Source of the DNA: Halobacteriaceae archaeon
GTDB lineage: Archaea; Halobacteriota; Halobacteria; Halobacteriales; Halobacteriaceae
Assembly: GCA_042216675.1 (NCBI GenBank)
Contig: JBDGTS010000039.1
Coordinates: 1 to 35,577 of the forward strand
Length of the DNA stretch: 35,577 nucleotides
Direction of reading: 5' to 3'
The notes under the pieces are model-generated. The model was given only the letters and a program-made list of their open reading frames with translations. It was not told the DNA's origin and ran no database searches. A program made the translations under genes and the position numbers. The number at the start of each line of letters is the position of its first letter. Within the stretch, counting starts at the first letter, position 1. Shown here one piece after another: positions 1 to 35,577 of this stretch.

Positions 1-26
1 CCTCTTTCCGCCGCTGAAAGCGGCGG

Positions 27-82
27 GGTAAAGCGCGTCCTTGGTAAGGACGAGACCGCGGGTTCAATTCCCGCCCTAGGCT
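27..82 (+). tRNA. 3' fragment of tRNA-Thr(GGT); 5' acceptor strand and 5' D-stem strand missing (possible att-site repeat)
   Basis: D-loop end GGTAAAGC (27-34); anticodon arm CGTCC-TTGGTAA-GGACG (36-52, GGT at 43-45); T-arm GCGGG-TTCAATT-CCCGC (58-74); 3' acceptor CCTAGGC-T (75-82). Positions 1-26 contain no strand complementary to CCTAGGC. Confidence 0.85.
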
Positions 83-139
83 CTTTCTCCGCAGGCACTC
101 GATGAAAGGGGTTTTCGGTGCGAAACCACTCTTTGAACC

Positions 140-607
140 GTGACGATTACCAACGGCGACTCCGTCGCACTGGAGTACACGGGCCGCCTCGACGACGGCA
201 CAGTTTTCGACACCACACGAGAAGCCGTCGCCGAGGAGGCAGGCCTCGCTGCCGCCCAACCGGACCGCGAGTACGCCCCCCTCACGGTCGACGTGGGCGC
301 AGGGGAGGTCATCGAGGGCATGGAGGACGGCCTCATCGGCCTCGAAGAGGGTGAGGAGACGACCATCGAAATCCCGCCCGAAGAGGGCTACGGCGAATGG
401 ACCGAAGAGCGCGTGCAGGAGTTCGAGACGGCCGAACTCCGCGAACTGCTCGGCGGCGAACTCGAGGAGGGCGCGTATCTCGAAGCCCAGAACGGCCAGC
501 GTGGCGAAATCGTTCACGTCGACGAGGAGACGGTCCGCGTGGACTTCAACCCCGAACTCGCGGGCGAGCACCTCGAGTTCGAGGTCGAAATCGTCGACGT
601 CAGCTAA
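140..607 (+). CDS. FKBP-type peptidyl-prolyl cis-trans isomerase (SlyD-like)
   Basis: YTGRLDDGTVFDT, VIEGMEDGL, IPPEEGYG and VDFNPELAG motifs; acidic 155 aa; GTG start. Confidence 0.93.
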   Translation: MTITNGDSVALEYTGRLDDGTVFDTTREAVAEEAGLAAAQPDREYAPLTVDVGAGEVIEGMEDGLIGLEEGEETTIEIPPEEGYGEWTEERVQEFETAELRELLGGELEEGAYLEAQNGQRGEIVHVDEETVRVDFNPELAGEHLEFEVEIVDVS

Positions 608-624
608 GCGGACTCGTTTCGAAA

Positions 625-645
625 TCGCGTCCGTGGTGGACGCGA
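625..645. terminator. Intergenic hairpin, possible 3'-end structure
   Basis: TCGCGTCC-GTGGT-GGACGCGA perfect 8-bp stem just downstream of the PPIase stop, flanked by short A/T runs. Confidence 0.4.
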
Positions 646-713
646 AAATGGCGGTGATGGCGGGCGTGCCAGCGACGGGTGGGTCGACGAGCGTTGCGTG
701 CGGTCGGTCGGCG

Positions 714-809
714 TTATCGTGCTGTCATCGGTGGTGGCGCAGGTCGGTCAGTCGTCGGTGCGAGCGCCGTCAGCGACGGTCTGTCGTGGTGCGTGTCATC
801 GTCGCGCAT
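714..809 (-). CDS. Possible 31-aa micro-ORF (MRDDDTHHDRPSLTALAPTTDRPAPPPMTAR), or part of a non-coding transcript
   Basis: ATG at 809, TAA at 714-716; TTATAT box on the minus strand at about 830-835. Confidence 0.25.
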   Translation of the reverse strand: MRDDDTHHDRPSLTALAPTTDRPAPPPMTAR

Positions 810-934
810 GGATGGACGCCGCTACGGAATATAAGTCTATCGTAGCACACGCATCCAGAAATTAGTCTGTATAAGGCCATTTTAGGGGAGCGTTCGGGAG
901 AAGATTAAGGCAGTCCGGCAGCCCACCGACACAC

Positions 935-1021
935 GTGACCGACCGCTCGTGGACGGCGTTCAGCCTGATACTCGCCCTGAAGGCGGCGATGACGGTCGTG
1001 GCCGTCGTCCTGATGCTTTAG
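935..1021 (+). CDS. 28-aa hydrophobic micropeptide (MTDRSWTAFSLILALKAAMTVVAVVLML)
   Basis: GTG at 935, TAG at 1019-1021; ATTAAG at 904-909, about 26 bp upstream, preceded by a purine-rich BRE-like stretch; single TM-like segment. Confidence 0.5.
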   Translation: MTDRSWTAFSLILALKAAMTVVAVVLML

Positions 1022-1881
1022 GCGAGGATGACGTCGAGGTACAACATCACGACGGCGCCAGCCATGGTGCCGAGCGTGGCGATTCGCTCGTTGCCCCGCG
1101 CGTGCGTCTCCGGCACGATTTCGTCGCTGATGACGAACAGCATCCCACCGGCCGCGAAGCCCATCGCGTACGGAAGGAGCGGGGAGGCGGAGGCGACGGC
1201 GAGAGCCCCCACGACGGCCACCGGAATCTCCACGGCGCCGGCGCGAATCCCCGCGACGGCGGCGTAGAACAGGCGCCCGAGGCCAGCGTTGATGGCGGCC
1301 ACCGAGACGGCCAACCCTTCCGGAACGTTCTGGAGGCCGATGGCCAGCATCAGTCCCAACGCGTTCCCGAGGTCCCCGGACCCGAACGCCACCCCGACGG
1401 CCAACCCCTCCGGAACGTTGTGGAGCGTGATGGCGACGATGAAGAGGAGCAGACCCGAGAGCCGGGACTCCTCGACGACGGTTTCGCCGGCCGGGCTGGC
1501 GTCCCCGCGCTGTCCCCCCGTGACGACGTAGTGGACGTGGGGGACCCACGCGTCGGCCCGGTCCAACAGCGCCACGCCGAGGACGAAGCCGACGAGGACG
1601 GGATAGATGCCGGTCAGCGAGACGCCGACGGGTGCGTAGGCGTCGTAGCCGACGGCCGACGCGAAGTCGATGCCGGGGAGGATGAGGCCCGTGAAACTCG
1701 CGGAGAGCATCACGCCGGCGGCGAAGCCGAGCGCCCCGTCCAGCGCTCGCACCGTCGGGTCGCGCCAGACGAGGACGAGCGCCGCCCCGAGCGTGTTGAA
1801 CAGGGCGATGACGACGCCCCCGACGAGCGCCTGTACGACGCGGTTCTCGCCCGCGAGGCGGACGAACTGCTCTTCGAGCAT
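1018..1881 (-). CDS. ZIP family (ZupT/GufA-like) divalent metal transporter
   Basis: GFAAGVML, ITLHNVPEGLAVG, QNVPEG and AAGGMLFVISDEIVPE motifs; start trimmed to ATG 1881 (MLEEQF). Confidence 0.92.
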   Translation of the reverse strand: MLEEQFVRLAGENRVVQALVGGVVIALFNTLGAALVLVWRDPTVRALDGALGFAAGVMLSASFTGLILPGIDFASAVGYDAYAPVGVSLTGIYPVLVGFVLGVALLDRADAWVPHVHYVVTGGQRGDASPAGETVVEESRLSGLLLFIVAITLHNVPEGLAVGVAFGSGDLGNALGLMLAIGLQNVPEGLAVSVAAINAGLGRLFYAAVAGIRAGAVEIPVAVVGALAVASASPLLPYAMGFAAGGMLFVISDEIVPETHARGNERIATLGTMAGAVVMLYLDVILA

Positions 1882-1962
1882 CAGTCTCCGGCGACGGGCA
1901 GTCGCATGTCGGCAGTCTCCGTGCGTCCCCGGATAGCGGTTTCGGTGGCGGCGACACGAGGA

Positions 1963-1969
1963 ATATAAC
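1963..1969 (+). promoter_or_regulatory. TATA box of mutS
   Basis: ATATAAC about 26 bp upstream of ATG 1994 in otherwise GC-rich DNA. Confidence 0.55.
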
Positions 1970-1993
1970 CGCTCGTGGTCCCGTGGGGGAGAC

Positions 1994-4567
1994 ATGAGCG
2001 CGGACGCGACTCCCGACGGAGTCCCCGACCACGACGCCGCCGTCGGGCCGCCGGCCAAGATGGTCGAACGGCGCGACGACCTGACGCCGATGATGGCGCA
2101 GTACCACGATTTGTGTGCGCGCTACGACGACTCGCTGGTGCTGTTTCAGGTCGGGGACTTCTACGAGGCGTTCTGCGAGGCCGCGGCGGTGACGGCCCGA
2201 CTGCTGGACGTGACGCTCACCCAGCGCGAGGACTCCACGGGCGAGTACGCGATGGCGGGCATCCCCATCGACAGCGCCGAGTCCTACGTCGAGGACCTGC
2301 TGGCGGCGGGCTACCGGGTCGCAATCGCCGACCAAGTGCAGGACCCCGACGAGGCGACGGGCGTCGTCGACAGGGCGGTGACCCGCATTCTCACGCCCGG
2401 CACCCTCACCGAGGACGAACTGCTCGACACCGACGACAACAACTACGTCGCCAGTTACGCCGGCGACGGCGCACTCGCCTTTCTCGACGTGTCGACGGGC
2501 GACTTCCTCGTGACGAGCGTCCCGGCCCCCGGCGCCGTCGCGGACGAAGTGCAACGCTTCGCCCCCGCAGAGGCCATCGTCGCGCCCGAGGCGACGGCCG
2601 AACCGTTCCCAGAGGACTGCATGGTGACGGGCTACGACCCCGAGGCGTTCGACCACGAGGTGGCCCGCGAGCGGGTGGCCTCACACGTCCCCGCGCCCGA
2701 CGCCGTCCTCGAAAGCCGAGCGGAGACCCGGGCCGTCGGCGCCCTGTTGGCCTACGCGGAGTACGTCCGCGGCGGCGAGGACGGCCGTCTGGACTATCTG
2801 GACCGCCTCACGCGCTACGACCCCGGCGAGTACATGCACCTCGACGGCGTGGCCCTCCGGAGCCTCGAACTGTTCGAGCGCCGGGCCGTCGGCGGCGGCG
2901 AGGAGGGAACCCTCGTCGGCGTCGTGGACGAGACGGCGTCGGCGCTCGGCAGTCGCAAACTCAAGGATTGGCTCCGCCGACCGCTCCTCGACGAAGCGCG
3001 CATCGACGCGCGCCTCGACGCCGTCGAGGAACTCACGGGCGCGGTGCAGGCCCGCGAGGACCTCCACGCCCTCCTCGCCGACGTGTACGACGTGGAGCGA
3101 CTCATCACCCGCGTCTCGCGGGGCCGAGCGAACGCCCGCGACTTGCTGGCGCTGAAGAACACCCTCGACGTGGTGCCGGAGGTGAAGGCGGCCCTCGCCG
3201 GGGCCGAGAGCGACCGCCTCACGTCGATTCGGGACGGCCTCGACGAGATGAGCGACGTGCGCGACCTCGTCGGCGACGCCATCGCGACCGACCCGCCGGC
3301 CGAAATCACGGAGGGCGGCGTCATCGCCGACGGGTTCGACGAGGACCTCGATTCGCTCCGGCAGACCGAACGCGACGGCCGGGAGTGGGTCGACTCGCTG
3401 GAGGCCGAGGAGCGCGAGCGCACGGGCATCGACTCGCTCAAGGTGGGCTTCAACTCCGTCCACGGCTACTACATCGAGGTCACGAAGCCCAACGTGGACC
3501 GGGTGCCCGACGACTACACCCGCCGGCAGACGCTGAAGAACGCCGAGCGCTACTACACGCCGGAACTCAAGGAGCGGGAGGACGAGATTCTGCGCGCCGA
3601 ACAGCGCGCGGACGCCCGCGAACACGAACTGTTCCGCGAGGTGCGGGCCGACGTCGCCGCCGAGGCCGACCGGGTGCAGGCCCTCGCGGCGAAACTGGCC
3701 CAACTCGACGTGCTGGTCGCCCTCGCGGAAGTCGCCGTCGCGAACGACTACTGCCGGCCCTCGGTGGGCGGCGACGGCATCCACGTCGAGGGCGGACGCC
3801 ATCCCGTCGTCGAACACGTCGAGGAGTCGTTCGTCCCGAACGACACCCGTCTCGGGGACGACCGCGTCGCAGTCATCACCGGCCCCAACATGTCCGGAAA
3901 GTCGACGTACATGCGGCAGGTGGCCCTCATCTGTCTGCTCGCCCAGATGGGCAGTTTCGTGCCCGCGCGGGCCGCTGACCTCCGCATCGTGGACCGCATC
4001 TACACGCGCGTGGGCGCGAGCGACGACATCGCTGGCGGCCGCTCGACGTTCATGGTCGAGATGACCGAACTCACCGACATCCTCCACACCGCGACCGAAG
4101 ACTCGCTGGTCCTCTTGGACGAGGTGGGCCGGGGTACCGCCACCGTGGACGGCCTCGCCATCGCCCGCGCCGTCACGGAGTATCTCCACGACGAAGTGGG
4201 CGCGACGACGCTCTTTGCCACGCACCACCACGAACTCACGGCCGTCGCCGACCGCCTGCCGGCGGCGACGAACCGCCACTTCGACGCGGACCGCTCGGGC
4301 GAGCGCATCGCCTTCGACCACGAGATTCGGCCGGGCGCCACGGACTCCTCTTACGGCGTCGACGTGGCCGAGGCGGCGGGCGTCCCCGACCCGGTGGTGG
4401 CCCGGGCGCGCGAACTGCTCGACGGGTCGCCGGAACGCGAGAACGGCCACGACCCCGAGGCCGCCGTCGAGAGCGAGGCGCTGACGGAGGTTCGGGAGAC
4501 GACGATCGCGGAGACGACGCCGCTCGAGGCCCTCGAACTGCTGAGTCGCCTCAAGCGGGACCTGTAG
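1994..4567 (+). CDS. mutS: DNA mismatch repair protein MutS (MutS1)
   Basis: [15 protein letters not shown] (Phe-X-Glu), Walker [42 protein letters not shown]. Confidence 0.97.
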
Positions 4568-4610
4568 GCCCACAAGTCCTTAGCCGCGCCCGGCCAATCG
4601 TCACGAACAG

Positions 4611-5477
4611 ATGTACGACGACATTCTGCTCCCCGTCGACGGAAGCGAAGGGTCGGCCCGCGTTCGGGACCACGTCGCCGACATCGCACACTGGGCTGAC
4701 GCGTCGGTGACGGTGCTGTACGTGGCCGACTCCACCCGCGACAGCGTCACCGTCGTCGAAGGGAAGACGGTAGACGCTCTCGAATCGAAGGGCGAAGACG
4801 TCGTCGCGGAGGCCACGAACGCCCTCGCCGGCCAGGGCGTCGACGCCGAGGGCGACGTGGTGCAGGGCAATCCCGCACCGACCATCGCCGACTACGCCGA
4901 CGAGTACGGCCACGACCTCGTGGTGATGGCGACGCACGGACGGGCGGGGCTGTCGCGCTTCCTGCGGGGGAGCGTCACGGAGAAAGTCGTCCGCCTCGCG
5001 TCGATGCCGGTACTGACGGCGCGACTCGCGGCGGACGAGACGCTCCAGTTCCCGTACGAGACGCTCCTGCTCCCGACGGACGGGAGCGAGACGGCCGAAC
5101 GCGCCGCGCGCCACGGCCTCGACGTGGCCGCCGCCCTCGACGCGACGGCCCATCTCCTCTCGGTGGTGGACGACGGCGCTCTCGGCCCGGACGTCCGCTC
5201 GACCGTCGCGGCCGCGGAGTCCGAGGAAGCCGCAGAGACGGCCGTCGGGGTCCTCGCCGACGAGGCGGCCGAACGGGGCGTCGAGACCGTCGAACACGTC
5301 GCCCACGGCGACCCCGGCGAGGAGATTCGGGCGCACGTCGAGAGCGCCGGCACCGACGCGGTGGTGATGGGGACGACGGGCCGGAGCGGCGTGGAGAAGA
5401 TTCTGCTCGGGAGCGTCGCGGAGGCGGCGCTTCGGACCGTCCGGGTGCCCGTCGTCACCCTCGGCGAAGGCGCCTGA
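4611..5477 (+). CDS. Universal stress protein with two UspA domains
   Basis: Two repeats: ILLPVDGS...VMATHGR...GSVTEKV and LLLPTDGS...VMGTTGR...LGSVAE. Confidence 0.93.
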   Translation: MYDDILLPVDGSEGSARVRDHVADIAHWADASVTVLYVADSTRDSVTVVEGKTVDALESKGEDVVAEATNALAGQGVDAEGDVVQGNPAPTIADYADEYGHDLVVMATHGRAGLSRFLRGSVTEKVVRLASMPVLTARLAADETLQFPYETLLLPTDGSETAERAARHGLDVAAALDATAHLLSVVDDGALGPDVRSTVAAAESEEAAETAVGVLADEAAERGVETVEHVAHGDPGEEIRAHVESAGTDAVVMGTTGRSGVEKILLGSVAEAALRTVRVPVVTLGEGA

Positions 5478-6230
5478 TCAGTCCGGCGTCGGCGCGTCGA
5501 GTTCCTCGTCGGGGGCGACGGAGACGAAGGCGAGGCCGTGTTCGTCGAGGAGGCGGGCCGCGCGGTCCGTCACCGAGGGCGCGACGAGAATGCCGCGCAC
5601 CGACGCGTCGGCGTGCAGGTCCCTGTCGAGTGCGGTCACGTACCGGTCGAGTTGACCGACGGCGTCGGGGCCGACCCGCCGCCGCTTCAACTCCACGACG
5701 ACGGGGTTGCCGTCGGCGTCCTCGCCGTAGATGTCGACGGCGCCGGCGGGGGTCTCACGCTCCGTCGCAAGCGGCTTGAAGCCGTCCTCGATGCGCTCGG
5801 GGGCCGCCAGCAGTCGCTCCTTGAGGTCGGCCTCGCTCCCGACGAGTTCGAGGTCTCGCTCGTCGGCCATCGCCAACGCGGACACCTGATGGACCGCCTC
5901 GAAGCGGACGACGATGCGCTCGTCGGGGGATTCGCGGACGCTGGTGACGACCAGCGATCCGTCCGCGACGGCGACGTCGTGGTCCGAGCCGGGCGGTTGC
6001 CAGTTCACCGGCGTGCGTTGCTCCTCGGTGTGGACCAGCAGGGTGCCGTCGGGTTTGAGGACGACGAGGCGGTCACCGGGACCGAGGTAGGAGGACGCGC
6101 GGCCGTCGTACTCGACCTCACAGCGGCCGAAGACGGTCACGACGGCGTCGCTCTCCTTGCCGGCGGCGGCCACTTCGCGGGCCGTCTCGGGGGACGGGTC
6201 ACTGCGTGCCCTGACGCGGTCGGCTGTCAC
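5478..6230 (-). CDS. nucS: Mismatch-specific endonuclease NucS/EndoMS
   Basis: CEVEYDGRASSYL, KPDGTLLVH, PVNWQPPG, then RecB-like VDI...VVVELKRRR...QLDRY; start trimmed to GTG 6230. Confidence 0.95.
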   Translation of the reverse strand: MTADRVRARSDPSPETAREVAAAGKESDAVVTVFGRCEVEYDGRASSYLGPGDRLVVLKPDGTLLVHTEEQRTPVNWQPPGSDHDVAVADGSLVVTSVRESPDERIVVRFEAVHQVSALAMADERDLELVGSEADLKERLLAAPERIEDGFKPLATERETPAGAVDIYGEDADGNPVVVELKRRRVGPDAVGQLDRYVTALDRDLHADASVRGILVAPSVTDRAARLLDEHGLAFVSVAPDEELDAPTPD

Positions 6231-6274
6231 GGGACGGCGTAGGGGCCACGCGGTGAAAAGCGCCGCGAGTCGGG

Positions 6275-7426
6275 TCAGCGGTCCGCGAGGAACGCCTCGA
6301 TACGGTCCATCGACTCGCGGAGTTCCGGCATCCCCGTCGCGTAGGAGACGCGGAGATGCCCCTCGCCGCTGTCGCCGAAGACGCGGCCCGGCACGACGGC
6401 GACGCCCTGTTCCTCGATGAGGTCCTCGGCGAACGCCTCGTCGTCGTCCCCGGGAATCTCCGGAAAGACGTAGAAGGCGCCGCGGGCGGTGAAGCAGTCC
6501 AGCCCCATCTCCTCGAAGCGCGAGAGGACGAAGCGACGGCGCCGGTCGTACTGGGCCGCCATCTCCGCCACCTCGTCGTCGCAGGACTCCAAGGCCTCGA
6601 TGGCGGCGTACTGGGCAGTGGTGGGCGCCGAGAGCATCGTGTACTGGTGCATCCGGTTCATCGCGTCGATGACCTCGGATGGACCCATCACGTAGCCGAG
6701 TCGGAGCCCCGTCATCGCGTACGCCTTCGAGAAGCCGTTGAACACGAGCGTCCGGTCGCGCATCCCCGGCAGGGTGGCGATGGAGCGGTGGTCGCCGTCG
6801 TAGGTGAGGGCCGCGTACACCTCGTCGGCCAACACCGTCAGGTCGTGTTCGCGGGCGAAGTCGGCGACGCCGCGCAAGTCGTCGTCGGAGAGGACAGCGC
6901 CGGTGGGGTTGTTCGGGTAGCAGTAGACGAGGACGTCGGCCTCGTCGGCACCGGCCCTGTCGAGGGCGCCGTAGGTGAGCGTGAAGTCCTCTTCCTTCCG
7001 GGTGGGCACCGACAGCACCTCGCCGCCGGCGAGGCGGGCCGTCGGCGGGTACGAGAGGTAGGCCGGTTCCGCGACGGCGACGGTGTCGCCGGGGTCGACG
7101 AGGGCGCGCATCGCCAAGTCGACGGCCTCGCTGACGCCCGTGGTGACGAGAATCTCGTCGTCGGCGTCGTAGTCGAGGTCGTAGCGCTCGACGTGGGCGC
7201 TGATGCGCTCGCGGAGTTCGCGCCGGCCGCGATTGGCGGTGTAGGAGGTGCGCCCTCGCTCCAGCGAGTCGATGGCGGCCTGTCGGGCGGCCCACGGGGC
7301 GCTGAAGTCCGGTTCGCCGACGCCCAGCGAGATGATGTCGTCTCGCTCCTCGGCGAGTTCGAAGTAGCGCCGGATGCCCGAGGGCGGCGTCTCGCGGGCG
7401 CGGTCGGAGATGTTCACGGTCGCCAC
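6275..7426 (-). CDS. PLP-dependent aminotransferase class I/II (aspartate aminotransferase-like)
   Basis: LGVGEPDF, YPNNPTG, DEVY, FSKAYAMTGLRLG (PLP lysine). Confidence 0.95.
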   Translation of the reverse strand: MATVNISDRARETPPSGIRRYFELAEERDDIISLGVGEPDFSAPWAARQAAIDSLERGRTSYTANRGRRELRERISAHVERYDLDYDADDEILVTTGVSEAVDLAMRALVDPGDTVAVAEPAYLSYPPTARLAGGEVLSVPTRKEEDFTLTYGALDRAGADEADVLVYCYPNNPTGAVLSDDDLRGVADFAREHDLTVLADEVYAALTYDGDHRSIATLPGMRDRTLVFNGFSKAYAMTGLRLGYVMGPSEVIDAMNRMHQYTMLSAPTTAQYAAIEALESCDDEVAEMAAQYDRRRRFVLSRFEEMGLDCFTARGAFYVFPEIPGDDDEAFAEDLIEEQGVAVVPGRVFGDSGEGHLRVSYATGMPELRESMDRIEAFLADR

Positions 7427-7433
7427 CCCCGAC

Positions 7434-7922
7434 TCATGGCGACACCGAGAGTCGGTCGTCGTCGTCGTAGTCCTCGAACTCGATGCCGCTGTCCTTGTAC
7501 GTCTCCATGACGAAGTGGGTCACCGTCTGGGTCACCTCGGGGATGGGCGCAATCTGCTCGGAGACGAACTTCGACACCTCCTGCATCGAGGGGCCCTGCA
7601 CGTCGACGGCGAAGTCGTAGTTGCCGGAGACGAGTTTCAGCGAGTCCACCTGCGAGTAGCGGGCGATGCGCCGCGCGATGTCGTCGTAACTCGTCTCGCG
7701 GTCGAGTTCGACGTTGAGTTCGACTTCGGCGCGGACGTACTCCTCGTCGACGTTGTTCCAGTCCACGACGGGCTTGTAGCCCCGGATGGCGCCGGAGGCC
7801 TCTAACTCCTCGATGGCGGCCTCGACGGCCTCCGCGTCGAGGTCAGTCTGCCGGGCGATGTCCTCGACGTCGTACCGGGCGTTCTCGCGGAGGACATCGA
7901 GAACGGCGCGGCTGGCACTCAT
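7434..7922 (-). CDS. Lrp/AsnC family transcriptional regulator
   Basis: N-terminal HTH (LRENAR...IARQ...GAIRGY) and RAM domain (VSGNYDF...QTVTHFVM); ATG 7922; 7 bp upstream of the aminotransferase. Confidence 0.92.
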   Translation of the reverse strand: MSASRAVLDVLRENARYDVEDIARQTDLDAEAVEAAIEELEASGAIRGYKPVVDWNNVDEEYVRAEVELNVELDRETSYDDIARRIARYSQVDSLKLVSGNYDFAVDVQGPSMQEVSKFVSEQIAPIPEVTQTVTHFVMETYKDSGIEFEDYDDDDRLSVSP

Positions 7923-8002
7923 ACCGCCCCGTCCGAGAGGGAGCGCCAAAAGCGTTCGGCTCCCGCCCCGGACTTTTGGTGGTGGCCGTCGTCGGGGCCA
8001 CC

Positions 8003-8743
8003 ATGGACGAGCAACCACTGGCCGACGCGGGGGCCATCGTGACGGGCGCGAGTTCGGGCATCGGCGCGGCGACGGCGAAGCGACTCGCCGACGACGGGGC
8101 GAGCGTCGTCGTGGCGGCGAGACGCGAGGAGCGACTCGCGGCCCTCGTGGACGACATCGAGGACGCCGGCGGGACGGCCGCGGCAGTCCCGACGGACGTG
8201 ACGGACGAGGACGCCGTGGCGGCCCTCGTGGAGGCGACGGCCAACCGCTTCGGGAGCGTCGACGTGGTGGTGAGCAACGCCGGCCTCGCCATCGACGGCG
8301 CCGTCGAGGAGATGGCGACGAGCGACTACCGGACGATGATGGACGTGAACGTGGACGGCACCTTCTACCTCGCGCGGGCGGCGATTCCCCATCTCCGGAC
8401 GTCCGCGGGCGCGTTCGTCGTCGTCGGCAGTTTCGCCGGCCAGTACCCGCGCCCGTACAATCCCGTCTATGCGGCGACGAAGTGGTGGGTCCGGGGCTTC
8501 GCACATTCGCTGGCGGGGGGCGTCGGCGACGACGACGTAGCCGTCTCCGTCGTCAACCCCTCGGAGGTGCGCACGGAGTTCGGCGAGGAGAGCGACGAGG
8601 CCTTCGAGGAGCGCTTCGAACCGGGTGAAGTGACCGAACCCGGCGAAGTTGCCGACGCCATCGTCTTCGCCGCCGAACAGTCCCCGCCGACGGCGGTCAG
8701 CGAACTCGACCTGTTCAGGCGCGATAAGTTCTCGGAGTTCTGA
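8003..8743 (+). CDS. SDR family NAD(P)-dependent oxidoreductase
   Basis: TGASSGIG, SNAG and catalytic YAATK; ATG 8003. Confidence 0.93.
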   Translation: MDEQPLADAGAIVTGASSGIGAATAKRLADDGASVVVAARREERLAALVDDIEDAGGTAAAVPTDVTDEDAVAALVEATANRFGSVDVVVSNAGLAIDGAVEEMATSDYRTMMDVNVDGTFYLARAAIPHLRTSAGAFVVVGSFAGQYPRPYNPVYAATKWWVRGFAHSLAGGVGDDDVAVSVVNPSEVRTEFGEESDEAFEERFEPGEVTEPGEVADAIVFAAEQSPPTAVSELDLFRRDKFSEF

Positions 8744-8830
8744 AAACGCCGGTCGGAGGTCCGACCGGCAGGGGAGGATGGGTGGGGAGTTCCGGGCGCG
8801 TGGGGAGGATGGGTGCGACGCGCCCACCCG
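8743..8830 (-). ncRNA. Candidate small RNA with two CACCCAUCCUCCCC motifs and a terminal hairpin plus U-tract
   Basis: Minus-strand TTTAAG at 8850-8855; 8-bp stem 8794-8801/8818-8825; 14-nt repeat at 8771-8784 and 8802-8815; perfect 10-bp stem 8748-8769 followed closely by TTTT (8743-8746). Confidence 0.55.
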
Positions 8831-8918
8831 AACGTGACGACGGCGGCGACTTAAATTTGTGTCAGACGGCGAGCAGACGGACCGCCAGTCCCTTTGGCAC
8901 CGGCCGGCTACCACCGGC

Positions 8919-9017
8919 ATGGAGAGTTGGGCCGACCTGTTCGACCGTGGAGACGACTACGACGTGACCGTGGCCGCCGTGCGAGACGCACTCGCCGCCC
9001 GCCGGGGCGATGACTGA
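8919..9017 (+). CDS. 32-aa acidic small protein (MESWADLFDRGDDYDVTVAAVRDALAARRGDD)
   Basis: ATG 8919, TGA 9015-9017; haloarchaeal-type codon usage (GAC, GCC, GTG); overlaps the next start through ATGACTGA. Confidence 0.7.
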   Translation: MESWADLFDRGDDYDVTVAAVRDALAARRGDD

Positions 9018-9483
9018 GCGCCCGGACCCGACGCGCGTCGTCGCCGATGCGGACGTGTTGGCGGCCGACCTGCTGGTCGGCGGCGCGGCGCGCCCGGCGC
9101 TCGACGCCGTTCGACGGCACTCGTGGACGACGCTCGTGGCGAGCGACCCGTTGCTGGACGACGCCGCCGCCGTCGTCGAGACGCTGGCGGACCCGGCGCT
9201 GGCGGCCGACTGGCGCGAGCGTGCGGCGGCGCTGACGGAGCGGGTGTCCCACCCGGACGGCGACCATCCGGCGGTCGCGTCGGCCTATCATGGAAACGCG
9301 GCGCACCTGCTCACGTTCGACGCGTCGCTGACCACCGCCGCCGCGAACGCGTCGCTGAAGGCCCACGTCGAGACGAGCGTGAAGCGCCCGGACGCCTTCG
9401 CGCGGCTGTTCGACGCGGAACCGCTGTACGAAGCGACGGTGGGCGGCGAGTATCCCGGCCCGGACCGGGACCCCCGCGGTTAG
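9010..9483 (+). CDS. PIN-fold-like hypothetical protein
   Basis: N-terminal VVADADVL resembles PIN hhhDTNVL; C-terminal DHPAVASA...HLLTFD resembles PIN D..A...hTxD. Confidence 0.7.
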   Translation: MTERPDPTRVVADADVLAADLLVGGAARPALDAVRRHSWTTLVASDPLLDDAAAVVETLADPALAADWRERAAALTERVSHPDGDHPAVASAYHGNAAHLLTFDASLTTAAANASLKAHVETSVKRPDAFARLFDAEPLYEATVGGEYPGPDRDPRG

Positions 9484-9851
9484 CCGAGGACGTCCGAGAC
9501 GGCGGCGGCCACGTCGCGAAAGCGGGCCATCGTCATCGGGTCCGTCGTGACGAAGACGCCCTCCTCCCCCTCGATGACGCGGGTGACGTAGCCGTGGTCG
9601 AAGGCCCGAATCGTGAACGCGTAGTCGCCCAACTCCGACTCGCTGTACGCAGTGCGCGAGGAGAAGCCCGACTGCTCGGCGGCGACGAACGCCGACAGGT
9701 CGGCGTCCTGTTCCAAGTCGTCGCGGAGATACACCTGCGCGTGGTCCTCGGGTGTGAAGTACGTGATAGAGCGCAGTCGGTCCCCCACTGACGTCCGGCA
9801 GGCGCTGACCAGTTCGGTCGCTGGCACGTCGCGCACGGTGCTGTCAGTCAT
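9480..9851 (-). CDS. Haloarchaeal hypothetical protein (VGDxLRS...YLRDDL family)
   Basis: Acidic ORF with VGDRLRSITYF, VYLRDDLE and LGDYAFTIRAFDHG; ATG 9851. Confidence 0.75.
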   Translation of the reverse strand: MTDSTVRDVPATELVSACRTSVGDRLRSITYFTPEDHAQVYLRDDLEQDADLSAFVAAEQSGFSSRTAYSESELGDYAFTIRAFDHGYVTRVIEGEEGVFVTTDPMTMARFRDVAAAVSDVLG

Positions 9852-9900
9852 CTCCGCTCTCCGTGCTAGACGTTCACAAGGCACAAAAGTCTGGCGGCGC

Positions 9901-10443
9901 TCAGCGGGGCGAGGCAGTCAGCCAGTCCGCAACCTTCGCCAGCGCCCGGCCGCGGTGGGACACGTCGTTCTTCTCGACGGGGCTCATCTCCGCGAAGGTG
10001 GTGCCCTCGTGTTCGAAGATGGGGTCGTAGCCGAAGCCACCGTCGCCGCGGGGCGGGACGATTTTGCCCTCGACGCGGCCCGTGAACGTCTCGACGGTGT
10101 CGCCGTCCGCGTAGGCGACGACGGCCCGAAACGAGGCACTGTGGTCGTCCTCGGCGGCGACGAGTCGCTGGACGCGCTCGATGCCCAGCGTCTCCTCCAC
10201 GTAAGAGGAGTAGGGGCCGGGGAAGCCGTCGAGGGCGTCCACGAACAGGCCCGCGTCGTCCACGATGACCGGGTCGTCGTCCGGCGCCTCCGCGAACGCC
10301 TCGCGGGCGCCGCGGGCCGCGACGTCGGCGAGCGAGTCGCTCTGAATCTCCGCGTAGTCGTAGTCGAACTGGACCACGTCGTCGCCGAGGTACTCGCGGG
10401 CCTCGCGGACCTTGCCGGGGTTCGTCGTGACGAAGTGCAGCAT
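9901..10443 (-). CDS. rdgB: Non-canonical purine NTP pyrophosphatase (RdgB/HAM1/ITPase)
   Basis: TTNPGK, DDAGL, GFPGPYS, GFGYDPIF, KNDVSHRGRA. Confidence 0.96.
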   Translation of the reverse strand: MLHFVTTNPGKVREAREYLGDDVVQFDYDYAEIQSDSLADVAARGAREAFAEAPDDDPVIVDDAGLFVDALDGFPGPYSSYVEETLGIERVQRLVAAEDDHSASFRAVVAYADGDTVETFTGRVEGKIVPPRGDGGFGYDPIFEHEGTTFAEMSPVEKNDVSHRGRALAKVADWLTASPR

Positions 10444-10716
10444 CTACTCGTCGACGACGACTTCGACGGCTTCGGCCTCCTCGTCGCCCGTCTCGCCGTC
10501 GCCCGAGTGCTCGCGCCAGAGGAGGACGCCCGCGACGGCGAGGACGACCCACGAGCGCCAGTTGGCGAGGTTCAGCGTGTAGCCGATGCCGAAGGGTTTC
10601 TCGACGAGCATTCCCTCCCCGGGTTGCCAGTAGGAGGACACCAGACGGGAGATGCTCGGTCGCTCGAAGTTGTACGGGACGCCAAGCAGTTCGCCGGAGG
10701 CGGGTTTGTCGGCCAT
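10444..10716 (-). CDS. Small membrane protein (DUF5808-like)
   Basis: GVPYNFERP...VEKPFGIGYTLNLAN followed by one TM helix; its stop abuts the rdgB start. Confidence 0.75.
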   Translation of the reverse strand: MADKPASGELLGVPYNFERPSISRLVSSYWQPGEGMLVEKPFGIGYTLNLANWRSWVVLAVAGVLLWREHSGDGETGDEEAEAVEVVVDE

Positions 10717-10761
10717 ACCGACCCGTACGCCCGCGGCGGGTAAATAAGTCCCCCAACCGGC

Positions 10762-12375
10762 TCAGTCGCTGTACCGGCCCCGCCCCTCCACGTCGGCGAG
10801 GCGGTCCAACACCGCCGGGTCGCCGCGCGCCGCGTACGCCTCGCGGGCGGCGTCGAGGAGCGGTTCGGGGTCGTCGGCGGTGCCGGTGACGCTCCCCCGG
10901 AGGACGTGGAGGTCCATCGCGAAGTCCTCCACGTCCGTCGAGTGGTAGCCGAGGCCGAAGTCCACGAGGTACGACCGGCCGGCGGAGGGAGCCACGTCCG
11001 CGACGGGCGACTGGTCGGGCGCGACACGGACGTTGCGCGTCGTCGGGTCACCGTGGACGAGACCCGCGTCGTGGAGCGTCGCGAGGTGTGCGGCGACGGC
11101 GCGCACGCGCGGCGCCGAGAGAGCGTCCCGCAAGTCGTCGCCGCCGACGAACTCCAGTTCGAGGGTCCGCGCGGGCACGTCCACGTCGAAGACGACGGGC
11201 GTCGGCACGCCGTGGCGGCGCGCGGCGCTGGTGAGGCGCGCTTCGAGGACGGTCCGGTCCCGCCGGAGGCGCGCGTCGAGGTCCGGGTGGCGATACGCTT
11301 TCGACGGGCGGCGTTTCGTGACGCGCCCGGCGTCCGGGTCGAGGTCCACGACGGCCTCCGCGCCGCGCACCGGACCGGTACCGGGGGCGGCGGGCGGCGC
11401 CTCGCGGGCGCGCCACGACACGGGCACCTCGTCGGGCCGGAAGTCAGGGCGCACCGACGAGTCCTCGACGCTGAGGGTGTCGCCCGCCGCGGCCATCTTC
11501 GCGCCGAGGACGGCTATCATCCCGGCGTTGTCGCGCAGGAAGCGGGCCTCCGGCGCGTAGAAGTCGGCGCCCCGGGCCTCGCACATCGTCGCAAGCATCT
11601 CGCGGAGGCGCGCGTTCTGCCCGACGCCGCCGCCGAGGACGAGTTCGTCGCGGCCGGTGAGCGAGAGCGCTCGCTCCGCGACTTCGGTGAGCATCGCGAA
11701 CACCGTCTCCTGCAGGCCACAGCAGACGTCCGCGATGGGCGTCCCGTCGTCGACGGCGGCTTGGGCGGCGCTGGAGATGCCCGCGAAGGAGAAGTCCATC
11801 CCCTTGACGACGTAGGGCAGGTCGACGTACTCGCCCTCGCGGGCGCGCTCCTCGACTTTCGGGCCGCCGGGGTGCGACCAGCCCAGATGGCGGGTGAACT
11901 TGTCGATTGCGTTGCCGACGCCGGTGTCCATCGTCTCGCCGAGCATCCGGTAGCGGCCGTTCCGGTACGCGAGGACGTGGGCGTTGGCACCGCTGGCGTT
12001 GAGACAGATGGGGGCGTCGAAGCCAGAGCGATGGCGCCCGATTTCGAGGTGGGCGACCATGTGGTTCACCCCGACGAGTGGCACGTCGAGGGTGAGCGCC
12101 GTCGCCCGCGCGGCGGACGCGGCGATGCGCAGACACGGCCCGAGGCCGGGGCCACGGGAGAACGCCACCGCGTCGATGGGGCCATCGGCGGCGCTGAGGA
12201 TTCTGTCGAGGACCTCTGGCACGAACTCGCGCATGTGCTCGGCCGCCTCGCGCGGGTGGAGGCCGCCGCTGTCGGGTTGGTACGCCTCGGACTCGATGGT
12301 GACCGAGTCCGTCGCAGAATCGAAGAGCGCGGCGCTGGCCGCCCACGCGGTGCCCTCGATGCCGAGGACGCGCAC
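10762..12375 (-). CDS. kae1: Bifunctional KEOPS Kae1 (t6A synthase)-Bud32 kinase fusion
   Basis: LGIEGTA, GPGLGPCL, VNHMVAH, DNAGMIA, FRPDEV; then GAEA, KAYRHP, HGDPTTRN, DFGL. Confidence 0.96.
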   Translation of the reverse strand: MRVLGIEGTAWAASAALFDSATDSVTIESEAYQPDSGGLHPREAAEHMREFVPEVLDRILSAADGPIDAVAFSRGPGLGPCLRIAASAARATALTLDVPLVGVNHMVAHLEIGRHRSGFDAPICLNASGANAHVLAYRNGRYRMLGETMDTGVGNAIDKFTRHLGWSHPGGPKVEERAREGEYVDLPYVVKGMDFSFAGISSAAQAAVDDGTPIADVCCGLQETVFAMLTEVAERALSLTGRDELVLGGGVGQNARLREMLATMCEARGADFYAPEARFLRDNAGMIAVLGAKMAAAGDTLSVEDSSVRPDFRPDEVPVSWRAREAPPAAPGTGPVRGAEAVVDLDPDAGRVTKRRPSKAYRHPDLDARLRRDRTVLEARLTSAARRHGVPTPVVFDVDVPARTLELEFVGGDDLRDALSAPRVRAVAAHLATLHDAGLVHGDPTTRNVRVAPDQSPVADVAPSAGRSYLVDFGLGYHSTDVEDFAMDLHVLRGSVTGTADDPEPLLDAAREAYAARGDPAVLDRLADVEGRGRYSD

Positions 12376-12408
12376 GGCTACCGCCCTCCCGCGTGGCTCA
12401 TGCCGGCG

Positions 12409-12540
12409 TTACTTCCACTCGGTGTAGCCACAGCGACCGCAGTGCTGCCGGTCGTCGTGGTCTGCGAGGTAGGTGTCGCCACAGCGGGGACACTCCTCTT
12501 TCGCGACTTCGCCGTCCTCGTAGTACTCGTTCCGGGCCAT
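12409..12540 (-). CDS. rps27ae: 30S ribosomal protein S27ae (eS31)
   Basis: Not in the ORF track. Manual translation [43 protein letters not shown] shows a C4 zinc ribbon; directly follows rps24e. Confidence 0.95.
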
Positions 12541-12854
12541 CACTCAGCGGCCTCCTCGGCGGCGTCCTCGGCGTCCTCGCCGATTTTGTTGCGTTCGAGC
12601 ATGTACTCCTGCTCGATTTCGCGGGCGTCCTCGGGGCTGTCGTACACCTTCGCGTACCCGACGGTGCGCCGCATGCCGAACTTCGTGTCGAGTTCGTGGA
12701 CGACGACTTCCTCGGCGTCCTTGTTGATTTTCGCCGCCAGACTGTCCCGGACGGAGAGTCGCGGGGGCGTGGCGTCCTCGTGCGTGACCTCGAACTGCAC
12801 GTCGGTCCGGTGAAGCAGGGGGTTCTCGTCCTGCTCCAAGATGGTGACTTCCAT
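12540..12854 (-). CDS. rps24e: 30S ribosomal protein S24e (eS24)
   Basis: [28 protein letters not shown]. Confidence 0.96.
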
Positions 12855-12955
12855 GGTCAGTTGCCAGTAAATGGACCGGAAACGCGTAAAAGGATTTCGA
12901 AGGGGCCGACACAGGAGCAGACGGATTTATGTGCCGCCCTGCCCCCCAGCCACGT

Positions 12956-13894
12956 ATGGCACACGAGGACGTTCGCGACGCGCTTCGCGGCACAGCGACC
13001 GGCATCCTGACGCCGTTCCACGACGACGGGGCCATCGACCACGACGCCATCCGGGCCAACGTCGAGGAACTGTACGACCGCGGGGCGCGCACCTTCCTCG
13101 CGACGGCGAACATCTCCGAGTACCACTCGCTCTCGCAGGACGAGCGCATCGCCGTCACCGAGACGCCCATCGATGCCCTCCCCGACGACGCGACGGTGCT
13201 GGCGGGCGTCGGCGGGTCCACGAAGGACGCCATCGAACTCATCGAGGGCTACGAGGCGGCGGGCGCGGACGCGATGATGGTGATGCCGCCGGACCACACG
13301 TACCGCCACGAGCAGGGGCTGCTCGACTACTACGAGAAACTCGGCGCGGCGGCCGAGACGCCCCTCGTCCCGTACGTCCGCGGTTTCCACCCCTCCGTCG
13401 ACTTCCTGGTGGACCTCGCGGACCTCGACTGCGTGGCAGGGGTGAAGTACGCCATCGAGGACGCGGCCAAACTCGACGCCGCGACGGACCGTGCCGACCC
13501 CGCGGTGGTCTGGTCCTGTGGGCTAGCGGAGCCACACGCCCCGCAGTTCTGGCAGGCCGGCGCCGAAGGCTTCACCTCCGGCGTCTCGAACTTCGTCCCG
13601 CGACTGGGGCTGGCGCTGTACGACGCCCTCGCCGCGGGCGACGTGGAGCAGGCATGGCGCATCCGGGACGCGGCGCTCCCGTTCATGGACTTCCGGTCGA
13701 CGACGGGCGAGAACAACACGCTCGCGGCCGCGAACAGCGTCCCCGTGGTGAAGGAGGGCCTCGAACTCGCGGGACTGGAGTACCACGGCGGCAACGTCCG
13801 CGAACCCATCGTGGAACTGTCGGACGCGGACCGCCGCCGCGTCGCGGTGCTGTACGAGGAACTGGAGACGACGCTGGACCGGCTACTCGACTAA
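12956..13894 (+). CDS. DapA/NAL-family class I aldolase (substrate unknown)
   Basis: ILTPF, SEYHSLS..ER, LAGVG, GADAMMVMPP, VPY and the Schiff-base GVKY; ATG 12956. Confidence 0.88.
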   Translation: MAHEDVRDALRGTATGILTPFHDDGAIDHDAIRANVEELYDRGARTFLATANISEYHSLSQDERIAVTETPIDALPDDATVLAGVGGSTKDAIELIEGYEAAGADAMMVMPPDHTYRHEQGLLDYYEKLGAAAETPLVPYVRGFHPSVDFLVDLADLDCVAGVKYAIEDAAKLDAATDRADPAVVWSCGLAEPHAPQFWQAGAEGFTSGVSNFVPRLGLALYDALAAGDVEQAWRIRDAALPFMDFRSTTGENNTLAAANSVPVVKEGLELAGLEYHGGNVREPIVELSDADRRRVAVLYEELETTLDRLLD

Positions 13895-14416
13895 CGACCA
13901 GAGGCGCTCCGCCGTCTCGAAGCGCTCCAAGAGGTCCCGAACCGTCGCCTTCGTCTCCGGGGAGACGGTGACCCGCACCATCCCCTCGCCGGGTTGGCCG
14001 TAGACGACTGTCGCACCGTCGGGCGCCAGCAGAACCGCGGGCAACGCGGCCAAGTCCTCCTCGCCGTCGACTTCGATGACCGTGGGGTCGGGAGACTCGA
14101 CGGCGTCGGCCAGCGCGTCGATCAGTTCTTCGGAGAGGGTTCCGGGCTCGTTCGGCACCGTCACGTCGCGGTCGAGGTCCGCCAGCGTCGCGGCGACGGC
14201 GCCGGTGGTGGCCTCGCGCTCCGTTCGCTCGTCGATGAGCGCCACGGCCGGCCGGTGGCCGGCGTCGAGAAGGTGGTAGGTGACCACGTCGCCGACGGCG
14301 ATGAGCGGGTCGCCCGCGCCGCCGAGCAGTTCCCCGACGTCGGTGAGAACAGGTCCCAGCGGTTCCCGAAGGTCCTCGCGGACGGCCGCGGGGAGGCGAG
14401 CGACGGTGTGCCCCAC
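13883..14416 (-). CDS. GTP-dependent dephospho-CoA kinase (DUF359)
   Basis: LREPLG, VGDVVT, NEPG, VDGEEDL, YGQPGEG; conserved position after spt4. Confidence 0.92.
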   Translation of the reverse strand: MGHTVARLPAAVREDLREPLGPVLTDVGELLGGAGDPLIAVGDVVTYHLLDAGHRPAVALIDERTEREATTGAVAATLADLDRDVTVPNEPGTLSEELIDALADAVESPDPTVIEVDGEEDLAALPAVLLAPDGATVVYGQPGEGMVRVTVSPETKATVRDLLERFETAERLWSLVE

Positions 14417-14417
14417 G

Positions 14418-14612
14418 TCAACGCACCTTCAGCGCGTACGTCCCGGGCTCCGTGACTTCCATCCGCTCCGCGATTTCGCTCTGTTCGGGGTGGGTGATGA
14501 TGACGTAGCCCGCCCAGTCCTCGGTGAGGCTGGTCGACCCACAGGCCGGACAGGCGTTCTCGTCCTCCTCGACGACGCGATGACACTCGCGGCAGACGAG
14601 GCGGTCCGGCAT
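14418..14612 (-). CDS. spt4: Transcription elongation factor Spt4 (RpoE'')
   Basis: CREC...CPACGS zinc ribbon, WAGYVII, SEIA, PGTYALKVR. Confidence 0.96.
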   Translation of the reverse strand: MPDRLVCRECHRVVEEDENACPACGSTSLTEDWAGYVIITHPEQSEIAERMEVTEPGTYALKVR

Positions 14613-15188
14613 CTATTCGCCCTCCGTCTCCGTCTCGGCGGCTTCTTCGCGTTCCTCCTGAAGCCACCCGTGTTTGCCGAGGCCCACCTGCTTGGCGGTC
14701 AGCCCGATTTTGGAGTCGCGGGGGTTGCGCTCGTCGATGGACTTCGTGACGATGCGCGCCCGGACGGCGTCGCCGACTCCGATGGTGCGGTTGGACTCGC
14801 GGGCCGACAGCATCTGGTTTGCCTCGTCGTAGGTGAGATACTCGTCGGAAATCTGGGAGACGTGGAGGAGGCCGTCGACGGGACCGATGCCGACGAAGGC
14901 GCCGAAGTTGACGACTTCGACGATTTCGCCGTCGATGACTTCCTGCATCTGGGGGTCGAAGGTGAGCGCGTCGAACTCGGCCTCGTAGTAGACGCCGGGA
15001 CGGTTCGGCAACACCGCGCCGTCGCCCACGTCGTGGACTTCGGTGACGGTGACGATGCTCCCCACCTCCTCGTCCATCCGACCCTCCAGTTTCTCCTGCA
15101 GAAGGCTCTTCACCCGCTTCGCGGAGACGTCCGCGAGATGTCGCGGCGGGACCTCGACCGTGTCTTTCAGCCTGACTCGCTTGTACAT
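14613..15188 (-). CDS. rpoE1: DNA-directed RNA polymerase subunit E' (Rpo7)
   Basis: DTVEVPP, S1 domain FGAFVGIGPVDGLLHVSQI, KIGLT..Q.GLGK. Confidence 0.96.
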   Translation of the reverse strand: MYKRVRLKDTVEVPPRHLADVSAKRVKSLLQEKLEGRMDEEVGSIVTVTEVHDVGDGAVLPNRPGVYYEAEFDALTFDPQMQEVIDGEIVEVVNFGAFVGIGPVDGLLHVSQISDEYLTYDEANQMLSARESNRTIGVGDAVRARIVTKSIDERNPRDSKIGLTAKQVGLGKHGWLQEEREEAAETETEGE

Positions 15189-15191
15189 GCG

Positions 15192-15572
15192 TTAGTTGGG
15201 TTGAGTGCGTGTCAGTTGCGTCTGCCCCCTTATATGGATTACCGGAACGCCCGCCGCGAGCACGCGGTTCCGGAGGGGAGCGTCGTTCGTGGCGACGGCG
15301 TCGACCTCGCCGCGGTCGGCGAGGGCGACCAGCGCGTCGTCAGCGTACGATTCGTCGGTGGTGACCGGTTCACACCGGTCCGCGAGGTCCAGCCCCACGC
15401 TCGCGGCGCGGGCTTCCTCGCCTCGTCCCCGCGAGAGCGCCGCGAGTTCGTCGCGGACGACTTCGGGGACGACGGCCTCGTAGTTCCCCACGAGGCGGTC
15501 GAGTTCGTCGAAGAGGCGCACGCCGGTTTCGACGGGCGCCATGAGGATGCTCGTGTCCATCGCGATTCTCAT
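15192..15572 (-). CDS. PIN domain protein (FCF1/Utp24-like)
   Basis: [23 protein letters not shown]; ATGA overlap with the aIF2gamma stop. Confidence 0.9.
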
Positions 15573-16804
15573 TTCAGCGTGCCGACGCCGATGAGTCGCC
15601 ATCGGGCGCCGACGCGGCGGTTGATCGCGATCTTGGCACCCTCGGGTGCACAGACCGGGCGCTTCAACGCGAGTTCACACTCGTCGTCGCGAGCGCTCGT
15701 GACCGAGCCGACGGTCTTTGCGGTGCCGACGATGAGCATCAGCGGCTCGTTCGTCGAAATCGGCTCGATTTCGTCGTTGTCCATGTCGCCGACGAGGCGG
15801 TCGAGGAGGTCGACCTCCATCGTGAACGATTCGCGCGTCGGTGGGAGCGTCCCGGGCGGGCCGGCCACCTGCCCTGCGAGCGCGTCGCCCTTCGTCAGCG
15901 CGGGGTCCAGCCCCGTGCCGACGCCGAGCAGTCCGCCGGGCGAGGCCTCCTCGACCTCGTCGCCGGCGGCGCGGAGCGACCGGACGCTCGTCTCGATTGG
16001 CTCCCAGCGGGTCCGGCCACCCTCCTCGACCTCTCGCCCGGGGCGGAGCTGAACGTCCTCGTCCGGACTCAGCCGACCCGCGACGAGGCTCCCACCGAGG
16101 ACGCCGCCCTGCAGGTCCTCCCACGTCGTACCGGGGCGATTGATGTCGAAAGAGCGGGCGACGTACATCTCCGCGTCGGCGTCGGGGTCCCGCTCGGGCG
16201 TCTGAATCTCGCGCTCGACGGCGTCGATGAGCAGGTCCGTGTTGACCTCCTGTTCGGCGCTGATGGGCACGATGGGCGCGTCTTCGGCGACGGTGCCCGC
16301 CACGAACTCCTGAATCTGCTCGTAGTTCTCGCGGGCCTGCTCGGCGTCCACGAGGTCGACTTTGTTCTGTGCGACGACGATGTTGTCGATGCCGATGATG
16401 TCCAGCGCCATGAGGTGCTCCTCGGTCTGGGGCTGGGGCACCTCCTCGGCGGCGCTGATGACCAACACGGCGCCGTCCATCAGCGCCGCGCCCGAGAGCA
16501 TCGTCGCCATCAGTGTCTCGTGGCCCGGAGCGTCGACGAAGGAGACGGACCGCAGGACCTCGGTCTCCACGTCGTGCGTCGGACACGTCTCGGCCACGGT
16601 GTAACACTCCGGTTCGTCGCATTCGGGACAGCGACGGAACGTCGCGTCGGCGTAGCCGAGGCGAATGGAGATGCCGCGTTTCATCTCCTCGGAGTGCTGG
16701 TCGGTCCACGCGCCCGAGAGCGCCCGCACGAGGGTCGTCTTCCCGTGGTCGACGTGGCCGACGAGTCCGATGTTCACCTCCGGTTGTCGGTTGTTTCCTG
16801 CCAT
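15569..16804 (-). CDS. eif2g: Translation initiation factor 2 subunit gamma
   Basis: [43 protein letters not shown]; ATG 16804. Confidence 0.97.
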
Positions 16805-16910
16805 ATTGAGAGGAAGGTTGCGTGAATTTGCGCCCGAGCGCTTCATAAACCTACTGTTGTGGGCTCACGGCGCCGGGCCGCTTTTGCCGCCCGAGCGCCA
16901 ACCGACCCAC

Positions 16911-17873
16911 GTGCGAGAGGCGGCCTTCGAACTGCGCCTGTGTGCCCACCTCGAACGCCGGGACGGCGTCGTCGCCCGGCAGCTCGGGGCGAGCGTCGGC
17001 GGCGGCCACCGCGTGATGGACGTGGTGCGCGTCACGCCCGGCCCCGAGTTCGGAAAGCGAGTCGCGCTCTCGGCCGACACCATCCCGCCCGCCGCCGTCG
17101 CCGCCGACGCCTCCGTCGCTGAGTGGCGTGCCGTCACCGACGCGTTCGACCTGTCGCCGTCCCACGCCCGCGCCGTCGCGGAGCGTGCGGCCGAGGCGGG
17201 CTTCTTCGAGACGACGGTGCGCGACGGGACGATGCAGGTCCGCAGAGCGGCCCGCTACCCGGACTGGGCGGGGTCGCTCGTCGGCGTCGAGAACAAACCG
17301 GACCTCGGCACGCCCGGCGACTTGGCGACCCAACTGCGGAAGGACGTGAGCCTCGGCCTGTTCGACCGCGTGATTCTGGCCACCGAGTCCTACGTCACCG
17401 GCGCGCATCTGCACCGCATCCCCGAGGCGGTGGGCGTCTGGCGGGTAGATTTCGACGCCGAGGACCCCATCGACGTCGTGCGGGAGCCGTCGCCGCTGAC
17501 GCCCGACACGCCGGGGATTCAGGTCGTCGAACGCCACGCCAACCGGACCGAGATTCGCGTCGCCCACGCCGAGGCGAAGGCCCGCCAGCGCCGCCGCGTC
17601 GCCGAACGCGCCTACGGGAAGGGCTGGCGGCCCGCCGCGTTTCCGGACTGTGCCCGCGTCGCCCCCACCGTGGAAGCGGAGACGCCGCTCCCGGACTGTG
17701 ACTTCGAGGGGCGCGTCGTCGCGCCCGGCGCGGACTGCGGGCCGGACTGCCCGGGCCACGAGGCGGCGCCAGCGCCCGCCTACGACCCCGAAGCGGAGCG
17801 CGAGCGTCGGACCGCGTGGCGCGCCGACGCCGGACAGGCGCGCGAGCAGAGCGGGCTGGACCGCTTCAGATAG
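16911..17873 (+). CDS. Haloarchaeal conserved protein (DUF5787-like), possible PD-(D/E)XK nuclease fold
   Basis: GTG 16911 (MREAAFELRLCA); RVMDVV...VGVENKPDL...QLRKD...IPEAVGVW; Cys-containing C-terminus. Confidence 0.75.
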   Translation: MREAAFELRLCAHLERRDGVVARQLGASVGGGHRVMDVVRVTPGPEFGKRVALSADTIPPAAVAADASVAEWRAVTDAFDLSPSHARAVAERAAEAGFFETTVRDGTMQVRRAARYPDWAGSLVGVENKPDLGTPGDLATQLRKDVSLGLFDRVILATESYVTGAHLHRIPEAVGVWRVDFDAEDPIDVVREPSPLTPDTPGIQVVERHANRTEIRVAHAEAKARQRRRVAERAYGKGWRPAAFPDCARVAPTVEAETPLPDCDFEGRVVAPGADCGPDCPGHEAAPAPAYDPEAERERRTAWRADAGQAREQSGLDRFR

Positions 17874-18675
17874 TGTAGCGCTCGCCGTCGACGGCCAGCG
17901 GGTCCGCGAACGCCTCGCTCGCGGGATAGAAGTGCGAGACGTGGACGAGGCGGGTCCGGTCGGCGTCGAGTTCGTCGGCGAGCGCCAGCGCCCCCTCGCG
18001 GGTCATGTGCTTCCCGGCGAAGGTGTAGGGCGTCCCGTCCGCGTAGTCGCTCGCCGGCTTGCCGTGACCGTCGGCGAAGTCGGCGGGGACGATGCCGTCG
18101 GCAAGCAGGAGGTCCGCGCCCGAGAGCGCCCGCTTGCTCGCCTCGGGCACGGCGAAGGACGTGTCGCCCGTCAGCGCCAGCGTCGCGTCGCCGTCGGTGA
18201 CGACGACGCCGTACGTCGGGAGCGGCGGGTGGTGGACGGGGACGAGGGTCACCTCGAAGCCACAGGCCGAAAACGACTCGTGGGGCGTCTGCGGCACGAC
18301 GGTCACGCAGTCGAGGTACGGGAACCGGTCGCCGACGGCCGCAGCGACGGTGTGGTCGCTCTCGGCGGCCGCGGCGGCGTGAACGTCGACGTGGTCCACG
18401 ACGCGGTAGAGGTTCCCGAGGCCGTCGAGGTGGTCGAAGTGCGCGTGGGTGACGAGCGCGGCGTCGGGGAGCGGCACGTCGGCGGGGAGAAACTGCTCGC
18501 GGAAGTCCGGGCTGGCGTCCACCAGCAGCGTCTCGCCCGTTGCCTCGTTCTCGACGAGGACGGAGAAGCGCGAGCGCTCGACGCCGCGCTCTCGGGCGGT
18601 GTCGCAGGTGGCACAGTCACACCCCGGCGTCGGCGTGCCGGTCGTGTCACCGGTGCCAAGGAGCGTGACGCGCAT
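17866..18675 (-). CDS. MBL-fold metallo-hydrolase, PhnP-like
   Basis: LGTG...P..GCDCATC, THAHFDH, TGDT, KHMT, HVSH. Confidence 0.92.
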   Translation of the reverse strand: MRVTLLGTGDTTGTPTPGCDCATCDTARERGVERSRFSVLVENEATGETLLVDASPDFREQFLPADVPLPDAALVTHAHFDHLDGLGNLYRVVDHVDVHAAAAAESDHTVAAAVGDRFPYLDCVTVVPQTPHESFSACGFEVTLVPVHHPPLPTYGVVVTDGDATLALTGDTSFAVPEASKRALSGADLLLADGIVPADFADGHGKPASDYADGTPYTFAGKHMTREGALALADELDADRTRLVHVSHFYPASEAFADPLAVDGERYTI

Positions 18676-18678
18676 CCG

Positions 18679-20001
18679 TCAGTGGTCGTGGTCGTGGCCG
18701 CTCCCGTCGCCGGCCACGGACTCGCCGAGAGCGTCGGCGCCCATCCGCTTGAGGTTGTCACGCTGTTCGAAGGCCTCGACGGCGTCGAGGAGGTCCGTCT
18801 GCGTGAGGGTCTGGCGCTCTTCGAGGAGGGCGTTGAGGACGGCTTCCCGCAGGACGAGCCGAAGGTCGGAGCCGGTGAGGCCCTCCGTCGCGGCGGCGAC
18901 GGCCTCGGGGTCGTAGTCGTCCACCTCCATGTCGCGGGTGATGACGCGGAGGATGTCCGCGCGCATCCCCTCGTCGGGGTTCGGGAACTCCAGAATCTCG
19001 TCGAAGCGGCGCCACGCGGCGGAGTCGAGTTGGTCCGGATGGTTCGTCGCGCCGATGAGAAGCACCTCGTCGCGGATGAGACTCACCTCGTCGATGCTCT
19101 TCAGCAGGGTGTTGACGGCGCGCTTGATGGCCGCGTGCTCGTCCGAGGAGCGGGTCTTGGCCACGAAGTCGAACTCGTCGATGAACAGGATACAGGGCGA
19201 GAGGCGCTTTGCCACCTCGAACACCTTCTCGACGTTCTTCGCCGTCTCGCCGAGGTACTGGCTCGTTATCATCGAGAGTTTGACCTCGACGAACGGCAGG
19301 TCGAGGTCGTGTGCCAGCCCCCGCGCCGTCGAGGTTTTCCCGGTGCCGGGCGGGCCGACGAACAGCAGTTTCCCGATTTCGTGCAGGCCGATTTCCGCGA
19401 GGTAGTCGCGGTGCTCGATGGCCTTCGCCACCTTCTGAATCTCCTGCTCCTGCTCGCTCGTCAACACCAAGTCGTCGAGGGTGAGGTCGATTTCGGAGGG
19501 CGCCCGGATGTCCACGAGTTCCAGCATCCCCTCGTCCTCCTCGTCCTCGGTGTCGAAGTACTCCGCGAGGAGGTTGTCGATCCACGCCCGGTCGGCCCGG
19601 GCCGGGCGGTTGTTCGCGCGGGCCGTCTCGTAGTCGGCGGCCACGTCCGCCCGGTCGTCGTAGGCGAAGGCGAGGACCGGGTTCCCCTCGACGCGAGCCT
19701 CGTCGGCCCGGTCGAAGAACCAGTCGGCGGCCATCTCCTCGTCGACGAGTTTCAGGTCGCCGGCGAACGTCTCGTGGTCGGTGAACATCAGGCTCGATAC
19801 CGCGTCCCACGGGTCCTCGACGCCGGTTGCCTCCCGGGCCGCGTCAGCGGTGACGGCGACGGGCCGTTCCAGGTCCCCGTTCGCGTCCCAGAGCGGTGAG
19901 CGGAACTTCGCGGGGATGTCGTCTGTTTCGAGCGTCGGCGTCGAACTGTAGGCGCGGGCAGTCAACAGGAGTTCGACGACGTCGAGCGCCGGTTCGCTCA
20001 T
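18679..20001 (-). CDS. AAA+ ATPase (single CDC48/FtsH-clade AAA domain)
   Basis: GPPGTGKT, pore loop SQYLGE, ILFIDEFD, ATNHP..LD.A.WRRFD, GSDL. Confidence 0.93.
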   Translation of the reverse strand: MSEPALDVVELLLTARAYSSTPTLETDDIPAKFRSPLWDANGDLERPVAVTADAAREATGVEDPWDAVSSLMFTDHETFAGDLKLVDEEMAADWFFDRADEARVEGNPVLAFAYDDRADVAADYETARANNRPARADRAWIDNLLAEYFDTEDEEDEGMLELVDIRAPSEIDLTLDDLVLTSEQEQEIQKVAKAIEHRDYLAEIGLHEIGKLLFVGPPGTGKTSTARGLAHDLDLPFVEVKLSMITSQYLGETAKNVEKVFEVAKRLSPCILFIDEFDFVAKTRSSDEHAAIKRAVNTLLKSIDEVSLIRDEVLLIGATNHPDQLDSAAWRRFDEILEFPNPDEGMRADILRVITRDMEVDDYDPEAVAAATEGLTGSDLRLVLREAVLNALLEERQTLTQTDLLDAVEAFEQRDNLKRMGADALGESVAGDGSGHDHDH

Positions 20002-20038
20002 CGCCGATCGTTGCCGCCCCGGAGGAATAAGCGCGTCG

Positions 20039-21943
20039 CTACGCCCGGACGAAGAAGACGTAGTTCACGTCGAAGCAGGCGTGGCGGGCGTACGTCACCT
20101 GTCGGTAGCCCGCCGCGCGCAGTTCCTCGGCGACGCGGTGACTGCTCTCGCCGGAGCTGACGACGACGGGCACAGCGCCGCTGGTGACCAGCGACTCGTT
20201 CGACGTGCCGTTCACCGTGACGCCGTGGCTGTTGAAGTACCACGGGAGCGGCAATCGAGAGAACCATCCGGCGGGCGGGAGGCTCAGACCGTCCCACTCC
20301 CCGCGCACGTCGTAGAACAGGTTCGAGTCGTCCAAGCCGCCGTCGTGGTCCGCGGCGTCGCCGTAGTACAGCACGTCGGTGCCGGGGGTGCGGTCGCTCA
20401 GGCGGTACACCTCCGAGAGCGTGTCTTGCATCCGGTCGGGAGGCTGCGCGCACTGCACGATTTCCACGTCGGGACTCTGGGACCGCTCGAAGGACGTGTC
20501 GTAGGCCGTGACGCCCATCTGGCCCACCAGCAGGAAAACGAGGACGACGGCGGCACCGGTTCGCACCGCGTCGTCGTGGGCGACGCCGGCCGCGCCCTGC
20601 CGCGCAATCCACCCCAGCGCCACCGCCGCCGGGACGGCGAGGGGCGCGACGACGTGGACCATCTCCCACGGGAACGGGTTCTCCGCGATGACCGGATAGG
20701 TGACGAAACTGGCGAAGCCCCAGTACGCGGTGAGAGCGACCACGTCGCGCGGCCCGCCGTCGCGGTATCTGTCGATGAGGAAGCCGGCGATTGCGAGGAC
20801 GAACAGGACGAGGGCGCCGCTCTCGATGTCGTTCCAGAACGTGTCGAGGTAGTTCACGTAGGCGTGGCCGCTCGCGGACGCCGACCAGCGGTCGAGGAAC
20901 TCCACATACACGCCGTAGGTGGCCGCCTCCACCACCTCGGGGAGCATCGCGGGGTCGTGGAGGACGTTGAACAGACCCACCTCGTCCAAGTCGGCCGCCC
21001 GCGGCGCGTAGAAGAAGACGAAGACGGCGAAGAACTCGACGCCGGCGAGGACGAACTGCGGACCGTACGGCGCGTAGGCGAACACGAGGACGGCGAGGAC
21101 CAGCACCGGAGCGACGGCGACGTTGTAGGTGCTGGGGAGGGTCACGAGGGCGGTGACGGCGAGGCTGGCGGCCGCGAGCGCCGCCGCACCGAGCAGCCCG
21201 GGGTCCGCGACGAGCGGTCGGTCGGAGACCGGGCCGCCGCGAAGCGCCGCGTAGCGGGCGCGAAGCCGGTCGTAGCGGTCGAACGCCCACGCGACGGCCC
21301 GCGAGAGCCACGGCGGCAGGTCGGCGGTCAGACGCTCGCCCTCGGCCGCGGACGCGGAGAGGCGGTGGTCGAGGAGGAGCGCGGCCGCCCCGAGCCAGTA
21401 GAACGGGTAGAGCAGTGCGAGTTCTTTCGCGGTGAAGCCGAGCGCCATCGAGAGCGTGCCCGCGTACAGATAGCGGGTGTCGCGGGTGTCGTGAGCCCGG
21501 ACGAACAGGCCGACGGCGACGAGCATGAACGCCGCGACTGGCAGGTCGTTGCGCATGAACCGCGAGTAGTACAACAAGAGAGGGTTGAGCGCGAGCAACA
21601 GGCCCAGCGCCACCACTTCCGAGTCCCGAAGGTGCTTCCGGAACAGCCACGCCGACAGGGGGAGGGCGGCCCCGATGAGGGCGACGACGAGGCGCGCGCT
21701 GAAGTCGTTCGGCGGCAACACCTGAAAGACGACGGAGTTGACGTGTGGGAGAAACGGCCCGTGAATCATCGCGTAGTACTCCCACGCACCGACGTCCATG
21801 TAGTGGAGAATCCAGTCCGCGACGCGCGCTTCGTCCTGATGCATCACGCGCCAGCCGAGAGCCCAGAGGCGGGCGACGAGACCCGCCGCCGTGATGAGGA
21901 GGAGGGCTGGAAGGGGGTGAGCGAGACGACGGAGCCGACGCAT
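20039..21943 (-). CDS. Polytopic GT-C-like membrane protein (TIGR03663/Agl23-like)
   Basis: HQDEARV after the first TM, IHGPFL, YYSRFMRND, AKE, VFFYAPR, PLPWY; ATG 21943. Confidence 0.82.
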   Translation of the reverse strand: MRRLRRLAHPLPALLLITAAGLVARLWALGWRVMHQDEARVADWILHYMDVGAWEYYAMIHGPFLPHVNSVVFQVLPPNDFSARLVVALIGAALPLSAWLFRKHLRDSEVVALGLLLALNPLLLYYSRFMRNDLPVAAFMLVAVGLFVRAHDTRDTRYLYAGTLSMALGFTAKELALLYPFYWLGAAALLLDHRLSASAAEGERLTADLPPWLSRAVAWAFDRYDRLRARYAALRGGPVSDRPLVADPGLLGAAALAAASLAVTALVTLPSTYNVAVAPVLVLAVLVFAYAPYGPQFVLAGVEFFAVFVFFYAPRAADLDEVGLFNVLHDPAMLPEVVEAATYGVYVEFLDRWSASASGHAYVNYLDTFWNDIESGALVLFVLAIAGFLIDRYRDGGPRDVVALTAYWGFASFVTYPVIAENPFPWEMVHVVAPLAVPAAVALGWIARQGAAGVAHDDAVRTGAAVVLVFLLVGQMGVTAYDTSFERSQSPDVEIVQCAQPPDRMQDTLSEVYRLSDRTPGTDVLYYGDAADHDGGLDDSNLFYDVRGEWDGLSLPPAGWFSRLPLPWYFNSHGVTVNGTSNESLVTSGAVPVVVSSGESSHRVAEELRAAGYRQVTYARHACFDVNYVFFVRA

Positions 21944-21984
21944 ACCCGGACTCTGTGTGTCGGGGGGTAAACGCTTTCCCCTCG

Positions 21985-23079
21985 CTACAGCACACGCTTG
22001 TCCGACGGGGCGTCGCCGTCGACGGCCGCCGTCGAGACGCTGTACTGGACCGTCCTCGCGATGGTCGCCCAGTCGTCGTTGTCCCGGGGACCGTTGCCGC
22101 CCGTCGAGTACCGGTAGTAGTCGTCGGGCGAGTTGTAGTTCATGACGCTCGGATACTCTGCGAGCGGGACCGCGTCGGTATCGAGTCCGGAAATGGAGCC
22201 GCCGTACCGCTCGTCGGGCACGAGGCCCACGGAGTGCCCGAACTCGTGCATGAACAGCGACCCCCGCATGCCGGCGCTGACGCCCGTGTTGCCGACGATG
22301 GCGAACCGCCCCACCTCGGCCATACCGTTCACGTACGTCCCGTCGGTTTTGGCGTAGCGCGCGACGAGGACGTAGTGGTGGCCCGCCCGGGCGTAGTCGG
22401 CGTAACGCCGTTCGTACTCGCAGAAGTCGTTCGCCTCGCCGTCGGTCCCACACCAGTAAAGCGTCTCCGTCGCCGGCACGGTGTCGTCGTACCGGAGATG
22501 GACCCGAATCCCGCGTTCGCCGTCGGGATTCCCGACGGGCGCGGACGCGTACCGGTCCACCACCGTCTCGAAGGCGCCACGCGACACCGTCGTGCCGGTC
22601 ATCGCGTCGATTTCGACGAATACGTCCTTGTGGAGCGGGTCGGCCGCCGAGAGTGCCGCTGGCGGGTCGAGTTCGAGGCCGTCGTCGAGGCCGTCCCCGT
22701 CCGTGTCGGCGTCGGTCGGGTCGGTGCCGTGCTGCTGCACTTCGTCCACGTCGGCCAGTCCGTCGCCGTCCGTGTCGGCGTCGGTCGGTTCGGTGCCGAG
22801 TCGGACCTCCGTTGCGTCGTGGAACCCGTCGGCGTCCGTGTCCGAGCCGCGCGGATACGTCCCGAGCGTCCGCTCTCGCTCGTTCGACAGGCCGTCACCG
22901 TCGAAGTCCGAGTCGGACGGCTCGACGGGTCTCGGGGTCACCATCGGCACGCCAGTCGGGGTCGCGGTCGCAGTCGCGGGCGCAGTCGCGTTCTCCCTCG
23001 GAACGTCGGGACTGCCGCTGCTGCAGCCGGCCAGCGCGGCGAGGAGGACGACCAGCAGGAGCGCGAGCGTGCGGCGCAC
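21985..23079 (-). CDS. Tat lipoprotein with Ca-binding DxDxDG repeats and a zinc-metalloprotease domain
   Basis: GTG 23079; RR...LAGC lipobox; Thr/Pro linker; four DxDxDG repeats; HEFGHSVGL and SVMNY. Confidence 0.85.
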   Translation of the reverse strand: MRRTLALLLVVLLAALAGCSSGSPDVPRENATAPATATATPTGVPMVTPRPVEPSDSDFDGDGLSNERERTLGTYPRGSDTDADGFHDATEVRLGTEPTDADTDGDGLADVDEVQQHGTDPTDADTDGDGLDDGLELDPPAALSAADPLHKDVFVEIDAMTGTTVSRGAFETVVDRYASAPVGNPDGERGIRVHLRYDDTVPATETLYWCGTDGEANDFCEYERRYADYARAGHHYVLVARYAKTDGTYVNGMAEVGRFAIVGNTGVSAGMRGSLFMHEFGHSVGLVPDERYGGSISGLDTDAVPLAEYPSVMNYNSPDDYYRYSTGGNGPRDNDDWATIARTVQYSVSTAAVDGDAPSDKRVL

Positions 23080-23142
23080 AGCAATCTCTCTTCGTCGGAC
23101 ACGAAAAGTGTTGGCACAGAACAACGAGAGCCGCGCCGAGCG

Positions 23143-23148
23143 TTTATG
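23143..23148 (+). promoter_or_regulatory. TATA-like box of thiolase
   Basis: TTTATG about 24-29 bp upstream of ATG 23172. Confidence 0.45.
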
Positions 23149-23171
23149 TCGCTGGCACGCCACCGGCCCGT

Positions 23172-24320
23172 ATGGCATCCGACACGACGCCCGTCGTCGC
23201 CGCCGCGGTGCGCACGCCGCAGGGCCGCGACGGGGGAGCGCTCGCCGACGTGCGGAGCGAGGACCTCTCGATACCGCTGGTGAACGAGATTCTCGACCGC
23301 GCAGCACTCGACCCCTCGGCCGTCGACGACTTGCTGTGGGGCTGTGCCCAGCAACGCGGCGAACAGGACAACAACATCGCCCGCGTCATCGCCCTGCTCT
23401 CTGACCTCGGCGAGGGGGTCCCCGGCGCGACCATCAACCGCTGGTGTGCCTCCTCGATGCAGGCCATCATGAACGCCGCCGACACCATCCGCGCCGGCCA
23501 GCGGCGGTGCGTCATCGCCGGCGGCGTCGAGAACATGTCCCGTCACCCGCTCTCGGAGGCGATGGGGCACGTCCATCCCGCCCTCGGCGACCACTACAAC
23601 GTCGGCGACCTCCAGATGGGGATGACCGCCGAGAAGGTGGCCGAGGAGTTCGGGGTGAGCCGCGAGGCCCAAGACGAGTACGCCCTCCGCTCACACCGGC
23701 GCGCCGCGGAGGCGACGGACACGGGCCGCTTCGACGACGAACTCGTGCCAATCGAGGGCGAGGACGGTCTCCTCACCGCCGACGAGGGCATCCGGCGGGA
23801 CACCTCGTTGGAGACGTTGGCGTCGCTCGACCCGGTGTTCACGGGCGACGGCACCGTGACGGCCGGCAACGCCTCCCAGATCAGCGACGGCGCGGCGGCG
23901 ACGCTGGTCACGAGCGAAGGGTTCGCAGCGGAACACGGCCTCGACGTCCTCGCCCGCGTCGGCGACCACAACGTCGCGGGCGTGGACCCGACGATCATGG
24001 GCGTCGGTCCGGTCCCGGCGACGGAGGGACTGCTGGAACGCACGGGCGACGACGTGTCGGACTTCGACCTCGTGGAACTGAACGAGGCCTTCGCCTCCCA
24101 GACCCTCTACTGCAAGCGCGAACTCGGGGTCCCCGACGAGAAGTTCAACGTGAACGGCGGCGCCATCGCCCTCGGCCATCCGCTCGGCGCGAGCGGTGCC
24201 CGTCTGCCGGTGACGCTCCTCCACGAGATGCAGAAGCGCGACGCCGACCGGGGGCTGGCGACGCTCTGTGTCGGCTTCGGGCAGGGGGCGGCCGTGACGT
24301 TCGAGCGAAGCGAGACGTGA
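23172..24320 (+). CDS. Acetyl-CoA C-acyltransferase (thiolase)
   Basis: RTPQG, NRWCASS (catalytic Cys), TAGNAS, NEAF, GHPLGASG, CVGFGQG. Confidence 0.95.
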   Translation: MASDTTPVVAAAVRTPQGRDGGALADVRSEDLSIPLVNEILDRAALDPSAVDDLLWGCAQQRGEQDNNIARVIALLSDLGEGVPGATINRWCASSMQAIMNAADTIRAGQRRCVIAGGVENMSRHPLSEAMGHVHPALGDHYNVGDLQMGMTAEKVAEEFGVSREAQDEYALRSHRRAAEATDTGRFDDELVPIEGEDGLLTADEGIRRDTSLETLASLDPVFTGDGTVTAGNASQISDGAAATLVTSEGFAAEHGLDVLARVGDHNVAGVDPTIMGVGPVPATEGLLERTGDDVSDFDLVELNEAFASQTLYCKRELGVPDEKFNVNGGAIALGHPLGASGARLPVTLLHEMQKRDADRGLATLCVGFGQGAAVTFERSET

Positions 24321-24406
24321 GCGATAGCGAACGTCTCGGAAAGACGAGCGGGGAACGCAGTGACCCGCGAGAAGCGAAGCGGGATTTGAGCGGTAGCGAA
24401 ACTCCG
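24311..24406 (+). repeat. Modular palindromic (REP-like) element, copy 1
   Basis: CGAGACGT-GAGCGATAGCGA-ACGTCTCG; GCGGG-GAACGCAGTGA-CCCGC; imperfect third stem around GAGCGGTAGCGA. Confidence 0.75.
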
Positions 24407-24513
24407 ACGCGGCCCGGAAGTCCATCGACTCGGCGCGAGTAACTGTTCGCGAACGGGAAATTTCAACCGAGCGCGGCCGCGTTATTATTACGTCCGGGGC
24501 GCATCGTGGGCGT

Positions 24514-25581
24514 GTGAACCTACCGTTTGGGGGAACGGTCCGACGGCTGAGCCATCCGTCGTGGGGATTCTACGCTCTGGGGGGGATGGGTATCTGCCTC
24601 AGCGTCGCCCATTTCGCTCTCGAAGCGGGAACAGTGGTGACGGTGCTCAAGTCCCTCATCGTCGTCGCGCTCTCGGTGACAGTCGTCTACTCTGGGTACG
24701 ACTTGCGGTCCCGGCCGATAAGCGAGGCCGGCGGCCGACGGGCGCTGGCGGTGATGCTCAGCGTGACGGCGTTTTTCGTCCTGTTGGCCGTCATCGTGGA
24801 CGTCATCTGGGCCATCGAGGCCAGCCACCACTCGGACACGGACTTCATGCTCCTCTTCGCGGGGTCGCTTGGCGCCGCCGTCGGCGCGCAGACGGGCCTG
24901 TACGAGGCCCAGTCCCGGGAGAAACTCGCGCAGAATCAGGCGCTGACGAAGCTCCTGCAGGTGAACCAGCGAGTGCTCCGACACAACCTCCGCAACGAAC
25001 TGACCGTCGCGCTCGGCCACCTCGAAAACGTGGAGACGCGGGTCGGGGCGGACGACCCCGACGTGGTGCAGGTCCGCGAGCATCTCCAGGAGGTCCTCGA
25101 CATCAGCGACCGGGCACGCCGCGTCGTGAGCATCTGGGAGACGGACACCTGCGCGACGTTCGACCTTCGAGACCTCGTCGCCGAGCGGATCAGCCACCTC
25201 CACCGGCAGTATCCCGGTACGTCCGTGTCGGCGACGGTGCCGGCGGGCAGGACGGTGGACGCACACGTCGCGTTGCCGCGCGCCATCGACGAAGTGCTGG
25301 AGAACGCCGTCCTCCACAACGACCCGACGGTGCAGATTACGGTCCGGACCACCCGGCCCCGACCCGGCGTCATCGCACTAGAAATCGCCGACGACGGGAC
25401 GGGCCTCGACCCGCTGGAGCGGCGGGCGCTGTTCCAGCAGAGCGAGACGCAACTCGCGCACGGCCGGGGCTTGGGGCTGTGGCTCGTCTACTGGATCGTC
25501 ACGAAGTCCGGGGGCGAACTGAAGTTCCGGGACAACGAGCCGACGGGGACCGTGGTCGAACTGCGGCTTCCGGCCGACTAA
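24514..25581 (+). CDS. Membrane sensor histidine kinase
   Basis: About four N-terminal TM helices; H-box LRHNLRN, N-box LENAVLHN, G1 DDGTG, G2 GRGLGL. Confidence 0.92.
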   Translation: MNLPFGGTVRRLSHPSWGFYALGGMGICLSVAHFALEAGTVVTVLKSLIVVALSVTVVYSGYDLRSRPISEAGGRRALAVMLSVTAFFVLLAVIVDVIWAIEASHHSDTDFMLLFAGSLGAAVGAQTGLYEAQSREKLAQNQALTKLLQVNQRVLRHNLRNELTVALGHLENVETRVGADDPDVVQVREHLQEVLDISDRARRVVSIWETDTCATFDLRDLVAERISHLHRQYPGTSVSATVPAGRTVDAHVALPRAIDEVLENAVLHNDPTVQITVRTTRPRPGVIALEIADDGTGLDPLERRALFQQSETQLAHGRGLGLWLVYWIVTKSGGELKFRDNEPTGTVVELRLPAD

Positions 25582-26051
25582 GCCGCCTCGACTGCGCCGA
25601 CGAGTTCGGCGTAGTCCGGTTCGTTCGTGGGGTCGTCGGCCACCCAGTCGTAGACCACGGTGCCCTCGTCGTCGAGGACGAAGACGGCCCGGTTCGCGAT
25701 GCCGTGGAGGCCGAGGTCGGGGAGGTCGATTTCGAGGTCGTAGGCCCGAATCGCCTCCCGCGCCATGTCGCTGACGAGGTCGAACTCGATGCCGTGTTCC
25801 TCTCGGAAGGCGCCCTGCGAGAACGGCGAGTCGGCGCTGACGCCCAGCACCGTCGCCCCGGCGGCCTCGAACTCGTCGAGTCGCTCCTGCAGGGCGATCA
25901 TCTCGTTCGTGCAGGGCGGCGTGAACGCGCCGGGGAAGAACGCGAGGACGACCGGTCCGTCGCCGAGTGCGTCGTCGAGTGCGAACGGTTCGTGGTCGCT
26001 GGTGCCGACTGTCGCTTCGAACGCTGGCGCGGTGTCGCCTTCTGAGACCAT
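25578..26051 (-). CDS. Peroxiredoxin (AhpC/TSA family, single Cys)
   Basis: FFPGAFTPPCTNE (PxxxTxxC), GVSADS, NRAVFV; ATG 26051. Confidence 0.93.
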   Translation of the reverse strand: MVSEGDTAPAFEATVGTSDHEPFALDDALGDGPVVLAFFPGAFTPPCTNEMIALQERLDEFEAAGATVLGVSADSPFSQGAFREEHGIEFDLVSDMAREAIRAYDLEIDLPDLGLHGIANRAVFVLDDEGTVVYDWVADDPTNEPDYAELVGAVEAA

Positions 26052-26096
26052 GGCTGACGTGACGGCCCGCGGCCACAAAAGCGTGGGGCGAACGGT

Positions 26097-26179
26097 GTTC
26101 GCTATCGCTTACGTCTCGCTACTCGCGGGTCGTTCCTCCCCGCTCGCCATTTCGAGGCCTTCGCTCCGTTCAGGCCTCG
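26097..26179 (-). repeat. Modular palindromic (REP-like) element, copy 2
   Basis: Minus strand: CGAGGCCT-GAACGGAGCGA-AGGCCTCG; GAGCGGG-GAGGAACGA-CCCGCGAG; GCGAGACGTAAGCGATAGCGAAC, one mismatch to copy 1. Confidence 0.75.
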
Positions 26180-27217
26180 CTATCTGAGGTCGTCCAAGTC
26201 AAAGAGCGGTTTGCACGTCTCGGCGTGGGCCGCGGCCTCGAACGCCTCGGTGCCCTCGTTCAGGTCGTAGCGCTCGTCGACGAACGTGTCAACGTCGATG
26301 ACGCCCGCCGCGATGAGGTCCATCGCCGTCTCGAAGTCGCCCCAGCGGTACGTGTAGGAGCACTGGATGTCCACCTCGCCGCGGACGAGGGGCGTCAGCG
26401 AGAAGTCGGCGTCGTCGGTGAGACCGACCACGACGACCTGCCCGCCCTTCTTGACCTGTTCGGCGGCGGTGCGGATGCCCGAGGGGTGCCCGGTCGTGTC
26501 GAACACCACGTCCCAGCCGACCTCGGTCCACTCGTCGGTGGCGGCACCGATGTCGTCGTCGGCGACGTTGATGGTCTCGAAGCCGAGGTCCTCCGCGAGG
26601 GGGAGGCGGTACTCGCCGTCCCGGCCGGCGCCCGAGACGAGGACGTCGGCGCCCTGCGAGCGCGCGATTTGGGCCGCGAGGATGCCGATGGGGCCCGGTC
26701 CCTCGACGAGGACCGTCGACCCGGAGCGGACGCGGGAGTTCTCGGTGACGGCGCGGGCCGCCACGGCAGCGGGTTCGACGATGGCGCCCTCCCGAAGTGT
26801 CAGGTCCGCCCGGAGGTGGTGGAGGTCCTTCTCGGGGACGGTGATGTAGGGCGCGTAGGCGCCGTCGTGGTCGATGCCGGTAATGCGCGCGTCGGTGCAG
26901 ATGTGGGTGTCGCCCTCCAGACAGTGCCGACACTCCCCGCAGTGGCGGATGATCTGTTCGACGACGCGGTCACCGGGCGCAAAGCGCTCCACGTCGTCGC
27001 CGACCTCGACGACGGTACCGGAGTACTCGTGGCCCACGATGCGCGGGAACTCCATGCGCTCGAAGGCGTCCTTGAACTTGTAGACCCCGAGGTCCGAGCC
27101 ACAGAGGCCCGCGTGCGACACTTCCACGAGGGCCTCGTCGGGGGCCGGTTCGGGCTTCTCGACGTCGATGACGCCCATGCTGCCTTCCTCGCCGGCGAGT
27201 TTGGCGAATCCCTTCAT
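26180..27217 (-). CDS. Zinc-dependent alcohol dehydrogenase (MDR family)
   Basis: GLCGSD, GHE, CGECRHC..C, GPGPIG. Confidence 0.94.
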   Translation of the reverse strand: MKGFAKLAGEEGSMGVIDVEKPEPAPDEALVEVSHAGLCGSDLGVYKFKDAFERMEFPRIVGHEYSGTVVEVGDDVERFAPGDRVVEQIIRHCGECRHCLEGDTHICTDARITGIDHDGAYAPYITVPEKDLHHLRADLTLREGAIVEPAAVAARAVTENSRVRSGSTVLVEGPGPIGILAAQIARSQGADVLVSGAGRDGEYRLPLAEDLGFETINVADDDIGAATDEWTEVGWDVVFDTTGHPSGIRTAAEQVKKGGQVVVVGLTDDADFSLTPLVRGEVDIQCSYTYRWGDFETAMDLIAAGVIDVDTFVDERYDLNEGTEAFEAAAHAETCKPLFDLDDLR

Positions 27218-27259
27218 GCGAGAGGGGTCACGTCAGCCGGCCAAAACAGTTGCGGGACG

Positions 27260-29134
27260 CTACGAATCGGGGTGACAGAACGTCATGGCGTCGCGAACGG
27301 CGTCACGCTCACCGATGAGGGTGAGGTGGTCGCCCTCCTGTAAGGTGTAGTCGGCGGAGGGGACGACGGACTCGCCGTCGCGGGTGACGAGGGCGACGAG
27401 ACAGGACTCGGGCAGTTCCGGCCCCACCTCGCCGACGGTACGGCCGACGAGTTCCTCCGCGGTGACCTCTATCTCCTGCACGTCGCCCGACCGACCGATT
27501 TCGGTCATCCAGTTGGCGAGCGCCGGTCGCTCGATGGAGTTGTCCAGCGCCCACGCCGTCGCCTCCGTCGAGGAGATGGTGCGGACGCCGAGTTCCTCGA
27601 ACGCCTCCACGTTGTCGGGGTTGTTGGCGCGGGCCAGCACCGTCTCGACGTCGAACTTCGAGAGCGCCAACTGGGCGACGAGCAGGTTCACGTCGTCGTC
27701 GCCGGTGGCGGCCACGACGACGCGGGCGTTCTCGGCCCCGGCGCTCCGCAACACGTCGGTGTCGGTGCCGTCGCCGATGTGGACGGTGTGGCCCTCGTTT
27801 CGGGCCCGTTCCACGACCGATTCGTCGTTCTCGATGAGCACGACGTTCTCTCCACGGTCCTCGAGGCGTTCGGCGAGCGACCGGCCCACCGTTCCGCCCC
27901 CGATTATCAGTACGCGCATTGGTATCACGTCGAGATATTCCGCTATCTGTCTGGCGAAGCCACCCTCGAAGACGACCGTCGTCAGGATGACGAGGAAGAC
28001 GGTGCCGACGAGAACGTTGGCCTCCGTCGCCATCCCGACGGCCGGCGAGCGGAGTTCGATGGCGAACAGCGTCGCCACCGAGGCGGGGATGATGCCGCGC
28101 GGCGCGACGCCGCTCATGAACAGCTTTTCGGCGGTGGTGAAGTGGTCGCCGGCCGCCGAGACGAAGATGAGCAGGGGCCGGATGACGAGCATGACCGCCA
28201 GCACCACCGCGACGCCGCCGACGCCCAGCGACAGCAAGTCGCCGAACTCCAGCAGTGCCGCGAGGATGATGAACACGAACGAGAGCACGATGAGCGTCAC
28301 GTCGCCCTTGAACTGGGACACGTCACGCTCGTAGGGCACGTCGAGGTTGCCGAGGACGATGCCGGCCGTCGCCACGGCGGCGATGCCGGCCTCGCCGTAG
28401 ACGCTCTCGGCGCCGCCGTAGGCCACCAGCGCCCCGGCGAGGGTGAGCAGGCGGGCGTTCCGCGGCGCGTTGCCCGGCGAGAGGTCGACGTGCGTCAGGA
28501 TGTAGTAGACGATAGCCGCCACGATGAGGCCCACCAATACGCCGGTCCCGAGGCGACTCGCGAACAGGCGGACCAGTTCGTCGGGTGCGTTGTGGCCGGA
28601 GACGATGGCCTCGAAGATGACGACAGCGAGAATGGCGGCCGTCACGTCGTTGATGATGCCCTCGGTTTCGAGGGCCGTCGCCACGCGGTCCCGAACCGGG
28701 ACCACGTCGAGAATCGGCGTGATGACCGTCGGGCCGGTGGCGACGAGGAGCGCACCGACGAGAAAGGAGATGGGCCAGTCGGCCGCGGGGATGGCGTACT
28801 TCACCACCGCCGCGGTGCCGACGAGGGCGATGATGGCGCCGACGGTGACGAGGCGGAACGTCGGCGCGGGGGCCTCCCGCAGGTCGTCGATGTGGATGTG
28901 AAACGCCCCCTCGAAGACGATGATCGCCACCGAGAGGCCGACGATGGCCGAGAGGCCGGTCCCGAACGCGGAGGGGTCGATGAGGCCGAGTCCCTCCGGT
29001 CCGAACGCGATGCCCGCCGCGATGAGAAAGACGACGCTGGGCACGCGGAACCGGTCGGAGAGGATCTGCGCGATTACTCCGATGGCGATGATGGCTGCCA
29101 CGAGCGCAATCAGGTCGGCTGTTTCGGCGGCCAC
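27260..29134 (-). CDS. CPA1 cation:proton antiporter with TrkA-N/TrkA-C (RCK) domains
   Basis: ATGPTV, EGIINDV, PRGIIPAS; then IIGGGTVG, GDGT, ATGDDDVN and a TrkA-C tail. Confidence 0.93.
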   Translation of the reverse strand: MAAETADLIALVAAIIAIGVIAQILSDRFRVPSVVFLIAAGIAFGPEGLGLIDPSAFGTGLSAIVGLSVAIIVFEGAFHIHIDDLREAPAPTFRLVTVGAIIALVGTAAVVKYAIPAADWPISFLVGALLVATGPTVITPILDVVPVRDRVATALETEGIINDVTAAILAVVIFEAIVSGHNAPDELVRLFASRLGTGVLVGLIVAAIVYYILTHVDLSPGNAPRNARLLTLAGALVAYGGAESVYGEAGIAAVATAGIVLGNLDVPYERDVSQFKGDVTLIVLSFVFIILAALLEFGDLLSLGVGGVAVVLAVMLVIRPLLIFVSAAGDHFTTAEKLFMSGVAPRGIIPASVATLFAIELRSPAVGMATEANVLVGTVFLVILTTVVFEGGFARQIAEYLDVIPMRVLIIGGGTVGRSLAERLEDRGENVVLIENDESVVERARNEGHTVHIGDGTDTDVLRSAGAENARVVVAATGDDDVNLLVAQLALSKFDVETVLARANNPDNVEAFEELGVRTISSTEATAWALDNSIERPALANWMTEIGRSGDVQEIEVTAEELVGRTVGEVGPELPESCLVALVTRDGESVVPSADYTLQEGDHLTLIGERDAVRDAMTFCHPDS

Positions 29135-29239
29135 AGTTGTCCTCGTCCATGCGGTGTGGGGGCCCCCGCATAAAACCGACTATGTCGGCGAAGTGCGCCC
29201 CACAACGTTATGTCGGCCGCCAACACATACCGCAAGTAT

Positions 29240-30223
29240 ATGCCGACGCCAGACGCTGCGGGGGCGCTCGCTCCACTCACGGACCGCATCGACGGCGTCG
29301 CGGCGTGGGCCGTCGACGGCGACGGCGGCGTCGGGCGTCTCGGCGAGGGGTTCGCGGACCTCTGGGGCGCGTCGCCCTCCGACCGCACGGGCCTCCTCGA
29401 CTGTGTCCACCCCGAGGACCGCGACGCGGTCGCGACGCTGTTCGAGAGCGAAACACAGGAGAGCGTCGTTCACCGCGTCCGGCATCCGGACGGGGGCCGC
29501 CGCTGGGTCGAATCCATCGTCGTCCCTCGTGACGGGGCGGGCGTCGCGGGCCTCTCCATCGACGTGACCGAGCGTCGGCGGCGCGAACGCGAACTGGCGA
29601 TTCTCAACCGCGTCCTCCGCCACGACGTGCGCAACGACGCGTCCGTGATTCTCGGCCGTCTCGACGAGGTGGCGAACCACGACGACGGGGAACACGCGGC
29701 TCTCGACGGCGCCCGCCGGGCGGCCGAACACGTCGTCGAACTCACGGCGGCCGCGGGCGAGTACGCCGCCGACGGCGATGCCGACGAGTGCGAAGCGCAC
29801 CTCGAATCGCTCCTCGAACGCGAGGTGGGCGTCGCCCGCGAGGCGTACCCCGATGCCGAGTTCGAAGTCGAGACGCTCCCCGACGCGACGGTGGCGGGGA
29901 ACCGCCTGCTCGCCTCCGCGTTCCGGAACGCCCTGCACAACGCGGTTCAGCACAACGACGCCGCGACGCCGCGGGTGACGGTCACGGGCGACGCGACGCC
30001 GTCGACGGTGTGCGTTCGCGTCACCGACAACGGCCCCGGCATCTCGGACGCGGTGCGCGGCCGACTGTTCGAGGACGGCGCGCGGGGACCCGACAGCACG
30101 GGGACCGGGATGGGGCTCTCCCTCGGCCGCGAGGTGGTGTCGGACCTCGGCGGGCGCGTGCGCGTCGAGGGCGGCGAGAGCGGCGGCACCACGGTGTGCA
30201 TCGAACTGCCGCGGTGTGACTAG
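29240..30223 (+). CDS. PAS-domain cytoplasmic histidine kinase
   Basis: VHPEDR, DVTERR, LRHDVRN, NAVQHN, DNGPGI, GTGMGL; likely ATG 29240. Confidence 0.9.
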   Translation: MPTPDAAGALAPLTDRIDGVAAWAVDGDGGVGRLGEGFADLWGASPSDRTGLLDCVHPEDRDAVATLFESETQESVVHRVRHPDGGRRWVESIVVPRDGAGVAGLSIDVTERRRRERELAILNRVLRHDVRNDASVILGRLDEVANHDDGEHAALDGARRAAEHVVELTAAAGEYAADGDADECEAHLESLLEREVGVAREAYPDAEFEVETLPDATVAGNRLLASAFRNALHNAVQHNDAATPRVTVTGDATPSTVCVRVTDNGPGISDAVRGRLFEDGARGPDSTGTGMGLSLGREVVSDLGGRVRVEGGESGGTTVCIELPRCD

Positions 30224-32160
30224 GCGGCGTACAGCGCCTCGATCTCGTCGGCGAAGCGCTCGTGGATGGTGCGGCGCTTCTTCTTCATCGTCGGCGTCAG
30301 CAGGTCGTTCTCCTCGGTGAACGCCACGGGCACCAGCCGAAACTGCTTGATGCGCTCGTGGGGTTCGAACGCCTCGTTGACCCGGTCCACCTCGACGCCG
30401 ATGCGCGCCCGCACCCTGTCGACCCGGCAGAGCGCCCAGTCGTCGTCGGGCACGGCGACGTCCTCGCGGGCCGCCCACGCGCGCACCGCCGTCACGTCCG
30501 GCACGAGGAGGGCGCCGACGAACTTCCGACCGTCGCCGACGACCATCGCTTGCGACACCAACTCGCTGTCCACGAAGGCGTCCTCGATGGGCCCGGGCGC
30601 GACGTTCTTCCCCGTGGAGAGCGTGAGCAACTGCTTGGCGCGTTCGACGAACGTCAGATAGCCGTCGGGATCCCGAGCGACCACGTCGCCGGTGTGGAAC
30701 CACCGCTCGCCGTCGACGTCGGTGAACGCGCGGTTCGTCTCGCCGGGGAGGTTGTGGTAGCCGTCGAAGACGTTCGGGCCGCGGACGAGCAGTTCGCCCA
30801 CGTCGCCGTCGTGGGCCGCGCGCTGGTCCGGGCCGACGATGGACTCGTCGAGGCGCGTCTCACAGTCCACGACGGGCGGGCCGATGGTGCCGATGCGAGG
30901 CGCGTCGATGGGGTTCGCGGCGACGACGGGCGACGTCTCGGTGAGGCCGTAGCCTTCGAGGACGGGCAGGCCCATCCCGTGATAGAGCGCGCAGAGCGAC
31001 GGCGAGAGCGACCCGCCGCCGCTGATCAGAAAGTCCACCTCGCCGCCGAGGGCCTCGCGAACGCGGCGGAAGACGAGGGCGTCCGCGACCCGGTGTTTCA
31101 GCGAGAGCCACGCCCCGGGGTCCTCGGTGGTGCCCCGCGTCCGCGCCACGTCCGCGGCCCACTCGAAGATGCGGCGCCGGAGCGGCGAGTCGGCCTCCGC
31201 GCGAATCGAGTCGTAGATTTTCTCGTAGACGCGAGGGACACTCGTCCCCGTCGTCGGCCCGACGGCGGCGAAGTCCTCACGGAGCGTGTCCGGCGACTCG
31301 GCGTAGGCCACCTGCGCGCCCGCCGCGAACAGCAGGAAGTGGCCGGTCAGTCGCTCGAAGACGTGCGCGAGCGGGAGAAACGAGACGGCCCGGGCGTCGG
31401 CGTCGATGGCCGGGCCGTCGCGGTCGGGACGGGGACCGAAGCGGCGGTAACACTGGTTCACGTTCGCGCGAAAGTTGCGGTGTGTGAGTTCGACGCCCTT
31501 CGGCATCCCCGTCGTGCCGGAGGTGTAGATGAGGCTCGCGAGGTCGTCGAGACTGCGGTCGTGGAGCCACGACTCGTAGGCCGCCCGGTCGAAGGCCGAC
31601 TGCCCCCGGTCGTGGACCGCCGCGAGCGTGTGCACGTCCGCGCGTCCTCTGTCGTCTACGGCGTCCATCGCGACGACGGCGTCGAGGTCCACCGCGTCCT
31701 CGACGGCGAGGACCGCGTCGAGTTCGTCCTCGCCCGCCACGACGACGACGCTCGCGTCCGAGTCGCGGAGCAGGTGGCGCACGCTCGACTGGGTGGACGT
31801 GGGGTAGATGGTGACGACGACACCGCCGGCCGCGAGGGCGGCGAAGTCGGTGACCGCCCACTCCATCCGGGTGTGAGCGAAGATGGCGACCCGGTCGTCC
31901 GCCTCGACGCCCAACTCCCGAAAGCCGGCGGCGAGGTTGCGCACGAGGGCCCGCATCTCGCCGTAGGAGAGCGTTCTGAAGGTGCCCTCGGGGGCGGGCG
32001 GCACGACGGCGGGCGTGAGCGTGCGAGGATAGACGCCGCCCTTGTAGGCCTGCGCCGGCCGGTCGGCGTGGCGGGCGGCGCTGTCCTCGAACATCCGCGG
32101 GAGCGTCGTGTCGTCGAAGACGGGGGACTCGAACGCTCGCTCCGCGTCGCGCCAACTCAT
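30220..32160 (-). CDS. Long-chain fatty acid-CoA ligase (AMP-dependent synthetase)
   Basis: IYTSGTTGMPKG, FLPLAH, EGYGLTE, FHTGD, GKNVAP, LTPTMK. Confidence 0.95.
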   Translation of the reverse strand: MSWRDAERAFESPVFDDTTLPRMFEDSAARHADRPAQAYKGGVYPRTLTPAVVPPAPEGTFRTLSYGEMRALVRNLAAGFRELGVEADDRVAIFAHTRMEWAVTDFAALAAGGVVVTIYPTSTQSSVRHLLRDSDASVVVVAGEDELDAVLAVEDAVDLDAVVAMDAVDDRGRADVHTLAAVHDRGQSAFDRAAYESWLHDRSLDDLASLIYTSGTTGMPKGVELTHRNFRANVNQCYRRFGPRPDRDGPAIDADARAVSFLPLAHVFERLTGHFLLFAAGAQVAYAESPDTLREDFAAVGPTTGTSVPRVYEKIYDSIRAEADSPLRRRIFEWAADVARTRGTTEDPGAWLSLKHRVADALVFRRVREALGGEVDFLISGGGSLSPSLCALYHGMGLPVLEGYGLTETSPVVAANPIDAPRIGTIGPPVVDCETRLDESIVGPDQRAAHDGDVGELLVRGPNVFDGYHNLPGETNRAFTDVDGERWFHTGDVVARDPDGYLTFVERAKQLLTLSTGKNVAPGPIEDAFVDSELVSQAMVVGDGRKFVGALLVPDVTAVRAWAAREDVAVPDDDWALCRVDRVRARIGVEVDRVNEAFEPHERIKQFRLVPVAFTEENDLLTPTMKKKRRTIHERFADEIEALYAA

Positions 32161-32184
32161 ACGACCTGACTCGCGGCGACGGGC

Positions 32185-32190
32185 TATAAA
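32185..32190 (-). promoter_or_regulatory. TATA box of acyl-CoA ligase
   Basis: TTTATA on the minus strand 25 bp upstream of ATG 32160. Confidence 0.6.
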
Positions 32191-32193
32191 GCC

Positions 32194-33093
32194 TCAGTCG
32201 AGAGCGCGCAGGGCACCGCGGGCGTTGAGACGGACCTCCGCGCGGGCCTTCTCCGCGCCCCACACGTCCGCGAACGGCGCGTCCTCGACGAGGGCGGCGA
32301 TGGCCGCCTCGTCGTCGTCGGCCTCGGCGCGGGCCGCGGCCACGTCTTCCACCCACGCCGAGAGCGTTCGCTCGTACTCGTCGAGGACGCCAGCCACGTC
32401 GTCCGGCCCGGGGCCGAAGTGCGCGAACAGGAGCGTCTCGGGGTCGAGATTTCGAATCATCTCCACGTCCGCGAGACACTGTTCGAGGTCGAACTGCGGC
32501 GGCGGCGAGGTGGGCGCCACCGTCTCGCGGTCGGGCACCCAGATGCCGGCGGCGTCGCCCGTGAACACCGCGTCGTCCCTGTCGTCGTGGAACACGACCT
32601 GATGGGGGGCGTGGCCGGGAGCGTGGTGGGCCGTCAGCGTCCGGTTTCCGAGCGCCACCCGGTCGCCGTCGTCGAGTTCCGTGATGCGCTCGACCGGAAC
32701 TGGCTTCGGCTCGTCGTAGTAGGTCCACATGTCGCCGACGGCGTCCTTCGTGCCGGCGACGAGGCGGCCGGGGTCGGCGAGGTGGCGGGCGCCTCGCTCG
32801 TGGACGTACACCGTCGCGTCCGGCGCTCGCTCGGCGAGGTAGCCCGCGCCGCCGGCGTGGTCGAGGTGGACGTGCGTCAGCAGGATTGCGTCGAGTTCGT
32901 CGGGCGCGACGCCGGCCTCCCGAAGCGCCGCGAGGACGCGCTCCCGGTCCGCGCCGATGCCGGTGTCGACGACGGCGGGTCGCGGGCCGGGGATGACGTA
33001 GACGGCGCCGTAGGCGGGCACGTCGTACATCCCGGTGTCAACGTAGTGGACGTCGGTGCAGGACGGGACAGGGCGCACGTCACCGATGGCCAT
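32194..33093 (-). CDS. MBL-fold metallo-hydrolase (glyoxalase II-like)
   Basis: VDTG, THVHLDHAGG, PGHAPH, FTGD, AHFG; ATG 33093. Confidence 0.92.
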   Translation of the reverse strand: MAIGDVRPVPSCTDVHYVDTGMYDVPAYGAVYVIPGPRPAVVDTGIGADRERVLAALREAGVAPDELDAILLTHVHLDHAGGAGYLAERAPDATVYVHERGARHLADPGRLVAGTKDAVGDMWTYYDEPKPVPVERITELDDGDRVALGNRTLTAHHAPGHAPHQVVFHDDRDDAVFTGDAAGIWVPDRETVAPTSPPPQFDLEQCLADVEMIRNLDPETLLFAHFGPGPDDVAGVLDEYERTLSAWVEDVAAARAEADDDEAAIAALVEDAPFADVWGAEKARAEVRLNARGALRALD

Positions 33094-33178
33094 GTCGCCG
33101 GCCACGCGCGCCCGGCCTAAAGGTGACACGGCGACGGTACGTTTTTGAGCCGCTGGCAAGAACCATCGGCGGAGACCC

Positions 33179-34000
33179 ATGTCGCGCCGCACACTCGCCC
33201 TGATGCTCCTCGTCGTCGCGGCGTCGCTCGCTGGCTGCAACGCCGTCTCGAACGGGGACGGCCCGACTGCGACTCCGAGCGGCGACGCACAGGCGATCGC
33301 GTCCGACGCCGCCGCCACGATGGAATCGGTCGAGACGTATCGGGTGACTGCCACCATCGAGCAGACCGTCTCCGCGAACAACCAACAGCAGACGGCGACG
33401 GTCACCTCCACGGCCGTCTTCGACCGGGGGGAGCGTGCCTTCCGAATCACGCGGGCCACCAGCGCGGCCGGCCGGACCCGCGAGGCGGCCGTCTACCTCG
33501 TGAACGGCACGCTCTACGAGCGCAATCCCGCCTACGAGCGCCGGTACGGGTCCGCGTGGGTGAAAGTCGACGTGGCCGAGAACCTCACTGAGACGTGGCG
33601 GGCCCAGGACACGCTGACGCGCCAACGCCTCCTTCTGGAGAACGCGACGGTCACCTACGAGGGCACGGCCACCGTGAACGGCACGAAGACGGACGTGCTC
33701 GCGGTGGACGGTAACGAGTCCGCCTTCGAGAGCGTCGTCGAGGAGCGACTCGGCGGCGTCGCCACCGACGTAGAGGTGTCCGTCGAGAACGTCTCGTTCA
33801 CCCACTACGTCGCGGTGGAGAGCGACCGACTGCGGCGCTCCATCGGCACCCTGAAGATGCAGGTATCGGCCGGCGCCCGCACCGTCTCGCAGACCCAGCG
33901 GATGAACCTCACCTTCAGCGGCTACGGCGCACCGGTCGACGTGACGCTTCCGGAGGGCGCCGCCGTCGCCGTGAGCATCTCGAACGAGTCCGCAGGATGA
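33179..34000 (+). CDS. Tat lipoprotein, beta-rich (LppX/LolA-like fold suspected)
   Basis: MSRR...LAGC lipobox; Thr/Val-rich strands; C-terminal FSGYGAPVDVTLP; eight N-x-S/T sequons. Confidence 0.8.
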   Translation: MSRRTLALMLLVVAASLAGCNAVSNGDGPTATPSGDAQAIASDAAATMESVETYRVTATIEQTVSANNQQQTATVTSTAVFDRGERAFRITRATSAAGRTREAAVYLVNGTLYERNPAYERRYGSAWVKVDVAENLTETWRAQDTLTRQRLLLENATVTYEGTATVNGTKTDVLAVDGNESAFESVVEERLGGVATDVEVSVENVSFTHYVAVESDRLRRSIGTLKMQVSAGARTVSQTQRMNLTFSGYGAPVDVTLPEGAAVAVSISNESAG

Positions 34001-35193
34001 CCACCCGCACCGCGGTTTCGGCGCTCGCCCTCGCCGCCCTCCTCGTCGGGGCGGGCTGTGCCGCCCCCGTCGCCGACGAGACGCCGGCGCCCCGCGTCGA
34101 GTACGAGGGCGGGTCGCTCCCCTTCGCGGCCGGGCCGGTGTTCGCACAGATAGAGACGACGCTCGGCGTCGACGTGCCCGCACCGGACCGGGTCCACGTC
34201 GTGTCGTCGCCGCGGAACCTCAGCGGGAGCGTCGCGGGCGCCTCGATACCGCGCTTCTGGAGCGTCGCGGGCGTCCACACGGACAGCGGCCTCTCGCAGG
34301 CAGACGTCGACCGGTTGGAGAACGGCGTCACGTCGTCCATCGGCACCATCGCCGTCTACCCCGGCGAGGACGCCGACGCCGGCGACCGGTGGGTGTTGGC
34401 CCACGAGTTCGTCCACTACGTCCAGTTCCAGCGGAACGCGGGCGAGCGAGTCGGCGCCGCGGTGCCGGCCACCACCGACGGTCGCTACGTCCAGCGGAGC
34501 GTGTTGGAGGGCGCCGCCGTGTTCACCACAGACGCCTACATCGCCGCCCACGCGCCCGACCAGCCACCGAACGCCGCGCTGTACCGGGACCTGAACGAGA
34601 CCCTCGTCCCGGGAAGCCTCGCGTGGCACTACAACCTCGCGTACGTCGAAGGCCGCGAGTACGTCGCGAGTCGCGTCGCCGGACCGACGGCGCTCGGCGC
34701 GGTGTACGACCGGCCCCCCACGACCAGCGAGCAGGTCATCCACGGCCTCCCACCGGGGGCCGAACCCGCGCCGCCGCTGAACCTCACGGCGGACGGTGGC
34801 GACTGGCGCGTCGCCGCGACGGACCGCCTCGGCGAGGCGTTCGTGCGGACGGCGCTCGCGGGGACCCTCGACGTCGGCCGCGCGAGTCGGGCCGCCGCGG
34901 GGTGGGGCAACGACACGCTTCTGACCTTCCGCCGCGCCGGCGTCGCGAACGGGAGTTACGCGTGGGTCCTCCGCTGGGACGCCCCGAGCGAGGCCGACGA
35001 GTTCGCATCGGCGATGCGGGACGCCCTCGCGGCCCGCGGCGACGCGGCGGGCGACGGCTGGCGGGTCGCGGGCGTTCGTGCCGAACTCCGGCGCGCCGAC
35101 GCGCAGACGACAGTTCTCGTCGCGGGCAACGCCTCGTTCGTGAACGGGACGGCGGTGGCGACGGACGGTGGCGTGACGGTGACGGCACCGTAG
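33997..35193 (+). CDS. Surface lipoprotein with HExxH...E zincin motif (Hvo_1808-like)
   Basis: GAGC lipobox; LAHEFVHYVQ, VLEGAA, PPTTSEQVIH, LGEAF, AAAGWGND; ATGA overlap with the upstream gene. Confidence 0.8.
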   Translation: MTTRTAVSALALAALLVGAGCAAPVADETPAPRVEYEGGSLPFAAGPVFAQIETTLGVDVPAPDRVHVVSSPRNLSGSVAGASIPRFWSVAGVHTDSGLSQADVDRLENGVTSSIGTIAVYPGEDADAGDRWVLAHEFVHYVQFQRNAGERVGAAVPATTDGRYVQRSVLEGAAVFTTDAYIAAHAPDQPPNAALYRDLNETLVPGSLAWHYNLAYVEGREYVASRVAGPTALGAVYDRPPTTSEQVIHGLPPGAEPAPPLNLTADGGDWRVAATDRLGEAFVRTALAGTLDVGRASRAAAGWGNDTLLTFRRAGVANGSYAWVLRWDAPSEADEFASAMRDALAARGDAAGDGWRVAGVRAELRRADAQTTVLVAGNASFVNGTAVATDGGVTVTAP

Positions 35194-35195
35194 GA

Positions 35196-35366
35196 GGTGG
35201 CCGCGCTGAGCGGGGCGGCAGATGTGGCCGCCCCGCACTGCCCGCACTATCCCGGAGCGGGACGGACGGGGTGTCCGTCCCGCACTAACCCTGCGTGGCG
35301 CGGCAGGGGTGGCCGCGCTGAGCGGGGCGGCAGATGTGGCCGCCCCGCACTGCCCGCACTATCCCG
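35196..35366. repeat. Perfect 59-bp direct repeat (two copies) with three related hairpins
   Basis: 35196-35254 is identical to 35308-35366. Each contains GCGGGGCGGC/GCCGCCCCGC; the spacer contains GCGGGACGGAC/GTCCGTCCCGC. Confidence 0.92.
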
Positions 35367-35402
35367 ATACGGTTTTCCCCCGCCACCGAGAACCCACGCC
35401 AA

Positions 35403-35577
35403 ATGCTGAGCAGGCAGTTCGTCCGCGAGAACCCCGAGGAAGTCCGTGACGCCCTCGACGCGAAGGGCGTGACGGACGTGGACCTCGACCGGTTCCTCGA
35501 CGTCGACGAGGAGTGGCGCGAACTGAAGGCCCGCGGCGACGAGTTGCGCCACGAGCGCAACGAGGTGTCGAGTCGCA
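35403..35577 (+). CDS. serS: Seryl-tRNA synthetase, N-terminal part (runs off the window)
   Basis: Not in the ORF track. MLSRQFVRENPEEVRDALDAKGV...LDVDEEWRELKARGDELRHERNEVS matches the SerRS N-terminal coiled-coil arm. Confidence 0.92.
   Translation, partial: MLSRQFVRENPEEVRDALDAKGVTDVDLDRFLDVDEEWRELKARGDELRHERNEVSSR

Follow-up and report, generated by a model that had tools for sequence, protein, structure and literature searches.

Does the minus strand of this halobacterial DNA encode a small RNA, and if so, to which family does that RNA belong, what controls its gene and what might it do? The question arises from a first-pass annotation of the window, by which we mean the whole 35,577-nt stretch of DNA analysed here, in which a stand-alone minus-strand small-RNA gene with its own promoter, body and terminator was proposed.

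Architecture of the locus

All parts of such a gene can be read on the minus strand between positions 8868 and 8743, namely a TATA box, a GC stem with a C-rich loop, a repeat of the 14-mer found in that loop, and a hairpin followed by UUUU (Table 1). The stem, the 14-mer in its 16-nt loop, the second exact copy in the linker and the terminal hairpin are all present in the sequence as had been described, and the complete loop of the RNA reads CGCACCCAUCCUCCCC, bearing a CCAUCC(UCC) core. The description did not include the GTCTGAC element upstream of the TATA box. The palindrome of which this element is part agrees with the family consensus at 8 of 9 positions, an A replacing the last G, and the stem begins (8825) 30 nt after the start of the TATA box.

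Table 1. Features of the sRNA gene, with positions counted along the window.
Feature	Position	Strand	Remarks
CdrS-box-like palindrome CGTCTGACA	8860..8868	-	family consensus CGTCTGACG; centre at about -38 from the predicted start
GTCTGAC core of the palindrome	8867-8861	-	upstream of the TATA box
TATA box TTTAAG	8850..8855	-	read in the sequence; aligned with the family's TTTA(A/T)(G/A)
Predicted transcription start	8825..8829, most likely 8826 (1 nt before the stem)	-	placed by homology
Hairpin	8794..8825	-	8-bp GC stem, GGGCGCGT (8825-8818) with ACGCGCCC (8801-8794); 16-nt loop 8817-8802
C-rich motif, copy 1, CACCCATCCTCCCC = CACCCAUCCUCCCC	8802..8815	-	in the loop; contains the family core CCAUCCUCC
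C-rich motif, copy 2 (exact 14-mer repeat)	8771..8784	-	in the single-stranded 3' tail/linker
Terminator	8743..8769	-	10-bp GC hairpin GCCGGTCGGA-CC-TCCGACCGGC (8769-8748), then G and UUUU (8746-8743)

The predicted 84-nt RNA (8826-8743) folds with an energy of -36.2 kcal/mol (z = -4.9), a value that none of 200 shuffled sequences equals, and in this predicted fold both C-rich 14-mers are unpaired, as are both occurrences of CCUCC, the complement of GGAGG. The 84 nt contain no AUG, GUG or UUG, in line with the earlier statement that the segment holds no convincing ORF, and since the loop lengths in the family, between 14 and 37 nt, furthermore do not follow multiples of three, a coding reading was rejected. 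ARAGORN found nothing in the window, and a scan for bacterial-type promoters and terminators, which does not cover archaeal signals, returned 0 sites. The 14-mer is found in the 35.6-kb window at two exact sites and one with two mismatches (24579-24592), while shuffled versions of the window held a mean of 0.22 sites at ≤2 mismatches and reached three sites in 1 of 100 cases; at ≤1 mismatch it occurs only at the sRNA locus in the 2.15-Mb assembly (80% complete). The source is a metagenome-assembled genome, and we infer transcription of the window's sRNA by homology only.

A family across the Halobacteriales

When 61 relatives were searched at the DNA level with a BLAST-type program, most matches were low-complexity GC sequence and only one was a short true homologue (in genome G014), and a strict pattern search succeeded in 2 of 56 genomes, so that covariance models were needed to recover the homologues. 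The model R1, for which the window and a single relative supplied the sequences, found single matches in 35 of the 56 genomes belonging to the window's family, with E < 1e-5 in 26 cases. A refined model, R2, trained on 28 rows with the window among them, matched 102 of 151 Halobacteriales genomes, mostly once per genome and in 15 of 18 families; about one third of the sampled Halobacteriales genomes have no R2 match at E ≤ 0.01, and the other Halobacteriota families gave none in 132 genomes. The window itself scores 76.2 bits with R2 (E 6.5e-15), a score to be read with the window being a training row, the other members having been recovered by R1. In 86 loci R2 makes exactly one match each (86/86), likewise one in the window, and the paralogues that the first-pass annotation had thought possible were not found, there being one full-length copy per genome.

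The covariance-model check across Halobacteria that had been called for shows that the stem covaries and that the C-rich loop is conserved. Over the eight stem pairs 99.1% of the cells in the family alignment are paired, compared with 16-77% in slid controls, and six of the eight pairs have changed on both sides, with a covariation score reached by none of 500 shuffles. Loop and tail consist of about 50% C and 11-18% G; among the 52 model-derived members, CCATCC is found in the loop of 36 and CCATCCTCC in the loop of 29. In the tail, CCATCCTCC is found in just one of these 52, the window itself, and the tails of other members carry (C)ACUCCCCACUCCC or similar C-rich sequence; the duplication of the 14-mer, prominent in the earlier description, is accordingly no feature of the family. 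Within the family to which the window's genome belongs, one large genus has a loop that drifted to CUCCCCCACUCCCCC, from which it follows that the exact motif is not universally required. The conserved parts of the alignment are the box, the stem, the loop core and the start of the tail, whereas the spacer between TATA box and stem is not conserved. In 74 of 81 members there are 30-31 nt between the start of the TATA box and the start of the stem. GTCTGAC is present in all 83 distinct family members, and in 75 of 81 it precedes the TATA box by 4-5 nt, an arrangement that the window shares.

Rfam contains no family that matches at gathering thresholds, and at E ≤ 10 there are chance-level matches only. 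The sole resemblance is to ar14 (RF02344), one of the cuckoo RNAs together with CcsR1-4, at E 0.063 and with 21 bits, a long way short of the 58.8 set as gathering score. The cuckoo RNAs do share C-rich CCUCC motifs in the unpaired parts of small hairpin RNAs, but the promoter in the window is archaeal, and where cuckoo RNAs have several hairpins each with a CCUCCUCCC loop, the window's RNA has one motif loop and a linear copy, its last hairpin having a CC loop. A DUF1127 gene context, which we take to be a further cuckoo-RNA feature, is absent at the locus. The sRNA of the window is thus not a member of that group, though by analogy it may work like cuckoo RNAs. In the RsaE/RoxS-type C-rich sRNAs of Firmicutes, unpaired C-rich stretches likewise pair with G-rich ribosome-binding sites, but these gave no Rfam match at E ≤ 10 and differ in domain of life, regulator and architecture. 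The haloarchaeal sRNAs sRNA132 and SHOxi resemble the present RNA in being intergenic trans-acting sRNAs of H. volcanii with promoters of their own. Both are narrowly distributed and stress-specific in their regulation, whereas the HVO_1885s-type RNA introduced below is order-wide and carries the box of a cell-division regulator.

The Haloferax volcanii orthologue

The H. volcanii orthologue lies at 1739815-1739950 on the minus strand of contig C1 (genome G190 in our set) and is the annotated HVO_1885s; the same covariance model that gives the window its 76.2 bits gives this locus 54.8. The two have the same box, TATA box, stem spacing, GC stem and loop core (CCCAUCCUCC), and both are single-copy. 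They differ in that the loop is 29 nt long in H. volcanii and 16 nt in the window, that the second exact 14-mer in the tail and the closer terminator hairpin are features of the window, and that the neighbouring genes are unlike; expression, CdrS binding and RNA ends are furthermore measured only in H. volcanii.

A primary start site has been mapped at CHR 1739904 Rev with a coverage of 232.5 and enrichment in 3 of 3 libraries, where it is classed as 'intergenic' under the id 1885n (novel) (Babski 2016, Table S1), and the 70-nt upstream sequence given there for 1885n is identical to that of the orthologue. The mapped start is the G directly before the stem; the first T of TTTAAG precedes it by 29 nt, and the TATA box is centred at -28. 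It is this position just before the stem that places the start in the window most likely at 8826. At the other end, a termination site at 1739778 (-) with a coverage of 8251 has been recorded 49 nt beyond the annotated end of HVO_1885s (Berkemer 2020, supplement), and it is here that the orthologue ends at its hairpin and T-run. In one set of raw RNA reads, depth is about 220-590 over positions 1536-1601 of the locus (L204) compared with at most about 50 in the flanks, with a sharp read end at L204 1545 in 140 molecules; the RNA species that predominates in this read set stops some 61 nt after the start and is without most of the tail. In the supplements of Laass 2019 (one file) and Gelsinger 2018 (four of five files) there is no entry at the H. 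volcanii coordinates. We can conclude that the H. volcanii RNA is a primary, abundant transcript.

Regulation by CdrS in H. volcanii and, probably, in the window's genome

In H. volcanii, CdrS is an apparently essential ribbon-helix-helix regulator of FtsZ-based cell division, and the 18 sites that it occupies in vivo include the promoter of HVO_1885s (Liao 2021, mBio). The ChIP-seq motif is located at -41 of HVO_1885s, which falls 4.7-fold in cdrS CRISPRi cells (log2 fold change -2.24, adjusted p 4e-8) and is referred to in that study as an "RNA with unknown function". At the motif positions reported for HVO_1885s, ftsZ1, HVO_0398, dacZ and HVO_2987 we find CGTC(T/A)GACG in all five cases checked, and the invariant promoter element GTCTGAC of the sRNA family is the core of the CdrS box. 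RosR had also been considered as the factor recognizing the box; its resemblance was confined to a loose TGACA, and it was dropped on the CdrS data.

In the window's genome the ftsZ1 promoter carries CCGTCTGACGCGCGTCAG and cdrS is found upstream of ftsZ2, and together with the box of the sRNA itself this suggests that CdrS probably controls the sRNA there as well. A second GTCTGAC, near position 660258 of G190, had at one point been taken to be that of ftsZ1; this was wrong, ftsZ1 being located by Pfam. GTCTGAC-box promoters also recur at orthologous genes encoding the vesicle GTPase ArvA, a DUF7139 membrane protein, a DUF7518 coiled-coil protein and a ribbon-helix-helix protein.

Proposed mode of action and target searches

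In the mechanism that we propose, CdrS would bind the palindromic box, which precedes the TATA box by 4-5 nt, and activate transcription of the sRNA, which would start about 1 nt before the 8-bp GC stem that displays the C-rich loop with its core CCAUCCUCC; a single-stranded C-rich tail and then the T-run terminator would complete the RNA. The unpaired, G-poor and C-rich loop and tail would be free to pair with G-rich, Shine-Dalgarno-like or start-codon-proximal stretches (complement GGAGGAUGG), and by such pairing target mRNAs would be tuned, in their translation or their stability, to the division programme. That the sRNA acts by base pairing through its C-rich motifs is quite conceivable, though we would not count on it, and as to anti-Shine-Dalgarno pairing this is only plausible, since the target searches did no better than base composition alone.

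A long complement of the C-rich motif is absent from the window's genome assembly, and scanning that genome with the seed returned 329 sites, which are not obviously concentrated at gene starts. The 13-mer complement of the loop is frequent in five genomes when ≤2 mismatches are allowed, mainly on account of its reading as Glu-Asp-Gly codons. The best target candidate is the translation start region of the ArvA GTPase (HVO_3014), the gene of which has a GTCTGAC-box promoter and carries AGGAUGGGA, complementary to UCCCAUCCU, in its start region in 24 of 27 genomes. It nevertheless ranked only 59-62 among the 3199 start regions of the window's genome, themselves crude as they derive from crude gene calls, and when the ArvA start region was paired with the cognate loop in 28 genomes the result was no better than for dinucleotide-shuffled sequences (mean z -0.7, with 2 of 28 below -2). 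The ArvA start region should therefore be regarded as a lead and not as a finding.

A more far-reaching version would have the abundant hairpin RNA act as an order-wide 'division riboregulator', the RNA arm of the CdrS circuit, its loop imitating the anti-Shine-Dalgarno tail of 16S rRNA and coupling division status to translation. Either it would cover ribosome-binding or start regions rich in G on a group of mRNAs, or it would titrate a factor by which the 3' end of 16S rRNA is read, and the ArvA, DUF7139, DUF7518 and ribbon-helix-helix genes with GTCTGAC-box promoters would then belong to the same circuit. In this full form the idea is speculative and, in our view, somewhat unlikely.

Discussion

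The window locus is very likely a real RNA gene and the orthologue of HVO_1885s. To the explanation as a whole, in which positions 8868-8743 are a copy of a single-copy sRNA gene conserved across the Halobacteriales, with HVO_1885s as its Haloferax volcanii member, and in which the RNA is tied to CdrS and works by pairing, we assign a probability of roughly 0.6.

An alternative function for the same RNA would be that of an abundant protein-binding decoy, which by showing a C-rich single strand would titrate a factor for C-rich RNA or for the 16S 3' end. The core CAUCCUCC resembles the 3' tail of 16S rRNA, GAUCACCUCC, and the factors in question could be KH-domain, small-subunit maturation or initiation proteins. 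This notion is in agreement with the RNA of H. volcanii being very abundant and stable, with the motif being presented by a clamped loop, a trait of protein-binding hairpins, and with target searches that yielded no convincing mRNA. An 18-nt motif, presumably that of the 16S 3' end, furthermore occurs once or twice in two complete relatives. The likeness to the 16S tail amounts however to CCUCC and a few flanking bases, and a loop that varies between 14 and 37 nt is unusual for a specific protein-binding site; moreover, no candidate protein was found, nor a conserved RNA-binding gene among the neighbours, and a decoy function is on balance unlikely. That the unit should matter mainly as DNA, with the CdrS operator, the shared TATA region and a G-rich, quadruplex-prone non-template strand serving to control the gene that diverges from it and the RNA being a by-product, is less attractive still. 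It may be said in its favour that box and TATA box are the most conserved columns, that many genomes have, on the opposite strand, a DHDPS-family gene whose start is some 10 nt away from the box, and that the six G-runs noted earlier on the plus strand are indeed present. The compensatory changes in the stem and the conserved loop downstream of the start, however, point to selection on the RNA itself, the gene is kept beside unrelated neighbours in the window and in H. volcanii alike, and the H. volcanii RNA is deeply covered by reads and defined at its 5' as well as its 3' end, both of them mapped, all of which makes a role as DNA very improbable.

The genomic surroundings bear on two further readings. 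In the window the sRNA gene is divergent from and adjacent to a pair consisting of a small ORF and a DUF7384 (PIN-like) gene, and the RNA was accordingly suspected to be a component of a peptide/PIN module, for example as an RNA antitoxin or a substrate. A DUF7384 gene is indeed found within 1.5 kb in 8 loci, as judged by a C-terminal signature and confirmed by Pfam in 2, and is directly adjacent in 3. However, neighbours differ between genomes, the DHDPS-family gene taking this place in most (18 of 28 loci of the window's family) and an ABC-type ATPase in H. volcanii, and the promoter carries a CdrS box instead. The 52-aa ORF matched no protein family and begins with a GTG that lies in the interval separating the box from the TATA box, and the naming of its companion as a PIN protein holds only to the extent of a sub-threshold PIN_3 similarity (E 0.015), the Pfam family being DUF7384. 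A partnership of this kind we consider highly improbable. According to the last reading, the locus provides the convergent short-chain dehydrogenase gene with a bidirectional terminator or 3' element and nothing else, its upstream part being due to chance. This reading draws on the terminator hairpin and T-run adjoining the stop codon of that gene (8741-8743), but the convergent gene differs between genomes and it is the promoter, stem-loop and tail that are conserved while the hairpin is not, so that the family alignment contradicts this reading and we give it practically no weight.

In the published work that we searched, the order-wide family, the structure and the motif of the HVO_1885s-type RNA are not described. 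Formerly an entry in a table, HVO_1885s is now a member of a single-copy family found across most of the sampled Halobacteriales families, and with its covarying stem, its conserved CCAUCCUCC loop and its invariant CdrS-box promoter this family becomes a defined and testable object: annotation gains a covariance model, and experiments gain a short conserved loop for mutagenesis and a regulator that can be manipulated. For the window itself it means a probable ncRNA gene where gene callers see spurious ORFs only. If it is true that the RNA forms a post-transcriptional arm of an archaeal division circuit, it would be among the few deeply conserved archaeal sRNAs with a clear physiological context.

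Anatomy and predicted fold of the probable RNA gene

The gap between a short-chain dehydrogenase gene and the 52-aa ORF/DUF7384 side of the window is occupied by a predicted C-rich small-RNA gene (minus strand, 8868-8743), the parts of which are collected in the table below. The first-pass annotation described a duplicated 14-mer, and the window indeed holds two exact copies; an additional site with 2 mismatches is found at 24579-24592, while shuffled versions of the window gave a mean of 0.22 sites at the same stringency and reached 3 sites in 1/100 shuffles. Across all 58 contigs of the assembly (2.15 Mb, 80% complete) the 14-mer, at <=1 mismatch, is confined to the element. The 84-nt RNA at 8826-8743 has a predicted folding energy of -36.2 kcal/mol (z = -4.9; equalled by 0/200 shuffles) with both copies of the C-rich motif unpaired, and the plus-strand fold is less distinctive (z = -2.0). 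Since the RNA lacks a start codon and indels in the loop do not come in multiples of three, a small-ORF reading is rejected, in agreement with the earlier view that no convincing ORF is present. A partial direct repeat of the promoter box, CCGTCTGCTC (8871-8880, minus strand), is found immediately upstream of CCGTCTGAC. Elsewhere in the window, Rfam calls a tRNA at 10-82 (plus strand; 34.2 bits vs a gathering score of 29), and ARAGORN finds no tRNA in the window.

Features of the window RNA gene and its surroundings, and CdrS boxes of H. volcanii
Feature	Position or length	Strand	Basis or remark
Short-chain dehydrogenase gene	7976-8743	plus	Pfam adh_short, 2e-51
52-aa ORF	8859-9017	plus	overlaps DUF7384 gene
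DUF7384 gene	9010-9483		Pfam, 2e-72
TATA box TTTAAG	8855-8850	minus	sequence reading
Spacer, TTTAAG to stem	24 nt	minus	sequence reading
Stem 5' arm GGGCGCGT	8825-8818	minus	sequence reading
16-nt loop CGCACCCATCCTCCCC	8817-8802	minus	sequence reading
Stem 3' arm ACGCGCCC	8801-8794	minus	sequence reading
Linker GGAACTCCC, between stem 3' arm and second 14-mer		minus	sequence reading
Second 14-mer copy CACCCATCCTCCCC	8784-8771	minus	sequence reading
Hairpin GCCGGTCGGA-CC-TCCGACCGGC	8769-8748	minus	sequence reading
G and TTTT after hairpin	TTTT 8746-8743	minus	sequence reading
CdrS box, HVO_1885s: CCCGTCTGACGCAG	centre at -38		
CdrS box, ftsZ1 (H. volcanii): GATGTCTGACGCAAG			
CdrS box, HVO_0398: CCCGTCAGACGGGCG			
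CdrS box, dacZ: GCGTCAGACGCG			
CdrS box, HVO_2987: CGCGTCAGACGCGCGTCTGACGG			

A structured RNA family across the Halobacteriales

Nearly all matches of a DNA similarity search in 61 relatives were GC-rich noise, and the one informative match, a short one in the relative G014, shares with the window the stem, the C-rich loop, then GGAACTCC, and a 9-nt block (CCGTCTGAC) 5' of the TATA box. A covariance model made from these two sequences, R1, matched 35/56 genomes of the window's family (E <= 1), with 26 matches below 1e-5, one per genome. In the alignment of 28 R1 members GTCTGAC is invariant, the TATA box and the beginning of the tail, GGCACUCCCCACUCCC, are conserved, and two stem pairs have changed in a compensatory way, one from G-C to A-U (9 vs 18 sequences) and the other from C-G to U-A (6 vs 18). 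The refined model R2 (cut-off E <= 0.01) matched 102/151 genomes of an order sample, including 73/99 high-quality ones, with a single match in almost every genome and in 15/18 families, the three families without a match being sampled by only 1, 2 and 1 genomes. None of the 132 genomes outside the order in a phylum-wide sample was matched, a result that also controls for the specificity of the model. Named genomes were scanned with a pattern as well and, once chance matches in GC-rich bacteria are left out, among the matches listed are Haloferax larsenii and H. elongans as well as Halococcus, Natronomonas, Halorussus, Haladaptatus, Halomarina, Halorhabdus, Salinigranum, Halobium, Salinibaculum and Halomicrococcus.

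Stem covariation, an invariant loop and possible paralogues had been anticipated from the window alone, and it is the covariation that is borne out. The alignment of 86 members, 83 of them distinct, has 99.1% of its stem cells paired, compared with 16-77% for slid stem controls, and 6/8 pairs are altered on both sides, a covariation reached by 0/500 shuffles in an alignment that was itself fitted to the structure and in which many changes are shared by whole clades. All 83/83 distinct members carry GTCTGAC, 4-5 nt 5' of the TATA box in 75/81, and the TATA box starts 30-31 nt 5' of the stem in 74/81. The loop is not invariant; in the 52 members obtained from covariance models, motif-pattern finds excluded, it measures 14-37 nt, is 54% C and 11% G, and contains CCATCCTCC in 29/52 and CCATCC in 36/52, and within the window's own family there is one large genus where it has drifted to CUCCCCCACUCCCCC. 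A second motif copy in the tail is found in the window alone among these 52. The C-rich core is clearly more conserved than its flanks, since the TATA-stem spacer has almost no information, which disposes of the concern that the motif might be conserved no better than flanking DNA. Full-length paralogues were not found, nearly all matches being single. Weak second matches to the stem-loop part only (model positions 48-103, about 24-25 bits) occur in a few genomes (G125 C14:56859-56910, G119 C1:998205-998259, G141 C6:768960-769014) and may represent either degenerate paralogues or GC hairpins that arose by chance.

An Rfam 15 scan found no family at threshold anywhere near the element. In a permissive scan the best match was ar14, at 21 bits vs a gathering score of 58.8 (E 0.063); the proposed likeness to the 'cuckoo' RNAs thus holds for the layout, but does not extend to membership of ar14.

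The Haloferax volcanii orthologue

The R2 match in H. volcanii (C1:1739815-1739950, minus strand) corresponds to HVO_1885s, and the local sequence agrees with the coordinates of the H. volcanii literature. Babski et al. 2016 (PMC4983044) map a primary transcription start to CHR 1739904 Rev (mean coverage 232.5; 3/3 libraries enriched) with a TATA box at -28, and their Supplementary Table S1 classes the site as 'intergenic', with the novel id 1885n and a blank 'previously known RNA' entry. The 70 nt upstream given there are identical to the genome sequence, and the mapped start is the G directly 5' of the stem, 1 nt off the prior prediction. A termination site at CHR 1739778 (-), with a coverage of 8251 and 49 nt past 'HVO_1885s.mature_transcript', is listed by Berkemer et al. 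2020 (PMC7237163) and coincides with the T-run after the hairpin GGCGCCG...CGGCGCU of the H. volcanii sequence; taken together, the two sites give a primary transcript of 127 nt. In raw reads from one public RNA run, of which about 6% was read without strand resolution, the summed depth is about 220-590 over positions 1536-1601 of the stored locus L204 and at most about 50 in the flanks, and a sharp read edge at 1545 (140 molecules) points to an abundant species that begins at the start site and is about 61 nt long. Three contig-only runs contain the region as well and are uninformative on expression.

Genomic neighbourhood

The suggestion that the RNA is a component of the adjacent peptide/PIN module finds no support, since no constant partner gene is seen among the loci examined. 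A DUF7384 gene lies <=1.5 kb away in 8 loci and is directly adjacent in 3, and a divergent DHDPS-family gene adjoins the box in 18/28 loci of the window's family, as counted from a blastp cluster with 3 genes Pfam-confirmed. Other families often have the same divergent gene together with a convergent gene starting MKFVIVGYGRVG, which we take to be TrkA-like from this signature alone, and the H. volcanii locus has a gene for an ABC-type ATPase upstream, in the same orientation as the RNA. Furthermore, DUF7384 matches PIN_3 with an E of 0.015 only, neither the 52-aa ORF nor its 32-aa internal-ATG version has a Pfam match, and the GTG start of the 52-aa ORF is unlikely because it falls within the promoter of the RNA gene, between its CdrS-like box and its TATA box. 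The internal ATG at 8919 would open an acidic 32-aa peptide ending 8 nt inside the DUF7384 gene.

Probable regulation by CdrS

Liao et al. 2021 (PMC8406309) report 18 ChIP-seq sites of the cell-division regulator CdrS in H. volcanii and place one at -41 of 'HVO_1885s, RNA with unknown function'. In cdrS CRISPRi cells HVO_1885s is down (log2 -2.24, adjusted p 4e-8), being among the top changes with cdrS, ftsZ2, sepF and ftsZ1, and the authors suggest that CdrS activates it. We find CGTC(T/A)GACG at the reported CdrS positions in 5/5 targets examined, which identifies the invariant promoter element of the family as the CdrS-box core. The window box (core at 8867-8861) matches the palindrome at 8/9 positions, and since the ftsZ1 promoter of the window's genome carries CCGTCTGACGCGCGTCAG and a cdrS-like ribbon-helix-helix ORF lies directly upstream of ftsZ2, it is reasonable to infer that the window RNA would be under CdrS control as well. 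The same ftsZ1 promoter (L226) contains an inverted pair, GTCTGACGCGCGTCAG.

The window's genome has just 7 instances of the layout GTCTGAC(G/A)-N(2-9)-TATA, including C43:9688 (minus), C10:40532 (plus) and C1:78375 (minus), and elsewhere it recurs (loci L205-L224, L230-L256) at orthologous genes for the GTPase ArvA/OapA (HVO_3014), a DUF7139 membrane protein, a DUF7518 coiled-coil protein and an 'MGNKNKT...' ribbon-helix-helix protein. In cdrS CRISPRi cells, moreover, two genes outside the 18 ChIP sites are lowered about 2-fold, HVO_3014 and HVO_0689 (from its position alone, probably the DUF7518 gene), and together with the recurrence this suggests a larger conserved CdrS-box regulon.

Mode of action

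Both the loop displayed by the clamped hairpin and the single strand after it are rich in C and poor in G, an anatomy that is usual for sRNAs pairing with G-rich ribosome-binding regions, and the complement of the core, GGAGGAUGG, is a Shine-Dalgarno-like block abutting AUG. We give action by base pairing, in which loop and tail would pair with G-rich ribosome-binding regions, a probability of about 0.4. The core also resembles the 16S 3' tail (the putative tail motif has 1-2 occurrences in two complete relatives), and the RNA might on this ground act as a protein decoy, which we find rather unlikely. As to base pairing, no long stretch complementary to the motif is present in the window's genome, and its 329 sites with at least 9 contiguous pairs are not obviously enriched at gene starts. 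The candidate target HVO_3014, with lowered mRNA in cdrS CRISPRi cells, is the OapA/ArvA GTPase, described as vesicle-forming by Mills et al. 2024 (PMC10927574). Its promoter has TGTCTGAC(G/A)TAG plus TATA in most of 27 genomes (by eye), and its start region reads GGGAGG-N-AGGAUGGGA, with AGGAUGGGA in 24/27. The ArvA duplex energy ranks only 59-62 among 3199 crude start regions of the window's genome, however, and with the cognate loop in 28 genomes it is no better than for dinucleotide-shuffled sequences (mean z -0.7, 2/28 below -2), so that the pairing model still derives from anatomy.

Three further sites should also be mentioned. The ArvA leader is conserved, with internal CCCUCC/GGGAGG pairing potential (H. 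volcanii C1:2846656-2846699, L211, L240; window's genome C43:9591-9690); in H. volcanii it is 43 nt long and annotated as the RNA HVO_3014s, with a very high 5'-end coverage of 2913, and as a 5' UTR it may sequester itself or be processed. Within the window the motif has a single other near-match, GGGGGGGATGGGTA (24579-24592, plus strand), which is a G-rich complement that pairs with the 14-mer at 13/14 positions, G-U counted, and could be a local target or chance; ATG 24586 within it opens an ORF of >300 aa (MGICLSVAHF), a start made uncertain by the 63 codons of open frame that precede it. The RNA tail forms its best predicted duplex (-39.9 kcal/mol, rank 1 of 3199 in the window's genome) with the very G-rich leader GUGGGUGGGGGGUGAGGUGGGGGU directly 5' of the AUG of a 475-aa ORF starting MPTYEENWRSLEQHP (minus strand of C12, reverse-complement index about 21237).

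Conclusion

Since HVO_1885s is annotated, mapped and a known CdrS target, the transcript itself is no novelty. In literature of which supplements and subscription journals were only partly covered, the identifier was found nowhere but in the CdrS study and the preprint of that study, and no description of order-wide conservation, structure, loop motif or function was found; Rfam 15 likewise has no model for the RNA. The window copy is a new member of this family, with a lineage-specific duplication of the motif.
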